From contig CAWFCQ010000003.1 in the NCBI GenBank assembly GCA_963814375.1, forward strand, positions 32,001 through 96,000: a stretch of DNA of 64,000 nt, in the 5' to 3' direction. The notes beneath the pieces are model-generated. The model was not told where the DNA came from and did not search any database. It was given only the letters and a program-made list of their open reading frames with translations. Origin of the DNA: an uncultured Chloroflexia bacterium (GTDB taxonomy: Bacteria > Chloroflexota > Limnocylindria > QHBO01). Shown here piece after piece: positions 1 through 64,000 of the stretch (the first letter of the stretch is position 1; the number at the start of each line of letters is the position of its first letter). The position numbers were made by a program, and so were the translations under genes.

Positions 1-657
1 GGTCTCTTCGGTCAGGTTGACGTGCAGGGTGACGAAGTCGGACTCGCGCAGCAGGTCGTCCATCTCGACGCGGGTCGCTCCGAGCTCGGCCTCATCCTCC
101 GGCGTGGCGGGATGGACGTCGTGGTAGAGGATCCGCATCCCGAAGCCGCGACCGCGGCGCGCCATCTCGCGGCCGATGCGCCCGAAGCCGACGATTCCGA
201 GCGTCGCGCCGTGGATGTCAACGCCCATGAGCAGCATCGGTCCCCAGGTCTTCCAGTTGCCGTCGCGGACGTAGTCAACGCTTTCCGGGATGCGGCGGGC
301 GGCCGCCATCATCAGCGCGAAAGCGAGGTCGGCGGTCGTCTCGGTGAGGACGCCCGGCGTGTTGCCGGCCGGGATGCCGCGACGGGTGCAGGCCGGGACG
401 TCGATGTTGTCGAACCCGACCGCGAAGTTGCTCACGACCTTGAGTTGCGGGCCGGCCGCGTCGAGCAGCTCGTCGTCGACCGTATCGGTCAGGAGGGAGA
501 GGAGGCCGTCCTTGCCGGCTACCCGTCGCAGCAGCTCGTCGCGCGGCGGCGGCAGCTCGTCCTCCCAGAGGTCGACCTCGCAGCCATCGCGGACGGCGTC
601 CAGGCCTTCGTCCGGGATGATCCGGGTGACGAGGACGCTGGGACGGGTCTGAGTCAA
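1..657 (-). CDS. D-2-hydroxyacid dehydrogenase (glyoxylate reductase/D-glycerate dehydrogenase family), runs off the window edge
   Basis: Not in the ORF track. Manual translation from TTG at 657 gives [19 protein letters not shown]...[11 protein letters not shown]...[17 protein letters not shown]...[10 protein letters not shown]. The start overlaps the stop of the upstream aminotransferase (TTGA). Confidence 0.88.
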
Positions 658-1853
658 CGGGCGGCCCCGACCAGCTCGCCGGTGCGCTCGAGCTTCGCCA
701 GCGACTCGCCGATGCGCTCCAGCGCTGCCGCCAGGTTCTCGCGCGAGTTCGCGTAGCTGAAGCGCAGGTGCCCCTCGCCGTGCGCGCCGAAGGCGGTGCC
801 CGAGAGGCCGCAGACACCCGCGTCGTAGAGGAGGTGGTCGGCGATCTCGTTCGAGGAACGCCCGAACGAGGTGACGTTCGGGAAGGTGTAGAAGGCGCCG
901 TGCGGCATGACGCAGCTGACGCCCGGGATGGCATTCAACCCGTCGACCATGAGCTGGCGCCGCGCGATGAACTCGGTGCGCATGGCGTTGGCATCGTCCT
1001 GCGGTCCGGCCAGCGCCTCGATCGCGCCGTACTGGGCGAAGGCGTTGGTGCACGAGACGGAGTTGATGACGAGCGCGCTGAAGGCCGGCGCCAGCCAGTC
1101 GGGCACGATCCCGTAGCCCAGCCGCCACCCGGTCATCGCGAAGGTCTTGCTGAAGCCGTCGAGCGTGATCGTGCGCTCCGCCATGCCCGGCAGCGTCGCG
1201 ATCGAGAGCGGCTCGCCGGTGTACTGGAGGCGGCCGTAGATCTCATCGGCCAGGACGACGAGGTCGTGCTCAACGGCAAGCTCAGCCAGGCGGCGGATGT
1301 CGGCATCGGTCAGGATCGCGCCGGTCGGGTTGTGAGGCGAGTTGAAGACGAGCAGTTTCGTGCGCGGCGTGATGAGCGACTCGACCTCGTCGAGGTCCAT
1401 GCGGAAGTCGTTCGCCTCGCGCAGCGGCGCCGCTACCGGGTTGCCGCCGGCGTACCGGGCCATCGACTCGTAGATCGGGAAACCGGGGTTGGGATAGATG
1501 ACCTCGTCGCCGTCCTCGATCAGCGCGAGCATGGCGTAGAACATGATCGGCTTGGCGCCCGGCGTCACGACGACCTGCTCGGGCCTCGTCGCGATCCCCT
1601 TCCAGCGCGCCACTTCCTCGACGATCGCCTCGCGCAGCGGCTGAATCCCGATGGGCGCGGTGTAGTGCGTCTGGGCGTCGTCGAGCAGTGCGCGGGCGGC
1701 GGCCTCGGAGACGTTGCGCGGCGTGTCGAAGTCCGGCTCGCCGATCTCGAGGTGGATGACGTCGCGGCCGGTCGCCTCCAGGGCGCGCGCCCTCGCCGCC
1801 GCCTCGAAGGCGGTCTCGGTCCCGATCCGGCCCATGCGGCTCGCCAGCTTCAC
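654..1853 (-). CDS. PLP-dependent class I/II aminotransferase (aspartate aminotransferase-like)
   Basis: Motifs [39 protein letters not shown] start with AAGGAG upstream; the longer 601-aa ORF is an over-extension. Confidence 0.92.
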
Positions 1854-2018
1854 CCGCGTCTCCTTCGCTGCAACGTCCGCCAGTCTAGCGTCGCGGGTCG
1901 GCCTGCCGGCGACCGCCGATCGTCCGCTTGCCGCCGCTCGCACGCTGCTTGCTATACTTTCCAGAGCGAAACCCAGCACCGATGCGCCGCGGGCGCCCAT
2001 CAGGAGACAACAATCGCC

Positions 2019-2444
2019 ATGACGATGTCCGAGACTCCTCGCGAGCCGATCTCGCTGACCGGCGGCGCACCGACGGGTGGGCTGCTCGTATCGGTCACCG
2101 AGGCTGCCGCGAAAAAGGTGATCGAGCTCCGCACCCGCGAGGGCAAGGCCGATGCGAACCTCCGCCTCTTCGTCAAGAGCGGTGGCTGCTCCGGCTTCAG
2201 CTACGGCCTCGCCTTCGACGACAAGCTCAACGAGGGCGACAAGCTCGAGGATCACGCCGGCGTGCCGATCGTGATCGACCAGTTCAGCCAGCAGTACGTC
2301 GACGGCGCCGAGATCGACTACGTCGACTCGCTCATGGGCTCCGGCTTCGCCATCAACAACCCGAACGCCGTGAGCAGCTGCTCCTGCGGCTCTTCGTTCA
2401 ACACCGATGGCTCCCCCTCCAAGGCCGGCGGCTGCGCCCACTGA
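2019..2444 (+). CDS. A-type Fe-S cluster carrier (IscA/ErpA/HesB family)
   Basis: GGCSGFSY and NPNAVSSCSCGSSF motifs; CAGGAG upstream of the ATG. Confidence 0.93.
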   Translation: MTMSETPREPISLTGGAPTGGLLVSVTEAAAKKVIELRTREGKADANLRLFVKSGGCSGFSYGLAFDDKLNEGDKLEDHAGVPIVIDQFSQQYVDGAEIDYVDSLMGSGFAINNPNAVSSCSCGSSFNTDGSPSKAGGCAH

Positions 2445-2465
2445 CCCTCTGACCCACACACCGAT

Positions 2466-2496
2466 GAGCCCCGGCCACGCGCCGGGGCTTTTCGTT
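2466..2496 (+). terminator. Rho-independent terminator
   Basis: GAGCCCCGGC-CACGC-GCCGGGGCTT stem followed by TTCGTT, immediately after the iscA-like gene. Confidence 0.75.
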
Positions 2497-2502
2497 GCCG
2501 CT

Positions 2503-2801
2503 CGCGACGTATCGCGGGATTTTCACCTGAAGGCTCATCCAGGTTGCGTTCCCGCGATGGATCGCGGCCCGGCACGCACGAAGCGCACCCCGAGGTGCTG
2601 CTCAGGCTCAGCGGCCCGCGATAGATCGCGATATCCGCACCTCCCGGGCTCCTCTGGTGAAGTCTTCGCGATGCATCGCGATCCGACCGATAGATCGGAC
2701 ACGACTTCACGTGAAGCGTCCCTCGCGTGACGTTCCGACCGATATGTGAATCGATTCGCACGCGAGCGAGCTTCGTGTGAAGTTTCGACCGATATATCGA
2801 C
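2503..2801. repeat. Cluster of ~64-bp imperfect inverted-repeat elements with CGAT-N2-ATCG cores
   Basis: Cores at 2503 cgcgacgtatcgcg, 2553 cgcgatggatcgcg, 2617 cgcgatagatcgcg, 2667 cgcgatgcatcgcg, 2686 accgatagatcgga, 2738 (partial) and 2788 accgatatatcgac. Confidence 0.7.
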
Positions 2802-2830
2802 ACGAACCACGGCGGCGGTAACATGCTCCA

Positions 2831-3559
2831 GTGAGTAGCACGTTTCCTCAGGACGCTGAGCCGTCCTCGGCCGAGTCGCTGCGACGGTCGTTCGCGACGG
2901 CGTGGGGCGAGATCGGCGCCGCGTGGGGCGTGGCCCCCTCGACCGCAACGGTCCAGGGCTACCTGCTCGTCTCGGACGGGCCGCTGTCCGAGCCCGAGGT
3001 GCGGCGCGCGCTGGGGATGAGCCACCGGGCGGCGAGCATGGCGCTGACGCAGTGCGAGCAATGGGGCCTCGTCGAGCGCGCCACCGTGCCACGCCGATCC
3101 GGACAGCGCGGACCGGCCGCAACGGCCTGGCGCGTGGTCGACGATCACTGGGAGTGGTTCCGCCGGGTCGCATCGGCGCGCAAGGAGCGCGAGACCGACC
3201 CGGTGCTGCCGGTCATCGCCCGATGCGTCGACCAGGCCCGCGAAGGCGCCGCACAGGACCCGGAGCTGGAGCAGCTCGGTGACCGCTTCGCCAACCTGCT
3301 CGAGTTCGTCCGTCGCTTCGACCGTGGCGTCGAGATCTTCGTGCGGGGCGATGCCCGCGCCATCGAGGGAGTCTTCGCGGCGCTGGCGGCGCTCGATGAC
3401 GAGACGGTTGACCGCCTCTGGCGCTTGGTGGGCGAGCTCGGGCCGGACGACACTGTGCGCGCGGTCGAGTCGCTCGCGACGCTGTCGCCGGCGGCGGCAC
3501 GCCGGCTCATCGGTCTGGCCGATCAGCCGGTGCTGCGCAAGCTGGTCGGGCTGGGTTAG
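2831..3559 (+). CDS. GbsR/MarR-family transcriptional regulator
   Basis: N-terminal WGEIGAAWGV...GYLLVSDGPLSEPEVRRALGMS...SMAL...WGLVER winged-helix pattern typical of GbsR-like proteins. Confidence 0.8.
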   Translation: MSSTFPQDAEPSSAESLRRSFATAWGEIGAAWGVAPSTATVQGYLLVSDGPLSEPEVRRALGMSHRAASMALTQCEQWGLVERATVPRRSGQRGPAATAWRVVDDHWEWFRRVASARKERETDPVLPVIARCVDQAREGAAQDPELEQLGDRFANLLEFVRRFDRGVEIFVRGDARAIEGVFAALAALDDETVDRLWRLVGELGPDDTVRAVESLATLSPAAARRLIGLADQPVLRKLVGLG

Positions 3560-3563
3560 GCGG

Positions 3564-5012
3564 CTACTCGCCCGAACCGTCGTCCTCGAAGACCGATGCG
3601 CCCGCGGTGACCGCGGCGTGCTCTCCACCGCCAAGCGCCGCCGGCAGCGGCCGCGGGACCGGCACCAAAGCCACATGGCGCTCGACCACCTCGCGCGTGC
3701 CGGCGATGCCGAGGGCGTCGAAGAGGAGCCCGAACTTGGTGCGGAGGTTCGCGCCGATCTCATCGGCGGCTGATGTCGGGAGCGACCAGAGCTGGCGCTT
3801 GAACGGCCCGATCGCCTTCTTGCGCGTCTTGTACAGGAACTGCTCGTCGGTCTCGCCGTCCTTGCGCTCGTCGGCGCAGTTGGCGTCGCACCAGGCCATC
3901 ATCTCGGCCCGCAGATCGGCCGGGAGTCCTCCACCGTCGTAGAGGATGTTCTGGAAGCCGGTGGCGAGGTGGATCTCGGCGGTGCCGGCGGCCGGGAAGT
4001 TCCCGAACGCCTCCTCCGGCAGGGTCGAGGCGCCGTGCTGGACGCAGCCGGCCATGCCGTACTCGTCGCGCGCCACGGTCGAAAGGCGGCGCAGCGTGTC
4101 GAAGTCGATGCTCACTTCCGCCACCGAGCCGTCCGGCAGGACCACGCCACCGTGCGACGTGCCTGTCTGGACGCTCACCTTGCTGACCGGCTCGGCGTGG
4201 CCGCACAGCGCGAGGTAGCCGTCGAGGTAGGCGCGCAGCTCCTCTTCGGTCGAGTTCGACTTGCCGACCTCGCCGATCTCGCCGCCGATGCTGATCGTGA
4301 CGCCGTCGGGCTGGAGCGAGCGCACCAGGCGCGTCAGCTCGGCCGTGTTCTCGGCGTTGACCTGCTGCTGCTCGGCGACGGTCGGCTGCGACAGGTCCAC
4401 CAGCGTCGACGAATCGATGTCGATGTTCAGGAAGCCGGCGCCCACCGCTTCCCGGGTGAGGTCGCGCAGACCCTCGAGCTCACCGTCGGGATCGGTCGCC
4501 CACTTGGTGGCGTTGAACTGGAAGTGGTCGCCCTGGAGGAAGACAGGCGTGCGCCAGCCGCTGCGCAGGGCGGCAGCCAGGACGACCGCCGTGTACTCCG
4601 CCGGCCGCTGGTCGGTGTAGGCCATCTCGCTCTTGGCGATCTCGAAGATGACCGCCCCGGCGTCGCGCTCGAGCGCCGCGGCGAACGCCTGGCGCGCGGT
4701 CAGGTAGGTCGCGGCGCGGACGTTGATGGCGGGCACGGTGAAGGCATCGGCCGGCACCTCGCCGCGTCCGCGCGCGCGGTACAGCTCGTGGATCGAGGCG
4801 GACCCACAGCCGAGCGCCTGCGATGCGCTCCAGATCACCCATCGAGCCGCTTCGCGCAGCGACGCATCGGCGTTGAAGACGGCCTCGAAGACGATCTCGT
4901 CGATGAGCTCACCCCGGAGCGCAGCCTCGTCATGCACGTCAAGGCCGTCGTCACGGATGGAGGCCACACCGCTCAGGCGCTCGCGAAGGTCATCGGCGCT
5001 GGAGAAGGTCAC
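3564..5012 (-). CDS. Class II fructose-bisphosphate aldolase (long form)
   Basis: FTVPAINVR, QGDHFQ, GGEIGEVG, GTSHGG and VQHGAS metal/substrate motifs. Confidence 0.87.
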   Translation of the reverse strand: MTFSSADDLRERLSGVASIRDDGLDVHDEAALRGELIDEIVFEAVFNADASLREAARWVIWSASQALGCGSASIHELYRARGRGEVPADAFTVPAINVRAATYLTARQAFAAALERDAGAVIFEIAKSEMAYTDQRPAEYTAVVLAAALRSGWRTPVFLQGDHFQFNATKWATDPDGELEGLRDLTREAVGAGFLNIDIDSSTLVDLSQPTVAEQQQVNAENTAELTRLVRSLQPDGVTISIGGEIGEVGKSNSTEEELRAYLDGYLALCGHAEPVSKVSVQTGTSHGGVVLPDGSVAEVSIDFDTLRRLSTVARDEYGMAGCVQHGASTLPEEAFGNFPAAGTAEIHLATGFQNILYDGGGLPADLRAEMMAWCDANCADERKDGETDEQFLYKTRKKAIGPFKRQLWSLPTSAADEIGANLRTKFGLLFDALGIAGTREVVERHVALVPVPRPLPAALGGGEHAAVTAGASVFEDDGSGE

Positions 5013-5021
5013 CCGGCCATC

Positions 5022-5360
5022 CTACCGAAGGGCCGATGCGAGCGTGAAGGCCAGCAGGGGAGCCACGAGCAGCCCGAGCCCCGCCGCAAGCAGATACCAG
5101 TCGCGCGCCGCGCGCGCATCGGCGACGCCGCGTCGCTGGAGCGAAACGGTCCACCAACGAACCGCCGACAGGCCGATGACGTAGAGCACCGCTGCCAGGA
5201 CCACGACGCCGATGACGAACGGCCGCACGTCGGCGCAGTCGCCGAAGGCGAGCGGTCCCCCATCCGGGCAGGAAGCGGCGAGCTCGAGAGCGACGACGAG
5301 CCCGGCGAGCGCCAGGACGACGGCGCACCAGGCGAGGTGGACCGCGAGCGATCGGCTCAG
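5022..5360 (-). CDS. Small hypothetical membrane protein (3 TM)
   Basis: C-terminal part of the 5022..5840 ORF: three hydrophobic stretches and a CPDGGPLAFGDC loop. Start uncertain (CTG overlapping the upstream TGA). Confidence 0.55.
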   Translation of the reverse strand: MSRSLAVHLAWCAVVLALAGLVVALELAASCPDGGPLAFGDCADVRPFVIGVVVLAAVLYVIGLSAVRWWTVSLQRRGVADARAARDWYLLAAGLGLLVAPLLAFTLASALR

Positions 5361-5941
5361 CGGCGGGCGAGCTCGGTGCTGCGGCGCTCGGCCTCGACGG
5401 CCTCGCGCTGGGTGATGCGCTTGTACTCGTAGTACAGGTAGACGCATGCGAGGGCCCCAAGGCCGGCGGCCATCACGCCGAAGGCGATCGCCTGAAGCGG
5501 GAAGCGCGGCGGCCAGAAGGAGCCGCCCGCCAGGTTGAAGGCCATGATCGGGATGATGATCAGGACGGCGAGCAGGTAGTTGAGCCCGGTGAAGATCCGG
5601 ATCGTCGACCAGCCGAAACCCCGACGGCCGCGCGCGGCCTGGGCCAGCAGCCCGAGGATGATGATCAGCGCGAAGTTCGTCATGCCGACCCCGTTGGCGA
5701 TGAGGAAGCCGACGTCCTCGCTGAAGCGCAGGAACGGGATCTCGACCGTGACGAGGTAGTACACGTAGTTGGCGATATAGAAGACGATGAAGTAGATGAA
5801 CAGGAACAGCGGCACGCCCTTGAGCACCGCCACCAGCCACGTCTCGTAGCCGTACAGCAGCCAGTTCATGAAGTCGTCAGCCCAGCCGAGGAGACGGTTG
5901 AGACCGCCCTTGGGCCGATAGGTCGGATACGAGGTCGTCAT
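5357..5941 (-). CDS. Hypothetical multi-pass membrane protein in the Rieske/cyt b operon
   Basis: About 4 hydrophobic helices and strong GC3 codon bias; directly downstream of the cytochrome c gene. Confidence 0.8.
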   Translation of the reverse strand: MTTSYPTYRPKGGLNRLLGWADDFMNWLLYGYETWLVAVLKGVPLFLFIYFIVFYIANYVYYLVTVEIPFLRFSEDVGFLIANGVGMTNFALIIILGLLAQAARGRRGFGWSTIRIFTGLNYLLAVLIIIPIMAFNLAGGSFWPPRFPLQAIAFGVMAAGLGALACVYLYYEYKRITQREAVEAERRSTELARR

Positions 5942-5966
5942 CGATCTGGGCTCACTAGGTTTGGGC

Positions 5967-6770
5967 TCACTCGGTCTGGGCCAGGAGGAACGTGATCAGG
6001 GCTGCCATCTGGCTCTCGCTGATGACGTCCTCGGGATGGGGCGGCATGCCGGTCGGCTCGCCGTCGTTGTAGTTGCCAGCCGAGTCGCGGATCCACAGCT
6101 CCAGGAAGTTCGCCGGATCCTCCTCGTAGTCCGCGATCATCTGGTCCAGGCCGGATGGCTCGATCTCGAGATCGGTGATGAGGTTCGAGCCGATGGTCTG
6201 GAGGTTCGGCCCGACGCCGCCCTCCAGCTCCGCGCCGTGGCAGCCACCGCAGCCGACCGCCGCGTAGACCTCCTGCCCGGCCTCGACCGTGTTCTCCACC
6301 TCCGCGGGCGCCTCTTCGCCGGCCTCCACCGCCCAGCCCTCGACGAGCGCGACGACGGCATCGATCTGCTGCTCGTTCAGCGGGCCGCCGACCTCGGCCG
6401 CCCAAGCCGGCATCGGCGAGTTGACGTTGCCCGAGACGACCACGCCGCCGTAGCTGACGGCCAGGTTGACGTAGTTCGAGTTGACCCGCAGCTTGTTGGC
6501 CAGCGACGTGGTGTGCAGCGACGGGGCTTGGCGGCCGTCCGGATCGTTCGGGATCGCCCCACCCTCGCCCTCGGGGCCGTGACAGCGCGCGCACCCCGCG
6601 GCGGCCGGCTGGGTGTCATCGTCGCTGAAGACCACCTCGCCGTATTCGAGCAGCTCCTCGTCGTGCGCGGTAGCGATCTGCTCACGCCGCGCGTTGTCGG
6701 TGATCCAGTACATCATCGTCCACGCCGAAAGCGCGATCAGCAGGACGACGCCGAGCGACTTCAGGCGCAT
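5967..6770 (-). CDS. Membrane-anchored diheme cytochrome c
   Basis: N-terminal TM segment; CARCH and CGGCH heme motifs with candidate distal Met motifs MPAW and MPPH. Confidence 0.9.
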   Translation of the reverse strand: MRLKSLGVVLLIALSAWTMMYWITDNARREQIATAHDEELLEYGEVVFSDDDTQPAAAGCARCHGPEGEGGAIPNDPDGRQAPSLHTTSLANKLRVNSNYVNLAVSYGGVVVSGNVNSPMPAWAAEVGGPLNEQQIDAVVALVEGWAVEAGEEAPAEVENTVEAGQEVYAAVGCGGCHGAELEGGVGPNLQTIGSNLITDLEIEPSGLDQMIADYEEDPANFLELWIRDSAGNYNDGEPTGMPPHPEDVISESQMAALITFLLAQTE

Positions 6771-6774
6771 CGCA

Positions 6775-7431
6775 TCAGCCCGTGCAATGCTCCATGTCGG
6801 TCGGCACGCGCTGGTCGAAGGTGATGGTCCCGGGCGGCGGGCCGTTGAGCACCTCCGCGGTGTTGATGGTGTAGACGCCGTCCACGACGGTCACCGGGAA
6901 CCGGTCCATCCCGCGCGGGGCGGGCCCATCGCGCTTCTCGCCGAGCACCGTGTATTTCGAGCCGTGGCAGAGGCACTCGAACCACTGGCTGGCCTGGCAC
7001 ACCTGTGGGACCTGGCAGCCGAGGTGGGGGCACTTGCGATAGAGCGCCAACACCGAGCGGTCCTCCGGCGCAAGCTCGTCGCTCACTTCCGCGCCGGGAT
7101 CGGGAACCGGCTCCGCCACCGTCCCGTCGCCGTCGACCCGGGCCTTTGCCGCCGGCACGTTGACGAAGAAGAAGTTGGCCTGGTTGTAGATGTAGGGCAG
7201 GCCATTGGCCCACTCCGGGGCGAGGGTGTTGATGTCCTCCGCGGTGCCGAGCGAAATCTCGGCACCGAGCCCCTCGCTGAGGTTGGGCCAGAGAAATGCG
7301 AGCGTGGCGCCGACGAACTCGAGGGTCAGCACGCCCATCCCCACGCCGAGCATGCGACGCATGAAGGTGCGGCGGCTGATCTCGCCGTCACGGGGTCCGT
7401 GGACCGGTCCGTAGGAGGCGTGCTGGGTCAT
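6775..7431 (-). CDS. Rieske 2Fe-2S subunit of the Rieske/cyt b complex
   Basis: Tat motif SRRTFMRR plus TM; boxes CPHLGC and CLCHGSKY; GPAPR. Confidence 0.93.
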   Translation of the reverse strand: MTQHASYGPVHGPRDGEISRRTFMRRMLGVGMGVLTLEFVGATLAFLWPNLSEGLGAEISLGTAEDINTLAPEWANGLPYIYNQANFFFVNVPAAKARVDGDGTVAEPVPDPGAEVSDELAPEDRSVLALYRKCPHLGCQVPQVCQASQWFECLCHGSKYTVLGEKRDGPAPRGMDRFPVTVVDGVYTINTAEVLNGPPPGTITFDQRVPTDMEHCTG

Positions 7432-8054
7432 AGGTTGAAGAACAGTCCGTCCCACGGCCAGACCCAGCTCCAGCCGGGGCCGCGGAAGAAGGAGCCGATG
7501 AACGTCGTGATCAGCCCGCCGATCATCAGGCTCAGGAAGACGACCCACATCAGCTTGCGGTCACGGGCCGCCTTGTAGGGCGAGCGATCCAGGTACGGGA
7601 TGAGGATCAGGCCGCCGAGGTAGACGGGGATGATGAGCACGCCGGCCACGGTGGCGTTGAAGTAGCTCAGGATCTCCTGAAGGCCAAGGAAGTACCACGG
7701 CGCCTTGGCGACATGAGGCGTGACGGCCGGGTTGGCCATCTCCTCCAGCGGCGCCCGGATGAAGACGCTCGTGATCACGAGCAGCGCCATGATCAGGGCG
7801 GCCATTACGAACTCGGCGCGAAGCAGGTGCGGCCAGGTCAGCACGGTCTCGTCCGGGCGCTTGTCGACGCGGACCATCGACTCCTGCTTCACGTAGGCGA
7901 GGAGGCGGAAGCGCTCGGTGCCTGGCACGCCCGGAGGCCCGGGCAGCTTCGGCCCTCCCGGAGCCACGGCCGGCGCGGCGATCGGCGCACGCTCCGGCGC
8001 CTGCGTCGGGGCGTTCTTGTCGGCGGTCGCGTTCGGTCGCTTCTCGATCGTCAT
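7428..8054 (-). CDS. Cytochrome b6 subunit IV-like protein (PetD/QcrC-like)
   Basis: WPHLL, ANPAVTP, KAPWYF (PEWY-equivalent), PYLDRS; 3 TM. Confidence 0.88.
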   Translation of the reverse strand: MTIEKRPNATADKNAPTQAPERAPIAAPAVAPGGPKLPGPPGVPGTERFRLLAYVKQESMVRVDKRPDETVLTWPHLLRAEFVMAALIMALLVITSVFIRAPLEEMANPAVTPHVAKAPWYFLGLQEILSYFNATVAGVLIIPVYLGGLILIPYLDRSPYKAARDRKLMWVVFLSLMIGGLITTFIGSFFRGPGWSWVWPWDGLFFNL

Positions 8055-8070
8055 CGGTCGCTCCTGCAGC

Positions 8071-8805
8071 CTACACCGGCCCGCTGATCCCGCCGTCCTT
8101 GCGGATCCGCCAGAAGTGGACCACCAGGAACAGGGCGGTGACGAGCGGGAAGAAGATCACGTGGGCGACATAGAAGCGCAGCAGCGTCCCCTGTCCCACG
8201 GCGATCCCGCCAAGGAGGAAGAAGGCCGACTCGTCGGCGGCGAGCGGCGCGTAGGTCGCCATCTGGGTGCCGACGGTGATGGCCCAGAACGCGATCTGGT
8301 CCCACGGCAGCAGGTAGCCGGTGAAGCTGAGCGCCAGGGTGAAGAAGAGCAGCAAAACGCCGACGACCCAATTGAACTCGCGCGGCGGCTTGTAGGCGCC
8401 GTGGTAGAAGACGCGGATCATGTGGAGGAAGACGGTGAGCACCATGAGGTGCGCCGCCCAGCGATGCATGTTGCGGGTGAAGTCGCCGAACGCGATGGAT
8501 GCGCTGATAGCCTGGATGTCCTGGTAGGCGCGGCTCACCGACGGGACATAGAAGAACATCAGGTAGAGGCCGGTGACGGTCAGCGCCAGGAACAGGAAGA
8601 AGCTGATCCCGCCCAGGCAGAACGTGTAGGTGTATCGCACGGCGTGGCGCTTCACGCGCACCGGGTGGAGGTGGAGGAAGACGTTGTTCATCACCGCCAG
8701 CGCGCGGGTGCGGCTGGTGTGCGGGTAGGGCTGGCGGAAGACGCTGCGCCAGGCCGCGGTCTCGGTGACCCAGCGCACGACCGGGTTGCGGTCGCCGTTG
8801 CTCAT
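8071..8805 (-). CDS. Cytochrome b6-type subunit (PetB/QcrB-like)
   Basis: FCLGG (heme ci Cys), HRWAAH...H, GYLLPWDQ, second His pair separated by 14 residues, C-terminal [11 protein letters not shown]. Confidence 0.95.
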
Positions 8806-10775
8806 CGGTTCACCGTCACACCGGCCTGCTGGCCGACCTGTCCGAGCACGTTGTCCTTGTAGCTCTCCAAGAGCACCTTCCCGTCAGGCGTGAACCGCTC
8901 GAGCTCGAGCCGGTCCATGGTGATGCAGTTGGTCGGACACCGTTCGACGCAGAGGTTGCAGCGGATGCAGCGCTCCTCGTCGATGATCATGGCGATACCG
9001 CGCGGCCACGCCTGGAAGAAGTCCTGCTCCGGGTCGTCGCCGCCGACCTGCGCCTTGTCGATCATGTAGATCACGCCCTCGGGGCAGACGTCGGCGCAGA
9101 GCCCGCACAGGATACAGCGGGGCCCGTCGATGTTGATGTTGTGGTTGCACTGGAGGCAGCGGCTACCCTCGTCGATCGCGCTGCGGGTGTCGTAGCCGAC
9201 TTCCACCAGCGACGTGAAGTCGCGCCGCAGCTCCGGCGGCGCCATCGGGATCTCCTGCCGATGGGTCGCCTCGTAGAAGCGCGGCATGTCGTGCTCGAGG
9301 CTCTGGGTGATGACCGCACGGTTGATGACCGGCAGCTCCTCGAGCTCCTCGCCGCGGAGCCCCGCCAGCCAACGGTCCACGGCTCGCGCCGCGCGACGCC
9401 CGAGCCCGGCCGCCTCGATGATCGTGGCCGGCCCGGTGACGAAGTCGCCGACCGCGAAGACGCCATCGTTGCTCGTTCCGAAGGTATCCGCGTTGATGAC
9501 CACGTTGCCGCGGTTGAAGTCGAAGGCCAGGTTGTTCATCGGCATGCCGCGGGCGTCCGTCGGCGTGCTGCCGTTCAGCGGCGCGGTGCGCCAGGAGCTC
9601 AGGGAACCGCCCTCGACCACGGTGCGCGTGTCGGTCACGCCCACGTGCCGGTTGAGCTGCGCGCCGAACTCGCCGAGGACGTTGTTGTCCGACGCCTGGC
9701 TGGTGCACGGGATGACCATGTCGCACGGGATGGTGAACTCGCTGCCGGGAATCGGCTCTGCGCTGCGCCGACCGCTGGCATCCGGAGGGCCCAGGCGGGT
9801 GCGCTGGAACGTGATGCCGGTCACGCGGCCGTCCGGGCCGGCCTGGACCTCGACCGGGGAGCTGAAGTACTCGAAGGCGACGCCCTCGAAGCGCGTCTCG
9901 TGCTGCTCCTCCTCGTCCACCACCATCTCGTCCGGGCCGCGGCGGTAGACGATCGTGCTGGTCTTGGCGCCGAGTCTGAGCGCCGTGCGCGACGAGTCCA
10001 TGGCGGTGTAGCCGCCGCCGATGATGACCACGTGCTCGCCGACCCACTGCGGCTGGCCCAGGTTCGCGCGCTTGAGGAAGTCGACGCCGTAGATCACGCC
10101 GTCGAGCTCCTCGCCGGGCACGTTCATCGCCACGGGGTACATGCAGCCGGTCGCGACCACGACCGCGTCGTGACGCTCCTTCAGCTGGTCCAGGGTGATG
10201 TCGCGGCCGATCTCGACGTTGTAGTGGAACTGCACGCCGTGCTTGGCGACCCAGTTGACGTCGAGCTCGATGACGTCACGCGGCAGCCGGAAGGCCGGGA
10301 CGCCGATGAGGGTCGTGCCGCCGCCGGAGGGAAGCGCCTCGTAGACGTGCACTTCGTGACCCCAGCCGCCCAGCTCCTTGGCCGCGGCCAGGCCAGCCGG
10401 GCCGGCTCCGATGACGGCCACGCTGCGACCGGTGGGAGGGGCGACCACGACGTTGTCCGGCATGTTGTTGCTGTAATGCCAGTCGACCAGGAAGCGCTTC
10501 ATGGCGCGGATGGCGAGCGGCTTGTCGATGTCGGCGCGGCGGCAGGCCTTCTCACACGGGGCGGAGCAGACATAGCCGCAGATCGCGGCCACCGGATTCG
10601 GGTCGCGAGCGAGGATGTAGCCCTCCTCGAAGCGACCCTCGGCGGCCAGCATGAGGTAGCCCCGGCAGTTCGTGTTGACCGGGCAGCCTTCCTGGCACTC
10701 GATGTTGCACTGAAGCCAGTCGACGCCGACCTCGGCAGTCTGGAACCTCAGTGGAATCGCGGTATCGCTGATCAC
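8802..10775 (-). CDS. FAD/NAD(P)H oxidoreductase with N- and C-terminal 4Fe-4S domains (GltD/NfnB/DsrL-like)
   Basis: [65 protein letters not shown]. Stop overlaps the cyt b6 start (ATGA). Confidence 0.92.
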
Positions 10776-10876
10776 GGCGTCGTGGTCGCTCTCCGGGCGT
10801 GGTCAAACCATGGGGCCATAAGGAGCGGCGCCACCGATGCTACCCGTTCCCTCTTGCACGGCGCAAGGAGAACGCC

Positions 10877-12904
10877 TCAGCCCGCAAAGTGCGCGGCCAT
10901 CACCCGCCGCACGAGCGGCGCCGCATCCGAGCCTCCGGTGCCGAGCGGAATATTGGGCAGGATGGTGGCGACGCTGACGGTCGGATCGTCGGCAGGAGCG
11001 AATGCCGGGAACCAGGCATGCGGGTCTGGCCCGCCCGTTTCGGCGGTGCCGGACTTGCCGGCGACCGGGATCCCGAAGCCGGCGAAGGCAGCGGTGCCGG
11101 TGCCGTACGGGAGGGTGACGACGGCCTGGAGCGTATCGGTCACGAAGGCGAGGCTGGCGTCGTCCATCGGGATGTCGTTGGCGACCGTCGGGGCGACCTC
11201 CTCGACCAGGGTCCCGTCCGGCAGCCTGGCCGCGATCACGATGCGCGGCTTCCACAGCGTCCCGCCGTTGCCGATGGCGGCATAAGCGTTGGCCAGCTGG
11301 AGCGGGGTGCCCAGAAAGGCGCCCTGGCCGATGGCCAGCTGGACCTGCTCGAAGCCCGAGTATCCCCCACGGCCGTTCTCGCGCAGCCACGCGTCGTCCG
11401 GCACGATCCCGGTCTCCTCGATGAGGAAGCCGATGCCGGTCGGCGCGCCGAACCCGAAGTCCTTGAGCAGGTCGGTCAGCGCGGTCTCGTTCTGCTGGTA
11501 GACCTCGTAGGCCAGCGGCATGTAGGTCGTGTTGCAGCTGAAGGCCATCGACTCGCGCATCCCGACGGCGCCCGGCAGCGAGTGGTTCATGTAGTTGCGG
11601 AAGGTGAACCCGTTGTACGACCACGTCGGTGGGCAGGCGCGGGCGCTGGTCGGGGTGACCACGCCGGTCTGGAGCGCGACGGCCAGCGTGAACGGCTTGA
11701 ATGACGAGCCGGCCGGATAGGCGCCCAGCACCGCCTTGTTGAAGACCTGCGCCGGGCCGGCCGGGCTCAGCGGTACGCCGCCGTAGGTCGTGCCGGTCGT
11801 CATCGAGTTCGGGTTGAAGGCCGGCTGGCTGGCCAGGGCCCATACGTCGCCGCTGCGCGGGTCGATCACCGCGGTGGCGCCCTGCGGGTACGGGTCGAGC
11901 GCGACCTGGGCCGCCAGCTGCACGGAGGGGCGGATGGTGGTCGCGACATCGGCGCCGGGCACCATCTCGGTCTGGTACAGGACGGACTCGGCGCCGTCCT
12001 GACCGACGGCGACCAGCGTCCAGCCTGGAGTGCCGCGCAGCAGCTCCTCGGCGCCGAGCTCGAGGCCCGAGCGGCCGACGATGTCCCCGGCGCGATATCC
12101 ATCGGCCGCTAGCGTGGTGAGGTCCTCGGCCGTCACCTCACTGGCGTAGCCGATGACCTGGCCGGCGAGCGCCTCCTGCGGATAGACCCGCGCCCCGTCA
12201 TCGCGGGTCTCCGCCCACACGACCCCTCCCGCGCCGATGATCCGGCCGCGAGCGCCGAGCTGGCGGTCGAGTCGCAGGGTCCCGGCGGCGCCGAGCTCTG
12301 GGAAGAGGAGCTCGGGGCTCCAGCGCAGCACCCAGCCATCGGTGCCCTGGACGAGTGTCAGCGATCGTTCCAGGTCGAGGTCCCCGAACCGCGTCGAGCT
12401 GACGTCGATGTCGACCGGGATCGCCATCCCGGGCACGGGGCCGGCGAGCGGCTCGTTCGGATCGAGGCTGGGTGCGGGAGTTGGCGTCGGCGTGGCCGAG
12501 GGATCCGGTGTGGCCGATGGATCGGCGGATGGCACCGGCGTCGGCGACGGCGCGGGGAATGCCGGCGGCCTCGGTTCGGGGAGGAGCGCGATCGGCTCAG
12601 GGGAGCCGGCCGTGGCGGCGACCTCCTCGACCATCGCCATCTCCGCGAACGAGCTGTGGAGAGCGACGAACGCCTCCAGCGGATACCGCTCCTGGATGGC
12701 GGGGTCGACGGTCGCGTACATCGCCGCGTAGTTGCCCGCAGCCCAGGCATCCAGGTACTCGGCCGCGAGGCCCGCTGCCGCATCGGGGCCGGCGACCGGG
12801 AAGGTGGTGGGGACCGGCGTGGGCTCCGGGGTCGGCTCGAGGCTGCAGGCGCCAAGGACGAGCAGCAGCAGGGCTGCGAGGGCGCGCACGGCGAGGCGGC
12901 TCAT
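10877..12904 (-). CDS. Class B penicillin-binding protein (lipoprotein, MecA/PBP2a-like N-domain)
   Basis: Lipobox LGAC; intact SSFK, SCN and KSGT transpeptidase motifs. Confidence 0.9.
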   Translation of the reverse strand: MSRLAVRALAALLLLVLGACSLEPTPEPTPVPTTFPVAGPDAAAGLAAEYLDAWAAGNYAAMYATVDPAIQERYPLEAFVALHSSFAEMAMVEEVAATAGSPEPIALLPEPRPPAFPAPSPTPVPSADPSATPDPSATPTPTPAPSLDPNEPLAGPVPGMAIPVDIDVSSTRFGDLDLERSLTLVQGTDGWVLRWSPELLFPELGAAGTLRLDRQLGARGRIIGAGGVVWAETRDDGARVYPQEALAGQVIGYASEVTAEDLTTLAADGYRAGDIVGRSGLELGAEELLRGTPGWTLVAVGQDGAESVLYQTEMVPGADVATTIRPSVQLAAQVALDPYPQGATAVIDPRSGDVWALASQPAFNPNSMTTGTTYGGVPLSPAGPAQVFNKAVLGAYPAGSSFKPFTLAVALQTGVVTPTSARACPPTWSYNGFTFRNYMNHSLPGAVGMRESMAFSCNTTYMPLAYEVYQQNETALTDLLKDFGFGAPTGIGFLIEETGIVPDDAWLRENGRGGYSGFEQVQLAIGQGAFLGTPLQLANAYAAIGNGGTLWKPRIVIAARLPDGTLVEEVAPTVANDIPMDDASLAFVTDTLQAVVTLPYGTGTAAFAGFGIPVAGKSGTAETGGPDPHAWFPAFAPADDPTVSVATILPNIPLGTGGSDAAPLVRRVMAAHFAG

Positions 12905-13620
12905 CGGGCGAGCGTCACCCGGCGGAATCCCTCGGCGGCCCGGTAGCCTGCCCGCTCACCGAGCTCCTCGCTGCGACGGCGAACCCAGCGTGCGATGTCG
13001 TCGAAGGAGCGGAACTGGCTCGCATGAAGGGCGAGCGCCGCGATCTTGCGGTCGAGCGTGGCGCCGATGTCGACCAGCTGGTTCGCCTCGTTCGTGCTCC
13101 ACAGGTAGAGCTCGGCCACCTTCCACGTCCCGAGGCCGGCGTCGAGGTGCTCGCGAAAGTTGAGCGGGTCGCGCGCCGTCGGAAAGACGGCGTCGACGGT
13201 TGCCTGGCCGACCGCCCGGTGATCGGGATGGTTGACCCACTCGTTGTTGACGAAGAGCACCGTCGGGTCATGCGTCATGACGATCTCGGGCCGCTCGGCT
13301 CGGATCGCACGCGTGATGCGCTCGCGCAGCGCCAGCGACGGCTCGACCTGCCCATCGGGCTCGTCCAGGAACTCGACGCCCTCGACGCCGAGCTCGGCCG
13401 CCGCGGCGCGCTGCTCGCGCTCCCGGACCTCGACCAGGGCCACGGGGTCGGCCGCGGGATCGTCGCTGCCCTTGTCGCCCCGGGTTGCGAGGAGGTAGCG
13501 CACCGAGGCGCCCTCGCCGACCCAGCGGGCGACGGTGCCGCCGGCGCCGAACTCGATATCGTCGGGATGAGCGGCCACCACGAGCACCCGCAGCGGCGTC
13601 GGCAGGCCGTCCTCAGGCAT
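12901..13620 (-). CDS. PIG-L family deacetylase
   Basis: AHPDDIE, TRGDKG, NHPDH and HASQ motifs. Confidence 0.92.
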   Translation of the reverse strand: MPEDGLPTPLRVLVVAAHPDDIEFGAGGTVARWVGEGASVRYLLATRGDKGSDDPAADPVALVEVREREQRAAAAELGVEGVEFLDEPDGQVEPSLALRERITRAIRAERPEIVMTHDPTVLFVNNEWVNHPDHRAVGQATVDAVFPTARDPLNFREHLDAGLGTWKVAELYLWSTNEANQLVDIGATLDRKIAALALHASQFRSFDDIARWVRRRSEELGERAGYRAAEGFRRVTLAR

Positions 13621-13847
13621 CGGCCTCGCGCCGGGGGCATGCCACGTCAGCCGCACCGCGGCCGGGAAGGCTGTTGTCGGGGAAGAGAAGAAGGCATGCC
13701 ACGGCCCGCCAAGCGTAGCCGATGAGCGTCATCGCCCACCGACGGCCCGGCGGGCCGGTCGGATGCGTCTTCAATGCGCCGGCTCGGTCGCCTCCCCCCG
13801 CACGATCACGCGGATCGCGATCACGACCGAGACCGGCACAGCCACCG

Positions 13848-13994
13848 TCAGACGGAGCGTCGTCCGGTGAGGAGTTGGTAGACGAGCACGACGGCCGCGA
13901 CTACCAGCAGCAGGTAAATCAAGTTCCCGCCGATCCCGCCGATCAGGCCGAGCAGCCAGAGAACCAGCAGGATCACGATGATCGTCCAGAGCAT
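13848..13994 (-). CDS. Lmo0937/DUF5670-family small membrane protein (48 aa)
   Basis: MLWTIIVILLVLWLLGLIGGIGGNLIYLLLVVAAVVLVYQLLTGRRSV; GAGGTG SD. Confidence 0.88.
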   Translation of the reverse strand: MLWTIIVILLVLWLLGLIGGIGGNLIYLLLVVAAVVLVYQLLTGRRSV

Positions 13995-14086
13995 CGAGTT
14001 CACCTCAATCCTTCGATATCCCTCCTGCAGGACTCGGTCCCGCGCGAAGGGATATCGCAGGTTGCGTGCCAGCGCGGCGAGGTCGC

Positions 14087-14233
14087 TCAGCTCGTCCGGC
14101 GGCGCTCCTCGATGACCTGCACCACCAGCAGCACCGTGGCCAGCAGGAGGAGGAGGTTGATCCACTGCCCGGCTCGCAGGAGGAGGCCGGTGAGCCACGC
14201 GACGAGCGAGATGGCGATCGCGACCCAGATCAT
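14087..14233 (-). CDS. Second Lmo0937-like small membrane protein (48 aa)
   Basis: Manual translation MIWVAIAISLVAWLTGLLLRAGQWINLLLLLATVLLVVQVIEERRRTS; ATGA coupling to the upstream micro-ORF. Confidence 0.72.
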   Translation of the reverse strand: MIWVAIAISLVAWLTGLLLRAGQWINLLLLLATVLLVVQVIEERRRTS

Positions 14234-14340
14234 GGGACCGGGTCGAGCAGCGTGACGAAGGCGAGGACACCGAGCACCACGAGGAGCAGGACCGAGGCGA
14301 CGATGATGCTGCCTGCGGCGATCTCCCGGCCGTCCTTCAT
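14230..14340 (-). CDS. 36-aa single-TM micro-protein
   Basis: MKDGREIAAGSIIVASVLLLVVLGVLAFVTLLDPVP; ATGA overlaps at both ends. Confidence 0.65.
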   Translation of the reverse strand: MKDGREIAAGSIIVASVLLLVVLGVLAFVTLLDPVP

Positions 14341-14801
14341 GCCGCGAGGGCGTCCATCAGCTGGTCCACGTGCTCAGCTGGCTTGACCTGTGCGAGGACC
14401 TGCTCGATGGCGCCGTCAGGCCCGACGACGAAGGTGCTGCGCTCGATGCCCATCCAGGTCCGTCCGGCCGAGCTCTTCTCGACCCACACGCCATACGCGT
14501 CCGCCAGCCGGTGACCCTCATCGGCAAGGAGCGGGTACGGCAGGCCGTACTTGGCCCGGAACTTCGCGTGGCTGGCGACGGAGTCGGCCGAGACGCCGAA
14601 TAGGGTGACGCCGGTCTCGGTGACTCGCGACCAGCTGTCGCGCAGGCCGCACGCCTGGGTGGTGCAGCCGGGCGTGTCGTCCTTCGGGTAGAAGTAGAGG
14701 ACGTATCGAGTGCCTGCCAGGGAGTCGCTCGAGACGACCGTCCCCTCGTCGGTGCTCAGCTCGAAGGCCGGAGCAGGGTCGCCGGCGCGCAATCTGGTCA
14801 C
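14337..14801 (-). CDS. bcp: Peroxiredoxin Q/Bcp
   Basis: YFYPKDDTPGCTTQACGLRD; ERSTFV. Confidence 0.93.
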   Translation of the reverse strand: MTRLRAGDPAPAFELSTDEGTVVSSDSLAGTRYVLYFYPKDDTPGCTTQACGLRDSWSRVTETGVTLFGVSADSVASHAKFRAKYGLPYPLLADEGHRLADAYGVWVEKSSAGRTWMGIERSTFVVGPDGAIEQVLAQVKPAEHVDQLMDALAA

Positions 14802-14810
14802 GTGCGGAGT

Positions 14811-15776
14811 CTAGCCATCGGCGCCCATCTGTTCGATGGCCACGAGGACCGGCGGCAGGTCGCGGGACTCCATGCGGTCCGCGAGCCCGCCGGCAATGGC
14901 ACCGATGCGCTCATCGGCCGCCTCTTCCAGGTCATGCCCGGCGCCCTCGACCAGGATGACGGTGGGCTCGATCCCAGCCTCGGACAGCACCGACCGGAGC
15001 AGGCGCGATTCGTCGGGGTCGACCCACGCGTCCGCCGTGCCGTGCGCGATGACGACATTGCGGTGGAGCATCGTCGCCAGTGCCAGCCCGGGCGTGTGGA
15101 AGCCCTGCTCCCAGGCGGCGAGCGAAAGCTCGACCGTCTCGCCCCCGACCCGCAGCGGCATCGAGCTGTCGCGCCGCTGGGCACGTTCGATCAGATCCTC
15201 CGCCGCGCGGTCGAGGCTCTCGACGATCGGGTGCTGGCGGTCGACGCCGCTGCGTTCGCGCTCGGCGACCCCGCGACGGAGGACGTCTCGCAGCGAGCGG
15301 GCAGGCGCGCCGACGAGTGCCACGGCTCCGATGGCCGGATCGCTGATCGCGACGCTGATGGCAATCGGGCCGCCCTCGCCATGGCCGACGATCGCGAGCC
15401 GCCTGAGGTCGAGCTCGCGCCTCGACCGCATCGCGCCGATGGCGTCGCGCGCGTCGTCGATGCGAGTGAACAGGTCGGTCGCCTCCCACGCCCCGTCGGA
15501 GGAGCCGCAGCCGCGCGGGTCGTAGCGGAGGCTTGCCACCCCGCGCGCGGCGAGGGCATCGGCCAGGCGGCGGAAGAGACCGTCGGGCCCATCGAGAGGT
15601 GGATCGGCGAACCAGCGAGGGTGGCCGTCGCGGTCCCAGCCGCCGTCGCGGTCGCGCGGCAGCCAGCTCGGGACCAGCAGCGCCCACGGCAACCGACCGC
15701 TGCCATCGGGCAGGGTGAGGGTTCCGGCCAGCGATGCGTCGCCGGCGCGGAAGCGGAGGTCCTCGGAGCGCGGCAT
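14811..15776 (-). CDS. Alpha/beta hydrolase-fold protein lacking the catalytic Ser
   Basis: LAGTLTLP, DRDG, LRYDPRGCGSS, nucleophile elbow GHGEGG (Gly in place of Ser), HGTADAWV, GAGH. Confidence 0.85.
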   Translation of the reverse strand: MPRSEDLRFRAGDASLAGTLTLPDGSGRLPWALLVPSWLPRDRDGGWDRDGHPRWFADPPLDGPDGLFRRLADALAARGVASLRYDPRGCGSSDGAWEATDLFTRIDDARDAIGAMRSRRELDLRRLAIVGHGEGGPIAISVAISDPAIGAVALVGAPARSLRDVLRRGVAERERSGVDRQHPIVESLDRAAEDLIERAQRRDSSMPLRVGGETVELSLAAWEQGFHTPGLALATMLHRNVVIAHGTADAWVDPDESRLLRSVLSEAGIEPTVILVEGAGHDLEEAADERIGAIAGGLADRMESRDLPPVLVAIEQMGADG

Positions 15777-15796
15777 CGTCCCGATGGTACCCGCGG

Positions 15797-16600
15797 TCAA
15801 CCGAGCAGCGACCTCCACGTTCCCAGCGCGAGGCTGATCCCGACGGCCAGCGCCGAGAGGGCGAACGCGCCCGCGATCCAGCCCCAGTCGGCGGTGCGCA
15901 TACGTTGAAGCCGCGCCGAGGTCCGGCAGGGCTGCGCGCCGAATCCCCTGGCCTCCATGGCCTGCGAGATGCGCGTTGCCCGGCGGATGGCACCCACCAG
16001 CAGCGCCAGGAGGCGTCCGGCGAACAGGCCCACCGCGACGATCGGGTTGCGACCCGCGTCGACTCCGCGGGCGCGTCGCGCCAGGCCGATCGTCTGCCAC
16101 TCCGCCCCCATCAGCGGCAGCAGGCGGAACGCCGCCAGCGCCCCGATCGCGAAGCGCGGCGAGACGCGCAGCTGCTGGGTGAGAGAGTCGGCGAGGTCGG
16201 TCGGCTGGGTCGTGAGGGTGGCCAGCAGGCCGGCCATTGCAATCGCCAGCAGCCGGATCACCAGGCCAACCCCGTTCAGCAGCGTCTCGGCACCGACCTG
16301 GAGCGGGCCGATGCTCAGGATGATCGGCCCGTGCTGCTCGGCTGCGAAGAGGACGTTGAAGAGCCCAATCGAGATGGCGGCCAGCCCGATCAGCCATGCC
16401 CGGCCCACGAGGGTCCGCGGGCTGAGCCCGCTGAAGGCGACCAGGACCACCAGCGCGGCAAGGATGACGAGGGCGGTGACTCCGTCCAGCGAGACGAACA
16501 GCGTGATGAGCAGCACCACCGCGGCACCGATCTTGGCCACGGGGTTGGCGCGCGGCAGCGGGGCATCGGGAGCGGGCGTCAGCGGCTCGAGCAACCGCAT
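15797..16600 (-). CDS. ECF transporter T component
   Basis: NPVAKI, ARRARG and AMEARGF motifs; hydrophobic. Confidence 0.9.
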   Translation of the reverse strand: MRLLEPLTPAPDAPLPRANPVAKIGAAVVLLITLFVSLDGVTALVILAALVVLVAFSGLSPRTLVGRAWLIGLAAISIGLFNVLFAAEQHGPIILSIGPLQVGAETLLNGVGLVIRLLAIAMAGLLATLTTQPTDLADSLTQQLRVSPRFAIGALAAFRLLPLMGAEWQTIGLARRARGVDAGRNPIVAVGLFAGRLLALLVGAIRRATRISQAMEARGFGAQPCRTSARLQRMRTADWGWIAGAFALSALAVGISLALGTWRSLLG

Positions 16601-18060
16601 CAGCGCCGTCCGCCCAGCGTGATGGTGCGATCTGCGAGTGCGTGTGCGAACGCACGATCGTGGGTGACGAAGCAGATGCCTCTCCCCGCGTCACGCATCG
16701 CGGCCAGCAGACCGAGCAGCTCGGCCCAGGTGCGCCGGTCCTGGCCGAAGGTCGGCTCGTCGAGAATGAGGAGTGCCGGGGCGGTGGCCAGCGCGGTCGC
16801 CACCGAGAGCCTCCGTTTCTCACCGCCGGAGAGCGTGAACGGGTTCGCCTTCGCCAGGCGCTGAAGGCCGAGCCGCTCGAGCAGCTCGTCGGCGCGCCGA
16901 GCCGCGGCGGCCCCGTCGAGCCCGGTTCGTCGCGGACCCAGCAGCAGCTCGTCACGGACCGATCCGGTCAGGAACTGGTGCTCCGGGTCCTGGAACACGG
17001 TCCCGATGTGCCGGGCGAGATCTCGTGCCGGCCAGCGGGCGATCGGCTCGTGCCCGTGGCCCGCCGCGAGCGCCTCCCCGGCCACCACGATCCCGGTGCG
17101 CGGGCTGACGAGCCCCGCCAGCATCAAGGCGAGGGTCGACTTGCCACTCCCGTTTGGGCCAACGATGGCGAGCGCCTCGGACGAGCGGACCGCGAGGTCT
17201 ACCGGGCCGACCGCATCGAGGACCGTACCGGGGTAGCGGAATGTGGCCAGCTCGGCCAGCACCAGGGTCTCAGACGGCGGTCGATCTCGAGGCGAGGGGG
17301 CGGCCGGCGGGCGGTCAGGCACCCAGACCCCGGCCTCGGCGAGCTCCGTGCCGCGCTCGCGAAACACGGTCCCCGGCGGGCCGTCGGCGACGACGCGACC
17401 CGCCTCGAGGACGATGACGCGGTTGACCAGGCCGGCCGCCTCCTCGACGCGGTGCTCGACCAGCAGCAGAGTCGCGCCGGTACGGGCGAGGACGCGATCG
17501 AGCACCTCGCGTACCTCGGCCGCGTTCTCCGGATCGAGGTTCGCGGTCGGCTCGTCGAGCATCAGCAGACCCGGCCGCAGGGCCAGGGTCCCCGCGAGCG
17601 CGAGCCGCTGCTGCTCGCCACCGGAGAGCGCGCTCGTCGAGCGATCGCGGTCGTACGGGAACTCGACGGCCGCCAGCGCGGCGTCGACCCGGCTCCAGAT
17701 CGACTCGGTCGGGACGCATCGGTTCTCGAGCCCGAAGGCGACGTCGTCGCCGGCGCGTCCCATGATGATCTGCGCCTCGGGGTCCTGGAACAGCAGCCCG
17801 GTGCGGTCCCGCGCGGCTCGCGGCTCGAGGCCGTCCACGAGGAGACGCCCCTCGACCTCCGCGCCGCCGCCCGGGTCGATCAACCCGGCGAGCGCCGCCA
17901 GGAGCGTCGATTTGCCCGACCCGGACGGACCGAGCAGCAGGACGCGCTCGCCTGGCCCGATCGCGAAGTCGACGCCGCGCAGCGCCCAGTCTCGGCGTCC
18001 GGCGTGGCGCAGCCCCCAACCGCGTGCGTCGATCGCCGCCGGCCGCGCCGCCTCTACCAC
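16600..18060 (-). CDS. ECF transporter duplicated ATPase (YkoD-like)
   Basis: Two Walker A motifs (GPSGSGKS, GPNGSGKS) and two FQDP/LSGGE/LDEPT sets. Start approximate (GTG 18060 or CTG 18087). Confidence 0.9.
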   Translation of the reverse strand: MVEAARPAAIDARGWGLRHAGRRDWALRGVDFAIGPGERVLLLGPSGSGKSTLLAALAGLIDPGGGAEVEGRLLVDGLEPRAARDRTGLLFQDPEAQIIMGRAGDDVAFGLENRCVPTESIWSRVDAALAAVEFPYDRDRSTSALSGGEQQRLALAGTLALRPGLLMLDEPTANLDPENAAEVREVLDRVLARTGATLLLVEHRVEEAAGLVNRVIVLEAGRVVADGPPGTVFRERGTELAEAGVWVPDRPPAAPSPRDRPPSETLVLAELATFRYPGTVLDAVGPVDLAVRSSEALAIVGPNGSGKSTLALMLAGLVSPRTGIVVAGEALAAGHGHEPIARWPARDLARHIGTVFQDPEHQFLTGSVRDELLLGPRRTGLDGAAAARRADELLERLGLQRLAKANPFTLSGGEKRRLSVATALATAPALLILDEPTFGQDRRTWAELLGLLAAMRDAGRGICFVTHDRAFAHALADRTITLGGRR

Positions 18061-18083
18061 CGCGGCATTGTCGGGCGTGGGCG

Positions 18084-18683
18084 TCAGACCTCGCGCTGCC
18101 CGCGGCCGGCCGCAAAGTCGGCCAGTACCCCGGTGGCAACGAGGGCGCGAAGCAGGAGCCACGAGCCGACGCCGGCGATCAGCACGCCGCTGATCACCAG
18201 GGCCACCGTGAAGATGATCCAGAAGTCGACACTCGTCTCCGGGTAGTAGGCCACGATGAAGAGGTCGTGGATGGCGGCCCCGAGCGCCGACAGCGCCGCC
18301 GCCAGGACGGCGAACGGCAGATTCCAGAACCGGTAGAAACCGATGGCGAAACCGAGCTCCGCGCCACCGCCCTGGATCGCTCCGGAGACCACGGTATCGA
18401 TGCCCCAGGTCGAGCCGACCAGGGCCGAGACGATCGCCGATACGAGGCCGCCGAACAGCGCGGCGCCCGGGCGTCGCACGATCAGGCCGACGAGGACGCC
18501 TGGCACGAGCCAGACGCCGTAGATGATCGCCTGGGCCGGCGGCAAGGCGACGAAGAGGGGCGTGGTCGCCGCCCAGAGTGCGTTCCACGCCACGAAGACG
18601 AGGCCGAAGGCGACGGCCACGACGGCGGCGACGACGATGTCGACCGTGCGCCAGCGGCGCTGGTCGTCGACGCTGACGGTCAT
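18084..18683 (-). CDS. ECF S component, YkoE-like (thiamine/HMP)
   Basis: WRTVDIVVAAVVAVAFG, IVRRPGAA, QGGGAEL, ALVATGVL; downstream of a TPP riboswitch. Confidence 0.88.
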   Translation of the reverse strand: MTVSVDDQRRWRTVDIVVAAVVAVAFGLVFVAWNALWAATTPLFVALPPAQAIIYGVWLVPGVLVGLIVRRPGAALFGGLVSAIVSALVGSTWGIDTVVSGAIQGGGAELGFAIGFYRFWNLPFAVLAAALSALGAAIHDLFIVAYYPETSVDFWIIFTVALVISGVLIAGVGSWLLLRALVATGVLADFAAGRGQREV

Positions 18684-19334
18684 GCCGGTTCTCCTTCGCT
18701 GCGGGTCTCGACGACGAGGATGGCACCCCGCTCCAGGCTGACGGCGGGCTCCGATCCGACGATCTCGTTGCTGAGGCCGCGCGATCGCCCGAGCCGGAGG
18801 GTCGCCCGATCCAGCGGCCAGCGAAGGTCATCGGTCGAGACTCCCTCCGCGTCGCCGCCTACCGGCAGCAGGCTGATGAGGTCGCCACGCCGACCGGCGA
18901 GTGCCACGCGCTCGCCACCGCGCACGACTCTGACCGAACCTCGGCCGCGGACCAGCCGCACGTCGCGGCCGGCGAGCGCCGGATCCGCGAGCAGCAGCAG
19001 GTTCGCGAGCTCGTGGTCGAGCCGCTCGCCACCGGTGGCGCCCAGCAGGGCGACCTCGGTCGCGCCGGCCTCGAGGGCGGCGGCGACGGCGAGCTCCGTG
19101 TCCGAAGCCTCCTTGTCGACGGGGTGCCGTACCACCCTGGTGCCGGCTTCCGCGAGCCGCTTGACGAGCTCCCCGATCCGTCGAATCGAGGTCTCCGACG
19201 AGGTGGTCGGGACGGAGCCCCAGCCGATCGAGCGCGGCCGCACCGCCATCGGCGGCGATGACGAGATCCGCGTTCGAAACGGCGTCGACATCGTCGAGCG
19301 CCAGCTCGCCGGACGCCACCACCACCACCTTCAT
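18680..19334 (-). CDS. thiN: Thiamine pyrophosphokinase with an apparent frameshift near 19171-19174
   Basis: N-half IAADGG...VGDLDS in one frame; C-half DKEASDTELA...GERLDHELAN...GLSNE in another. One extra G in the CGGGGAG run joins them. Confidence 0.88.
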
Positions 19335-19372
19335 CGGTCCACCTCGTGGGGCGCGCCGCGGTGCGGCTGCAT

Positions 19373-19465
19373 CGACTTCCTTCGCCGGCATGACCCGGAT
19401 CAGGTTCGAGGGTCTGCGACGCATCGGCGTCGCACTCTCAGCGCGGTCGCGCTCCCCTGTCGTCT
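19373..19465 (-). ncRNA. TPP riboswitch
   Basis: Minus strand reads GACAGGGGAGCGCG...GCGCTGAGAG...GACCCTCGAACCTGATCCGGGTCATGCCGGCGAAGGAAGTC, upstream of thiN/ECF. Confidence 0.93.
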
Positions 19466-19509
19466 TTGGGATTGTGCCCTCAGCCTAGCACCGGCCCTAT
19501 GATCGGTCG

Positions 19510-19989
19510 ATGCACCCCAACGTCGCGCGCGTGCTGGCCGCCGCGCGCGAGGCCGGCCTCGAGATCGAGGTGGAGCGCTTCCCCGAGGGCACCCGAACCG
19601 CCGTTGACGCGGCCCGCGCGGTCGGCTGTGAGGTCGGCCAGATCGTGAAGTCGCTCGTCTTCGTGGCCGATTCGAGCCCGGTGCTGGCCCTCGTCTCGGG
19701 CGCCAACCGGGTCGACCCGGCAGCGCTGGCGACGGCGGTTGGCGCAGAGCGGGCACGACGCGCCGACGGTGACGAGGCTCGCGCGGCGACCGGGTTCGCC
19801 ATCGGCGGCGTTCCGCCGTTCGGGCAGGAGCACGCGATCCCGGTCGTCGTGGACCGCGACCTCCTCGCGCACGATCGAGTCTGGGCGGCTGCGGGGCTGC
19901 CCGACGCGGTCTTCGCCATCGCGCCGGCCGATCTGGTCCGTGCCAGCCGCGGAGTGGTCGCCGACGTCGCGGCGGCCAACCTTCCCTGA
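19510..19989 (+). CDS. YbaK/EbsC aminoacyl-tRNA editing family protein
   Basis: TRTAVDAA, QIVKSLVF, TGFAIGGVPPFG, WAAAG. Confidence 0.92.
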   Translation: MHPNVARVLAAAREAGLEIEVERFPEGTRTAVDAARAVGCEVGQIVKSLVFVADSSPVLALVSGANRVDPAALATAVGAERARRADGDEARAATGFAIGGVPPFGQEHAIPVVVDRDLLAHDRVWAAAGLPDAVFAIAPADLVRASRGVVADVAAANLP

Positions 19990-20014
19990 TGGGCGAGCGT
20001 TCGCCCGCTGCCGC

Positions 20015-20764
20015 ATGTCGCCGAGCCTCGCCTTCCTGATCGTCGCGGGTGCCGGGCTGGTCGTCGGCGGCGCCGGCCTGCTGGCGCTGCGCTGGTCGGG
20101 CGCGAGCCCACGGCTCGCGCTGCGCCTGGCCGGTCCGCGGGAGGTGAAGGTGGGGCAGCTCGTCGGCGCCGAGACGCTCCCGACCCGGCCGGTTCGCGTG
20201 GCTGGGCGGATCCGATGCCGCGAGCCCCTCGAGCCGGGCGACGGCGATCGGCTGGTCGCCTACCACCGCGACGTCGAGGTGCTGGCCGGCGGGCGGTGGC
20301 GGAGCATCGAGCGGATGCGCGAGTCCCGCTCGTTCGAGCTGTGGGACCACGACGGCTCTCTCCATCTCGATCCTGGCCAGGCCGCCGAACCGCTCATCAC
20401 GATTCCCCAGGTCTGGCGCGGCGGTGCGGACGAGCTGGAGGAGCCGCATGCGTCGGCGGCCGCCAGGCTCGCCGAGCGGCATGCGGGCGCTTCGGGGGCG
20501 CGGGCCGTGACGCGAACGCTCAACGTCACCGACCGCCTGCTCGTGGTGGCGCGGGTGAGCCGCACCGACGCCGGCGAGGTCCGCCTCCGACCTCCGGGGC
20601 GCGGCTACCTGATCACGAATCTCGTCCTCGACGATGCGATGCGGCTGCTCGGCGGCCGCAGCCGGCGCGCGGCTTCGGGAGGGGTCATCGCACTCGCTTT
20701 CGGGGTCGCGCTCGCTGCCATCGGCGTCGTCGGAGCGGTCGTCGCGGGCGTCGCATCCGCCTGA
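20015..20764 (+). CDS. Membrane protein with a possible GIDE-like soluble domain between two TMs
   Basis: TM at each end; VRVAGRI, VAYHRDVE, FELWDHDGSLHLDP resemble bacterial GIDE-domain proteins. Confidence 0.65.
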   Translation: MSPSLAFLIVAGAGLVVGGAGLLALRWSGASPRLALRLAGPREVKVGQLVGAETLPTRPVRVAGRIRCREPLEPGDGDRLVAYHRDVEVLAGGRWRSIERMRESRSFELWDHDGSLHLDPGQAAEPLITIPQVWRGGADELEEPHASAAARLAERHAGASGARAVTRTLNVTDRLLVVARVSRTDAGEVRLRPPGRGYLITNLVLDDAMRLLGGRSRRAASGGVIALAFGVALAAIGVVGAVVAGVASA

Positions 20765-20892
20765 GGTCCTATGCCGATCGGTACCAATGAGTCATCGCGC
20801 ACGGAACGTCCCGTTTCCATCATCTGGTACACGGTTCCTACCGGAAGCTCCATTGGACCACGGAGCGCGGGGGCCGCGGCGAAGGAGTGCCA

Positions 20893-23800
20893 GTGCCGCG
20901 CGACAATCCCGATGGCCTGCTCACGGTCGCCCAGGCGGCGACGCTCCTCGGCGTTCACCCCAACACGATCCGCGTCTGGACCGATGCCGGCCGGCTGACC
21001 GCGTACCGAATCAACGCACGCGGTGATCGGCGGTTCAGGCGCGGCGACGTCGCGCGCCTGTTGGTCGAGGACGGCGCCGGTGGCAACGCCGGGAACGCCG
21101 CTCACGGATCTGCGGACCGCCTCGGGGAGCTGGCCGTTTTCGGGCGCATCGCCGCAGGGCTGAGCGGGTCCCCGACCCCGGCCGGAGTGGCTCGCACCAT
21201 CGTCGAGGCGCTGCGCACCGAGGTCGGCGTCGAGCGGGCGGCGGTCTACAGCGGTCACGAGGGCGAGCTCGAGCTGATGGCCCATGCCGGCTTTGCCCGT
21301 CCTCCGGCGGCGACGCGCGTCGCGCCGCTCGTCGACCTCACCGAGGAGGCAGCCGACGTCGCCATCGTGCTCGCGACCCGACGTGGCCGATCAGGGCTCC
21401 TCATCCTCGATGCCGCTTCGCACGCACGCCTCGCGGTGGCTCTCCGGCGCTCGCTCCTCGCGACGATCGCAACCGCGGTGGCCAGCGCCCGCCTCCTCGC
21501 CCGCGCCCGGCGGGAGATTCGGCGCGCACGAGCCCTGCGCTCCGTGACGAAGGAGCTGACGGGGACGCTCGACCTGACGGCGGTGCTCGGCGAGGTCGTC
21601 GACCTGACGCGCTCCCTCTTCGACGCCGACAAGGCCGGGCTGTGGCTGATCGAGCGGGAACGCCCCTTCAACATCGCGGCTCATCATGGCCTGAGCGAGG
21701 CGTTCCTGGCACAGGTCGGTGCCCTGCGTGGCGACGAGGACACGATTGGGCTACGTGCCCTTCGCCATCGCCGCCCGTACGCGATGCGCGACGCGGACAC
21801 CCAGGTCGGCGTCGGTCTCCTCCAGGGCGGCTATGCGGCGGAGGGGATTCGGACCGTGTGCCTCGTGCCCCTGCTCGCCGGCGACGAGCCACTCGGATTG
21901 CTCGGCCTCTACCACCGCCGCGACCGCACCTGGCCCGAGGAAGAGGTGGCGCTGGTCCAGGCGTTCGCCGACCAGGCGGCGGTGGCGATCCAGAACGCGC
22001 GTCTGTATCGGTCAGTCGCCGACCAGGCCGCGCGCATGCGCTCGATCCAGGATCTCTCCGCTCGCCTCAATCGGCTCACGGATGTTCGCGCCATCGCGGA
22101 GGCGATCGTGGCCGAGGCGAGCACCCTTGCCGAGTACCACGACATCCGCATCTACCGCGTCGACTGGGAGCGCCGGGTGTGCGACCCCATCGCCTTCACC
22201 CGCGAGATGCTCGACGCAGAGCAGGACGATGCGGAGGACCTGCTCCGGGTCGCCATCGGCGAAGGCTTCACCGGCTGGGTGGCGGAGAGCGGCGAGCCGC
22301 TCCTCATCAATGACGCGCTCGACGACGAGCGCGGAAAGACGATCGACGGCACCGACGACGTGCCCGAGTCGATGCTGGTGGTGCCGATGCTGTACGAGGG
22401 CCGCGCGCTTGGCGTCATCGTCCTCAGCCAGCTCGGCTTCAACCGATTCAGCGACGACGACCTCCAGACGATGTCGATCTTCGGCGGCTACGCCGCGCAG
22501 GCGATGGCCAACGCGACGCGCCACGAGCAGCTCGTGACGCAGTCCTCCGAGCTGGCGCGACGCGCCGACTCGCAGCGCCGACTGCTCGAGATCAACGAGC
22601 GCCTCCTCTCGACGCTGGACCAGGCGGGCGTGCTCGAGACGATCGCGGACGGCCTCCGTTACGTCGTGGCTTACGACAACCTGTCGATCTACCGGGCCGA
22701 CCCGCAGCTACGCGTGATGCAGCCCGTGCTGGCGCGCGAGCGCCATGCGGATGAGGTCAGCCGCTACCTGATCCCGTTCGGCGAGGGGCTGATGGGCTGG
22801 GCGGTCGAGCACTCACAGCCGATCCTCGCCAACGACGCGCTCAGTGATGAGCGCGCGGTCCAGATCCCCGGCACCCCGGACGAGCCGGAGGCGGTGGTCG
22901 TGGTGCCCCTTCTCGCCGATGGTGAGGCGCTCGGCGCGCTCAATGTCTCGCGCGTCGGCGGTCCCGAGGTGTATTTCAGCGAGAGCGACTTCGAGCTGAT
23001 CCAGCTCTTCGCAGGGCAGGCCTCGATCGCCCTGCGCAACGCCGATGCGCATCACGCGATGAGCCAGCGCGCCGACACCGATGCGCTCACCGGCCTCGCC
23101 AACCACGGCGCCTTCCAGCGCGACCTGGCTCGGCTGGTCGAGGAAGGCCCGGGACCGGGGGCCACGCGCCCGACCGCGCACCGGCTCGCGGTGCTGATGA
23201 TGGACCTCGACAGCTTCAAGGCCTACAACGATCGCCACGGGCATCCATCCGGCGACGCGCTCCTGCATCGGGCGGCGACGACGATCTACGGTGCCGCTCG
23301 AAGCGACGATCGCGTGTATCGCTACGGAGGCGACGAGTTCGCCCTGATCCTGCCCCACACCTCCGTCGCACAGGCCGCCCGCGTGGCGGAGCGCATCCGA
23401 GGGGCCGTCGCGTCGCTCACCGAGGGCGATCCCACGCCGGTCACGATCACGGTCGGCGTGGCCGGCCTCCCCCAGGACGCCGCCGACCGAGCCGGTCTGA
23501 TCGCGGCGGCGGACACGGCGCTGTACTACGGCAAGCGCGCCGGCGAGGACCGCGTCGTCCGCGCCGATCGCCTCACCGCCGACGTCGGCGACCTGCGCGG
23601 GACGCTGGAAGAGCTCGCCGCGGCCGCGCTCCGGGAGGGCGACGACGAGCACGCGGTCGAGCACCTCGTCGAGCGCGCCACCCAGCTCGCTGCCCCGCAC
23701 CACGAGGTCCAGGAGTCGCTGCGCGACACGCTGCTGACGATCGCCCGATCGCTCGACTCTGGGGACGGGGCCGCGCGCGGCCACGCCGACCGGGTCGGTC

Positions 23801-24246
23801 GGTTGGCCGATTCGATGGCGGCTCGCCTCGCCATCGCCGCCGACGAGCGCCGCGGCATCGAGCTCGCCGGGCGACTCCACGCTCTCGACGACCGCGGCAT
23901 CGCCGAGCTGGCGCCGATACCCTCGCTGCGCTCGGTGGCGCAGCTGATCGAGGGGTACCGCTCGCTCGACGCCGATGGCGAGCGTCGCGGGCGGCGAGCG
24001 AAGCGCTCCCGTGGACCGATCGGCGCCCACGTCGTCGCCGTGGCCAACGCGTACGACGCGCTCGTCTCGGCCGCCGGCCGGGCACGGCTTGGCCGCGCCG
24101 ACGCGCTGGCTGTCCTCGCCCGCGACCCGGCCACCTACCGGTCCGATGTGCTTGCCGCGCTCGCCGCGGTCGTCGAGCAGCGACGGGACCCGGGGCGCCG
24201 CCGCCGCCGGACGGACAGCCCCGAGGAGGCGCTCGGCGCGGCCTGA
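20893..24246 (+). CDS. Excisionase/MerR-like HTH + 4 GAF + GGDEF diguanylate cyclase + degenerate HD-GYP
   Basis: LLTVAQAATLLGVHPNTIRVWTDAGRL...GDRRF; GAF-like repeats, three ending in AxxAxxNA; DALTGLAN, DLDSFKAYNDRHGH, RSDD I-site, GGDEF; GHADRV...LHA. Confidence 0.9.
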   Translation: MPRDNPDGLLTVAQAATLLGVHPNTIRVWTDAGRLTAYRINARGDRRFRRGDVARLLVEDGAGGNAGNAAHGSADRLGELAVFGRIAAGLSGSPTPAGVARTIVEALRTEVGVERAAVYSGHEGELELMAHAGFARPPAATRVAPLVDLTEEAADVAIVLATRRGRSGLLILDAASHARLAVALRRSLLATIATAVASARLLARARREIRRARALRSVTKELTGTLDLTAVLGEVVDLTRSLFDADKAGLWLIERERPFNIAAHHGLSEAFLAQVGALRGDEDTIGLRALRHRRPYAMRDADTQVGVGLLQGGYAAEGIRTVCLVPLLAGDEPLGLLGLYHRRDRTWPEEEVALVQAFADQAAVAIQNARLYRSVADQAARMRSIQDLSARLNRLTDVRAIAEAIVAEASTLAEYHDIRIYRVDWERRVCDPIAFTREMLDAEQDDAEDLLRVAIGEGFTGWVAESGEPLLINDALDDERGKTIDGTDDVPESMLVVPMLYEGRALGVIVLSQLGFNRFSDDDLQTMSIFGGYAAQAMANATRHEQLVTQSSELARRADSQRRLLEINERLLSTLDQAGVLETIADGLRYVVAYDNLSIYRADPQLRVMQPVLARERHADEVSRYLIPFGEGLMGWAVEHSQPILANDALSDERAVQIPGTPDEPEAVVVVPLLADGEALGALNVSRVGGPEVYFSESDFELIQLFAGQASIALRNADAHHAMSQRADTDALTGLANHGAFQRDLARLVEEGPGPGATRPTAHRLAVLMMDLDSFKAYNDRHGHPSGDALLHRAATTIYGAARSDDRVYRYGGDEFALILPHTSVAQAARVAERIRGAVASLTEGDPTPVTITVGVAGLPQDAADRAGLIAAADTALYYGKRAGEDRVVRADRLTADVGDLRGTLEELAAAALREGDDEHAVEHLVERATQLAAPHHEVQESLRDTLLTIARSLDSGDGAARGHADRVGRLADSMAARLAIAADERRGIELAGRLHALDDRGIAELAPIPSLRSVAQLIEGYRSLDADGERRGRRAKRSRGPIGAHVVAVANAYDALVSAAGRARLGRADALAVLARDPATYRSDVLAALAAVVEQRRDPGRRRRRTDSPEEALGAA

Positions 24247-24263
24247 GGTATCATCCGCCGCCG

Positions 24264-25001
24264 ATGCCGATCTCCCGCCTCGCTTCGCCGCGCCGTATCA
24301 CTGCGGCGGGCCTGGCGCTCGCCGCTACCACGCTCCTGGGGGCCTGCGGCAACACCACCTCGCCGAGCCCCGAGGCGACGGCCTCCCTCCCACCGGCGTC
24401 GGCGACCCCGCAGCCCACGCCCGAGCCCACGGCAACGCCGGAGCCGACCCCACGCTTCACGAACGAGCCCGATGCCGCACTCGCCGCGCTCATTCCTACC
24501 GATGCCGCCGGGGCAGTCGTGGTCGTGGCGCCATTCGACGAGTTCGCGCTGACGCCGGGCGATATCGCGACCGCATTCGGGGCGATCGGGAACCGCTTCA
24601 CGTCACTGGCCCTCGCCTACGTCGAGCAGCCCCGCGCCACGTTGTACGCGATGCGCGTCGAGGGCGGCCCGGTGACGACCGCGGAGCTCGAGCCCCATCT
24701 CGCCACCGCCGGACGCTACGTTGGCATCGCCGGGCTCGATCCGGAGCCGTGGGAGGCGGCGGTGGTCGCCGGCAACCAGGTGTGGACGCGCCCCGAGGAC
24801 AACGCCACCGCGGCGGGCACCCACATCTACACGTGGGCGAGCGGCGACCTCGTGTTCCTCCTGATCGGTGTCGACGACACCGTCAACCGGGCCATCATCG
24901 AGCAGCTTCCGGGCGAGCCGGCACCAACGCCCACGCCGATTCCGTCCGCTTCTGCGGGAGCCAGCGAGAGCGCGGCACCGAGCGGGTCGCCGGGCGGTTA
25001 G
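24264..25001 (+). CDS. Hypothetical lipoprotein with Pro/Thr-rich linkers
   Basis: Lipobox LGAC; PTPEPT repeats. Confidence 0.75.
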   Translation: MPISRLASPRRITAAGLALAATTLLGACGNTTSPSPEATASLPPASATPQPTPEPTATPEPTPRFTNEPDAALAALIPTDAAGAVVVVAPFDEFALTPGDIATAFGAIGNRFTSLALAYVEQPRATLYAMRVEGGPVTTAELEPHLATAGRYVGIAGLDPEPWEAAVVAGNQVWTRPEDNATAAGTHIYTWASGDLVFLLIGVDDTVNRAIIEQLPGEPAPTPTPIPSASAGASESAAPSGSPGG

Positions 25002-25022
25002 AGCCGCCGCTAGGATGCAGCG

Positions 25023-26102
25023 ATGCTGAGCACCATCGCCTACGGCATCTCGATCGTCGGCACGCTGGTGACGATCGCGCTGCGCGTGGTCGGCGCCGAC
25101 GAGACACTCACCTTCGGGATCAGCGCGCTTACCATCCTCGGGCTGGCCTATACGCTCGGCCACGCCACGGAGCAGCTCGGCATCGCCGCGGGGCCGCGCA
25201 TCGGCGGCATCATGAACGCCACGGTCGGCAACATCGGCGAGATCATCATCGCCGCCTTCCTCATCCTCGACGGCAAGATCGAGATCGTTCACGCCTCGAT
25301 CACCGGCTCGATCATCGGCAACCTGCTGCTGGTGCTCGGCGCCTCGCTCCTGATCGGCGGGCTGAAGAACGGCGTCCAGCGCTACGACAGCGAGACGGTC
25401 GGCATGAACGCCGCGTCGCTCATCCTCGCCACCATCGGGCTGATCGTGCCGGCAACCTTCGCGTTCGTCATCGGCGGCGGCGAGGGGACGGCGCCCGGAG
25501 ATCCCGAGTTCTTCCAGATCGAGGCCCTGACGGTCGGGGCCGCGATCCTGCTCCTGGGCACGTATCTGGCGCAGACCTGGTTCTTCCTGCGATCCCCGGA
25601 GGCGCCGACCTCGACGCACGACCAGGAAGAGGAGGTGGCGGAATGGAGCTGGCGCGTCTCGCTCGGCGTGCTCCTCGCGTCCGCCGCCGCGCTGACCTTC
25701 GCATCCGAGGTGCTGGTGCACACCCTCGAGCCGGCGGTTGCGTCGCTCGGCATCAGCGAGTTCTTCATCGGCATCATCCTGATCCCGCTCATCGGCAACC
25801 TCGCCGAGCACGTCGTGGGCGTGACGCTCGCCTACAAGAACAAGATGGACTTCAGCCTCATCACGTCCATCGGCTCGGCAACCCAGATCGCGCTCTTCGC
25901 GGTCCCGGTCCTCGTCTTCTTCGGCCTGTTCGTGGGCAACCCGGTGACGCTCGTCTTCAGCCCGCTCGAGGTCGTGGCCGTGGCTGTGGCCGTGTTCATC
26001 GCCGGGTTCATCGCGCTCGACGGAAAGTCGAACTGGGTGGAGGGCCTCCAGCTCATGAGCGTGTACCTGATCCTGGCGATCTCGTTCTTCTTCCTGACGT
26101 AG
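25023..26102 (+). CDS. Ca2+/H+ antiporter (CAX/ChaA family)
   Basis: NATVGNIGE, GSIIGNLLLV, GNLAEH, GSATQIALF, NWVEG. Confidence 0.93.
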   Translation: MLSTIAYGISIVGTLVTIALRVVGADETLTFGISALTILGLAYTLGHATEQLGIAAGPRIGGIMNATVGNIGEIIIAAFLILDGKIEIVHASITGSIIGNLLLVLGASLLIGGLKNGVQRYDSETVGMNAASLILATIGLIVPATFAFVIGGGEGTAPGDPEFFQIEALTVGAAILLLGTYLAQTWFFLRSPEAPTSTHDQEEEVAEWSWRVSLGVLLASAAALTFASEVLVHTLEPAVASLGISEFFIGIILIPLIGNLAEHVVGVTLAYKNKMDFSLITSIGSATQIALFAVPVLVFFGLFVGNPVTLVFSPLEVVAVAVAVFIAGFIALDGKSNWVEGLQLMSVYLILAISFFFLT

Positions 26103-26142
26103 GAGCACGGGCCGGCGCACACGTCGGGCTATCATCGCGGCC

Positions 26143-27174
26143 GTGATCGAGAACGACGACTGGTCGGGCTGGGACGATGGCGCCGATGACCGCATCGGCC
26201 GCAAGCGGGATCGCCTGGCGCGTCTCCTGAGCGTCGCCTCGATCCTCTTCTCGAAGGGCAGCGGTGAGAGCGGCGTCCCGGTGGCAGAGATCGCACGCCT
26301 GACCGGCATGACGACGCGCACCGTGTACCGCGATATCCGCGCCCTCGAGGACGAGCTCGGCGTCCCCGTGTTCCAGGCCGGCCGCGGCCGCTACGGGATC
26401 GATCGCAAGTTCTTCCTGCCGCCGCTGCGCCTGACGGTTCCCGAGGCGATCGTCCTCTTTCTCGCCTCGCGCCTTATCGCGCGCTGGTCCGACCAGTACG
26501 ACGCCGCGGTGGTGAGCTCATTCACGAAGCTCGCCGACGCGCTGCCGCAGCCGATCGCGCGTCACGTGACCGCGACGATGCTCGCGGTCGGTGCGCACGA
26601 CCCGAACGAGCCGTTCAGCCGCACCTTCTCGGCGGTCGCCCGAGGCTGGGCCGAGGGACGCGTGGTCGAGATCGTCTACGACCCCGGAACCGGCGCCGAG
26701 AAGCGCACCCGGGTGCATCCGTACGTCCTCGAGCCCGATGCCGCGCTGCGCAGCGTCTACCTCATCGGCTTCGACGAGCCGGCCGACGCGATGCGCACCT
26801 ACAAGGTGGAGCGAATCCGCAGCGCGACCCTCACGCAGGACCGATACGAGATCCCGGAGGACTTCGACCCGGACCGCTGGCTGGCGAACTCGTGGGGGAT
26901 CTGGTCCTCCGACTCGACGCCGCCGGTGCACGTGCGGCTCCGCTTCGAGCCCTCGGTCGCTCATCGCGTGCGCGAGGCGATCTGGCATCGGTCGCAGGAG
27001 CTGGTGGAGCTGGACGGCGGCGGGGTCGAGCTGGCCGTGACGGTGGCCGGCATTGTCGAGATCCGGCCGTGGATCCTGTCGTGGGGCGAGGGGGTGGAGG
27101 TCCTCGAGCCGGCGGATCTGCGCGAGGCGATCGCCGCCTCCGTGCGCGGTGCCGCGGCCCGCTATGCCGGATGA
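26143..27174 (+). CDS. HTH-WYL-WCX transcriptional regulator (YafY/PafB-like)
   Basis: RTVYRDIRAL HTH, VHPY, YLIG, RTYKVERI, WILSWGEGVEVLEPADLR. Confidence 0.92.
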   Translation: MIENDDWSGWDDGADDRIGRKRDRLARLLSVASILFSKGSGESGVPVAEIARLTGMTTRTVYRDIRALEDELGVPVFQAGRGRYGIDRKFFLPPLRLTVPEAIVLFLASRLIARWSDQYDAAVVSSFTKLADALPQPIARHVTATMLAVGAHDPNEPFSRTFSAVARGWAEGRVVEIVYDPGTGAEKRTRVHPYVLEPDAALRSVYLIGFDEPADAMRTYKVERIRSATLTQDRYEIPEDFDPDRWLANSWGIWSSDSTPPVHVRLRFEPSVAHRVREAIWHRSQELVELDGGGVELAVTVAGIVEIRPWILSWGEGVEVLEPADLREAIAASVRGAAARYAG

Positions 27175-29397
27175 GACACGTGCGACCGGCTGGCTCCGGA
27201 AGCAGCCCCGCGGTGCGCTCCTAGCTCTCGGCGCGGCGGCTGCGGTCTTCGTGTATGTCGGCTGGGATGGCGCGCTCTGGGACGCGCGCTGGCAGCTCGG
27301 GCTGCATCTGCTCGCCATCGGCGCCATCGGTGGATTGCTCGCGCTTGCCCTGCGTGGCGAGCCGATGCCGCGGACGCGGATCGACATGGCCGTCCTCGGC
27401 CTCATCGCCGCCTTTGCCCTCGCGACGCTGCTGGCAGTCAACCTCGGCATGAGCCTCCGCGCGATGGCGGCCATCAGCGCGACCGCGCTGATGCTGCCGG
27501 TCGCCCTGGTGGCCCTGCGCCATCGGCCGACGTGGACCGCGATCGTCATATGCGTGCCGGTGAGCGGCCTCGCGGCCGTGTCCCTCGGCACGATCGTGGC
27601 TCGACGTCTGGAGTGGATCCTCGTCGGCGCCCCCGGCCTTCCGGCCATCCGGATGCCCGGGGAGACGACCCCGTTCGGATCGGTCGCCGTCCCGCCGTTC
27701 GTCCTGCTCGGCGCGTGGGCCGTGGCGGGCGCCATCGAGGACGCCACGGGCCGCCGTTGGATGCGCACGATCATCCTCGTCCTCGGCGTCCCGCTGACGA
27801 TCCTCTCCGGGTCGCGCTCGGCTTGGCTGGCGATGGGCGTAGCGGGGGCGGTCCTCGTCGTGCCGTGGCTGTGGGAGCGCCGCGGCTCCACCGCGCGCCG
27901 CTGGCGGCCTTCCCGCCGAGCGCTGATCGCTCTCGCCGCGCTGGCCCTCGGCATCGCCGCCACCGTGGTCCTCGTGGCGCCGCGCGCCCTCTCGATCACC
28001 TCGCTGGTCTACCGCGGCGACCTGTGGCGCGACACCATCAACGCCTGGTCGCACAGCCCCATCACCGGAATCGGGCCGGGCATCATGCCGTACGCGCGCC
28101 AGGCGGCGGCGCCCGACTACTCGTTCCCGGTCAGCCAACCCCACTCGCACAACCTGGCCCTCGGCGTCCTGGGCGACGCCGGCATCATCGGGTTGGCGGC
28201 GGCGGTGGTGCTGGTGGTGAACCTGTTCGCGGTCGCAGGCCCCTGGCGATCGCGGACGGCGACCGGGCGCGGCGCCGCTGCCGTTCTCAGCGGGATCGCG
28301 GTCAGCGGGCTGTTCGAGGACATCACGTTCCTGCCGGGCTTCAACCTCATCGTGATCGTGCTCGTCGCCATGGCGCTGGCCGATGCGGGTGCGGTGACGT
28401 GGCGCCCCATCGGACCGCCCGAACGTGCCCGCGCACCGTGGCCGCCGTCGCCGCGGCCACGGTTCTGCTCGTCGCCATGGTCGTGGCGGATGCCGGTGGC
28501 ATCGCCTACCGGGCCGGCTCCGATGCCGCGAACGATCAGCGCTGGCCCGAGGCCGTCGCAGCCTACCGCCGGGCCGTATCGATCGACGCCTGGCACCCCA
28601 TGAACCCTGACGCGCTGGGCGTGGCGCTCGCCGCCGCCGGCGACGTGTCGGGCGCCGTCCAGCCGATGGCCGCGGCGACTGCGCTCAATCCCGGCAACGG
28701 GCGGGCCTGGGCCAATCTGACGGTGACATGCCGGGCCCTGGCCGACGCCGAGTGCCAGCGCGAGGCGGCGCGGAGAGCGGTCGCCGCATCGCGCCTCCAG
28801 GACAAGGCCATCATCAACGGTGCACAGAGCCTCGACGCACTCGGTGAGCAAGCCGATGCCGACGCTGCATACCGTCGCTCGCTTCTCACGCACCCGCTCA
28901 CCTCGTTCGCGGTCGACTGGCCGCGCCAGGTGGCTGTGGGCGACGGCATGATCGACGAGACGAACGGGCCGGCACCGGAGCTCAACGCGCTGCTCGGGCG
29001 GGTCAGCACCGGTGAGCCGATCGAGCCGGCCGACTACGCGACCGACGCGGTCCAGGCGCTGGCGTTCGCGATCGTCGGAGATGAGGACGCGTCCCGGGCG
29101 GCGATCGAGCGCGCGCACGGGAGCGCGCCGGACAGCCTGCTCACCTGGGAGGTCGACATGGTCCTCGCGCGAGAGCGAGGCGAGTCATCGGCCTATGCGG
29201 AGAATGTCTACGCCGTGCTCTCCGGGTCACCCGTCCTCCCGCCCGATCATCCGATCGAGGTGCCCGGCCTGGTGTTCGACATCGGGTCGTTTCGCAGCCT
29301 CCCGCGCGACGGTTTCGTACCGCAGGCGGAGGATCTGCGGGTATTCCCGCTGTACCCGTGGATCCTGGGCGAAGTGGTCCCCGACTCAGGCGGATAG
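27164..29397 (+). CDS. O-antigen ligase (Wzy_C)-like membrane protein with a C-terminal TPR region; apparent frameshift near 28410-28436
   Basis: SGSRSAWL, RGDLW, PITGIGPG, HSHN in one frame; a TM plus TPR-like helices (AVAAYRRAVSID, ALNPGNGRAWANL) continue in another frame. Confidence 0.8.
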
Positions 29398-30075
29398 CGG
29401 CAGTCGCTGGATCAGCGCCAGCCGCGGGCGTTCGGTGATCGCCGGCGGCTCCACGGGCAGTCGCAGCCACGCCTCGCCCGCCGGACCGGACCGGTACCGG
29501 GCGTCGAGCTTGCGGGCGCTGACCGCGGTCAGCCCGAACCGACCCAGCGCCTCGGCCATCAATGTCCCGTCACCCACCAGTGCGTGCGAGACAACGCACC
29601 GATCGCCATCGCGCAGGACCTCCTCCAGGCGGGCTCGACGGGCGGCGTAGGCGCGACGCTGCCACGAGACACCACCGCACCAGAGCAGGTCGCAGGCGAC
29701 GAACGCAGGACGGCCCGCGCTCCGGTCGCCGGCAAGTCGACGCCGAAGCAGGTCGTGATCGAGCCAGCCGCCCTCGTCCAGGGCGAGGAGCCAGCCGTCG
29801 AGCACGACCCCGTCATCGGTGAGCCGCTCCGGCAGCTCGTCGGCGAGCTCGGCGAACGCGGACTCCGCGTCGGCCAGTCCCTCCGCCCGCAGGCGAAGGA
29901 GGCGATGATCGTCGATCCAGGCCATCGCGCGGACGCCCGGCCACCATGGCTCGAAGAGGTACCCGGGATCATCAAATGGCGCGGCTCCGGCACTGGCGTG
30001 CATGGGAGCCACGCGCGCCGGCAGGCGCTGGGCAGGCTCAGTCGGGATCGAGAGGTCGAGCTGCTCGCCGGGCAC
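29386..30075 (-). CDS. ATP-dependent DNA ligase adenylation-domain homolog, catalytically degenerate
   Basis: PMHA, FEPWWPGVR (motif I lacks K and D), VLDGWL, FVACDLL, RRARLEE, YRSG, WLRLP; no OB domain. Start approximate. Confidence 0.8.
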   Translation of the reverse strand: MPGEQLDLSIPTEPAQRLPARVAPMHASAGAAPFDDPGYLFEPWWPGVRAMAWIDDHRLLRLRAEGLADAESAFAELADELPERLTDDGVVLDGWLLALDEGGWLDHDLLRRRLAGDRSAGRPAFVACDLLWCGGVSWQRRAYAARRARLEEVLRDGDRCVVSHALVGDGTLMAEALGRFGLTAVSARKLDARYRSGPAGEAWLRLPVEPPAITERPRLALIQRLPLSA

Positions 30076-30085
30076 GACCCGCAGG

Positions 30086-31003
30086 TCAGGCGGTCTTGCG
30101 CCGTCGCTGGCGCGGCGCCGCCTCTTCGGCCTTCGCCCGCTTCGCCCTGGCCGACGCCTTGGCTGGTGCCTTGGCGGTTGCCTTGGCCTTTGCCTTGGCC
30201 GGCGCGGCCTTCGGCGCCTTCCGATCCTCCCGGGCTGCCGAGACCGAGGCCTCGAGGGCCGCCATGAGGTCGGTGATGTTCGTCGGCTCGGCACGCTCCT
30301 GCGGCTCGGGCTCCTCGCCGGCGACCTTCTTCTCGATGACGTCCATCAGCGCCTGCCGGTAGCCGTCCTCGTAGTCCGCGGGGTTGAACTCACCGGTCAT
30401 GCTGGCGACGAGCTGCTCGGCCATCTTCCGCTCCGCGGGCTTGATGTCGACCTCGTCCTCGGGCAGGCTCAGCTCGTCGACGGCGCGAACCTCGTCCGGC
30501 CAGTGGAGCGTGGTCAGGAGCAGCGTCTTCGAGTACGGGTTGAGGGCGGCGAGCTGCTCGCGATCCTTCAGCACGATCTTGCAGATCGCGCTCTTGTTCT
30601 CCTCGACGAGGACGGACTTCAGCAGGTAGAACGCCTTCGCGCCGATCTGCTCGGGCTCGAGGTAGTAGGCCTGCTTCACGAACTGCGTGCCGGCGCCGTC
30701 GCGCGAGGCGTTGATGAACATCTCGATCTCGATGGCACGGACCGTCTTGAGCGGCACCGAGTCGGTGTCCTCGTCGCTGACGACGACGTACTTGCCCTTG
30801 CTCCATTCGTACCCACGCACCGTCTCCGACCGCGGGATCACCTCGTCATGGAAGGGGCAGTACACCTTCATCTGGATCCGGTTCAGGCAGCTGGCGTGCA
30901 GCAGGTTGAAGCCGATGCCTCCCTGCTCGGTCGCCAGGTACAGCTTCACCGGGATGGTCACCAGCCCGAACTGGATCGCCCCCCGCCACATCGATCGCGC
31001 CAT
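30086..31003 (-). CDS. ku: NHEJ DNA end-binding protein Ku
   Basis: MARSMWRGAIQFGLVTIPVKLY, RGYEWSKGKYV, YYLEP, LHWPDEVR, DLMAALEASV and a basic tail. Confidence 0.96.
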   Translation of the reverse strand: MARSMWRGAIQFGLVTIPVKLYLATEQGGIGFNLLHASCLNRIQMKVYCPFHDEVIPRSETVRGYEWSKGKYVVVSDEDTDSVPLKTVRAIEIEMFINASRDGAGTQFVKQAYYLEPEQIGAKAFYLLKSVLVEENKSAICKIVLKDREQLAALNPYSKTLLLTTLHWPDEVRAVDELSLPEDEVDIKPAERKMAEQLVASMTGEFNPADYEDGYRQALMDVIEKKVAGEEPEPQERAEPTNITDLMAALEASVSAAREDRKAPKAAPAKAKAKATAKAPAKASARAKRAKAEEAAPRQRRRKTA

Positions 31004-31191
31004 CGCGTGCGGTGCTCCTCGCCTGCGTCACGTCTTCGGTGGGAGCCCGGAGCACGCGCCGTGCCGGGCCCCGCGGGCGGTGATGGTACAACGGCATCGC
31101 AATCGCTCTGGAGCCGGGTCGATTTACCCCATCAGTACTATGCGGATGGGCCATAGACCGATGTCGGCGCCTGCGCGCGAGACTGGCCGCG

Positions 31192-31584
31192 ATGACCGAT
31201 GCGAGCGCTGCCCTGCGCGCCTACGTGCTCGAGGACGACCCCGATATCGCGGCCCTCGAGGCCGATCTCCTGCGCGAGATGGGCTTCGGCGTGGTGACCT
31301 GCACGCGGATCGTGGAGCTCGGCGACCTGATGGAAGTCGCGCTGCCGCACCTGCTGGTTGTCGACGTCATGCTCCCCGACGGCGATGGCGGTGACATCAC
31401 CGAGCTCCTGCGCACCGCGTGGCCGGGCATCCCGGCGATCTTCGTCTCGGCCGCCAGCCGCGACCGGCTTGCCGAGCTCGCACCGATCGGTCCGGTGGTG
31501 GCGAAGCCATTCGACCTCGACGCGTTCCGCGTCGCCGTCAACCAGGCCCTCGACGGCGACCGGGAGCTCCGCAGCGCATCGTGA
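31192..31584 (+). CDS. Single-domain response regulator
   Basis: LEDD, VDVMLPDGDG, FVSA, KPF. Confidence 0.88.
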   Translation: MTDASAALRAYVLEDDPDIAALEADLLREMGFGVVTCTRIVELGDLMEVALPHLLVVDVMLPDGDGGDITELLRTAWPGIPAIFVSAASRDRLAELAPIGPVVAKPFDLDAFRVAVNQALDGDRELRSAS

Positions 31585-31595
31585 GCGCGGCAGCG

Positions 31596-32069
31596 CTAGC
31601 CGGAGCCCTTCGGACCGATGACCGTCACGACGGCCTCGTGCACGCCCCCGTCGGTGCCGACCAGCCGGTATCGGTGCTCCACTCGCGCCACGACCGACAG
31701 CATCGCGTTGACCGGGCAGTAGCGGGTCGCCGACAGCTCGATCGCCCGCCGCAGCGCCTCCGGGGTGACGTCACCTCGAACATGGTGCTCGACCTCGATC
31801 GCGACGAAGACGCGCGGGTGAGACTGGGCGGAGCTGCCGCTCACCGCGATCTGGTAGGCCGAAGCCGACTGGCGCTTCTTGCGCAGGATGCTGCACACGT
31901 CGATCGCGGTGCATCCCGCCAGGGCCGCCAGGAGCGCCTCCTTGGGGCTCGCCGCCGAGTCGTCGCCGTGCGGAGGATCAGCGTCCATCACGATGGGCTG
32001 CCCTCCGCTGGTCCTGGCTTCCACGCGGCCCCCGTTGGGATTCACCGTGGCGCGGATGCGGGTCGGCAT
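31596..32069 (-). CDS. OsmC/YhfA family protein
   Basis: SPKEALLAALAGCTAID and YCPV. Confidence 0.9.
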   Translation of the reverse strand: MPTRIRATVNPNGGRVEARTSGGQPIVMDADPPHGDDSAASPKEALLAALAGCTAIDVCSILRKKRQSASAYQIAVSGSSAQSHPRVFVAIEVEHHVRGDVTPEALRRAIELSATRYCPVNAMLSVVARVEHRYRLVGTDGGVHEAVVTVIGPKGSG

Positions 32070-32101
32070 CGCCGCAGCCTACCCGAGCGGGGGTCGTGCC
32101 G

Positions 32102-32854
32102 ATGCGGGTGATCCGCCCCGAGTCGATGGGCTCATCGCGCCGGCGCCCGGCTCTCCTGGCGCTGACCGTCCTGGCGGCCGGCGTGCTCTCGGTCGCGCTC
32201 ATGACCGTCGGGCAGCCGACCCCGCTTCGCACGGGCGTCCTGGCCACGACCGCCGCCGTCGGCATCGGCGTCGGGCTTGCGTGGCTGGTGCGGGCCATCC
32301 GGTCCGACCCGGGACGGCGCATCAGCGGCGCGCTGGTGACGCTCCTCTCGGCGACCTTCGATGACTCGTACACCCTGGTCGTCGCTCCCCGCCTCTCCAT
32401 CCGCGAGGGAGGTCGCCTCGACGGTCTGCTCGTCGGCCCGGGCGGCGTACGGGCCCTGACCGCCCGAGACTGGGTGGGCCATTACCGGCTGCGAGGCAGG
32501 ACCTGGGAGTTCGACTCGCACGGCCGCCACGGCTGGATCGTCTGTCGCACCAACCCGAGCCTCGAGGCCAACAAGCTGGCCGAGGGGGTCGGCCGCTGGA
32601 TGCGCGAGGCGGGGCTGCCCGACCTCACGCTGCGCGCAGCGGTGGTCTTTCCGCACCGCCACTCGCAGGTCGTGCTCGAGGAGCCTGCCGACGAGATCGT
32701 CACGACCGACAACGCGCCGTGGTGGGCGAACACGTTCGGTCGCGTGCGTCGCATCGATCCGGCCACTTCGGCGCGCGTCCTCGAGGCGGTGCTCGATGCC
32801 GCCGAGCCGGCGCGCCGCCTGGCCGAGCCGCGAACCGGGGGCCAGCAGCTCTAG
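32102..32854 (+). CDS. Membrane-anchored NERD (nuclease-related domain) protein, degenerate
   Basis: Two N-terminal TMs; LDGLLVGPGGVRALTARDWVG, NPSLEA and AAVVF match the NERD pattern but lack ExK. Confidence 0.72.
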   Translation: MRVIRPESMGSSRRRPALLALTVLAAGVLSVALMTVGQPTPLRTGVLATTAAVGIGVGLAWLVRAIRSDPGRRISGALVTLLSATFDDSYTLVVAPRLSIREGGRLDGLLVGPGGVRALTARDWVGHYRLRGRTWEFDSHGRHGWIVCRTNPSLEANKLAEGVGRWMREAGLPDLTLRAAVVFPHRHSQVVLEEPADEIVTTDNAPWWANTFGRVRRIDPATSARVLEAVLDAAEPARRLAEPRTGGQQL

Positions 32855-33450
32855 GCTGGCTCCTCCCCGGTGCCTCGCAGCCACACCTCGGCCGTCCGCT
32901 CGTCGAGCACGTCCGCCAGGAGCTGCTCCGGGTTCTCGTCATCGGCCACGAGCAGGATGTGCGCGAGATCGCGCCGAACGGCGAGCGCGGGCACGCTGAG
33001 CTCGAGGTCCGGATGGGCTCCGGACGAGATCGTGGCGTCGGTCATCGCCACGAAGCGGTCGGGGACGTTGAGCAGTCCGTCGATCGGACGGCCGCCGGGC
33101 GCGACGTGGATACGCCCCGTCACGCGCAACGGGGGAAGAGCCATCTGGGCCAGGACGGGACGCTTCATGATCCGCATGTCCCGCGAGGCCTCCCCAACGA
33201 GGTTCGGAGCGATGAGCACGAGGATCTCGCTCACCGCCACCATCGCCACCGGGGCGGCGACGGCCGTGGTCGCATTGGCGAACTCGGTGATCTGGGCGCG
33301 ATCGATGGCGAGATGCGAGCCGGTCACCTGGTTGACGATGTCGGCGACGCGGGTGAACCGGGTATGGACCGTCCCGCTGACGCGATAGGCGGCGGTGTAG
33401 GCGTCAACCTCAACGGGTGCCGCCGTGCCGTCCATCCCGAATCCGCTCAT
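32851..33450 (-). CDS. Hypothetical protein with two internally similar domains (DUF6812-like)
   Basis: YRVSGTVH...RVADIVN and LRVTGRIH...DGLLN...FVAMTDA are similar halves. Confidence 0.7.
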   Translation of the reverse strand: MSGFGMDGTAAPVEVDAYTAAYRVSGTVHTRFTRVADIVNQVTGSHLAIDRAQITEFANATTAVAAPVAMVAVSEILVLIAPNLVGEASRDMRIMKRPVLAQMALPPLRVTGRIHVAPGGRPIDGLLNVPDRFVAMTDATISSGAHPDLELSVPALAVRRDLAHILLVADDENPEQLLADVLDERTAEVWLRGTGEEPA

Positions 33451-33494
33451 GCCCGTCTCCCGCTCATGCGCGCCGGATCGTACCCCGCGCCGGT

Positions 33495-35222
33495 CTACTC
33501 TGCGTCGCCGACGGCCTCGATCCGCTCGGTCTCGCCCGCTGCGCCGGTGGCCAGCAGGATGCGACCGGACGCCTGCTCGCCAAAGAGTGCCTCGACCGTG
33601 TCGAGCGTGTCGATCTCACCGGGCGTCTTGTCGTCGCGGATCCGGACGATGCGGGGGAATCGCATGGCGAAACCTGACCGATGCCGGCCGGACCGCATGA
33701 TGCGGTCGAAGGCGATCTCGACCACCACCTCGGGCACCACCGTCCGATACCTGCCGAAGTCCTCGAGCGTGATGCCGTGGAAGTGGTCGGTCATGGTGGC
33801 GATCTCGGCATCGGTCAGGCCGGTGTACGCCTTGCCGATTGTCAGCAGGCGAGCATCGGGCTCGTCGCTCTCGCGCACCGCGAAGGTGTAGTCGGAGAGC
33901 ACGCCGCGGCGCTTGCCGTGGCCCCACTCGACGCCGACCACCACGCAGTCGAGCGTCGCCAGCGCCTTCTTCAGCTTCAGCCAGCCCAGGCCACGCCGGC
34001 CTGGCTGGTAGGTCGAATCGGGGTCCTTGACCATCAGGCCCTCGTTGTGCCTCGCCCGGGCATCATCGAAGTGCCGATCGACCTCGCCCGCGGAGGTGGC
34101 GGTCGCGAGGTGCGATCGAAGGATCCTCTCGCCGGTTCGCTCGGGGAGGGAGAGCGCGTCGAGCGCCGCGCGTCGCTCGCGGAGCGGGGCCTCCAACAGG
34201 TCCTCCCCGCCGCGGTGCAGCAGGTCGAACGCAACGAGCACGACCGGCACCTCGGCCAGCAGCTCCTTCGACGGCCGGACGCGCCCGAGCCTCGTCTGGA
34301 GCGACGCGAAGTCGAGGACCGACCCCTCGCGCCACGGGACGAGCTCCCCATCGATCACCAGGGTGCCGTCGTCGACGAGGGCGCTCGACGCGGCCGCGAT
34401 CTCCGGAAACGAGCGCGTCACATCGTTCAGGTCGCGGCTGAAGAGCCGGATGGCTCCGCTCGCCTCGAGGTGGAGCTGGGCGCGGATGCCGTCGTACTTG
34501 TCCTCGATCCACGCCTCGTCACCGACGCGGCGCATCACCTCGGCCGCATCGGCCACGGGGGAGGCGAGCATGAACCTGATCGGCCGCCCGACGTGCAGCG
34601 CCGCCTCCGCCAGCCGCCCCGAGCGCGCCAGCAGGGCCGCCTCGCCGATCTCGCCGGTCAGCATGTGGGCGCGACGCACCGCGTCGAGGTCAGCTTCGAA
34701 GGCCGCGCCGATGGCCTCCTCGAGCAACCCTTCCCGGAGGCCGATGCGGGTCTCGCGCGAGACGATCCGGCCGATGAACCGCGCCTCGTCTCCCGAGGCA
34801 CGGCGGAAGAGATCGGTAAGGAGCCGAACGCGCGCGTCCGTCTTCGCTGCGCCGGAGATGGCGCCGAAGCCGGCGGCGACATCGGCGACCGTCAGTCCTG
34901 CCGGACCGCTGTCCGCGAGCAGCTCGCCGGCGGCGTCGCCGAAGTCGGAGTGGCGCAGATATGCCGCTCGCAGGCCGTCCTCGTCGGCACCGCTGGCCGC
35001 CGCGAGGGCCGCGCCCTGCTGGACCCAGCCAAGGCCGAGCTTGGCAGTGGGATCCAGGAGCGGCCGCCCCGCAAAGAACACGCTCGCGGCTGCCAGGTCA
35101 TCGGCTGGGAGCGCGCGGAGATAGCCGGCGAGCAGATCGCGCTTCGCGTTCTTGCTTCTCGTGGATCCGACCGCGGCGGCCGTGGCCGCCAGATCGGCGA
35201 AGGGTGTCGAGGCTGCGGCCAT
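33495..35222 (-). CDS. ATP-dependent DNA ligase (LigB/archaeal-like, full length)
   Basis: EDKYDGIR, IDGEL, AFDLL, EGLMVK, WLKLK, GKAYTG, RFPR all intact. Confidence 0.95.
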   Translation of the reverse strand: MAAASTPFADLAATAAAVGSTRSKNAKRDLLAGYLRALPADDLAAASVFFAGRPLLDPTAKLGLGWVQQGAALAAASGADEDGLRAAYLRHSDFGDAAGELLADSGPAGLTVADVAAGFGAISGAAKTDARVRLLTDLFRRASGDEARFIGRIVSRETRIGLREGLLEEAIGAAFEADLDAVRRAHMLTGEIGEAALLARSGRLAEAALHVGRPIRFMLASPVADAAEVMRRVGDEAWIEDKYDGIRAQLHLEASGAIRLFSRDLNDVTRSFPEIAAASSALVDDGTLVIDGELVPWREGSVLDFASLQTRLGRVRPSKELLAEVPVVLVAFDLLHRGGEDLLEAPLRERRAALDALSLPERTGERILRSHLATATSAGEVDRHFDDARARHNEGLMVKDPDSTYQPGRRGLGWLKLKKALATLDCVVVGVEWGHGKRRGVLSDYTFAVRESDEPDARLLTIGKAYTGLTDAEIATMTDHFHGITLEDFGRYRTVVPEVVVEIAFDRIMRSGRHRSGFAMRFPRIVRIRDDKTPGEIDTLDTVEALFGEQASGRILLATGAAGETERIEAVGDAE

Positions 35223-35277
35223 CGGCCAAGTCTAGGGACCGATCGGCCTTGACCATGCCGGCGCCGGAACCGATGCT

Positions 35278-35886
35278 GTGGCCGTGGTCTTTCCATGGCA
35301 GAAGCGCAACGTGCCGCCTGAGCTTGCGGAGCGCGTGCCACCGGGGCAGGTGCTGACCGACAAGTTCCCGGTGCTGCACTTCGGTCGCGTCCCGTCGTAT
35401 CCGGACCTGTCGGGCTGGGACTTCCGGGTCTGGGGCGAGGTGGCGAGCCCGCTCACCCTGAGCTGGGGCGAGTTTCGCAACCTGCCGACCGCCGAGCAGA
35501 CGCTGGACATCCATTGCGTCACGCGCTGGTCGAAGCTCGACACCCGCTGGGAGGGCGTCGCCTTCAGCCAGCTGGCTGAGGCGGCGCAGCCGACGAGCGC
35601 CGCGCGGTTCGTGATCTTCCACGCCGAGGGCGGCTTCACGTCGAACGTGCCCCTGGCTACCGCGATGCGTCCGGAGTGCATCCTGGCCTGGTCATACGAT
35701 GGCCGCCCGCTCGAGCCGGACCACGGATACCCGCTACGGGCGATCGTGCCGGGAACGTACTTCTGGAAGAGCGCCAAGTGGCTCCGAGGCGTCGAGTTCA
35801 GCGCCGAGGACCAACCTGGGTTCTGGGAGCGCAACGGGTATCACAACGATGCTGATCCGTGGCGCGAGGAGCGTTACTCCTCCTGA
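35278..35886 (+). CDS. Sulfite oxidase-like molybdopterin oxidoreductase
   Basis: RVPPGQ, DIHCVTRWS, HGYPLR, YFWKSAKWL, GFWERNGYH. Confidence 0.92.
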   Translation: MAVVFPWQKRNVPPELAERVPPGQVLTDKFPVLHFGRVPSYPDLSGWDFRVWGEVASPLTLSWGEFRNLPTAEQTLDIHCVTRWSKLDTRWEGVAFSQLAEAAQPTSAARFVIFHAEGGFTSNVPLATAMRPECILAWSYDGRPLEPDHGYPLRAIVPGTYFWKSAKWLRGVEFSAEDQPGFWERNGYHNDADPWREERYSS

Positions 35887-36146
35887 TCCGCTGACGCCTC
35901 GTCCATCTCCTTGGCGCGCGCGATCAGCTCGGCGACGCGGCGGCCGCCCTTTCGGCCGATCTCGCGAAAGTGCTCGTTCGAATAGCGCTCGCTGACGGCC
36001 TTGCCGCCCTTCGCGCCGATCTCCTGGAAGAACTCGGCGCCATACCGAGCCCGGGTGGTCTTCCCACCCTTCCGACCGGCTTCGCGGACGCTCATGTTCC
36101 CCTGATCGGAGGAGTCGTGCTGCGTTGCGCGCTCGCGCTCCGCCAT
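35874..36146 (-). CDS. KGG-repeat general stress protein (GsiB/YciG/Em-like)
   Basis: Three repeats EAGRKGG / EIGAKGG / EIGRKGG; GGAGG SD. Confidence 0.88.
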   Translation of the reverse strand: MAERERATQHDSSDQGNMSVREAGRKGGKTTRARYGAEFFQEIGAKGGKAVSERYSNEHFREIGRKGGRRVAELIARAKEMDEASADQEE

Positions 36147-36240
36147 CTGGGGCCTCCTGTGCTTCGTCAAGGGTCGCGCCTCGCACGACCCAGCCAAGCG
36201 GGGAAGCAAGTTGCATACCGGCCGCTAGAATGGCGCGCCG

Positions 36241-36552
36241 ATGCACCCCCTCCTGCGCAATGCGGTGATCGGGCTCGTGGGCCTGATCATCGCCGCCGCG
36301 CTCGCCGCCCTGGCGCTCCTCGGACGAGACTCGAACCTCTCGATCCTGGCGCTCTTCGCTGCCGGCCTGCTCGGCACCGCCGTCGGCCTCTTTCTGTTCA
36401 CCCAGGGCTGGATCTGGGGCAGCCGCGCGGCTCGCCGGCGCGAGACCGGCCAGGCGACGATCATCGCGATCGGCGGCGGGCTGATGGCCCTCGTGGCCGC
36501 CGTCGCCCTCGCCGGCCTGCTGATCATGGCCCTCCTCTTCCTCCTCGGCTGA
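36241..36552 (+). CDS. Hypothetical 3-TM membrane protein
   Basis: Hydrophobic ORF with host-like codon usage. Confidence 0.7.
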   Translation: MHPLLRNAVIGLVGLIIAAALAALALLGRDSNLSILALFAAGLLGTAVGLFLFTQGWIWGSRAARRRETGQATIIAIGGGLMALVAAVALAGLLIMALLFLLG

Positions 36553-36581
36553 CGCGCGCGCTGCTACGATCCTTCCACGCC

Positions 36582-36658
36582 GCCCCCATCGTCTAGAGGC
36601 CTAGGACGCCACCCTTTCAAGGTGGAGATCAGGGGTTCGAATCCCCTTGGGGGCACCA
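36582..36658 (+). tRNA. tRNA-Glu(TTC)
   Basis: GCCCCCA...CCACC-CTTTCAA-GGTGG anticodon arm...GGTTCGAATCC...TGGGGGCACCA. Confidence 0.97.
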
Positions 36659-37092
36659 CGTTCACTTCGGCCCCCGAGTCATGGAGGGCCCCGAGCGTGT
36701 TCTGGCAGCGAAAGCCCAAGGAGTCCAAGGCGCCTGACGGCCACGCCGATGAAGCCCCGGAAACGGCCTCGACGGCACGGTCCTTCGCACCCGACAGCAG
36801 TTCGTTCCCGTGACCCAGGCGTCGGTCGAGGGTCCAGCGCTGCCTGCCGTAGAGGAGCACGAGGTGGTCCTGCTCAACGTCGCCGACCTCGGCATCGGGC
36901 TGAAGGTCGACTTCGTCGAGTAGCCGCGGATCTGCCCGCCACGCGGGCTCGGCAGCCGGTCGTGCCAGCTTCCAACCCGCCTTATCAACGACCGTCCAGG
37001 ACCTGTGATGGTCGATGTTGGGCGGCGCAGCCGGTCCCGCCCGCTTGCCGGGGGAGCCGGGCGGAGCCGCCTCTCAGCGCCCTCCATCGGCC

Positions 37093-37272
37093 CTAGATGT
37101 GGTTGATCTCGATCCGGTCGCCACAGTTCGGGCAGTAGAGAAGGAGCAGCTTCGGGTCTTCGGGGATGGGCCGCCACGAATAGACATCGGCCTCCGACAT
37201 CTGCTCGCCACATCGAGGGCACTCGTAGCCCATGTCGAGCCACTGGTCGCGTGGCACGTTCTGGCGGCCCAT
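37093..37272 (-). CDS. Small zinc-ribbon protein (59 aa)
   Basis: CPRCG...CPNCG. Confidence 0.75.
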   Translation of the reverse strand: MGRQNVPRDQWLDMGYECPRCGEQMSEADVYSWRPIPEDPKLLLLYCPNCGDRIEINHI

Positions 37273-37276
37273 CGAC

Positions 37277-37726
37277 TCAGCGGCGATCCGGAGGCGGCGG
37301 TGGGGCCCAGCCGGGCTTCGGGCCGGCGGGTGGCTGCTCCTCGTCGGAGGCGGCATCGGCGGCGATGATCGCCGCGCGCACCTCCTCGGCCCGATCGGAT
37401 GGGGTCAGCAGCGGGTAGGCCATGGTGTCGTAGCCCGGCCAGTGGCCGACGTCACCGTCGCGGATCATGACCTGCACCCTGTTGAAGGCGCCGGTGACAT
37501 CCCTCACCGACCGGTCGAGGACCTGGAGGTCGCGCCCGGTCACCTGCTTGAGGGCGGGAGGCAGCGTCTCGACCAGGTAGGCCGGGTTGGGGTCGGTTTC
37601 GAAGGCCAGCTCGAGCGCCTCGAGGACCTGCTCGTCGGGCAGGTCGCGGGGCATGGGGCGGCTGATGTAGGTCATGCGCGGATCGCGGCTGGGGCCGCGG
37701 ATGGTCCGAATGAGTGAGCTCAGCAT
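37277..37726 (-). CDS. Hypothetical protein
   Basis: Typical codon bias; MLSSLIRTIRG...; 4 bp from the next gene. Confidence 0.65.
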   Translation of the reverse strand: MLSSLIRTIRGPSRDPRMTYISRPMPRDLPDEQVLEALELAFETDPNPAYLVETLPPALKQVTGRDLQVLDRSVRDVTGAFNRVQVMIRDGDVGHWPGYDTMAYPLLTPSDRAEEVRAAIIAADAASDEEQPPAGPKPGWAPPPPPDRR

Positions 37727-37890
37727 CGGCGGCGCGATTGTAACGTCACGGCCTCCGCGGAGGGCGCTGCAACGCCGGCCGGGTATACTTCCGTCCCCTG
37801 TGAACCACCCGGTCGCGGCCCGCTGCGCGCCCCGTATGAGCCCGCCATCGCCGCGCGACTGACCACGCAACAAGGAGCCCTCTCAGCACC

Positions 37891-38763
37891 GTGCGCGTCA
37901 GAAAGGCCGTCCTGCCCGCCGCGGGCTTCGGGACACGATTCCTGCCGGCGACCAAGGCGATTCCCAAGGAGATGATGCCGCTGGTCGACCGCCCGATCAT
38001 CCAGTACGCGGTGGACGAGGCGGCGGCCTCCGGGATCGACCAGATCATCATCGTGATCGCCACCGGCCGCAGCGCCATCGAGGACCACTTCGACTCCAGC
38101 CCATCGCTCGAGCGATGGCTCGAGGAGCGCGGTGACATCGAGATGCTGCGAACGGTCCGGCGCATCAGCGAGGTCGGCACGGTCGCCTTCGTCCATCAGC
38201 GTGAGCAGCTCGGGCTGGGCCACGCGGTGCTGATGGCCAAGGACCTCGTCGGGGACGAGCCGTTCGCCGTCCTCCTCTCCGACGACGTGATGCTCAATCC
38301 GCGCGGCCTGCCGGTGACGCGGCAGCTGATCGACGCGCACCTCGCGCATCGCGGATCGGTGATCGCCGTGCAGCGCGTCGAGCCGACCGAGGTGACGCGC
38401 TACGGGATCGTGGATCCACTGCACGAGGAGGGAAGGCTGGTCGAGATCCGCGACCTGGTCGAGAAGCCGTCGGTCGACGACGCCCCATCGGACCTCGCCG
38501 TGCTGGGCCGCTACGTGCTGACGCCGAAGATCTTCGACGTCCTCGAGCAGACGAGCCGCGGCGCCGGCGGCGAGATCCAGCTGACCGATGCCATCCGCGC
38601 CCTGATCCGCGAGCAGCCGGTGTTCGGCTACCAGTTCGACGGCACCCGTCACGACGCCGGCACCCGCCTCGGTTGGCTGAAGGCCAACATCGCGGTCGCG
38701 CTCGAGTCGGAGGACGCCGACGAGGTGCGCAGCCACATCCGTGGCCTCGACCTGCGAGACTGA
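37891..38763 (+). CDS. galU: UTP-glucose-1-phosphate uridylyltransferase
   Basis: KAVLPAAGFGTRFLPATKAIPKEM, LGLGHAV, VEKP, GEIQLTDA. Confidence 0.96.
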   Translation: MRVRKAVLPAAGFGTRFLPATKAIPKEMMPLVDRPIIQYAVDEAAASGIDQIIIVIATGRSAIEDHFDSSPSLERWLEERGDIEMLRTVRRISEVGTVAFVHQREQLGLGHAVLMAKDLVGDEPFAVLLSDDVMLNPRGLPVTRQLIDAHLAHRGSVIAVQRVEPTEVTRYGIVDPLHEEGRLVEIRDLVEKPSVDDAPSDLAVLGRYVLTPKIFDVLEQTSRGAGGEIQLTDAIRALIREQPVFGYQFDGTRHDAGTRLGWLKANIAVALESEDADEVRSHIRGLDLRD

Positions 38764-38769
38764 CGCGGC

Positions 38770-40416
38770 GTGGAGATGATCGGCAGGCTCATCAGCGGCC
38801 GATATCGCCTGATCGCCCCTCTCGGCGAGGGCGGCATGGCGACGATCTGGCGCGCGCTCGACGAGCAGCTTGACCGAGAGGTGGCGGTCAAGATCCTGCG
38901 CCCCCAGTTCAGCGCCGATGCGGGCTTCGCCGCCCGCTTCAAGCTCGAGGCGCGATCGGCGGCCGGCCTCTCGCATCCGAACATCGTGGGCGTCTACGAC
39001 TACGGCACCGACGGCGCCGATGGCGAGCAGTACATCGTCATGGAGCTGGTCGATGGCCGCGACCTGGCCGCGATTCTCAAGGAGCGCGGCTCGCTCTCCC
39101 GTGACGACGCGGTGCGGGTGGCCATCGGCGTCGCGAGCGCCCTCGAGGTGGCCCACCGCAAGGGGATCGTCCACCGCGACGTGAAGCCCGGCAACATCAT
39201 GATCACCGATGCCGGCGACGTGAAGGTGGCCGACTTCGGGATCGCCCGCGCCGTCAGCGAGGCCTCGATGACGGTGACCGGGACGACGCTCGGGTCGGTC
39301 CACTACTTCAGCCCGGAGCAGGCGCGCGGCGACGAGGTGACAGGCGCGTCCGACGTCTATGCCCTCGGGATCGTGCTGTACGAGACGCTCACCGGGAGGC
39401 GTCCGTTCGAGGGCGACTCCGCCGCAGCCGTGGCGCTGAAGCGACTCAACGAGGATCCGCCCACACCGACCGCCCTGGGTCATCCGCTGCCGCCCGGCCT
39501 CGAGGCGATCGTCATGCGCGCGCTGGCGCGCGATCCCGCCGACCGCTACCCCGATGCCGGCGCCTTCGCCGAGGCGCTGCGCGTCTGGCGGCGCGACCCC
39601 GACGCCCTGCCTGCTGCCGGCGTTGTCGGCGTTGCGGGTGCGGCGGCGATGGCCTCCACGCCTGCCGGCGGAGAGCCGACGGTGTACGTCCCACCCAGGG
39701 TCACCACCCCGGCCGACAATGCGCCCGTCGCCCCACCCCCATCTCGTGGTGACGGCTATCCGCCCGACGATGATCGAGGGCAGCCGTGGTGGATGTGGGT
39801 GCTCGTTACGCTCGGCATCCTCTTTCTCGCGCTGATCGGCTTCTTCGGCTTCCAGCTGCTGTCCGGAGACGGCACGGAGTCGCCAAGCCCCAGCGTGGCG
39901 CAGGTGACGGTTCCCGACTGCGACGACGTCCCGCTCACGACCCTGCGATCGGAGGCGCTCGAGCTCGGCCTGACGGTCCGCGAGGACGACGAGTTCTCGG
40001 AGGACGTCGAAGAGGACCGTGTCATCCGCTGCGAGCCGGCCACGGGGGAGCAGGTCGACGATGGCACGACCATCACCGCCTTCGTCTCCAGCGGCATCGA
40101 GCAGGTCGCCGTTCCTCGCCTGCGTGGCCAGTCGGAGGCGGATGCGCGGGCCTCGCTCGAGAGCGCCGGCCTCTCCATCGGTGCGATCGCGCGCGAGCCA
40201 GATCCCGATGTCCCGAGCGGGTCGGTCCTTCGCAGCGATCCCTCCGAGGGGACGGACGTGGACGTCGGCTCGCAGGTCGACCTCGTCGTCAGCACCGGGC
40301 CGACGCCGTCGCCGACCCCGACCCCCACGCCAGTGCCGACCCCGACCCCCACGCCGACGCCTACCCCGACCCCGGTCCCAACCCTGCCTCCGGTCACGCC
40401 GTCGCCGTCGCCGTAG
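38770..40416 (+). CDS. pknB: PASTA-domain Ser/Thr kinase (PknB/Stk1-like)
   Basis: GEGGMA, VAVK, HRDVKPGN, DFGIA, SPEQ; a TM, two PASTA-like repeats and a PT-rich tail. Confidence 0.93.
   Translation: MEMIGRLISGRYRLIAPLGEGGMATIWRALDEQLDREVAVKILRPQFSADAGFAARFKLEARSAAGLSHPNIVGVYDYGTDGADGEQYIVMELVDGRDLAAILKERGSLSRDDAVRVAIGVASALEVAHRKGIVHRDVKPGNIMITDAGDVKVADFGIARAVSEASMTVTGTTLGSVHYFSPEQARGDEVTGASDVYALGIVLYETLTGRRPFEGDSAAAVALKRLNEDPPTPTALGHPLPPGLEAIVMRALARDPADRYPDAGAFAEALRVWRRDPDALPAAGVVGVAGAAAMASTPAGGEPTVYVPPRVTTPADNAPVAPPPSRGDGYPPDDDRGQPWWMWVLVTLGILFLALIGFFGFQLLSGDGTESPSPSVAQVTVPDCDDVPLTTLRSEALELGLTVREDDEFSEDVEEDRVIRCEPATGEQVDDGTTITAFVSSGIEQVAVPRLRGQSEADARASLESAGLSIGAIAREPDPDVPSGSVLRSDPSEGTDVDVGSQVDLVVSTGPTPSPTPTPTPVPTPTPTPTPTPTPVPTLPPVTPSPSP
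40300..40413 (+). repeat. Coding Pro-Thr low-complexity repeat (kinase tail)
   Basis: PTPSPTPTPTPVPTPTPTPTPTPTPV. Confidence 0.8.
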
Positions 40417-40525
40417 GGACCGGTGCGGGCTGGCACCCGAGGTGCAATGCGGCCGCGCAGGACGGCGAAGGCCCGGTGCTAGCATGGCCGCAGCCCGTCC
40501 GTCGCGTGGAGGCAAGCTCATCCGC

Positions 40526-40858
40526 ATGGCAACCATCGCTCCGATCACGGTCGACGAATCGACCTTTGAGTCGGAGGTCCTCAATGCCGAGAAGCCCGTA
40601 CTGGTGGACTTCTGGGCCCCATGGTGCGGCCCCTGCCGCCTCGTCTCACCGGTGGTCGAGAGCCTCGGCGAGAAGCATGCCGAGAAGATCGGCATCGCCA
40701 AGGTGAATACCGATGAGAATCAGCAGCTGGCGATGCGCTACAGCATCTTCAGCATTCCCACGCTCATCGTCTTCCACGACGGCCGTGAGGCCGCCCGCCT
40801 GGTGGGCTACATGCCCCAGGAGGTGATGGAGGAGCGCCTGAGCCAATTCCTCGCCTGA
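40526..40858 (+). CDS. trxA: Thioredoxin
   Basis: VLVDFWAPWCGPC, SIPTL. Confidence 0.95.
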   Translation: MATIAPITVDESTFESEVLNAEKPVLVDFWAPWCGPCRLVSPVVESLGEKHAEKIGIAKVNTDENQQLAMRYSIFSIPTLIVFHDGREAARLVGYMPQEVMEERLSQFLA

Positions 40859-40961
40859 CCGCCATCCCGTTCCTCGGCGTCGGAGCCACGATCGTCAGGG
40901 TCTCCCGAGCCGATCGGCAGCCGCTACACTCCCGGCACCCAGGGAGGCTGCCCGAGCATCC

Positions 40962-41519
40962 ATGATCATCAAGACCGAACGTCGCGGTGGCGGCGACCGA
41001 CGCCAGGGCGAGGATCCGTTCGCCCCGGATCGACGCGAGGCCGACCGGCGGACCATGTGCTGGGAGGTCGAGAACTGCGACCTCACGATCCGCTATCGCT
41101 GTCCCGCGTTCATCCTGCGTCGACCGTGCTGGGAGCTCTGGGCGGTCGAGGGCATCGGACCTGCTCGCGCCTGCTGCTACAACGACAAGGAGTGCGAGCC
41201 GGGTCGGTGCGTGATCGCCGAGAAGCGCTACGCCGGCAGCGCGGAGCCGCTGACGGTCCACGTCGGACGACGCGGCGTTCCCCTCGGGTACACGAAGCCA
41301 CGGCGCCACCACTGCCCGCACTTCTACCTCACCCACGGACCGCAGGGCCGCGTCCCGATCCAGGCGCCGCAGCTGATGCGCACCCTGCTCAAGCAGGAGG
41401 GGACGGTCAGCCGGTGCGAGCTGCGCGGTGGTGTCCACCTCGATTCGGGCTACGTCAACGACCTGTGCCTGACCGGGCAGTTCAACGACTGCGTCTTCTA
41501 CGAGGACGCCGCGGACTGA
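40962..41519 (+). CDS. Cys-rich hypothetical protein with CW motifs and N-terminal DRR repeats
   Basis: 12 Cys: CWEVENC...CPA...CW...CC...C...C and C-terminal CPH...C...C...C; GGGAGG upstream. Confidence 0.75.
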   Translation: MIIKTERRGGGDRRQGEDPFAPDRREADRRTMCWEVENCDLTIRYRCPAFILRRPCWELWAVEGIGPARACCYNDKECEPGRCVIAEKRYAGSAEPLTVHVGRRGVPLGYTKPRRHHCPHFYLTHGPQGRVPIQAPQLMRTLLKQEGTVSRCELRGGVHLDSGYVNDLCLTGQFNDCVFYEDAAD

Positions 41520-41523
41520 CGGC

Positions 41524-42846
41524 TTGACCGACTCCCGCCGGCTCACCTACCGCGAGGCCGTCGCCGCTCTCAGCGAACGAGGGCGCTTCGGGATCAGCAT
41601 GGGGCTCGAGCGGGTCGAGCGGCTCATGGCCGAGGTCGGCCATCCCGAACGTGGGCTGCGGGGCGCGCTCGTTGGCGGCACGAACGGCAAGGGCTCGGTC
41701 GTCGCGATGGCTCGGTCCGTGCTCGCGTCGGCGGGACTGCGCGTCGGCACCATGCCGAAACCGCACCTCGTGAGCTACCGCGAGCGGATCGCAATCGACG
41801 GCGTCTCCATCAACCGCGACGACTTCGCGGCGGCGGTCGAGCGCGTGCTGCCCGCCGTGGATCGTGTCGGCGACGAGATCGGGCCGCCGACCGAGTTCGA
41901 GGCGCTCACCGCCGTGGCCATCACCGAGCTCGCGCGGCGCGAGGTCGACCTGGCGCTCGTCGAGGTCGGGATGGGCGGCCGCCTCGATGCGACCAACGTC
42001 CTCGACCTCGGCGTTGCGGCGATCACGAACGTCCAGCTCGATCACGAGGCCTACCTCGGGCCTACCCTGGCTGCCATCGGCGGCGAGAAGGCGCCGATCA
42101 TCAAGCGCGGCAACCTCGCGGTCACCGGCGCGTCCGGTCGCGGCCTCCGTCCGATCCTGGAGCGCTGCCGGACGCTGGAGACTCCGCTGCGCCGAGCCGG
42201 GCCGCGGCAGCCGTATCGAGCCGCGGTGCGCTCGGCCGACTGGGAGGGGATCGTCGTCGACGCCCGGACTCCCCTGCGCCGGCTGCCCGACCTGCGCGTC
42301 GGCCTCCTCGGAGCCCACCAGGCCGCCAATGCCGCGGTTGCGCTGGCACTCGTCGAGGCCATCGGGGAGCGGTGGGGAGTCGAGATCGGCGATGACCACA
42401 TTCGCCGCGGGTTCGCCGAGACGCGATGGCCGGGCCGCCTCGAGCTCATCGACGGCGGCGCGGCGGGCCTCGGCCGCGTGCTGCTGGACGGCGCCCACAA
42501 CCCGGCGGGTGCGCGGGCGCTCGCGGCCGCGCTCACCGAGCTCGGCGTGGCGCGGCCGACGATCGTCTTCGGAGCGATGCGGACGAAGAAGGTGGGCGAG
42601 GTGCTCCGCGCCCTCGCGCCCCTCGCGCCGCGCTTCATCTTCACCCGGGTCGACGATCCCGGGGCGCGCGAGCCTTCCGAGCTGGCAGCGGCCTGGCGCC
42701 GGATCTCGGGCGGGCGGGCACGCACTGCGCCAACGCCCGACGACGCGCTTTCGGTCGCGGGCGGGGATCCGGTCGTGGTCGCCGGCTCGCTGTACCTTGT
42801 CGGCGCGGTGCGCGGCATCCTCACCGGCACCGCGGAGGAGGACTGA
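41524..42846 (+). CDS. folC: Folylpolyglutamate synthase/dihydrofolate synthase
   Basis: GTNGKGS, PHL, EVGMGGRLDATN, WPGRLE, DGAHNP, GSLYLVG. Confidence 0.95.
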   Translation: MTDSRRLTYREAVAALSERGRFGISMGLERVERLMAEVGHPERGLRGALVGGTNGKGSVVAMARSVLASAGLRVGTMPKPHLVSYRERIAIDGVSINRDDFAAAVERVLPAVDRVGDEIGPPTEFEALTAVAITELARREVDLALVEVGMGGRLDATNVLDLGVAAITNVQLDHEAYLGPTLAAIGGEKAPIIKRGNLAVTGASGRGLRPILERCRTLETPLRRAGPRQPYRAAVRSADWEGIVVDARTPLRRLPDLRVGLLGAHQAANAAVALALVEAIGERWGVEIGDDHIRRGFAETRWPGRLELIDGGAAGLGRVLLDGAHNPAGARALAAALTELGVARPTIVFGAMRTKKVGEVLRALAPLAPRFIFTRVDDPGAREPSELAAAWRRISGGRARTAPTPDDALSVAGGDPVVVAGSLYLVGAVRGILTGTAEED

Positions 42847-43697
42847 TGCCCGTTGACCTCGCGTGGGGCACGAAGACGTACCTGATGGGCATCATCAACG
42901 TGACGCCTGACTCGTTCTCGGGCGACGGGCTGGCCCGAGCCGAGCTGACGGTGGACGAGGTGGTCACCGCGGCGCTGGACCAGGCTCGCGCCTTCGTCGC
43001 CGCGGGAGCCGAGATCGTCGATGTCGGGGCCGAGTCGACCCGCCCGCGCTCGGCCTACGGGGAGCATCCGGAGGTCGACGCCGAGACGGAGGCCGCCCGC
43101 GCGGTGCCGTCGGTCCGCGCCATCGCGGCGGAGCTCGGCCAGAAGGCTCGCGTGAGCATCGACACGAGCAAGGGACCCGTTGCCCGCGAAGCGCTGGCGG
43201 CCGGCGCGACCATCGTCAATGACGTGTGGGCCGCACATCGCGATCCGGGGACGGCCGACGCGGCGGCGGAGGCCGGCGCGCATCTCGTCCTCATGCACAA
43301 CCGGGATGTGGCCGACTACCCCGATGGCGTCTTCAGCGAGGTGTGCCGATGGCTCGAGGGCGCGGTCGAGGCAGCCGTGGGGCGGGGCGTGCCGCGCGAC
43401 CGGCTCATCGTCGACCCCGGCATCGGCTTCGGCAAGGGAACCGAAGAGAACCTCGAGCTGCTCCACCGGCTGGCCGAGCTCAAGGCAGCGCTCGGTGGAC
43501 TGCCGGTCCTGGTCGGGACGAGCCGGAAGCGTTTCCTGGGGGAGCTGCTCGACGGCGCCGGCCCGGAGGACCGCGCGGAGGGGACGGCCGCGACGGTGGC
43601 CCTCGCCATCGCCGCCGGCGCCGATGTCGTTCGCGTGCACGACGTGGCGCACATGGCTCGCACGCGGCGGGTGGCTGACGCCATCATCCGCCGATGA
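42846..43697 (+). CDS. folP: Dihydropteroate synthase
   Basis: MGIINVTPDSFSGDG, GAESTRP, DPGIGFGK, SRKRF, RVHDV. Confidence 0.96.
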   Translation: MPVDLAWGTKTYLMGIINVTPDSFSGDGLARAELTVDEVVTAALDQARAFVAAGAEIVDVGAESTRPRSAYGEHPEVDAETEAARAVPSVRAIAAELGQKARVSIDTSKGPVAREALAAGATIVNDVWAAHRDPGTADAAAEAGAHLVLMHNRDVADYPDGVFSEVCRWLEGAVEAAVGRGVPRDRLIVDPGIGFGKGTEENLELLHRLAELKAALGGLPVLVGTSRKRFLGELLDGAGPEDRAEGTAATVALAIAAGADVVRVHDVAHMARTRRVADAIIRR

Positions 43698-44083
43698 GCG
43701 ATGCGCCGGACCGTCTGAGCCTGCTCGGCATGCGGGTCATGGCCCGCCACGGCGTGCTCGAGCAGGAGCGGCTGACGCCGCAGCCATTCGAGGTCGACCT
43801 CGTGCTCCACGCCGATCTGCGAACCGCCGCGGAGCGCGACGATCTCGCGGCCACCGTGGACTACGGGGCGCTTCACGACCTGGTGCGCACCATCGTCAAG
43901 GGGACGCGGTTCGACCTCATCGAGGCGCTGGCCGGGACGATCGCGACGGCCGTGCTGGATGCCACCGACCCGCGGATCGTCGAGGCAGTCGAGGTCCGCG
44001 TCCGGAAGCCGAACGCCCCGCTGGCCGGTCCCTTCCGCACGGTCGAGGCGGCGCTGCTTCGGCGCCGCCTCGATGGTGCCTGA
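43694..44083 (+). CDS. folB: Dihydroneopterin aldolase
   Basis: HGVLEQER, QPFEVD, TVDY, LIEALA, RKPNAP. Confidence 0.94.
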   Translation: MSDAPDRLSLLGMRVMARHGVLEQERLTPQPFEVDLVLHADLRTAAERDDLAATVDYGALHDLVRTIVKGTRFDLIEALAGTIATAVLDATDPRIVEAVEVRVRKPNAPLAGPFRTVEAALLRRRLDGA

Positions 44084-44092
44084 TCCGAGCGG

Positions 44093-45373
44093 TCAGTCGG
44101 CCGGAAGCTCTCCCAGGGTGACGTCGATGTTCTCGGTCGAGGAGCCGCGCAGGACGCGCAGGGTGATCGTGTCACCGGGCCGGTGCGGGACGATCAGCAT
44201 CGACAGGTCGGTGCCTGCCTCGAGCTGCTCACCGTCGATCGCGACGATCTGGTCGCCGTCCTGGAGCCCCGCCGCCTCGGCCGGGCTGCCGGAGATGACC
44301 GGCGGCGTGCCATCGGCCGTGCCGACCAGCGCGCCGTAGTCGGCGTTCAGGCCCTCCTGCTCGGCCAGGGCCGGGGTCACCGGCGTGTAGTAGACGCCGA
44401 TCCACGGTCGCGCCAGCGCCTCGCCGTCGACCGCCATCTCCATGATCGGCTTGGCGACGTCGATCGGGATCGAGAAGCCGATCCCCTGGGCCTCCTGGCT
44501 GACCGCGGTGTTGATGCCGATGACCTGGCCGGCGCTGTTGACGAGCGGTCCGCCCGAGTTGCCTGGGTTGATGGCCGCATCGGTCTGGATCAGGTTGCGG
44601 AGCTGCTCGGTGCTCGTCTGGGTCGCATCGGACGCCTGGATCTGACGGCCGAGGCCGGAGACGACACCGGTCGTGACGGTGTTCTCGTAGTCGCCCAGCG
44701 GGTTGCCGATGGCGATGGCCAGCTGGCCGGGCTCGAGGTCGGCCGAGCTGCCGATCGGCGCGAACGGCAGGTCCGAGCCCTCGATCGTCACGATGGCGAG
44801 GTCGGTGAGGGTGTCGATGCCGTACACGGTGCCGGGGAACTGGCGACCGTCGTTGAGGATGACCACGATATCGTCGGCGTCCTCGACGACGTGGCGGTTG
44901 GTGAGGATGAAGCCGTCGGCGTCGTAGATGAAGCCCGAGCCGGAGCCGGTCGTGCCGCCACCGAAGATGTCACCGCTCGAGCTCTGGATCGTGACCACCG
45001 ATGGCGCGACCTTGTTGACGGCGGTGATCACCGCGCTCGACTCGTTGATCGCCAGGTCCTGGACGGTCGTGGCGTCGGACCCGGTGGTCTGCGGGATCTC
45101 GGCCGATGGCTCGGCCATGAGGTTCGCGACCCCGACCGCCGAGAGGGCGCCGGAGAGGATGCCGGCAACCACCGCGATCGCGACCACCGCCACCGCGCCC
45201 ATCCCGCGCGAGCCACGCGCGGGTCGCGGCGGCTCCGGTGGGCGGCTCGTCCACGTCTGCGCCTCCTCCGGCGCTGCCCGGTACGGCGCGCGGCTGGGGA
45301 CGGGTCCGTAGTGCTGGACCTCGACCGGCTCGGTCGGGTCTCGCTCGATGCTGTGGCCTGGTTCGTGAGTCAT
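44093..45373 (-). CDS. HtrA/DegP-like serine protease with PDZ domain
   Basis: TM, GSGF, TNRHVV, DLA, IQTDAAINPGNSGGPL and a C-terminal PDZ. Confidence 0.94.
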   Translation of the reverse strand: MTHEPGHSIERDPTEPVEVQHYGPVPSRAPYRAAPEEAQTWTSRPPEPPRPARGSRGMGAVAVVAIAVVAGILSGALSAVGVANLMAEPSAEIPQTTGSDATTVQDLAINESSAVITAVNKVAPSVVTIQSSSGDIFGGGTTGSGSGFIYDADGFILTNRHVVEDADDIVVILNDGRQFPGTVYGIDTLTDLAIVTIEGSDLPFAPIGSSADLEPGQLAIAIGNPLGDYENTVTTGVVSGLGRQIQASDATQTSTEQLRNLIQTDAAINPGNSGGPLVNSAGQVIGINTAVSQEAQGIGFSIPIDVAKPIMEMAVDGEALARPWIGVYYTPVTPALAEQEGLNADYGALVGTADGTPPVISGSPAEAAGLQDGDQIVAIDGEQLEAGTDLSMLIVPHRPGDTITLRVLRGSSTENIDVTLGELPAD

Positions 45374-45418
45374 CGGTCTATTCAGATCCTTCTAGCTGCC
45401 TCGCCGGGCGGGCAACGC

Positions 45419-47002
45419 TCAACCTACGGTCCCTGGATTGCGCTCAGGACGGCCGGCGCGTGAAGTTTCGTTGACCTTGGGCGCGTCCTCCCCGGCCGGC
45501 GGACCGCCATCACGAGGCAGGCTGATCCGGAACTCGGTGCCCTTCCCAACCTCGCTGGCAAGGTCGATGCTGCCGCCGTGCATCTCCACGATCGAGCGCA
45601 CGATCGCCAGGCCGAGGCCGCTGCCCGACGCCCTCGCCTCCCCCGTGTTGGTCCCGCGGTAGAACCGATCGAAGATGCGCGGCAGCTCATCGGTGGGGAT
45701 CCCGGGGCCCGTGTCGCTGACCTCGATGAGAGCTTCGTCGGCACCGGTCTTGAGACGCACCGATACGGCACCGCCGCGTGGCGTGAACTTCAGGGCGTTG
45801 CCGATGAGGTTGGTCATGAGCTGCACGATTCGCTCGCGGTCGAAGCGGGCCACGACCGGCTCGGCCGGAACCGCCGAGTCCAGTGCCACGCCGCGCTCCA
45901 CGGCCACCTCGGAGAGCGCCTGCACCACGGCCTGGACGGGGTCGCGCAGATCGCCGTCCCGGATATCGAGTGGGAAGATGCCGGCGTCGATGCGCGACAG
46001 GTCGAGCAGGTTGGTGCTGAGCCACTCGAGCCTTCCGATCTGCTCGGTGGAGCGCTCGAGGAACTCGCGACGGGTCGCCTCGTCGGTGTCGTCGTTCGAG
46101 AGGAGCTCGGTGTAGACCCGAAGTGCCGCGATCGGCGTGCGCAGCTCGTGGCTGACGTCGGCGACGAACTCGCGGAGCCGGTCGCGGTCCGCCTCGAGCA
46201 TTCGCAGGGTGCCCGACAGCCGATCGGCCATGACGTTGAACTGCTGGCCGAGCTCATCGATCTCGAGAACGCCGGAGGGGACGGCGCGCTCGTCGAGCTG
46301 GCCCTGCGCCACGCGCCCGGCAACGCCGCGGAGCCGGCTGATCGGGACGGTCAGCGACCGCGCGGCGATGATGCCCGTCACCAGCGACGCCAGCAGGGCG
46401 AGCAGCCCTGCCCCGACCAGCGCGCTGCGGATCTGCTCGAGCGTCTCCTCGCGGGTCGTGTACGGCTCGCTCACGGTAACCGCGTAGCGCGTCTGGGAGC
46501 CATCCGGCAGGTCGACCGCCACGTTGGCAGTGACCGGCGAGACGTCGGTGTCGCGTCGCAGCCCCTGCGCCTCGAGCGCCTCCGGGTCCGACGGGCTCGA
46601 CTCGGCGACCTCGCGACCGGACGCGTTCTCGATCGTGACCGTGGCGTTGAAGATCTCGGCGGAGGTCTCAGCCACCGGCGGGACCACGATCGTGTCGCGC
46701 GTCTCCTCGGTGATCACGACGTTCGGCTGCGTGTCGCCAACCTGGCTGATTCGCTGGCGCAGCAGGATGCCGCTCGAGGCCGCGGCGGTCTGGATCCGCT
46801 CCTCGGTCTGCTCGATGAAGTAGCCCGGCAGGATCTGGTTGATGGCGACGCCGGATACGAGCAGACCGACGAGGGCGACGATGGCGAGCGCCCCCACGAG
46901 CCGGACGTTGAGCCGGCCCAGCAGTGCGCCGGTGCTGCGAGGATCGAAGCTCGCCCAGCGACTGGCGACGGTGCGGTCGGCGTCAGTCCTCGGCGAAGGC
47001 AT
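45419..47002 (-). CDS. HAMP sensor histidine kinase
   Basis: 2 TM, HAMP, SHELRTP, NALKF, DTGPGI, FDRFYR, GSGLGL. Confidence 0.94.
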   Translation of the reverse strand: MPSPRTDADRTVASRWASFDPRSTGALLGRLNVRLVGALAIVALVGLLVSGVAINQILPGYFIEQTEERIQTAAASSGILLRQRISQVGDTQPNVVITEETRDTIVVPPVAETSAEIFNATVTIENASGREVAESSPSDPEALEAQGLRRDTDVSPVTANVAVDLPDGSQTRYAVTVSEPYTTREETLEQIRSALVGAGLLALLASLVTGIIAARSLTVPISRLRGVAGRVAQGQLDERAVPSGVLEIDELGQQFNVMADRLSGTLRMLEADRDRLREFVADVSHELRTPIAALRVYTELLSNDDTDEATRREFLERSTEQIGRLEWLSTNLLDLSRIDAGIFPLDIRDGDLRDPVQAVVQALSEVAVERGVALDSAVPAEPVVARFDRERIVQLMTNLIGNALKFTPRGGAVSVRLKTGADEALIEVSDTGPGIPTDELPRIFDRFYRGTNTGEARASGSGLGLAIVRSIVEMHGGSIDLASEVGKGTEFRISLPRDGGPPAGEDAPKVNETSRAGRPERNPGTVG

Positions 47003-47681
47003 AGCCGACGCCCCTGACCGTTCGGATGTAGCGCGGCTGCGAGGGATCGGGCTCGATCTTGTCGCGGATGTGGCTGATGTGGACGTTGATCGTGCGCTCG
47101 TCCTGCTCGAGCGCATCGTCGTAGTCACGCACCAGCTCGAGCAGCTGAGCACGGGTGTAGACGCGTCCCGGCCTCGCCGCCAGGTGGCGGAGCAGATCGA
47201 ACTCGGTCGTCGTCAGGCCGATGCGCTCGCCGCCGCGCGTGATCCTGCGGCGCTCGAGGTCGATGACGAGGTCGCCGCGGCGCAGGGTGCGCCCGGTCTG
47301 CGTGTCTGCCAGCTCGCCGTAGGCGCGGCGCAGCAGCGCCTTGATGCGGGTGACGAGCTCGCGCACGCTGAACGGCTTGACGAGGTAGTCATCGGCGCCC
47401 ATCTCCAGCCCGACCACCTTGTCGACCTCGTCGGCGCGGGCCGTCAGGAAGAGGACCGGCGCGCGCGTCTCGCGTCGCAGCTGGCGGAGCACTTCGAAGC
47501 CGTCGATCCCCGGCAGCCGAACGTCGAGGATGACGAGGTCGGGCGCGGCATCGGCGAAGTTCGCGATCGCATCCTCGCCGGTGGGCTGGACGCTGACCTC
47601 GTATCCCTCGCGCTCGAGAGCAACCTGCACGCCCCGAGCGACGGCGGGCTCGTCCTCGACGATCATGATCGTGCCGGCCAT
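46983..47681 (-). CDS. OmpR-family response regulator
   Basis: VEDE, LDVRLP, GADDYLVKPF, RTINVHI, TVRGVGY. Confidence 0.95.
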   Translation of the reverse strand: MAGTIMIVEDEPAVARGVQVALEREGYEVSVQPTGEDAIANFADAAPDLVILDVRLPGIDGFEVLRQLRRETRAPVLFLTARADEVDKVVGLEMGADDYLVKPFSVRELVTRIKALLRRAYGELADTQTGRTLRRGDLVIDLERRRITRGGERIGLTTTEFDLLRHLAARPGRVYTRAQLLELVRDYDDALEQDERTINVHISHIRDKIEPDPSQPRYIRTVRGVGYAFAED

Positions 47682-47737
47682 GCGGCGCAGTATAGGAACG
47701 AACGCGCCCGGATCGGCTTCTGCCCGCTGAAGAACGC

Positions 47738-49042
47738 TCAATCTCCGAGGGCGAGCGCCGCCTCGAGTGCCGGGTCGCGCCCGGCGAAGAAGTCGGCGGC
47801 GGTGACCGGGAACGCCGGCGTCGGCTCGATCGTGAGCCGCGGGTCGTCGGGCTCGGCGAACTGCCAATAGCGCGTGCTGACGCCGACCTGCATCGGAACC
47901 GGGAGCGCGTCCAGCGTGACCCAGCGGACGTCGTCCCAGAAGTTCAGCCCGCCGCCCATCGCCTCGCCGATAAAGGTCGCGTCGGTGCTCTGCTCGATCT
48001 GGGTGGCCAGGTTGGCCGCGGCCGAGAAGGTGACCCGGTCGGTGAGGACGACGAGCCGGCCGGGATTGGCGCCGGCGAAGTCCTGGACCAGGCGGAGAAG
48101 GGGCCCGAACGTCGTGTTGTCGCCGCCGGGGTTCTGGCGGAGATCGAGGACCAGGTCTTCGACCTCGCCGGCGTCGAGACGGGCGCGAGCCTCGCCGACG
48201 TCCGGCGGCACGACCGCCCGATATCGAATGTAGAGCGTCGCCGGGTCGATCGCCTCCACCGTGACCGGCTCGGGCGCGGTGAGGTAGCGGACGCGCGCGT
48301 CCGCCGGCAGCTGGATCATGCCCAGCCCGCCCGCCCACGACACGTAGTCGGCGAACGCGATCGGCTCCAGGTCGAAGCTCGCGCTCGCGCCTCCGGGCAT
48401 CTCCACCGTCACCGGGACCGGCCCGTCGCCGATGAGCCCCAACCCGCGCAGCACCTCGGTGCGCAGCAGGAAGGCGGGCCTGAAAGTCGGCACCGTGGCC
48501 GGCCCGTCACGCGGCACGAGCGGCTCGAGAGCGTCCAGCACCTCGTCGACGGGGGTGCCGTTGATCGCCGAGATGCGGGAGCCGATGAGCTCCTCGTGGG
48601 GCGGTGCCGCATCGGTCACGAAGAGGCCCTCGTCGAACTCGTAGACGCGAAGCGGGAGCGCGTCGCCCTCGTTGCCAGGCTGCGGCCAGGCGAACTGGTG
48701 CCCGTCGCGGCCCTCGCGGCTGAGCAACGCGACGACGCGCATGAGCTCGACGACCGCCTCGTCGGCGGTGAGACCCGGGAGCCGGCGCTCGTACCCTTCA
48801 AGCTCCGCGACGAACTCGCCACGCGTGATGCCGTGGTACGCGGCGGGGTGCACGGTGTCGAGCGCCTCGAGCAGCGCCTCGAGATCGGCGGCAACGGGGT
48901 CGACGGAAGCGGCCGGCGATGGGAAGCCGGTCGGCTGGCCGTCGGCAGGGCTGGCGTCGGGGGTCGCGGATGGCGTCGCACCGCCGCATCCCACCAGAGC
49001 TGTGCAGAGCGCGACCAGGGGCAGCAGGCGAGAGCGTCGCAT
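47738..49042 (-). CDS. S41-like peptidase lipoprotein
   Basis: Lipobox LVGC; DGH, LVLDLRQNPGG, TFSAA, IGEAMGG. Confidence 0.8.
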   Translation of the reverse strand: MRRSRLLPLVALCTALVGCGGATPSATPDASPADGQPTGFPSPAASVDPVAADLEALLEALDTVHPAAYHGITRGEFVAELEGYERRLPGLTADEAVVELMRVVALLSREGRDGHQFAWPQPGNEGDALPLRVYEFDEGLFVTDAAPPHEELIGSRISAINGTPVDEVLDALEPLVPRDGPATVPTFRPAFLLRTEVLRGLGLIGDGPVPVTVEMPGGASASFDLEPIAFADYVSWAGGLGMIQLPADARVRYLTAPEPVTVEAIDPATLYIRYRAVVPPDVGEARARLDAGEVEDLVLDLRQNPGGDNTTFGPLLRLVQDFAGANPGRLVVLTDRVTFSAAANLATQIEQSTDATFIGEAMGGGLNFWDDVRWVTLDALPVPMQVGVSTRYWQFAEPDDPRLTIEPTPAFPVTAADFFAGRDPALEAALALGD

Positions 49043-49224
49043 CGACTTGCGGACCATTCGCTGCTCATACGTCGAGAGCGGACGATACGTTCGATCCGAT
49101 CGGGTGGCTGCTTGCCCGCGATCGGGCCGCGCGGTACCATGCCGCCTCGCAGCACGGCAGATCGCGCGATCGGCGCTGCCCGGCGGGCGAGGCACCCCGA
49201 CACGAGAGAGGATCACCACCACCG

Positions 49225-49920
49225 ATGGACCTGGAGCTCACCCTCAACGCGCGCGAGGCGCACGGCAAGGCCAACAAGCGGCTGCGCCGCGATGGCATCG
49301 TGCCGGGCATCGTCTTCGGCAAGGGCGAGCCGTCCACCCCGGTCCAGGTCGACATCAAGTCCTTCGAGACGCTCTACCGCAGCGCGGGTCGGACCCAGGT
49401 GGTGCAGCTCAAGTTCCCCGGCCAGACCACCGCGACCAGCGGGATCATCAAGAGCGTCCAGCGCCACCCGCTCGGTGGCAGCCCGATCCACGTCGACTTC
49501 TTCCTCGTCAACCTCAAGCAGGAGATGGAGATCGACGTCCCGCTCACTTTCGTCGGTGAGGCGCCCGCGGTCGAGGAGACCGGCGGCACCCTGCTCCACA
49601 ACCTGTCGAGCATCCACGTCAAGGCGCTGCCGAATGACATCCCGCAGGAGGTCGTGGTGGACGTCTCGGTCCTCACCAGCCTGGACGTGGCCATTCACGT
49701 CAAGGACCTCAATCTCAACCGCGACCTCGTCCACGTCCTGACCGATGGCGAGACGCTCGTCTCGACCGTGGTTCCGCCGCGGGTCGAGGAGGAGCCGGAG
49801 CCGGTCCTGGTCGAGGGCGAGGAGCTCGAGGGCGAGGGCGCCGAAGGCGCCGAGGGCGAGGCCCCGGCCGAGGGCGAAGGCGCAGAGGGTGCCGCGGGCG
49901 AGGACTCCTCCGAGTCCTGA
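49225..49920 (+). CDS. rplY: 50S ribosomal protein L25/Ctc
   Basis: GKANKRLRRDGIVPGIVFG, VQRHP, HVDF and an acidic tail. Confidence 0.95.
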   Translation: MDLELTLNAREAHGKANKRLRRDGIVPGIVFGKGEPSTPVQVDIKSFETLYRSAGRTQVVQLKFPGQTTATSGIIKSVQRHPLGGSPIHVDFFLVNLKQEMEIDVPLTFVGEAPAVEETGGTLLHNLSSIHVKALPNDIPQEVVVDVSVLTSLDVAIHVKDLNLNRDLVHVLTDGETLVSTVVPPRVEEEPEPVLVEGEELEGEGAEGAEGEAPAEGEGAEGAAGEDSSES

Positions 49921-50041
49921 ACCGGTCGCGACCGTCGGCATCCGACCAGCCGTCAGCGCTGGAGTGCGCCCGCATGAGCCTCGGCTGCGGACCGCCTTCG
50001 CGAGAACGCACCCCAAGGTGGATCTGCGCGACCGATCGCGA

Positions 50042-50962
50042 TTACTCGGCGATGAGCGCCTGGACCTCCGCCCTGATCGCCTCGACGTCCGGCTCGAGGA
50101 TGTAACCCCGGCCGTCGCCTCGATCGCCCTCGAAGGTGATGAGCGGCGGCTGGATTACGAGGTTCTGGACCTCAGCCTCGCCGGCCAGGCGGGCCAGCTC
50201 CATGAGTGTCGGGAGCTCCTCGAGTGGCAGATCCGACTCGAGCGAGTCGAGGCCGTCGAGGAGGGCCGTGATGTCGAGCTCCGCCTCAGGGTCGACGAGC
50301 CGCTGGACGAGGTCGACGACGACCTCTTGCTGACGTCCCATGCGCCCGTAGTCCTGGTCGACGCGCGTTCGGACATATCCCAGCGCGGTGGGCCCATCCA
50401 GGATCTGCTCACCTGCCGGGATGTCGACCCCGGCCGCCGGATCAACGAGTGGCGCCGGCGGGTTGACCTCGACGCCGCCAACCCCGTCCACCAGTGAGCT
50501 GAAGTCATCCATGTCGAGCACGATGTAGCCGTCCATTGTCACGCCGTAGAGCGTCTCCATCGCGCCGACGAGCACCTCGATGCCCTGCTCGCGGTAGAGC
50601 CCGTTGATCTTGCGCGGATAGGTCGTGCCATCCGCCAGCGGCACGTCGACGGTGTCGCGCGGCAGCGATACGAGCGTCAGCTTGGATTGATCCGCGGAGA
50701 GGCTGACGAACATGAGCGCGTCCGTGTTCGCCGGGTCGCCCGCATCGGCGCGGGCCTGGTTCACGTCGGTGCCCACGTAGACAACGTTCCAGGCTTGCTC
50801 GAGCAGGGCCGCGTTGAGCGACGGCGATGGCGAGGCCGACGCACTGGCCGATGCCGACGGGCTCGCCTCGGGTTCGGATCCGCCGCCGAAGACCAGGAAC
50901 CCGACGATCACCGCGGCCACGAGCAGGACGCCGCCGATGATCAGCGCGGGGGTACGTTGCAT
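50042..50962 (-). CDS. LytR-CpsA-Psr (LCP) family protein
   Basis: TM, NTDALM, SLPRDT, KINGLY, ALGYVRTR, DYGRMGRQQ. Confidence 0.92.
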   Translation of the reverse strand: MQRTPALIIGGVLLVAAVIVGFLVFGGGSEPEASPSASASASASPSPSLNAALLEQAWNVVYVGTDVNQARADAGDPANTDALMFVSLSADQSKLTLVSLPRDTVDVPLADGTTYPRKINGLYREQGIEVLVGAMETLYGVTMDGYIVLDMDDFSSLVDGVGGVEVNPPAPLVDPAAGVDIPAGEQILDGPTALGYVRTRVDQDYGRMGRQQEVVVDLVQRLVDPEAELDITALLDGLDSLESDLPLEELPTLMELARLAGEAEVQNLVIQPPLITFEGDRGDGRGYILEPDVEAIRAEVQALIAE

Positions 50963-51004
50963 CTGCTCATTGTCGCCGGATTCCCGGTGGCATGATCCGC
51001 TTGC

Positions 51005-52054
51005 ATGACCGAGGCCGCCCATCCCATCACCGTCGCGGAATACGAGCCGCTGGCGCGCGAACGTATGGAGCGCGGGCCGTGGGACTACCAGGCCGGCGGC
51101 GCCGGCGACGAGCGCAGCATGGCCGACAGCCGGGCGGCGTGGGATCGCCTCCGCCTGCGGCCGCGCGTGCTGGTCGACGTCTCGACGCGCGACCTGGGAG
51201 CGACCGCATTCGGCATTGCGCTCGACCACCCGATCGTGGTGGCACCGACGGCGAACCACCAGCTGGCCCACACGGATGCGGAGCTCGGCACCGCTCGCGG
51301 CGCCGCTGCGGCCGGGGCGGTGTACACGCTGTCGACCATCTCATCGGTGCCGATGGAGGAGGTTGCCGCAGCGGCTCCAGGCGCGCCCCGCTGGTTCCAG
51401 CTGTACGCGCCCTCGGATCGCGATGCCTGCCAGGCCCTGATCGAGCGCGCGGCCGCCGCGGGCTACTCGGCCGTCGCGCTGACCGTCGACCTGCCCCTGC
51501 CGGGGAACCGCGAGCGAGATCGTCGCAACGACTTCGCCGTGGATCTTGGCGTTCACCTGCCCGAGGAGCAGCCGGTCGACCCGGACACCGGCCTCGTGAT
51601 CCTGCCGACGATGGATTGGGACGAGCTCGCATGGATGCGGACCGTCTGCCCGATCCCGCTGGTGGTCAAGGGTGTCCTGCGCGCCGATGACGCGGTGCGC
51701 GCCGTCGAGGCCGGCTGCGATGGCATCTGGGTGAGCAACCACGGCGGGCGCCAGCTCGACACCTCGGTCGCTCCGATCGACGCCTTGCCGCCGATCGCCG
51801 AGGCGGTCGGCGATCGCACGGTCTTGATCGTCGACGGCGGCGTGCGGCGCGGGATCGACGTCCTCAAGGGCATCGCGCTCGGTGCCGATCTCGTCGCCAT
51901 CGGCCGACCGGCGCTGTGGGGCCTCGCCGTGGACGGGGCGGACGGGGTCCGGCGCGTGATCGAGCTGCTGCGGGACGAGCTGTCGCTGGCGATGGCCCTC
52001 ACCGGGGCCCGGACGCTGTCCGACATCACGCCCGACCTTGTCATGACCCGCTAA
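51005..52054 (+). CDS. FMN-dependent alpha-hydroxy acid oxidase
   Basis: WFQLY, LTVD, VKG, VSNHGGRQLD, DGGVRRG. Confidence 0.94.
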   Translation: MTEAAHPITVAEYEPLARERMERGPWDYQAGGAGDERSMADSRAAWDRLRLRPRVLVDVSTRDLGATAFGIALDHPIVVAPTANHQLAHTDAELGTARGAAAAGAVYTLSTISSVPMEEVAAAAPGAPRWFQLYAPSDRDACQALIERAAAAGYSAVALTVDLPLPGNRERDRRNDFAVDLGVHLPEEQPVDPDTGLVILPTMDWDELAWMRTVCPIPLVVKGVLRADDAVRAVEAGCDGIWVSNHGGRQLDTSVAPIDALPPIAEAVGDRTVLIVDGGVRRGIDVLKGIALGADLVAIGRPALWGLAVDGADGVRRVIELLRDELSLAMALTGARTLSDITPDLVMTR

Positions 52055-52066
52055 CCTGCCCAGACA

Positions 52067-53168
52067 ATGCCGATTCGCCAGCATCCCCGCCTCGCCATCG
52101 CCGTCCTGTCGCTGCTGCTCGTCGCCCTCGCCGGCTGCGGAACGGTCGGGACCGCCCTCTGCGGGCTCTCGACGTACGCCGCCGACCTCCAGGTCGACCT
52201 CGAGGCGCTCGGCGCGATGGACCCTGAGCTCGTCGTCCAGGAAGGCACGCCCGAGAATGCCGCGGCGCTGGCGGCCATCGACAACCTCGACGCGACTCGC
52301 GCGGAGGCGCAGGAGGCGCTCGACGCGGCCTCGGAGGATGACGTCGGGCAAGCGGCTCAGAGGGCATTCCAGGCCGCGCTGGACGCCACCGAGCTGGCGA
52401 CGACCGAGCTGCGCGCGGCGATCGACTCGGGCGATGCGGCGGCGGTGTCCGAGGCGCTGACCCTCGTGCAGCGAGCGAGTGAGGCCATCGACAGCTTCGT
52501 GACCCTCGTCGAAGGACTCCGGACCGAATGCCCTGACACCGCCTCCCCATCCGAGTCGGCCAGCGCGAGCGAGGCAGCATCGGCGAGCGCAAGCCCGTCC
52601 GACTCGGCCGCACCGACCGAATCGCCAAGCGAGAGCGAAGAGCCGAGCGAGACCGAGGAGCCCAGCGAAACGGAGGAGCCCACGCCGAGCCCATCCCCGA
52701 CGCTCACGGCCAGCCCGACGCCGACGGCAACACCGACGCCATCACCCACTCCATCGCCGACGGCGACACCCTCTCCCAGTCCCACGGCCTCGCCGTCCCC
52801 CACACCGAGCGCAACACCGACGCCGAGTCCGTCCGCGACCGCGACGGCGTCTCCGTCGCCGAGCCCTTCGGCTACGCCGTCACCATCGCCCTCCGCCACG
52901 CCCAGCGCGAGCCCTTCTGCATCGGCGAGCGCCAGCGCTTCGGTCTCGCCAAGCCCGTCGCCGAGTGGCGCGCCTGACGAGGAGGACGGTTCGGGCGCGT
53001 TCCTCTGGCTCGCCGTCCTGGGCCTCGGGCGCCCTCGGCGCGGGAGCGCTGGCCATCTGGATCCGATCGAGGAGCGAGGAGCCGCCCGAGGGCCCCGAAG
53101 GCAGCGACGAAATGGCCCCGCCCGAGGACGTGCCGCCAGGCGCTCCGCCGGCGAGCCCGACGCCCTGA
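52067..53168 (+). CDS. Lipoprotein with a long Ser/Pro/Thr linker and C-terminal TM; apparent frameshift near 53027
   Basis: Lipobox [15 protein letters not shown] continues as [15 protein letters not shown] in another frame if one G of CTCGGGCGCC is removed. Confidence 0.72.
52540..52965 (+). repeat. Coding Ser/Pro/Thr low-complexity region
   Basis: SPSPT/SASAS/EEPSET repeats. Confidence 0.8.
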
Positions 53169-53180
53169 GCGTCGCCTAGG

Positions 53181-53960
53181 GTGACCCACCAGCCCCTCGA
53201 CGACATCCCCGTCTTCCTGTTCGTCGCCCTCTTCGTGCTGGCCAACGTGGTCGCGTACGAGGTCGGCTTCCGTGTCGGCCTGTGGTCGAAGCAACGCGAT
53301 CCCGATGGCGACGAGGGTCCGACCGGAATGATCGTCGGGTCGATCCTCGCTCTCATGGCGTTCCTGCTCGCGATCACGATGGGCATGGCCGGCGACCGGT
53401 TCGACACGCGCCGTGGCCTGGTGCTCGACGAGGCGAACGCACTCGGCACGACGTACCTGCGCGCCGGCTATTTGCCGGAGCCGGCGTCGACGGAGATGCA
53501 GGACCTGGTGACCGAGTACGTCCCGTACCGCATCGCGCCGAGCGACCAGGCGCAACTGGCGGCCAACATCGAGCGGTCGGAGGAGCTCCAGGCAGAGATG
53601 TGGGCGATCGCCGAGGAGGTAGCACGCACCGATGGATCGGACGTCACGGCGCTCTTCATCGAGTCACTCAATGAAGTCATCGACCTGCACACGAGTCGCG
53701 TCGTGGCCGGAATCTACGCCCGTGTCCCGGCCACCATCCTCTGGCTCCTGGTGATCGGCGTGATCAGCAGCCTCGGACTGGTCGGCTACAGCGCCGGCCT
53801 CAGCCGAAAACGGAGCCCGGCCATTGCGCTGGTGCTGGTGCTCTTTCTCGGCGCCGTCATTTGGCTCGTCGTCGACCTCGATCGGCCGCGCGAGGGCCTG
53901 ATCCAGGTCAGCCAGCAGCCCCTGATCGACCTGCAGCAGAGGCTGGAGAGCGAGCCCTAG
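53181..53960 (+). CDS. DUF4239/bestrophin-like membrane protein
   Basis: AFLLAIT...RFDTRR...EANALGTTYLR, SLNEVID, DLDRP. Confidence 0.78.
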   Translation: MTHQPLDDIPVFLFVALFVLANVVAYEVGFRVGLWSKQRDPDGDEGPTGMIVGSILALMAFLLAITMGMAGDRFDTRRGLVLDEANALGTTYLRAGYLPEPASTEMQDLVTEYVPYRIAPSDQAQLAANIERSEELQAEMWAIAEEVARTDGSDVTALFIESLNEVIDLHTSRVVAGIYARVPATILWLLVIGVISSLGLVGYSAGLSRKRSPAIALVLVLFLGAVIWLVVDLDRPREGLIQVSQQPLIDLQQRLESEP

Positions 53961-53976
53961 CCCGTAGGCCGACCGT

Positions 53977-54939
53977 TCAGGGGATGCGAGCGAACCACGC
54001 CAGCGAGCCGGCCGCGGCCACGGCAGCCACCACGAGCGCAGCGATCGCGAGGCCGTCGGTGATCTCGCGCGGCTCCGTGCGCGTGCCGACGCCTTGGCCG
54101 AGGTCCTCGAACACGGACACGATCTCCTCCGCCGACTCGGCCTCGAACACCTTGCCACCGGTGGTCTCCGCGATGTCTCGCAGCGCCTCGTGGTTGACCG
54201 GAACGGGTACTTCCATGAAGTCGACCACCACCGACCCATGGTCGGTGCCGAAGGCGACGGTGCTGACCTTGACGCCTCGTCGCTCGGCCTCACGGGCCGC
54301 AGGACCCTCGGGTCGCCCCACCGTCGTGTCACCGTCTGACATCAGCACGACCGACCCGCCGGGGTCAGCCGCATCGGCGGGGATGTCCGACTCGAGCAGG
54401 TCGAGCGACGTGTAAATGGCCTCGCCGATCGCCGTTCCCTGGCCGAGGGTCAGCCGGTCGATCGCGCGGTCGAGGACCACCTTCGACGTGGTTGGAGGAA
54501 TGACGACCCGGGCGGCCTCGTCGAAGGCGACCAGGCCCACCTTGACACCGGCCGGGACGACCTCGATGAACCGATGGGCCGCCTCCTGGGCGGCCGCGAT
54601 GCGGCTGGGCGAGACATCCGTCGCCTCCATCGAGACCGAGGTGTCGAACGCGAGCACGACCGTTGGCTCGTTGGGCACCTCGGTTGCCATGGCGGGGCGG
54701 GCGGCCGCGATGACGAGCAGGGCGATCGCGGCCAGGTAGATGGCGGCGACGACGTGGCGGCGAAGGCCCGGGCGCCGCGGTGCCACCGTGTCGATCAGGT
54801 CCGGATCGGTGAATCGGACCACGTAGGCGTGGCGGCGGCGCTGCCTGACGAGGTAAAGCACGGCGAACGCAAGCGGCACCAGGAGCAGCACGAACCGCTC
54901 GGGCGCGAGGAACATGAGGTCTTCCGGGAACGGCGTCAT
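53977..54939 (-). CDS. VWA-domain membrane protein (BatA-like)
   Basis: AAARP, MIDAS DTSVS, GTAIG, MSDG, C-terminal TM. Confidence 0.9.
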   Translation of the reverse strand: MTPFPEDLMFLAPERFVLLLVPLAFAVLYLVRQRRRHAYVVRFTDPDLIDTVAPRRPGLRRHVVAAIYLAAIALLVIAAARPAMATEVPNEPTVVLAFDTSVSMEATDVSPSRIAAAQEAAHRFIEVVPAGVKVGLVAFDEAARVVIPPTTSKVVLDRAIDRLTLGQGTAIGEAIYTSLDLLESDIPADAADPGGSVVLMSDGDTTVGRPEGPAAREAERRGVKVSTVAFGTDHGSVVVDFMEVPVPVNHEALRDIAETTGGKVFEAESAEEIVSVFEDLGQGVGTRTEPREITDGLAIAALVVAAVAAAGSLAWFARIP

Positions 54940-55898
54940 CGGGCAGCTCCAGTGGTGGAATGCGACGCCGCGTGCCGCCCCATCGTTCGGGCGCGACGGT
55001 GTCGGTACAGGCAGGCCGCGAGCGGACCGGTCCATTCGGAATCCGTGCGGAGCTGGAGGTGCGTGGCTCCCGCTCGGCGGATCGCGGACGACCTCGTGGC
55101 GCGCCGGCCATCGGCGGCCTCGGACAGGCGGGCGCGGAAGCGCTCGTCACTCGTGTCGATCGTCCGCTGGCGGCCGGTCTCCGGATCCTCGATCACGAGC
55201 AGGCCGACATCGGGCAAACGGAGCTCGCGCGGGTCGACAACCTCGACGGCAATGACCTCACTTCGACGTCCGAGCCGCGCGAGCGCCGGTCGCCAGGTCT
55301 CGATGGGAGCGATGAAGTCGGAGACCACGATCGCGAGCCCGCCTCGTCGCAGGACGTGGCGCAGACCGTCGATGGCGCGGCCGAGATCCACCTCTCCCCC
55401 GAGCGGTGACCGTGCGATGCTGCCCACGAGGCTGGTCAGGTGCCGGCGACCGCCGCGGACCGGCACGATCCGTGGCCCACCGGCGGTCGCGACGACCGCG
55501 CCGATCCGATCGCCGCCGAGGACGGCAAGCGCCGACACGGCCGACGCAACGTTGACGGCCAGATCGGCCTTCCGCCAGCCGACGGTCCCGAAGTCGAGGC
55601 TGCCGGATCGGTCGACCAGGACCGCGACGTCGAGGTCACGCTCCTGGATCGCGTCACGAACGTGCGGCTCGCCGGTCCGGGCGAGGATCGCCCAGTCCAT
55701 CCGACGCACGTCGTCGCCCGGCTCATATGGTCGAGCGTCTCCCGGCTCGACACCGTGGCCGAGCACCAGCGAGGGATGACGGCCGTCGCGACGGCCAAAG
55801 ACCTTGTGGCTCACCGCGAGCTCGATGCGACGGAGGCGTGCCGGCAGGTCGAGACCGCCGCCCTGGCCAGCTCCTGGGCCGGCAGCTGGCGAGGTCAC
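54936..55898 (-). CDS. DUF58 domain protein
   Basis: RPYEPGDDVRRMDW, VDRSGSLDFG, VVSDF, DPRE. Confidence 0.92.
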   Translation of the reverse strand: MTSPAAGPGAGQGGGLDLPARLRRIELAVSHKVFGRRDGRHPSLVLGHGVEPGDARPYEPGDDVRRMDWAILARTGEPHVRDAIQERDLDVAVLVDRSGSLDFGTVGWRKADLAVNVASAVSALAVLGGDRIGAVVATAGGPRIVPVRGGRRHLTSLVGSIARSPLGGEVDLGRAIDGLRHVLRRGGLAIVVSDFIAPIETWRPALARLGRRSEVIAVEVVDPRELRLPDVGLLVIEDPETGRQRTIDTSDERFRARLSEAADGRRATRSSAIRRAGATHLQLRTDSEWTGPLAACLYRHRRARTMGRHAASHSTTGAAR

Positions 55899-57040
55899 CG
55901 CGCGGCCGGATCGCCCGGCAGGACGATCGGTGGCGCCCCCGCGGTCGCGCTCGCGAGCGGATTCGCGGCCGTGACTGGCGACGCGGCCGCCTGCGTCGGG
56001 TACGGCGCCGGTGCCGGATGCGGGGTCGGTGCAGCTACGGCGGATCCCACGGTCGGCGGCGGCCACGCATTCGAACCGGGAGCCGGAACGGTCGTGAGCA
56101 GCTCGACCAGGACGTCGTCGATGGTGAAGCCCTCGGCGAGCGCCCGGTAGGAGAGCGCGAGGCGCGAGTTGAGGATGTCGTACGCGACGTCGTAGACGTC
56201 CTGCGGCACGGCACGCTCGCGGCCACGCAGCAGCGCCATCGCCCGCGCGCTGCGGACCAGGCCCAGCGACGCTCGTGGGCTCGCGCCGTACTCGAGGAGG
56301 CCCACCAGCTTCGGCAGCCCATGCGCTATGGGGTCGCGGGTCGCGAGCACCAGGCGGATGGCGTAGTCGACCGCCGCCTCGTCGATCGCGACGCGGCGGG
56401 CCGCCATCTGAAGCTCGACCACGTCGGCCGGGTCGAGGAGGCGTGCTGCCTCGGGAGGCTCGTCGGCCATGCGGGCCACGATCGCCCGCTCCTCGGTCGG
56501 GGTCGGATAGTCGACCGGGACGCGCATCAGGAACCGGTCGCGCTGCGCCTCGGCGAGCGGGTAGACGCCCTCCGACTCGACGGGATTCTGGGTGGCCACG
56601 ACCAGGAATGGCCGCGGCATCGCGAAGGTGCGACCGCCGACGGTGACCTGTCGCTCCGCCATCGCCTCGAGCAGCGCCGACTGAACGCGCGCGGGGGCAC
56701 GGTTGATCTCGTCGACCAGGACCACGTTTGCGAGGATCGGCCCGGGCTCGACGTCGAACGCCTCGGCCGATGGGCGGAAGATCCGGGTCCCGACGATGTC
56801 GGACGGGATCAGGTCCGGTGTGAACTGGATGCGATTGAAGGAGCCACCCAGGATCCGCGCCAGGGTCGCCAGCAGCAGCGTCTTGCCGAGGCCGGGCGCG
56901 CCCTCGAGCAGGACGTGACCGTCCGCCAGCACGGCGACGAGAAGCCGATCGACGACTCGATCCTGGCCGACGATGACCCGGCCAAGCTCGTGACGAACCT
57001 GGGCGAGGCGGGTGTTCGTGAGGTCGATGCTCATGGTCAT
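55895..57040 (-). CDS. MoxR-family AAA+ ATPase
   Basis: GHVLLEGAPGLGKT, RIQFTPDL, DEINRA, ATQNP, AQRDRF, GASPR. Confidence 0.95.
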   Translation of the reverse strand: MTMSIDLTNTRLAQVRHELGRVIVGQDRVVDRLLVAVLADGHVLLEGAPGLGKTLLLATLARILGGSFNRIQFTPDLIPSDIVGTRIFRPSAEAFDVEPGPILANVVLVDEINRAPARVQSALLEAMAERQVTVGGRTFAMPRPFLVVATQNPVESEGVYPLAEAQRDRFLMRVPVDYPTPTEERAIVARMADEPPEAARLLDPADVVELQMAARRVAIDEAAVDYAIRLVLATRDPIAHGLPKLVGLLEYGASPRASLGLVRSARAMALLRGRERAVPQDVYDVAYDILNSRLALSYRALAEGFTIDDVLVELLTTVPAPGSNAWPPPTVGSAVAAPTPHPAPAPYPTQAAASPVTAANPLASATAGAPPIVLPGDPAAR

Positions 57041-58347
57041 GCTCCCTGGCCGTCGGTGCCCGCATCCGGGGCGAATGGGTCAAGCGTGCCGCCCGGGCTC
57101 AGCCCCTGGAGAAGCTCGTCCAGGAGCTGGTCCATCAGGCCCTCCAGCGCATCGGCGGTCGGGTCGTCTGAACCGTCCGGCGCGGGTGTCGGCTCCGGGC
57201 TCGGTGTGGCATCAGGGGCCTGCGAATCCGGGGCGATCTCGCCCAGGAACGCGTCGAGCAGCTCGCGAAGCATCCGGTCGGCCAGCTCCGAGCCGGCGTC
57301 GGGAGCTCCCTGCGAGCCGTCAGGCCCGAGCCCGAACAGGTCCTCCAGTCCATCCAGCCCGTCGGGGCCGAGGAACTGGTCGAACAGCCCACCCAGGGGG
57401 TCCATGCTGTCGGCGGGGTTGTTGTCTTCCGGCTTCCACGTGCCGTCCTTGACCTTCTCGAGGATCTGGGCGGCCTGGTCGACCGGCACCGCGAAGCCGA
57501 TGCCGTCGCTCCCGCCGGAGGCGCTCGCGATGGCGGTGTTGATGCCGATCGCCCGGCCTTCCCGGTCGATCAGCGGACCGCCGGAGTTGCCGGAGTTGAT
57601 CGCGGCATCGGTCTGGATCAGGTCGTGCAGCTCGCCCATCGGGGTCGGGACGGTGCGGCCGAGCGCGCTCACGATGCCGGTCGTGACCGTCTGGCTCAGG
57701 CCGAACGGGCTTCCGATGGCGATCGTCATCTCGCCCACCTGCACATCGGCCAGGGCGCCGAGCGCGAGCGGCTCCAGGTCGGCCGCGGCGCTCTCATCGG
57801 CCCGGATGACGGCCGTGTCGATGGTCTTGTCGACCGCGACCACGGTGCCCGAGAGGCTCGTGCCGTCCTGGAGCTTGAGGGTGACCGTCTCCGATGGACC
57901 GACGACGTGCGAGGCGGTGAGGATCAGCCCCCCATCGGCCGCGACGAAGCCGGAGCCGACCGCGCTGCCCGCCTCGATCTGCACGACCGATGGAAGGAGC
58001 CGCGAGGCCGTTTCCGCGAGCGGCTCGTCGCTCGGCGGGAGGAGCGCGCCAGCCTTGTCCGGCCCGGCCGCGCCTCCGGCCGCGGCGGCCAGCAACGCGC
58101 CGAGCTGGTCGCCGGTGGCGAGCAGCCCGGTGCCGACCAGCGCGATGGCGGCGACCAGGATGGCCGTGCCGACCATGAGCCGGCGGCTGGGCCGCCTGGG
58201 TGCTCGGGCAGCGGGCATCGGGGATGCACCGGCGCCGGCTGCCGCTGTGGCGAGCGGTGGGGTGGCGGGCCAAATGAGCGGTGGTGTCGGCGGCAGGTCG
58301 CGCCAGCTGCGGTGCTGGCGATCGTCGCCGGCGAAGGGATCGTCCAC
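57037..58347 (-). CDS. Trypsin-like (HtrA-type) serine protease without PDZ, with an acidic tail
   Basis: TM, GSGF, TASHVV, DTA, IQTDAAINSGNSGGPL; C-terminal D/E/L/G/P-rich tail. Confidence 0.88.
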   Translation of the reverse strand: MDDPFAGDDRQHRSWRDLPPTPPLIWPATPPLATAAAGAGASPMPAARAPRRPSRRLMVGTAILVAAIALVGTGLLATGDQLGALLAAAAGGAAGPDKAGALLPPSDEPLAETASRLLPSVVQIEAGSAVGSGFVAADGGLILTASHVVGPSETVTLKLQDGTSLSGTVVAVDKTIDTAVIRADESAAADLEPLALGALADVQVGEMTIAIGSPFGLSQTVTTGIVSALGRTVPTPMGELHDLIQTDAAINSGNSGGPLIDREGRAIGINTAIASASGGSDGIGFAVPVDQAAQILEKVKDGTWKPEDNNPADSMDPLGGLFDQFLGPDGLDGLEDLFGLGPDGSQGAPDAGSELADRMLRELLDAFLGEIAPDSQAPDATPSPEPTPAPDGSDDPTADALEGLMDQLLDELLQGLSPGGTLDPFAPDAGTDGQGA

Positions 58348-58481
58348 GAGAGCGGGCCTCCGGATCGGTACGGTCGAATGCAGGGTCGGACCGATGCCGG
58401 TCCAACCAGTGATTCCGGAGGCTAGGGAACCGCCGATAACGTGGGCGTTCGGACGGTATAAGGGCGACCTAAAGGATCAGG

Positions 58482-59750
58482 TCAGGAAGCAGCGTCCACC
58501 GTCCACAGCGGATCGGCCATCGCCCGGAGCTCGGCCACCGGGACCGCCTTCGAATCCGCCGACCGGTCCGGCAGCCACACGACGAAGCTGGCGCCGTGCC
58601 CGGGCACCGAGGCGACGCTGACGGTGCCGCCGTGTGCCTCCGCGATCTGGCGAACGAGCGCCAGCCCAAGGCCCTGTCCCTCACCCTCCGTCGTCGGAGC
58701 CCCGTCGCGCCAGGCGCGGCGGAAGACGAGGGCCTGATCGTCAGGCGCGATGCCGCGTCCCAGGTCGCGGACCCCGAACCATAGCCAGCCATCGGCGCGT
58801 CCGGCGCGGCAGTGGACCACCGAGCCGGGGGGAGCCACCCGGAGCGCATTCGAGACGAGGTTCGCCTGAGCGCGTTTCAGCGCGGTCCGGTCTCCGTCAA
58901 CGACCAACCCTGGGGGAGCGAGCCGCGCCAGCCTGATGCCCCGGGTCGAGGCCTCGGCCTCGTACTCCTGGGCGACCTCGGCCACCACCTCGGCCAGGTT
59001 GCAGGAGGTGCGTCGCTCGGGCTGGACGCTGGTTCGAGCCAGCGCCATCAGCTCGTCGACCGTGGTCGACATCCGGTCGGCGGTGCGGCGAGCGGTTTCG
59101 GCGGCGCGGCGCAGGCCCTCGGCGTCCCCGGGCTCCGAGAGCGCGACATCGAGGGTCGTGCGGATGACCGCCAGCGGGTTTCGCAGCTCGTGCGAGGCGT
59201 CCTCGACGAAGCGCCGCTGGGTCCGCACACCCTGGTCGAGCCGGTCGAGCATCGCGTCGAAGGTGTCGGCCAGATCGCGCATCTCGTCAGGTGGACCGCC
59301 GAGATGGATCCGTCGCGACAGGTCGGTGGCCTCGATCTCGCGCGCCACTCCGGCGATGGTGGCGACGGGCCGCACGACGCGGCCGGCGACCGCCCAACCG
59401 ATGCCGAGGCCAACCGGCACCAGCACGAGGAGCGCCACGAGCGACAGGTTGCGTACCGTCTGGAGCGTCTGCTCTCGGATGGCCTGCTCCACCTGGAGGA
59501 GCGCATCGGTCCCGGATTCGCCGCTTCCGTCGAGCTCGGCGAGGCTCATGTCGAGGATCCGCAGCAGCTCCCCCTCGAGGGTGGTCGGCTGCTGCTCGGG
59601 GATCGTCGCGACCACCGTGTCGAGGGCCAGGTTCACGCCCACCACGAGCACCCCCGCCGTCGCGAGCAGGGCAGCGGTCACCATGAGCGCGAGCCGGAAG
59701 CGGACCGACCGAACCGATGCGGTCAGGCGCCGCAGTGGCGATCGAGTCAT
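58482..59750 (-). CDS. HAMP sensor histidine kinase
   Basis: 2 TM, HAMP, SHELRNP, NAL, DLGRGI, GQGLGL. Confidence 0.92.
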   Translation of the reverse strand: MTRSPLRRLTASVRSVRFRLALMVTAALLATAGVLVVGVNLALDTVVATIPEQQPTTLEGELLRILDMSLAELDGSGESGTDALLQVEQAIREQTLQTVRNLSLVALLVLVPVGLGIGWAVAGRVVRPVATIAGVAREIEATDLSRRIHLGGPPDEMRDLADTFDAMLDRLDQGVRTQRRFVEDASHELRNPLAVIRTTLDVALSEPGDAEGLRRAAETARRTADRMSTTVDELMALARTSVQPERRTSCNLAEVVAEVAQEYEAEASTRGIRLARLAPPGLVVDGDRTALKRAQANLVSNALRVAPPGSVVHCRAGRADGWLWFGVRDLGRGIAPDDQALVFRRAWRDGAPTTEGEGQGLGLALVRQIAEAHGGTVSVASVPGHGASFVVWLPDRSADSKAVPVAELRAMADPLWTVDAAS

Positions 59751-60442
59751 GCGACGGCCTCCGCCAAGCGATACCCCACGCCCACGACCGTCTCGATGGG
59801 CTGACCGGAGCCGGCTTCGGCGAGCTTGCGGCGCAGGTTGCTGACCGTGACGCGGACCGTGTTCGTGAACGGGTCGGCGCGGTCGTCCCACACGTGCTCG
59901 AGCAGGCGCTCCGGTGTCAGGACCTCGCTCGGATGAAGCATGAAGTATCGGAGGAGCGCGAACTCCTTCGGCGTCAGGTCGAGCCGTTGGTCGTTGCGGT
60001 GGGCCTCGTGCCGCGCGGCGTCGAGCCCAAGGCTCCCCAGCCGGATCGTCGCTCCACCGTTGATCGTCGGGCGGCGGGCGAGGGCGCGAACCCGCGCTGC
60101 GAGCTCGGCGAAGCTGAACGGCTTGACGAGGTAGTCATCGGCACCGTCGTCCAGGCCTCCGACCCGATCGTCGAGACCGTCACGGGCGGTCAGCATCAGG
60201 ACGCGCGGCGGCGTGGCGCCGGGCAGCCCCAGCTCGCCGGCGCGAAGCTTGCGGCAGATCTCGCGACCGTCGGCGTCTGGCAGCCCGAGGTCCAGGCACA
60301 CCACATCGTACGCAGCGTCGTCGAGGCGCTCGCGTGCCTCGGCGCCGGTCGCGGCGGTGTCGACGGCATAGCCTTCGCGGCGCAACCCGGTGGCCAGGGC
60401 AGTGGCGAGGTCGAGCTCGTCCTCGACGATGAGCAGTCGCAC
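59747..60442 (-). CDS. OmpR-family response regulator
   Basis: VEDE, LDLGLP, GADDYLVKPF, TVVGVGY. Confidence 0.94.
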   Translation of the reverse strand: MRLLIVEDELDLATALATGLRREGYAVDTAATGAEARERLDDAAYDVVCLDLGLPDADGREICRKLRAGELGLPGATPPRVLMLTARDGLDDRVGGLDDGADDYLVKPFSFAELAARVRALARRPTINGGATIRLGSLGLDAARHEAHRNDQRLDLTPKEFALLRYFMLHPSEVLTPERLLEHVWDDRADPFTNTVRVTVSNLRRKLAEAGSGQPIETVVGVGYRLAEAVA

Positions 60443-60506
60443 GGCGGCGCAGCATAGCGCGGTCTCGCGAAATCGTCCCATTCGCCGATCCGCTAGGCTC
60501 CGCGCC

Positions 60507-61340
60507 ATGAGCGGTGATCCAATCAGCCTGCGCGAGGCGTGGCTCGATCTCGACGGCCGGCGCCTCCTGTACCGGACGAACGCCGAGCCGATGCCTCCGG
60601 CGGACGCGCCCGCCCTCATTCACGTCCATGGCTTCGCCATCTCGGGCCGATATCTCATGCCGACGGCATGGCGGCTGGCAGGCGACTACCGGACCTACGT
60701 CCCCGACCTGCCGGGCTTCGGTCGCAGCGAGCGCCCGCCGCGGCCCTACGACATTCCGCAGCTGGCCGACGCCCTGGCGCGCTTCATGGACGAGGTCGGC
60801 ATCGAGCGTGCGACGCTGCTCGGGAACTCGCTGGGCTGCCCCATCATCGGCGAGTTCATCGACCACTACCCGGACCGCGCCGAGCGGGCCATCTTCGTCT
60901 CACCCGCAGGTGGGCTCTACAACCAGCCGCTTCCGAAGGGACTCTCGCAGCTCATCGTGGACACCCTGCGAGAGCCGCCCGGCATGGGCAAGTTCGTCAT
61001 CACGGACTATCTCGCCTATGGCCCGGTCGCCGTGTTCAACCTCATCCGCTCGATGCTTGCCTATCCGACGACCGAGCGGATCGCTGAGCTCCTGCTGCCG
61101 ACGCTCGTCGTCCTGGGCAGTCGCGATCCGTTCGTCAACGAACGGTGGGTCAAGCGTCGAGCAGCCGGCCTGCCCCACGTCACGGGAGTGACCATCAAGG
61201 GCGCCGCCCACGCGATCAACTACTCGCATCCCGAGCAGCTGTCCAATGTCGTCCGCAGCTGGATGGCCGATCAGCCGATCGTGGACGACCCGACGCTACC
61301 GGGACGGGCACGCGTCTTTCTGAAGCCCGCCGAGGGATAG
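60507..61340 (+). CDS. Alpha/beta fold hydrolase
   Basis: HGF, DLPGFGRS, GNSLG, GSRD, AAH. Confidence 0.9.
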   Translation: MSGDPISLREAWLDLDGRRLLYRTNAEPMPPADAPALIHVHGFAISGRYLMPTAWRLAGDYRTYVPDLPGFGRSERPPRPYDIPQLADALARFMDEVGIERATLLGNSLGCPIIGEFIDHYPDRAERAIFVSPAGGLYNQPLPKGLSQLIVDTLREPPGMGKFVITDYLAYGPVAVFNLIRSMLAYPTTERIAELLLPTLVVLGSRDPFVNERWVKRRAAGLPHVTGVTIKGAAHAINYSHPEQLSNVVRSWMADQPIVDDPTLPGRARVFLKPAEG

Positions 61341-61386
61341 CCGTGGCCGAGCGGGGGCTGCGTGCGCCTGCATCGGCGAGAGCGCC

Positions 61387-62103
61387 GTGAGCCCGCGCCG
61401 GCACGGTCCGGTCGTGGTTTCGCAGGCCGGCATGGACGGTCCGCCGCTCGTTCTGCTCCATGGGCTCGCCGGCTCGGCCGCCTGGTGGAAGCGCAACCTG
61501 CCCGCGCTGTCCGAGTCATTCCGGGTCACGACCATCGACCTGCCGGGATTCGGCTCCAGCCATCCTGACGCGCGGCTCATCCTCGACGAGGTGCCCGCCC
61601 AGCTGGCCGCGCTGCTTGGCGAGCTGGGCATCGAGCGTGCCCACGTCATGGGCCATTCGATGGGCGGCCTGGTGGCCGGAGGGCTCGCCGCCGACCACCC
61701 CGAGCGCGTCGATCGGCTCGTGCTGGTGGACGCCGGGTTCCTGTCGTTCGACCCCCACCTGCGACACCGGGTCACCGGTCTGCTGCGGACGCTGCCCTTC
61801 ACTTCTCCGACGATTCTCCCGACCCTCCTGCGCGACCTGGCTCGCTCGGGCCCCGTTCGGATGGCCGGTGCCACCGCCGAGATCCTGCGCAAGGACTGGC
61901 GTCACAAGCTGCCGGCCATCACGGCGCCGACGCTCGTCGTCTGGGGTGAGCACGATCGCGTCTGCAGCCCGCGCATCGGTGAGCAGATCGCGGCCACCGT
62001 GCCCGGCGCGCGGCTGGTGGTCATCCGCGGGGCGGCCCACAACCCGATGTGGGAGAAGCAGCCCGCCTTCGACCGCGAGGTGCTCGACTTCCTGCGCAGC
62101 TAG
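61387..62103 (+). CDS. Alpha/beta fold hydrolase
   Basis: LLHGL, DLPGFG, GHSMGG, WGEHD, AAH. Confidence 0.9.
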   Translation: MSPRRHGPVVVSQAGMDGPPLVLLHGLAGSAAWWKRNLPALSESFRVTTIDLPGFGSSHPDARLILDEVPAQLAALLGELGIERAHVMGHSMGGLVAGGLAADHPERVDRLVLVDAGFLSFDPHLRHRVTGLLRTLPFTSPTILPTLLRDLARSGPVRMAGATAEILRKDWRHKLPAITAPTLVVWGEHDRVCSPRIGEQIAATVPGARLVVIRGAAHNPMWEKQPAFDREVLDFLRS

Positions 62104-62127
62104 CTGAGCGGTCGATCGCCGTGAGAG

Positions 62128-62202
62128 TGGAGCCGAAGGTGGGATTCGAACCCACGACCGACGGTTTACGAAACCGTTGCTCTACCCCTGAGCTACTTCG
62201 GC
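62128..62202 (-). tRNA. tRNA-Thr(CGT)
   Basis: GCCGAAGTAGCTCAGGGGTAGAGC-AACGGT-TTCGTAA-ACCGT...GGTTCGAATCCCACCTTCGGCTCCA. Confidence 0.97.
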
Positions 62203-62256
62203 AGCCGTGCCGCCCGAGTCTAGGGGATCGGCCAAAAGGCGTCGAACGCTCCGGAC

Positions 62257-62352
62257 TCAGCCTCCGACGAGCGGCTCCCCACAGTTGGGGCAGACCGTGT
62301 CGCTGTCGGCGACGGGCTCGCCGCAGCTGGGGCAGGTGCTCTGCTCGTCCAT
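62257..62352 (-). CDS. 31-aa zinc-ribbon micro-protein
   Basis: MDEQSTCPSCGEPVADSDTVCPNCGEPLVGG; TGATG coupling to the upstream gene. Confidence 0.7.
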   Translation of the reverse strand: MDEQSTCPSCGEPVADSDTVCPNCGEPLVGG

Positions 62353-62696
62353 CAGCTGCCGACGGTCGGCTCGCGCCGCCGATCGGCCATGAAGCCGCCG
62401 ATTCCAGCGCCAAGCATCAGCGGCACGGTGCCAATCAGCAGGACCACGAAGAGGCCAGCGCCGACCAGAGCACCGATGATCGGCAGGGCGACGACGGTGC
62501 CCAGCAGCAGGATGAGCCCTGCGACGAGCAGTGAGGGGATGATCGCTGCGATGAGTGCGCTGCTGACCTCCCCGGCCTGCAGGCCGCCGACAAAACCGGC
62601 GATGGCAGGTCCGATGAACGGGATCCAACTGAGAAGGAGGGCGAGGATGAACATCCAGAGCCAGGCGGGCCAGATGCCGCGATTCGAGCCAAACAT
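62352..62696 (-). CDS. Small membrane protein (DUF5518-like)
   Basis: IPFIGPAIAGFVGG...GAGIGG; GGAGG SD. Confidence 0.75.
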   Translation of the reverse strand: MFGSNRGIWPAWLWMFILALLLSWIPFIGPAIAGFVGGLQAGEVSSALIAAIIPSLLVAGLILLLGTVVALPIIGALVGAGLFVVLLIGTVPLMLGAGIGGFMADRRREPTVGS

Positions 62697-62738
62697 GCCG
62701 CCTCCTCTCGCATGAGCCGTGCCACAGACGAGCCCTTC

Positions 62739-63548
62739 CTACTCCGGCGCCGGGCCGCCGTGGATGAGCTCATCGTGGTAGCGCGGCGGGCCATCCGCAG
62801 CTGAACCTTTGGGCACCGGGGCCATCGGCGCCTTGCCCTTGGCGGCGAGGACGAAGTAGGCGCAGACATCGGTCAGGGGACAGAGGCCGCAGATCGGTCG
62901 CGGGGCGCGGCAGGTGTGGCGCCCGTGACGGATCGTCTCGACGTGGAACGGGTACATCTCGTCCGGCTCGAGCACCTCCTCGAGCAGGTCGTGGGCCTTC
63001 GGCAGCGGGGTGCGTGGCGGGAGCATCCCGAGCCGGGTCGTGACGCGATGGACGTGGGTGTCGACCGGCATCTGCGGTCGCCCGAAGCCGAACAGCAGGA
63101 TGATGGCGGCCGTCTTGCGGCCGATGCCGGTGAGTGACGTGAGCCACTCGCGCGCGTCGCTGAGCGGCCACGTCCCCAGGAAACCCAGGTCCCAGGTGCC
63201 GTCCGTGGCGGCATGGACCTCGGCCAGGATGTGCTGGATGCGGCGCGACTTCGTCGGCGCCAGCCCGCCGGGTCGGATCACGTCCTCCAGCTCGTCCGTC
63301 GGCGCGGCGAGCACCGCGTCCCAGTCGGCGTAGCGCTCGCGGAGCGCGGTGAAGGCGCGGAACGAGTTCACGTCGGCGGTGTTCTGGCTCAGGATCGTGA
63401 GCACCAGCTCGCTGACGGTGTCCACGCGCGGGCCGGCCCAGGTCGGATGGTCGTACCGCTCGCCGAGCCGCTCGAGCACCACGTCCGCCAGCCTGCGCCT
63501 CTTGCGGCGGTCGGCCGCTCGCTTCTGCGGGCTCGGACCTTTTGCCAT
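62739..63548 (-). CDS. nth: Endonuclease III family HhH-GPD glycosylase with 4Fe-4S cluster
   Basis: TILSQNT, LTGIGRKTA, PVDTHV, CRAPRPICGLCPLTDVC. Confidence 0.9.
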   Translation of the reverse strand: MAKGPSPQKRAADRRKRRRLADVVLERLGERYDHPTWAGPRVDTVSELVLTILSQNTADVNSFRAFTALRERYADWDAVLAAPTDELEDVIRPGGLAPTKSRRIQHILAEVHAATDGTWDLGFLGTWPLSDAREWLTSLTGIGRKTAAIILLFGFGRPQMPVDTHVHRVTTRLGMLPPRTPLPKAHDLLEEVLEPDEMYPFHVETIRHGRHTCRAPRPICGLCPLTDVCAYFVLAAKGKAPMAPVPKGSAADGPPRYHDELIHGGPAPE

Positions 63549-63562
63549 GGGCCGATGCGCGC

Positions 63563-64000
63563 CTAGGGGCGCGCCAGCTCCCAGCCGATGCCGATGCTGC
63601 GCGCCAGCCGCGCCGACGCGGCCTCGAGAAGTCGCGGGGTCTCGGCCATCGCCTCCGACAATGCCATGGGCCGGTCGACGATCGGCTGCACCACGCTCAG
63701 CGCCGTCGCCACGTCGAGGGCCTCGGCGCCGGGACCGAGCCCACCGCACAGCAGCGCGACCGGCGTGCTACGCGGCCGGGCGAGCGTCGCGACGCCGATC
63801 GCCGTCTTGCCCTGGAGCGTCTGCTCGTCGGCGCGGCCCTCTCCGGTGATGACGAGGTCGGCCGCATCGAGCGCCTCCGCCAGGTGGACCAGCTCGGCGA
63901 CGACCTCGACGCCCGGCCTCAGCGTGGCGGACGTGAAGCCGAGCAGGCCGGCGGTGGTCCCGCCCGCCGCGCCCGCGCCGGGAAGATCGGCGACGAGCCG
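63563..64000 (-). CDS. Glycerate kinase, C-terminal part (start lies beyond the window)
   Basis: Not in the ORF track. Manual translation gives PGAGAAGG...LRPGVEVV...ADLVITGEGRADEQTLQGK. Confidence 0.9.
   Translation of the reverse strand, partial: RLVADLPGAGAAGGTTAGLLGFTSATLRPGVEVVAELVHLAEALDAADLVITGEGRADEQTLQGKTAIGVATLARPRSTPVALLCGGLGPGAEALDVATALSVVQPIVDRPMALSEAMAETPRLLEAASARLARSIGIGWELARP

Follow-up and report, generated by a model that had tools for sequence, protein, structure and literature searches.

Cytochrome b complexes of the APWY clade (Kao and Hunte 2014, PMC4122944), the same group as subfamily G (Dibrova et al. 2013/2017, PMC5600118), have a cytochrome b split into b6 and subunit IV, carry the Qo motif APWY and a CxGG motif, and are published from taxa that include Chloroflexi, Actinobacteria and Planctomycetes. 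Subfamily-G cytochrome b genes adjoin NAD(P)-binding FeS oxidoreductases "in many other cases", and PF07992 was counted in 26 cytochrome b neighbourhoods (supplement 3 legend, PMC5600118). Operons of this kind, with a putative link to NAD(P)H, are thus already known, and are discussed mainly for anammox bacteria. In Kuenenia stuttgartiensis, the clusters Kuste4569-4574 and Kustd1480-1485 each bring together genes for a b6-type cytochrome b of four helices that has the heme cn motif, for subunit IV and a Rieske protein, and for a putative NAD(P) oxidoreductase carrying FAD and four FeS clusters (PMC12954380).

A corresponding gene set is encoded by a Limnocylindria metagenome-assembled genome (MAG) of a soil or freshwater Chloroflexota, on a 255-kb contig of which we analysed a 64,000-nucleotide window. 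The split b6 and subunit IV, the APWY motif and the CxGG motif all recur here, and by these sequence features the complex is a member of the APWY clade. Our first-pass annotation had suggested that it may be an uncharacterised NAD(P)H/ferredoxin-coupled complex. Subfamily G is indeed uncharacterised, but complexes of this kind are known: that they co-occur with NAD(P)-binding FeS proteins has been published (PMC5600118). The two surveys did not include Limnocylindria genomes and do not count how many flavoproteins are linked and how many unlinked (PMC4122944, PMC5600118).

The operon consists of seven tightly packed genes on the minus strand (Table 1), each located where the first-pass annotation had placed it. 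Reading the sequence directly bore out the proposed ATGA coupling, as the flavoprotein stop overlaps the b6 start at 8805-8802; a second ATGA, at 7431-7428, joins the subunit IV stop to the Rieske start. The remaining gaps are 16, 4 and 25 nt. On its other side the flavoprotein gene is flanked by a penicillin-binding protein (PBP) gene.

Table 1 Genes of the cytochrome b6 operon (window coordinates).
Gene product	Coordinates	Strand	Length and start	Family matches
Flavoprotein	8802-10775	-	657 aa, GTG start	Pfam and NCBIfam
Cytochrome b6	8071-8805	-	244 aa	Pfam PF00033
Subunit IV	7428-8054	-	208 aa	Pfam PF00032
Rieske iron-sulfur protein	6775-7431	-	218 aa from ATG 7431	Pfam PF00355
Diheme cytochrome c, membrane-anchored	5967-6770	-	267 aa	Pfam PF00034, two stretches
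memA, putative membrane protein	5357-5941	-	194 aa	No Pfam or NCBIfam match
memB, small putative membrane protein	about 5022-5356	-	~111 aa conserved	No Pfam or NCBIfam match

The flavoprotein, preceded by GGAGAG 13 nt ahead of its start, contains Fer4_20 (residues 21-104), Pyr_redox_2 (118-374) and a Fer4 dicluster (547-622), with a lineage-variable insertion at about 375-415 and no hydrophobic segment in its sequence. Its best NCBIfam match, PRK12771, scores 414 bits, under the cut-off of 516. The best PDB matches are 9n5u_A, 9bov_A, 8oh5_C and 4ylf_B, and E-values against NfnB and Bfu-type NfnA/StnC chains run from 1e-98 to 1e-66. Invariant residues were drawn from alignments of 39 and 18 homologues. 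Across the 18, the N-terminal cysteines C27, C31, C70, C74 and C78 are invariant; an invariant R-C-L-x-C (539-543) lies in the linker, downstream of the FAD domain, a placement also seen in Bfu-type NfnA/StnC chains, so that the description of the clusters as GltD-type and N-terminal is accurate for the former cysteines and not for the latter motif. Within the FAD and NADPH core, the predicted NADPH site gains support from YRR (277-279), which has its counterpart in the aligned NfnB chains 4ylf_B and 5jca_L, both NADPH-binding with YRR at this place, and the extra C-terminal 2x[4Fe-4S] ferredoxin domain is present (C554/557/560/564 and C603/606/609/613).

NfnB (4ylf_B, 5jca_L) and the Bfu-type NfnA/StnC chains (9n5u_A, 9bov_A, 8oh5_C) share the Fer4_20 plus Pyr_redox_2 core and YRR with the flavoprotein. 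However, Nfn/Stn modules carry formate-dehydrogenase-like or NuoG-like domains where the flavoprotein ends in a single two-cluster ferredoxin domain, and here membrane cytochromes, rather than an NfnA/NuoF-type partner gene, stand beside it. DsrL consists of an N-terminal FeS region, an FAD/NAD(P)H core, a linker and a C-terminal two-cluster ferredoxin domain. The label "DsrL-like" therefore fits the domain order, the ground on which the two are likened here, but the closest solved relatives are the Bfu-type NfnA/StnC and NfnB chains, and no dsr genes flank the flavoprotein. Likewise, resemblance to Kuste4570 and Kustd1483 is judged from their published description and shared PDB relatives rather than sequence alignment: structural homologues given for Kuste4570 are 9bp5 (NfnABC) and 5t5i (FwdF) (PMC12954380), and the flavoprotein matches 9bov/9bp5 and 5t5i_F. 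Roughly half of the best 150 cluster representatives (50% identity) are 550-700 aa long with a near full-length match, by which the domain architecture is common among database representatives.

In b6, the four heme-ligand histidines (H114, H128, H215 and H230) and an LHLHP motif near the N terminus (H45, H47) are invariant in 48 sequences. Cys63, within CxGG (FCLGG here, WCMGG in sister families), falls on the heme ci/cn cysteine, Cys35, when b6 is aligned with its Chlamydomonas counterpart (1q90_B); heme ci marks b6f-like complexes. Subunit IV matches cytochrome b C-terminal parts and b6f subunit IV in the PDB and has three hydrophobic segments, compared with five helices modelled for the anammox complexes (PMC12954380). 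Its Qo motif APWY (KAPWYF) and an invariant WPHLL..EF (H76, E81), placed where the first helix ends on the n-side, were read from a 38-sequence alignment. Because this WPH..EF and the b6 CxGG are invariant with or without a flavoprotein in the genome, the Qn site looks intact. We also considered the ExtP/ExtQ b-type cytochrome pair of the Geobacter selenite/tellurite reduction operon: b6 just reaches the NCBIfam cytb_ExtP cut-off (290.2 versus 290 bits), but subunit IV scores 62 bits against an ExtQ cut-off of 150 and the operon partners, flavoprotein and diheme cytochrome c, differ. Identity with the Ext system was dropped, the resemblance reflecting membership of the same broad cytochrome b clade.

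For the Rieske gene, the longest-ORF start of 7548 most likely has to give way to ATG 7431 (MTQH...). Translated from there, the protein carries an RR signal motif, the two cluster boxes CPHLGC and CLCHGSKY, and the high-potential Ser/Tyr pair (CHGSKY) seen in 9rk4_A. Its best PDB matches, 9rk3_A and 9rk4_A, are probably the two Kuenenia Rieske structures, from motifs named in PMC12954380. The diheme cytochrome c has two CxxCH motifs and differs from the hexa- or octaheme cytochromes and HAO-like protein of the anammox complexes. MemA and memB, as anticipated, match no known family, and both are lineage-specific. MemA has about four hydrophobic segments, is found by tblastn at 49-77% identity in all 12 close-relative loci (L028-L039) and in 0 of 68 other loci, and returns only Chloroflexota "hypothetical" clusters in the Atlas. 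The memB stop-to-stop frame, with two conserved Cys, is conserved in the nine close relatives examined. The candidate starts are ATG 5446 (a 90-nt overlap with memA) and a non-standard start near 5361, because conservation begins directly after the preceding gene's stop and no ATG, GTG or TTG occurs between that stop and 5229.

Gene order is strongly conserved. The flavoprotein gene lies directly ahead of b6 in 39 of 43 Limnocylindria-like public loci; of the other four, contig ends truncate two, a third lacks sequence upstream and the fourth is an orphan b6, so the order is kept in 41/41 loci having upstream sequence and operon. It is likewise kept in 12/12 loci from other families of the class, and the same five-gene order occurs in all 11 Actinomycetota genomes with a full-length homologue. 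That two phyla share the arrangement at a flavoprotein identity of 32-36% puts it far beyond chance. Among L028-L039, an aldolase-like gene follows the operon in 11 of 12 (L031 ends before it) and the PBP gene precedes it in 10 of 12 (L036 has no sequence there; L039 has fragmented genes and no match). The MAG has an estimated contamination of 4.5% and some records of the same operon bear odd labels, such as Steroidobacteraceae for L033, which could mean that the genes are neighbours by accident or that the contig was wrongly assembled or binned, and that the arrangement has no function. The length of the contig, the recurrence of the flanking genes in close relatives and the reappearance of the core order in dozens of independent assemblies leave that explanation a negligible probability, and we discarded it on these recurrence counts.

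Co-occurrence extends beyond linkage. Among 201 Chloroflexota genomes, 43 have both the flavoprotein and this b6 type, one (a weak match) the flavoprotein only, 19 b6 only, and 138 neither; b6 of this type is thus found in 43/44 flavoprotein carriers compared with 62/201 genomes overall. Searches with the whole flavoprotein and with b6 found neither in four genomes of two Limnocylindria genera (g11 and g13), and at survey cut-offs both are absent from these four and from G238. However, the flavoprotein is unlinked to b6 in 26 of the 43 co-occurring Chloroflexota genomes, the separation being found in other Chloroflexota families, including the cultured Ktedonobacteria Dictyobacter alpinus and Tengunoibacter tsumagoiensis. 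The refuting case named in the first-pass annotation, a lack of synteny in relatives, was tested and not borne out: the order is kept in Limnocylindria-like and Actinomycetota loci, though the genes lie apart in these 26 genomes.

A variant arrangement links the flavoprotein's C-terminal domain to b6. Directly upstream of b6, all 19 Actinomycetota loci of this type carry a gene for a 115-152 aa 2x[4Fe-4S] protein, a stand-alone ferredoxin of which the covered parts of PMC4122944 and PMC5600118 contain no description. Searched with an HMM built from these 19 ferredoxins, the host genome returned the flavoprotein as by far the best match (E 5.9e-17; next 5.5e-4). In the reverse search, four of five genomes gave the b6-linked ferredoxin as top match; in the remaining one it was a full-length flavoprotein, also linked to b6. 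These profile searches tie the small ferredoxins specifically to the C-terminal domain of the flavoprotein.

As the first-pass annotation had supposed, the host is no anammox organism: homologues are labelled Candidatus Limnocylindria or Chloroflexota. Its genome encodes NuoD and NuoF (complex I), a heme-copper oxidase, PntB and an NfnA/Bfu-like protein. Searches of this genome found no cytochrome b other than the b6 of the operon, no NrfD-type alternative complex III and no cytochrome bd. Unlike Kuenenia, this is an aerobe-like Chloroflexota with a single detected cytochrome b, and the best explanation of the seven genes is that they encode its main quinol:cytochrome c oxidoreductase, the only one detected. 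It follows that the complex must run forward with a working Q cycle.

We tentatively hypothesize, at somewhat below even confidence, that this is an APWY-clade menaquinol complex in which the flavoprotein serves as a peripheral n-side partner feeding NADPH electrons inward to the quinone-reduction (Qn) site. While gene content, cofactor motifs, the conserved order and the phyletic co-occurrence are observed, binding to the complex, contact through the C-terminal domain and the direction of flow are what we infer. The cytoplasmic flavoprotein would associate with the b6/subunit IV/Rieske/diheme-c complex, with its C-terminal ferredoxin domain facing the heme bn/cn pair of b6. NADPH would dock at FAD, and electrons would travel by way of four [4Fe-4S] clusters, two of GltD type and two of ferredoxin type, to the Qn site, making the complex an NADPH:menaquinone reductase and, via the Q cycle, also an NADPH:cytochrome c reductase. 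The ATGA overlap, conserved order and co-occurrence speak for coupling of flavoprotein and b6, the ferredoxin relation for the C-terminal domain as the b6-side module, and YRR for the NADPH site. For inward flow speak the seemingly intact Qn site and the forward-running Q cycle of the only cytochrome b found, and electron transfer from NADPH to menaquinone is downhill by redox potentials. Potentials for this step are also given in PMC12954380, whose authors, having modelled the anammox complexes, hold inward flow to be wasteful and argue against it in that setting. Also against the hypothesis are the unlinked flavoproteins, the 19 genomes that run this b6 type without one and the commonness of the architecture. 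With complex I, PntB and an NfnA/Bfu-like protein in the host, an extra NADPH entry is not obviously needed.

Flow in the opposite direction, as in the Kartal-type proposal for anammox bacteria, is somewhat less likely. Quinol oxidation at Qo would be bifurcated, the high-potential electron reaching the oxidase via Rieske and diheme c and the low-potential one travelling through bp, bn/cn, the four FeS clusters and FAD to NADP+. Complex III would then have a second role, as a quinol-driven source of NADPH or as a safety valve when the b-heme chain is over-reduced. The subunit set matches that of the anammox complexes, for which outward flow is the favoured reading (PMC12954380), and the Rieske PDB matches also speak for it. 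The Rieske Ser/Tyr pair fits the bifurcation argument made there; yet the pair is present in all groups, flavoprotein-bearing or not. YRR points to NADPH, the biosynthetic reductant, and the nearest solved relatives are NADP(H) modules of the reversible electron-bifurcating Nfn/Stn enzymes, but an aerobic heterotroph-like host already has, in PntB and an NfnA-like protein, a means of supplying NADPH. In Actinomycetota homologues L-E-S/A replaces YRR, suggesting NADH, a product such organisms do not want for. Qn features are conserved, and PMC12954380 itself names the difficulty that NADP+ reduction would be short-circuited if the Qn site works; by our rough estimate menaquinol would provide little driving force for an electron moving against the membrane potential. 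Less likely again is that no stable complex forms. The flavoprotein would then be a soluble oxidoreductase, of NADPH:ferredoxin or NADPH:acceptor type, that is only co-regulated with the b6 operon, or it would dock transiently, like FNR on b6f, and have its main partner elsewhere. The missing hydrophobic segment, unlinked genes, frequent architecture and flavoprotein-free genomes would all accord with this, whereas translational coupling, operon order preserved across two phyla, co-occurrence with b6, joint absence from g11 and g13 and the related b6-adjacent ferredoxins argue against it.

Inward feeding of NADPH electrons has a parallel in the chloroplast and cyanobacterial b6f complex with bound FNR or ferredoxin input at heme cn, as in cyclic electron flow. 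With b6f the complex here has in common the b6/subunit IV/Rieske core and the heme cn cysteine. Entry of stromal or cytoplasmic reductant at heme cn of b6f is discussed in PMC5600118 (sections 10-11). The NADPH module here is a GltD/NfnB-type FeS flavoprotein in place of plant-type FNR, the Qo motif is APWY instead of PEWY, and the host, unlike b6f organisms, is non-photosynthetic as far as examined. If the hypothesis is correct, the flavoprotein would be a hard-wired counterpart of the FNR or ferredoxin that feeds heme cn in chloroplast b6f.

The window (G+C ~70%) encodes a complete b6-type quinol:cytochrome c oxidoreductase, to which an NADPH-type FeS flavoprotein is genetically tied as the first gene of the operon. 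Seven minus-strand ORFs lie between 10775 and 5022. Their Pfam matches and packing bear out the tight operon reported in the first-pass annotation, as well as its two membrane proteins of unknown kind. An ATGA overlap joins the flavoprotein stop to the b6 start and another the subunit IV stop to the Rieske start; the other gaps are 16, 4, and 25 nt. A penicillin-binding protein gene and then a 100-nt spacer precede the operon, GGAGAG precedes the GTG start of the flavoprotein, and a class II aldolase-like gene follows at the 3' end. This last gene matches class II fructose-bisphosphate aldolase only weakly (51.8 bits), stays below threshold for GatZ/KbaZ, and recurs 3' of the operon in all but one of the 12 loci of close relatives (L028–L039), L031 stopping short of it.

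Open reading frames of the b6-type operon and its 3' neighbor in the window
Feature	Position	Strand	Domain match (residues)
Flavoprotein, 657 aa	8802-10775	-	Fer4_20 (21-104), Pyr_redox_2 (118-374), 4Fe-4S dicluster (547-622)
Cytochrome b6	8071-8805	-	PF00033
Subunit IV	7428-8054	-	PF00032
Rieske protein	6775-7431	-	PF00355
Diheme cytochrome c, 267 aa	5967-6770	-	PF00034, two stretches
Membrane protein memA	5357-5941	-	no Pfam/NCBIfam match
Membrane protein memB	about 5022-5356	-	no Pfam/NCBIfam match
Aldolase-like gene, 482 aa	3564-5012	-	

In the protein Atlas, memA matched unnamed Chloroflexota clusters only. The memB frame (5022-5446, minus strand) holds no ATG, GTG, or TTG from the memA stop (5357-5359) to 5229, and its conservation among relatives begins directly past that stop; memB starts either at ATG 5446, overlapping memA by 90 nt, or at a non-standard codon, e.g., a CTG overlapping the memA stop. 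A scan of 4800-11100 returned no promoter-like sites and two terminator-like sites against 2.0 expected. The highest share of sampled words in any sequencing run was 0.16. Contigs from four RNA libraries of three studies (85% likeness) covered 26–30 of 30 bins, and being short and from related organisms they give no readout of transcription or of a single transcript.

Domain content places the flavoprotein among GltD/NfnB-type proteins, with Fer4_20 (PF14691) at 64.4 bits against a cut-off of 25.8 and the two-dinucleotide Pyr_redox_2 core (PF07992) at 94 bits against 26.1. The 25 NCBIfam equivalogs listed of 100 matched (gltA, GOGAT small subunit, AegA, YgfK, and others) all fell below cut-off, the best among those listed being PRK12771 (414 bits against 516). 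The YRR segment at residues 277–279, which had been read as pointing to NADPH, aligns with YRR of NADPH-binding NfnB chains. Among 18 homologues from three lineages, cysteines C27, C31, C70, C74, and C78 are invariant, as are C540 and C543 of an R-C-L-x-C segment and two following CxxCxxCxxxCP motifs; the latter substantiate the proposed C-terminal 2x[4Fe-4S] domain. The GltD-type N-terminal clusters put forward earlier held in part: five of the cysteines are N-terminal, but the R-C-L-x-C segment lies after the FAD domain. This arrangement differs from NfnB, where RCLQC is N-terminal, and matches Bfu-type NfnA/StnC chains, in which RCLxC likewise follows the FAD domain. We infer that the linker folds back to complete two GltD-type clusters, which would give four clusters in total, the number with which the anammox subunit is modelled in PMC12954380. 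The structural homologues of the Kuenenia subunit Kuste4570 named there, 9bp5 and 5t5i, are also among the PDB matches of the flavoprotein. AlphaFold2 prediction of the whole flavoprotein from 39 sequences gave a mean pLDDT of 58.6, with every FeS region below 50. Prediction of a complex of b6 dimer, subunit IV dimer, and flavoprotein residues 500–657 with custom alignments scored 0.00 and returned no model, which counts neither for nor against binding. The genes next to the flavoprotein gene do not give the dsrAB context of DsrL, being those for the penicillin-binding transpeptidase and cytochrome b6.

Cytochrome b is split, with PF00033 and PF00032 on separate ORFs as in b6-type complexes. 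Among 48 sequences of b6, no variation was seen at the heme-ligand histidines (H114, H128, H215, and H230), at C63, G65, and G66 of the CxGG motif (C63-L-G-G), or in the N-terminal LHLHP (H45, H47). In an alignment with Chlamydomonas b6 (1q90_B), Cys63 falls on Cys35, the heme ci/cn cysteine, so the heme ci mark of b6f-like complexes named at first pass is present at motif level and a covalent heme ci/cn would be expected. In 38 sequences of subunit IV, the Qo motif APWY (K117-A-P-W-Y121) and the n-side WPHLL..EF are invariant. The operon-encoded Rieske protein carries the boxes CPHLGC and CLCHGSKY. Judged by motifs, the complex belongs to the APWY clade, or subfamily G, all four features tested (split b, CxGG, APWY, and Rieske) being found.

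To our knowledge, no APWY clade complex has been characterized. According to Kao and Hunte (PMC4122944), who define this clade of cytochrome b, none was characterized as of 2014; Dibrova et al. 2017 (PMC5600118) name the same clade subfamily G. The latter paper describes large NAD(P)-binding FeS proteins that accompany the short cytochromes b of the subfamily, within planctomycete operons and "in many other cases". Its supplement 3 includes Ktedonobacter racemifer, Ilumatobacter coccineus, and anammox genera under subfamily G, and its legend gives PF07992 in 26 neighborhoods. The first-pass annotation proposed an uncharacterized NAD(P)H/ferredoxin-coupled bc complex. Such a complex is supported within the reach of genomic data; the kind was already in print (PMC5600118). 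As in the anammox-type complex, an NAD(P)-binding FAD/FeS protein is encoded inside the Rieske/cytochrome b cluster; the likeness does not extend to cytochrome c, the sole one of the operon being the 267-aa diheme protein. A 2025 paper (PMC12954380) works from models of the anammox complexes, for which purification has not led to a structure; an extra heme b is part of those models. The two best PDB matches of the window's Rieske protein, 9rk3_A (CHGSGF) and 9rk4_A (CHGSKY), are probably Kustd1480 and Kuste4569, whose motifs in that paper are CHGSGF and CHGSKY, respectively. No literature on the complex in Limnocylindria was found, judged by titles.

The survey of synteny that the first-pass annotation called for found the flavoprotein followed by b6 in all 12 loci, each from a separate genome and together representing four further families within the class; the Rieske gene was reached in nine of these, and three end at contig ends. 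A wider scan with the b6 alignment, one genome per species, used the best 80 of at least 596 matches, grouped by the titles of the records and by b6 identity. Among these 80, the full flavoprotein lay upstream of b6 in 39 of 43 Limnocylindria-like loci, the others being two at contig ends, one with no upstream sequence, and one orphan b6 (L063). No such gene was found upstream of b6 in nine of ten Ktedonobacteria loci (the tenth is without upstream sequence), in five Dehalococcoidia loci, or in three others. The orphan b6 paralogue (L063:8527-9699, plus strand, and G023:C460:953-1648; 68–69% identity) sits in a 390-aa open frame with a ~200-aa N-terminal extension, and subunit IV, Rieske, and flavoprotein genes are all absent nearby. 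In the Ktedonobacteria b6 operon (L073:11281-12270, L078:11229-12248), a membrane-anchored protein of 329–339 aa with a weak plastocyanin-like (cupredoxin) match takes the place of the diheme cytochrome c, followed by a ~480-aa membrane protein with no family match. A locus labelled as a Steroidobacteraceae MAG (L033) holds a Limnocylindria-type operon, 87–88% identical and including the flanking penicillin-binding protein and aldolase-like genes. Such operons in bins of other phyla (L033 and the actinomycetotal G338) are likely mis-binned contigs.

In the 19 Actinomycetota loci among the best 80 of at least 596 matches (L074–L076, L079, L081–L083, L087, L089, L091, L092, L098, L099, L101–L103, and L105–L107), the upstream match was to the C-terminal ferredoxin part of the flavoprotein only. 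All 19 have a 2x[4Fe-4S] ORF of 115–152 aa directly upstream of b6. These small ferredoxins (e.g., L103:8428-8877) share an N-terminal segment, DDY...VD..W...K.PK, and NCBIfam names them only as generic ferredoxin or NuoI-like. An HMM built from the 19 and run against all ORFs of the window's genome placed the flavoprotein on top (E 5.9e-17; second 5.5e-4). In the reverse direction, flavoprotein residues 500–657 found the b6-linked ferredoxin as best match in four of five Actinomycetota genomes. In the fifth (G044), the best match was a 621-aa full-length flavoprotein homologue heading a second flavoprotein-b6-subunit IV-Rieske-cytochrome c operon. Mainly because of these reciprocal matches, we think that the C-terminal domain is the module associated with b6.

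Co-occurrence was surveyed in 201 Chloroflexota genomes of 80% completeness or more, which were searched for the flavoprotein (C-terminal query, E <= 1e-16; frames 600–900 aa save one at a contig end) and the b6 type (at least 55% identity). By hand count, 43 held both, one the flavoprotein only (G150, a weak match), 19 the b6 type only, and 138 neither; as related genomes are not independent, these counts represent few evolutionary events. They include the unpublished genomes G088 (both genes, unlinked), G211 (b6 only), and G006. Of the 43 genomes with both, 17 have the two genes side by side, and these are all from Limnocylindria families; the remaining 26 have them on separate contigs or with a distance of at least 146 kb between them. 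Two cultured Ktedonobacteria, Dictyobacter alpinus Uno16 and Tengunoibacter tsumagoiensis Uno3 (L109, L110), carry a stand-alone homologue of 602–612 aa (37% identity, identical Pfam architecture) far from the b6 operon. The same-architecture flavoprotein strictly co-occurs with the b6 type in some Chloroflexota families though unlinked, and by similarity the b6 loci of these two strains belong to such families. Both genes were absent at survey cut-offs from five Limnocylindria genomes (genera g11 and g13; 93–95% complete), and in four of these the absence was repeated with whole flavoprotein and b6 queries.

Among 201 Actinomycetota genomes, 12 had long-frame flavoprotein matches at E <= 1.5e-20, weaker ones (e.g., G333, G261) being left out; eight unpublished genomes were among the short-frame matches only. 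One of the 12, G338 (C43:1904-2377; flavoprotein C-terminus 91% identical), was set aside as probably carrying a mis-binned Limnocylindria contig, and the five-gene order was found in all 11 remaining genomes. The b6-linked flavoproteins of this phylum (L111–L120, L108:9925-11790) have L-E-S/A in place of YRR and a ~40-residue insertion in the NAD(P) domain past the GGGxxAxD motif. Both features suggest a preference for NADH over NADPH, with the favored nucleotide differing from one phylum to the other. Motif patterns run on the b6 genes linked to these flavoproteins gave zero matches, the patterns being too strict to show absence.

The host is a 2.5-Mb MAG, 89% complete with 4.5% contamination, and close flavoprotein homologues are labelled Candidatus Limnocylindria or Chloroflexota. 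It encodes NuoD, NuoF, heme-copper oxidase subunit I, and PntB. Because it has a single cytochrome b, and neither an NrfD-type protein nor cytochrome bd was found (at 89% completeness absence is unproven), the operon encodes the only quinol-to-cytochrome-c link detected in this genome. Outside the window, directly after the sole NuoF-family gene found, is a 795-aa protein (L002:1105-3492, plus strand; G000:C3 about 124968-127355) with Fer2_4, a NuoG-type 4Fe-4S region, Fer4_20, Pyr_redox_2, and two 4Fe-4S ferredoxin motifs. Its architecture is Bfu-type NfnA/StnC-like, and NuoD and NuoF of complex I are its neighbors.

How electrons pass between flavoprotein and complex can be read in several ways. 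The flavoprotein would face the complex from the cytoplasmic side, the ferredoxin domain pointing toward heme bn/cn, and electrons might move inward, from NADPH to the Qn site. We lean toward inward flow, tentatively, since residues of the n-side quinone site are conserved irrespective of the flavoprotein, a forward Q cycle has to be kept up by the only complex III detected, and the reaction from NADPH to the Qn site is downhill. A strong rival, which we consider somewhat unlikely, is outward flow with bifurcation driving the reduction of NADP+, the proposal made for anammox. The Rieske Ser/Tyr tuning pair does not discriminate between these directions, as it is present in nearly all groups. 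As a correlate of the flavoprotein it was dropped, CHGS.Y showing no correlation; CHGS.F or CHGAS.F replaces it in a few cases, and CHGSVF in the G044 operon. That the flavoprotein is a soluble enzyme merely co-regulated with the b6 operon draws mainly on the 26 genomes in which its gene is unlinked, and we judge it improbable.

A broader proposal, which we regard as doubtful, is that of a widespread b6-type complex III class with a built-in cytoplasmic FeS port at heme cn, running outward in aerobes. The class would span Chloroflexota, Actinomycetota, and, by the literature, Planctomycetota, and the port would be a two-cluster ferredoxin module, present on its own as a subunit or joined to an NAD(P)H flavoprotein in one protein. 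Bifurcation based on the Q cycle would let quinol oxidation, with O2 serving as high-potential sink, drive reduction of NAD(P)+ or ferredoxin. If true, organisms feeding electrons in at the quinone level (e.g., trace-gas oxidizers) would gain low-potential reductant without reverse transport through complex I.

In an abundant, aerobic class of Chloroflexota, and in a minority of Actinomycetota, the standard complex III is encoded by this flavoprotein-headed operon. Its conservation across aerobic Limnocylindria and the strict co-occurrence even when unlinked, cultured strains included, may be new, although part of the counts may stand in earlier literature; the ferredoxin-only variant, kin to the flavoprotein C-terminal domain, may also be new. 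Anammox carriers of such complexes are hard to grow. Given the operon in aerobic Limnocylindria and Actinomycetota, the co-occurrence in the Chloroflexota families with unlinked genes, and the ferredoxin-only version, the function of flavoprotein and complex together is not anammox-specific. These organisms provide tractable material for a long-standing question of photosynthesis research, namely whether NADPH and ferredoxin of the cytoplasm or stroma exchange electrons with heme cn of b6-type complexes.

Follow-up and report, generated by a model that had tools for sequence, protein, structure and literature searches.

A conserved ligase-fold protein without catalytic motifs or OB domain, encoded directly after ku in uncultured Limnocylindria: a candidate accessory subunit of bacterial end joining

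Introduction

In the portions of the literature available to us, non-homologous end joining (NHEJ) in bacteria is usually described as a two-protein system of Ku and LigD. Eukaryotic NHEJ has the non-enzymatic scaffolds XRCC4, XLF and PAXX, which bind Ku or the ligase by means of short terminal peptides.

How does bacterial Ku reach its ligase? According to the accessible part of a study on Mycobacterium tuberculosis, the Ku C-terminus contacts residues D522, K579 and L580 of the LigD ligase domain, which lie in its nucleotidyltransferase (NTase) part (PMC13717202). A search mainly of openly accessible literature, with supplements outside its scope, found no published Lys-less or OB-less LigD-like partner of Ku, and the portion of PMC7719229 that was available makes no mention of LigDom, Chloroflexi, inactive, lysine or standalone. 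Here we describe a protein of this kind. It is encoded in a 64,000-nt stretch of assembly GCA_963814375.1, contig CAWFCQ010000003.1, referred to as the window; all positions are positions of that stretch.

The ku locus

What does the locus encode? The upstream gene product (table 1) matches Pfam PF02735 (Ku) at 1.3e-37 and TIGR02772 at 263.9 bits (cut-off 150) over model positions 1-259 of 259, and is thus a bacterial Ku. Its gene stops with TGA (30086-30088); the next frame opens with GTG at 30075 and ends at 29386. The initial annotation had placed an adenylation-domain homologue of about 229 aa some 10 bp after ku, and this is what we find. We refer to this protein, a pseudo-ligase, as pl. 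At 12 same-genus loci the spacer measures 8-13 nt. An alternative start, giving a 302-aa ORF from GTG 30294, was rejected: it overlaps ku, and the homologues of 229-250 aa all begin VPG[ED]QLDL right after the ku stop.

Table 1. Positions of the features discussed in the text; residue numbers are those of pl.
Feature	Position	Strand	Description
ku	30086..31003	-	305 aa: Ku core, variable Lys/Ala-rich C-terminal extension, conserved end ..RRRKTA; from Pfam PF02735, TIGR02772 and comparison of C-termini
Spacer, ku stop to pl GTG	30076..30085	-	10 nt
Pseudo-ligase (pl)	29386..30075	-	229 aa + stop; LigD-type NTase fold only, without OB domain
pl N-terminal hexapeptide QLDLSI, residues 5-10	30046..30063	-	Resembles clamp-binding motifs; conserved in subfamilies A and B
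pl motif I remnant FEPWWPGVR, residues 41-49	29929..29955	-	W44 in place of the adenylated Lys, P46 in place of Asp
pl motif III remnant LDGWLL, residues 92-97	29785..29802	-	Glu replaced by Trp; Thr in other genera
pl motif IIIa remnant FVACDLLW, residues 125-132	29680..29703	-	Canonical Phe before Asp replaced by Cys, Ser, Ala or Thr
pl motif IV remnant TAVSAR, residues 183-188	29512..29529	-	EG gone, Lys replaced by Arg
pl motif V remnant WLRLP, residues 203-207	29455..29469	-	Two Lys replaced by Arg and Pro
pl conserved C-terminal tail ERPRLALIQRLPL, residues 215-227	29395..29433	-	Common to subfamily B and the live Ku-linked ligase of the sister family
Intact three-domain ATP-dependent ligase	33495..35222	-	N-terminal, adenylation and OB domains; has KYDG; synteny with ku-pl in the genus, different operon

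A scan of 29000-31400 returned no promoter-like site and one terminator-like site, which lies inside ku on the wrong strand. As to RNA, shares of only 0.05-0.17 were obtained in seven runs. For four rhizosphere metatranscriptome runs of a single study, parts of ku were matched by short contigs with 0-1 differences, and further contigs covered 29300-29494, that is, the 3' end of pl and the convergent neighbour gene; the contigs are unstranded and may stem from DNA carry-over. None in these four runs bridged ku and pl, and most of pl was uncovered.

A ligase fold without ligase motifs

Is pl a ligase? It matches two LigD models, in each case over the NTase half only: NF007210 at 1.8e-24, over positions 469-657 of 781, and TIGR02779 at 9.8e-18, over positions 5-182 of 302. 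The first match falls far under the curated cut-off, the second scores 64.4 bits against a cut-off of 227.75, and PF01068 gives 20.7 bits against 26.2, so that pl reaches the curated cut-off of no ligase model. The AF2 model is nonetheless confident (mean pLDDT 90, pTM 0.81). Its top Foldseek matches are ATP-dependent ligases (9df9 at 1.9e-14; 6nhx/1vs0 at TMq 0.68-0.69), and the matches to ligase adenylation domains have a probability of 1.00, which assigns pl to the NTase fold. Neither the profile matches nor the AF2 structure includes an OB, POL or PE domain, PF04679 has no match, and the chain ends 22 residues beyond motif V; the initial annotation had likewise described a protein without OB, polymerase or phosphoesterase domain. 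The nearest ESM Atlas clusters consist of Chloroflexota proteins, either ligase-domain or hypothetical ones. PADLOC gave no match among the four proteins checked, and PHROGs none for pl.

The closest solved relative, by profile against the PDB, is the M. tuberculosis LigD ligase domain 1VS0 (6.9e-28, NTase part only). Residues 21-204 of pl align with chain residues 8-186 of 1VS0, and the catalytic Lys and the Asp of motif I fall on W44 and P46. Motifs I, III (DGE), IIIa (aromatic before D), IV (EGxxxK) and V (LxKxK) are all absent in their canonical form. The four altered motifs that had been read from the sequence, FEPWWPGVR, DGW, TAVSAR and WLRLP, are correct, and motif IIIa must be added to them: the Phe that precedes Asp in 1VS0 and in canonical ligases is Cys in pl. 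The same classes of change in motifs III, IIIa, IV and V recur across the family, in which the replacement states WWPG, DG[WT], SAR and WLRxP are conserved. Among 121 close homologues, FE[PA]WWPG is found in 120, as is the C-terminal tail.

The single lysine of pl, K189, corresponds to Arg in the family consensus (SARRLD). Of the 18 subfamily-A proteins from other genera, 14 lack lysine entirely, and the family has no conserved Lys or His at any position. Since most members are without any lysine, lysyl-AMP chemistry is excluded. From the motif state we predict neither self-adenylation nor nick sealing by pl.

The isoelectric point of pl is about 5 in the home genus, but the values found over the whole family span 4.6 to 10.4. 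We therefore dropped the idea of an acidic DNA mimic as a general rule; this lack of conservation argues against any single simple electrostatic mode, be it DNA mimicry or DNA binding. In the same organism the NTase domain of LigD has a pI of 9.7, and the Ku tail is basic.

Conservation and linkage to ku

Is such a protein maintained? Each of 24 same-genus genomes has an intact orthologue (71-85% identity), and none of these contains a stop. Pairwise dN/dS (NG86; 253 pairs) has a median of 0.21 and a maximum of 0.39, and pl is under purifying selection. This bears out the view that pl is an intact, maintained pseudo-ligase, and the substituted residues are themselves conserved. A copy in neutral decay among close orthologues that keep KxDG is contradicted both by the motif counts and by dN/dS. 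At E<=0.001 there are 947 database homologues, the best 120 of which are all 229-250 aa long. NCBI names them 'hypothetical protein', JGI 'bifunctional non-homologous end joining protein LigD' or 'ATP-dependent DNA ligase'.

In all 25 genus loci ku lies directly upstream of pl on the same strand. The same holds for 17 of 18 subfamily-A loci from other genera, the exception (L049) having no ku nearby; subfamily A thus keeps the linkage across two taxonomic families. In subfamily B, ku lies within 4 kb in 0 of 18 loci, and in 17 of these pl stands tail-to-tail with an ABC-2 permease gene. Yet subfamily B retains the same N- and C-terminal motifs, so the partner of these motifs need not be Ku. 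In one related genus, four loci have the gene order ku-pl-LigD.

Which ligase might seal the ends? A canonical LigD is encoded on another contig of the genome (ORF order PE-Lig-Pol; TIGR02779, 293 bits). The three-domain ligase of the window is no more than about 5 kb away from ku in 16 of the 25 genomes of the genus. The initial annotation had assigned sealing to the latter; given the canonical LigD and the ku-pl-ligD order of the related genus, that assignment is not supported as it was put.

The N-terminal peptide

The motif QLxLxI is present in all 121 close homologues, and QLxLx[LIM] in subfamily B. Most homologues have QLDLPI, and two loci (L036 and L053) have exactly QLSLPL. A loose form of the motif occurs within the first 15 residues of only 3 of the genome's 2660 ORFs. 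In the AF2 model the hexapeptide falls in a low-confidence segment at the extreme N-terminus and is probably disordered. In the accessible part of PMC12309361, the clamp-binding consensus is given as QL[S/D]LF, with a hexapeptide class exemplified by QLSLPL of Hda. The QLDLSI of pl is similar, but ends in the home genus in Ile rather than Leu or Phe. By this six-residue likeness we regard it as a putative clamp-binding motif. The DinB of the same genome carries QLTLF. A search of mainly openly accessible literature gave no paper that connects NHEJ ligases with clamp-binding motifs.

Modelling of a complex with Ku

Does pl bind Ku? The model of a Ku dimer with pl gave a median ipSAE of 0.40 (runs 0.43, 0.38 and 0.40) against 0.00 for the best of three controls, a range in which, by the counts of the tool, false passes outnumber true ones unless the pairing is likely beforehand. 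Partner pLDDT was at least 75, and at least 34% of contacts were common to the runs; the output included no interface. In the benchmark, 116 of 157 solved complexes attained the pass mark, as did 2 of 215 mismatched pairs; passes at or below 0.60 comprised only 18 of the 157 solved complexes, together with both mismatches that passed. The model lends weak support to a complex of the Ku dimer with pl. Of the earlier proposal that pl acts with Ku, then, the genetic part is supported by adjacency, and the physical part has this weak support.

A live Ku-linked ligase in a sister family

From what might pl have arisen? In sister family f2, which belongs to the same class, the gene after ku encodes a ligase of 351-364 aa with intact motifs (KWDG, DGE, EGxxAK and WLK). 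One member (L075) reaches 77 bits for PF01068 and, for the OB domain PF04679, 27.8 bits (cut-off 27.5); in another (L073) the OB domain scores 18.2 bits, under the cut-off. Like pl, these ligases (L072-L075; representative P0240) lie directly after ku and start GTG-CCG (Val-Pro). Their tail, RPRLx[VL]Lx[SR]L[PR][FL], matches the RPRLxLxQxLP of pl, and P0240 is 35% identical to pl over the NTase domain. Unlike pl, they are longer, intact in their catalytic motifs, equipped with an OB domain and without the N-terminal QLxLxI. The Ku C-terminal end RRRKTA also occurs in the live-ligase family, as R[RK]K[AT][SA], and is unspecific to pl. A further protein, P0264, is a Lys-less form in which the OB domain is still present.

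A quick NTase-only tree (LG+G4, 67 rows) supports subfamily A, subfamily B and the live ligase as clades (99, 100 and 100), but settles neither the branching order of the three nor how they relate to LigD, and does not establish a single clade. A second paralogue, on a very long branch, was left out of the inference of origin. Because position, start and tail are shared, pl would be a Ku-linked ligase minus its OB domain and chemistry, with the tail kept; the common origin of A, B and the live ligase is read from these three features of sequence and context. On this reading a path from enzyme to pseudoenzyme is recorded, from the live Ku-linked ligase through the Lys-less form with OB domain (P0264) to the OB-less dead form. 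This origin, the conserved C-terminal tail and the N-terminal QLxLxI had escaped the initial annotation.

Discussion

We hold with moderate confidence that pl descends from a stand-alone, Ku-linked NHEJ ligase, has lost catalysis and the OB domain, and is kept by selection as a non-catalytic accessory subunit. It would be co-translated with Ku and bind it, possibly by the NTase surface that matches the one touched by the Ku C-terminal arm on M. tuberculosis LigD. Through its two short terminal peptides pl may hold a further partner, be it the beta sliding clamp, LigD or Ku itself, and such tethering would organise or regulate end joining. Sealing would be left to a real ligase: the canonical LigD, the three-domain ligase of the window, or both. 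A more specific scheme, which we rate as rather unlikely, is a three-component NHEJ of Limnocylindria type: the dead NTase domain would hold the C-terminal arm of Ku while QLxLxI (possibly also the ..RLPL tail) docks on the clamp, coupling Ku-bound ends to clamp-bound repair enzymes.

Might pl instead restrain end joining? As a decoy or negative regulator, the dead NTase domain would compete with LigD by occupying the C-terminal arm of Ku, and perhaps the clamp, so restraining or timing the reaction. The fold contacted by the Ku C-terminus on LigD, according to the accessible part of PMC13717202, is kept, ligation is impossible by the motif state, and the spacing of the two genes suggests that pl and Ku are made in equimolar amounts. 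The acidity of pl in the genus, against the basic Ku tail and LigD NTase domain, and the weak support from the complex model also fit. However, the pI is unconserved across the family, the ku-pl-ligD array fits a cooperating subunit at least equally well, and no computation gives the direction of any effect; we think this reading doubtful. It is less probable, indeed unlikely, that the remodelled pocket binds a nucleotide, a 5'-phosphate or an adenylated DNA end, as a sensor or protector or in some new non-ligase chemistry. The replacements are conserved rather than random, positive charge is retained as Arg at the motif IV and V positions, and the fold is intact. Against this, the loss of the nucleophile is joined by that of the Glu of motif III and the Phe of motif IIIa, and no Lys or His is conserved. 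In ligases the OB and NTase domains act jointly in step 1 and in DNA binding, and pl has no OB domain.

The terminal motifs that subfamily B retains away from ku, beside the permease gene, together with the likeness of the N-terminal one to clamp-binding motifs, would suit a clamp-associated factor unrelated to end joining, whose place after ku is a leftover of ligase ancestry. We judge this quite unlikely: the ku linkage of subfamily A, with its 8-13 nt spacer and its span of two taxonomic families, is hard to explain without shared function, and the complex model adds its weak support for Ku. A decaying pseudogene or an annotation artefact might be suspected from the scores under all curated ligase cut-offs and from the discordant NCBI and JGI names. 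That reading is refuted, and its probability negligible, in view of the stop-free orthologues, the dN/dS, the numerous homologues of uniform length, the conserved start, motifs and tail, and the confident fold. We return, then, to pl as a probable accessory subunit of Ku-dependent end joining.

Comparison with known systems

If pl is such a subunit, a large uncultured class of Chloroflexota from soil and freshwater retains a third dedicated, non-catalytic protein next to ku. Its two short conserved peptides and its conserved WWPG pocket offer handles on how Ku recruits partners, and its motif state calls for caution with the 'LigD' and 'ATP-dependent DNA ligase' labels given automatically to pl genes, as in the JGI names.

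How does pl compare with described NHEJ proteins? With the M. tuberculosis LigD ligase domain (1VS0, 6NHX) it shares the NTase fold and the N-terminal 'PM...PFDDP..FE' lead-in (TMq 0.68-0.69, 28% identity). Unlike that domain it has lost the Lys and Asp of motif I, the Glu of III, the Phe of IIIa and the Lys of IV and V, together with the whole OB domain (about 125 aa). It is unfused to POL or PE, and adds a conserved N-terminal hexapeptide and C-terminal tail. With XRCC4, XLF and PAXX the likeness is a working analogy only: those are coiled-coil head-domain proteins, not ligase derivatives, and share neither sequence nor fold kinship with pl. Were the three-component scheme true, pl would be a bacterial counterpart of these eukaryotic scaffolds and would provide the first link between bacterial NHEJ and the sliding clamp.

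The locus and its lost chemistry

What does the gene directly downstream of ku encode? It specifies a 229-residue protein, here called the pseudo-ligase; its coordinates and those of related features are collected in the table below. Models of the LigD ligase domain align with it over the nucleotidyltransferase (NTase) half only, far under their curated cut-offs: NF007210 at 1.8e-24 (model positions 469–657 of 781), TIGR02779 at 64.4 bits against 227.75 (positions 5–182 of 302) and PF01068 at 20.7 bits against 26.2. The domain-model search found no match to an OB-domain, polymerase or phosphoesterase model in the protein, as the initial annotation had stated; its motif readings (FEPWWPGVR, LDGWLL, TAVSAR, WLRLP) each proved correct, and the gap of about 10 bp that it gave after ku is exactly 10 nt.

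Features of the ku locus and the second paralogue
Feature	Position	Strand	Details
ku	30086–31003	-	305 aa; Pfam Ku 1.3e-37; TIGR02772 263.9 bits (cut-off 150)
Pseudo-ligase	29386–30075	-	229 aa; GTG at 30075, end at 29386; opens 10 nt past the ku TGA stop
Response-regulator receiver domain, stand-alone	31192–31584	+	PF00072 8.5e-12; divergent from ku
252-aa ORF	32096–32854	+	Between OsmC-like and DUF6812 genes; no Pfam or PADLOC match
DUF6812 protein	32851–33450	-	PF20660 2e-08; about 45 nt downstream of the three-domain ligase
Three-domain ligase	33495–35222	-	PF04675 + PF01068 + PF04679; KYDG
Second Lys-less, OB-less LigD-like NTase paralogue	Contig C3:100199–100771 of the same genome (locus L005:1429–2106)	-	225 aa; about 4 kb past the window's right end

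With a profile of the pseudo-ligase family, the ligase domain of Mycobacterium tuberculosis LigD (1VS0) is matched at 6.9e-28; pseudo-ligase residues 21–204 correspond to chain residues 8–186. In this alignment W44 stands at the position of the adenylated Lys and P46 at that of the motif I Asp. A Cys precedes the motif IIIa Asp, where 1VS0 and the canonical ligases compared have Phe. The AlphaFold2 model (36-row alignment) has a mean pLDDT of 90 and a pTM of 0.81; the N-terminal 20 residues (pLDDT 54–69) and the C-terminal tail (71–73) are without secondary structure. With this model Foldseek retrieved adenylation domains of ATP-dependent ligases, 9df9 scoring 1.9e-14 and 6nhx and 1vs0 reaching TMq 0.68–0.69 at 28% identity.

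The protein contains a single Lys, where the family consensus is Arg (SARRLD), and 14 of the 18 relatives from other genera that make up subfamily A contain none. Since neither Lys nor His occupies any conserved column of the family, a lysyl- or histidyl-nucleotide intermediate is excluded on the sequence. Arg sits at the lysine positions of motifs IV and V, and the replacement residues are themselves conserved, so the pocket may have been remodelled for a new, non-catalytic role.

Conservation and selection

Is the pseudo-ligase maintained? A whole-genome search found an intact orthologue (71–85% identity, no stops) in 24 of 24 genomes of the same genus, one of them (G006) unpublished. ku lies directly upstream in 25/25 genus loci, the window included, with a spacer of 8–13 nt in the 12 measured. 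Across an alignment of 24 full-length sequences (L029 and L030, cut by contig ends, were left out) the GTG/Val-Pro start, FE[PA]WWPG, DGWLL, FVAxDLLW, SAR[RK]LDARYR, WLR[VLI]P and the C-terminus ERPRLALIQRLP are invariant or nearly so. Pairwise NG86 estimates (23 genus sequences, 253 pairs) gave median dN 0.18, dS 0.84 and dN/dS 0.21, with a maximum dN/dS of 0.39. The maintained, non-decaying protein proposed by the initial annotation is what these orthologues and this ratio indicate, and that it should be a pseudogene is scarcely credible.

With E ≤ 0.001 as the threshold, a word-indexed search returned 947 homologues, of which the top 120 are 73–100% identical and 229–250 aa long. Those from Candidatus Limnocylindria or Chloroflexota MAGs bear the name ‘hypothetical protein’; JGI uses the names ‘LigD’ or ‘ATP-dependent DNA ligase’. 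The taxon names are those of the source labels, and the lineages studied are uncultured MAGs throughout. Among the query and these 120, FE[PA]WWPG occurs in 120 of 121 (WWPA in the remaining one), which upholds the conservation of the WW motif; the tail occurs in 120 and an N-terminal QLxLxI in all 121.

Limits of the family

HMMER, run exhaustively over 1.84 billion cluster representatives, gave 3059 matches at E ≤ 0.001 and just 23 at E ≤ 1e-30. Of the representatives listed with scores beyond about 1e-26, all those spanning motif I show FEPWWP[GA], have lost the motif III Glu, and carry xSAR at motif IV, WLRxP at motif V and the tail. In the HMMER listing a canonical ligase (FEPKWDGYR, DGE, EGAMAK, WLKLK) is first met at 2.8e-26. 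Fusion to other domains was seen in none of the family members, the few longer entries being frameshifted or mis-started metagenomic predictions.

In a class-wide profile search of 201 genomes (nine unpublished), strong matches (E ≤ 1.4e-82) were present in 62 of the 67 genomes of the window's own family, its own genome counted; of the five remaining genomes, G178, G181 and G210 have best listed matches that span just part of the profile, the one in G178 adjoining a contig end. A second family carries matches in many genera, a sister family has matches only at the level of canonical ligases, and a fourth yielded no profile match in 7 of 7 small genomes (1.0–1.4 Mb).

The motif I Lys is also absent (R, L, W, D, S, A, N, G or Q instead) from many LigD-like proteins outside the family, represented by P0161, P0168, P0174, P0176, P0180, P0195, P0198, P0199, P0206, P0213, P0228, P0229, P0234, P0256, P0257, P0264 and P0271, most of 250–400 aa. 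Lys-less ligase paralogues may thus be recurrent, in a sample biased by a Lys-less query.

Proposed origin from a live Ku-linked ligase

From what might such a protein derive? In the sister family ku is followed within about 20–60 nt by a ligase of 351–364 aa with intact KWDG, DGE, EGxxAK and WLK motifs. In one example (L075) PF01068 scores 77 bits, and the OB-domain model PF04679, with 27.8 bits, just passes its cut-off of 27.5; in another (L073) the OB domain, at 18.2 bits, falls under the cut-off. These live ligases share with the pseudo-ligase a common GTG-CCG start and a C-terminus, TERPRLVVLQSLRL or DRPRLIVLNSLPF, that forms a second BLASTP HSP against its tail. The Q-L-x-L N-terminal motif is absent from them. 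Among 150 representatives the tail pattern has 24 matches, solely in subfamilies A and B and the live ligases; P0264 is one of the 24. This protein (385 aa) has Arg for the motif I Lys, QLALDL at the N-terminus, the tail, and a C-terminal half whose length would fit an OB domain.

We read the pseudo-ligase as the positional counterpart of the stand-alone Ku-linked ligase, one from which some 125 residues, making up the OB domain, and the whole of the chemistry would have gone while the tail stayed. An NTase-only tree supports subfamily A, subfamily B and the live ligases (SH-aLRT 99, 100 and 100) but no particular order among them; that the three share an ancestor is inferred from gene position, the start codons and the tail rather than from this tree.

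Subfamilies and the second paralogue

We compared 36 published loci from other genera. Subfamily A (FEPWWPG) accounts for 18, of which 17 have ku as the next gene upstream; the exception, L049, has an unrelated gene context. One genus (L031, L048, L070, L071) has the order ku–pseudo-ligase–LigD, the LigD being PE-Lig-Pol. The 18 loci of subfamily B are 30–37% identical to the pseudo-ligase. Here motif I is FEPxWGG, with S, T, A, V, W or R for Lys and Gly for Asp (Ala in one locus); DGE is retained in 16 of the 18. The later motifs of the subfamily read xARxxx and LWRxI, and its tail, PVLAL[IL]RRLPLD, is the one seen in subfamily A. ku was found within 4 kb in none of the 18, and an ABC-2 permease gene adjoins in 17. 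These dead, OB-less proteins (L033, L051–L067, L069) carry an N-terminal QLxLxL.

The second paralogue reads FEPLWPGER, retains WLKLS and scores 30.1 bits against PF01068; the QLxLxI motif and the tail are both absent from it. It is flanked by DEAD-box helicase-like and glycosyltransferase-like genes and forms a very long branch in the NTase tree. Several genomes of the genus have similar-sized matches 29–39 kb from the ku–pseudo-ligase pair.

Other ligases of the organism

Which enzymes could seal ends? A canonical LigD (TIGR02779 293 bits, ORF order PE-Lig-Pol, FEVKWDGYR) is encoded on another contig of the genome, and a further ligase on contig 2. A LigD-sized frame (≥800 aa) is present in at least 20 of the 25 genus genomes, so the pseudo-ligase coexists with LigD and does not replace it. 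The three-domain ligase holds its place near the pair across the genus: 16 of 25 genomes have it about 4–5.6 kb from the pseudo-ligase on one contig, and in other genera of the family 3 of 11 loci show it no more than 4 kb away. Since genes on both strands intervene, it stands outside the ku operon; with the DUF6812 gene it looks like a two-gene unit (32851–35222).

Possible contact with Ku

Might the pseudo-ligase bind Ku? Two Ku chains and the pseudo-ligase, each with its own alignment, gave ipSAE values of 0.43, 0.38 and 0.40 (median 0.40) against 0.00 in all three controls, with partner pLDDT of at least 75 and at least 34% of contacts common to the runs. In the tool's calibration, 116 of 157 solved complexes attained the mark, as did 2 of 215 mismatched pairs; scores of 0.60 or less account for only 18 of those complexes and for both of the mismatches that passed. 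The Ku part of the complex envisaged in the initial annotation was thus graded ‘weak support’, and no interface was returned.

In M. tuberculosis the Ku C-terminus touches residues D522, K579 and L580 in the ligase domain of LigD (PMC13717202). Aligned to 1VS0, D522 is D87 of the pseudo-ligase and K579/L580 fall in its conserved RRxxL helix (146–150). Because all lie within the NTase part retained, contact with the Ku arm is plausible by analogy. The C-terminal extension of Ku (window 30086–30300) is Lys/Ala-rich and variable in length, with a conserved end ..RRRK[TS]A (orthologues in loci L007–L076); Ku proteins of the sister family, where the live ligase occurs, end in R[RK]K[AT][SA], and this end is conserved class-wide whatever form of ligase follows ku.

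Terminal peptides

Both subfamilies carry Q-L-x-L-x-[I/L/M] a few residues past the start. It is QLDLSI in the pseudo-ligase, and among 121 close homologues QLDLPI occurs in 61, QLDLSI in 38 and QLGLPI in 14. In the first 15 residues the loose pattern is found in 3 of 2660 GC3-filtered ORFs of the window's genome, with crude ORF starts. The tight-binding clamp peptide of Hda is QLSLPL and the general beta-clamp consensus is QL[S/D]LF (PMC12309361); L036 and L053 have exactly QLSLPL. The family's QLxLx[I/L/M] resembles in sequence the hexapeptide class of clamp-binding motifs, and the C-terminal tail, ending ..RLPL or ..SLPF, seems to recall the end of such motifs. A DinB homologue of the same genome (L080, contig C6, ORF 751–2211, minus strand) has QLTLF near its C-terminus, and the lineage thus appears to use canonical clamp-binding motifs.

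Discussion

What, then, does the protein do? We lean towards a non-catalytic accessory or adaptor in NHEJ. It would be made together with Ku and held through its NTase surface and/or its tail; the terminal peptides would reach a further partner, and sealing would fall to LigD or to the neighbouring ligase (33495–35222). Against this reading stand the weak score of the Ku complex, the independence of subfamily B from ku, the unlinked L049 and fragmentary RNA evidence. The isoelectric point also argues against it, being unconserved: about 5 in the genus and 4.6–10.4 over the family (the organism's own LigD has 9.7 in its NTase domain).

It seems unlikely that the pseudo-ligase serves as a decoy to restrain LigD. 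That the protein binds a ligand or DNA ends through its remodelled pocket is decidedly improbable, and a clamp-associated factor unrelated to NHEJ very improbable; the chief argument for the latter is that both peptides persist in subfamily B, which lies apart from ku.

PADLOC and PHROGs include no model for the protein, and a dead, OB-less ligase partnering Ku is not described in the literature searched (main texts, few subscription journals), a comparative NHEJ study included. The ligase fold and the type of operon are already known; what is new is a conserved dead, OB-less ligase as the proposed partner of Ku, with peptides at both termini.
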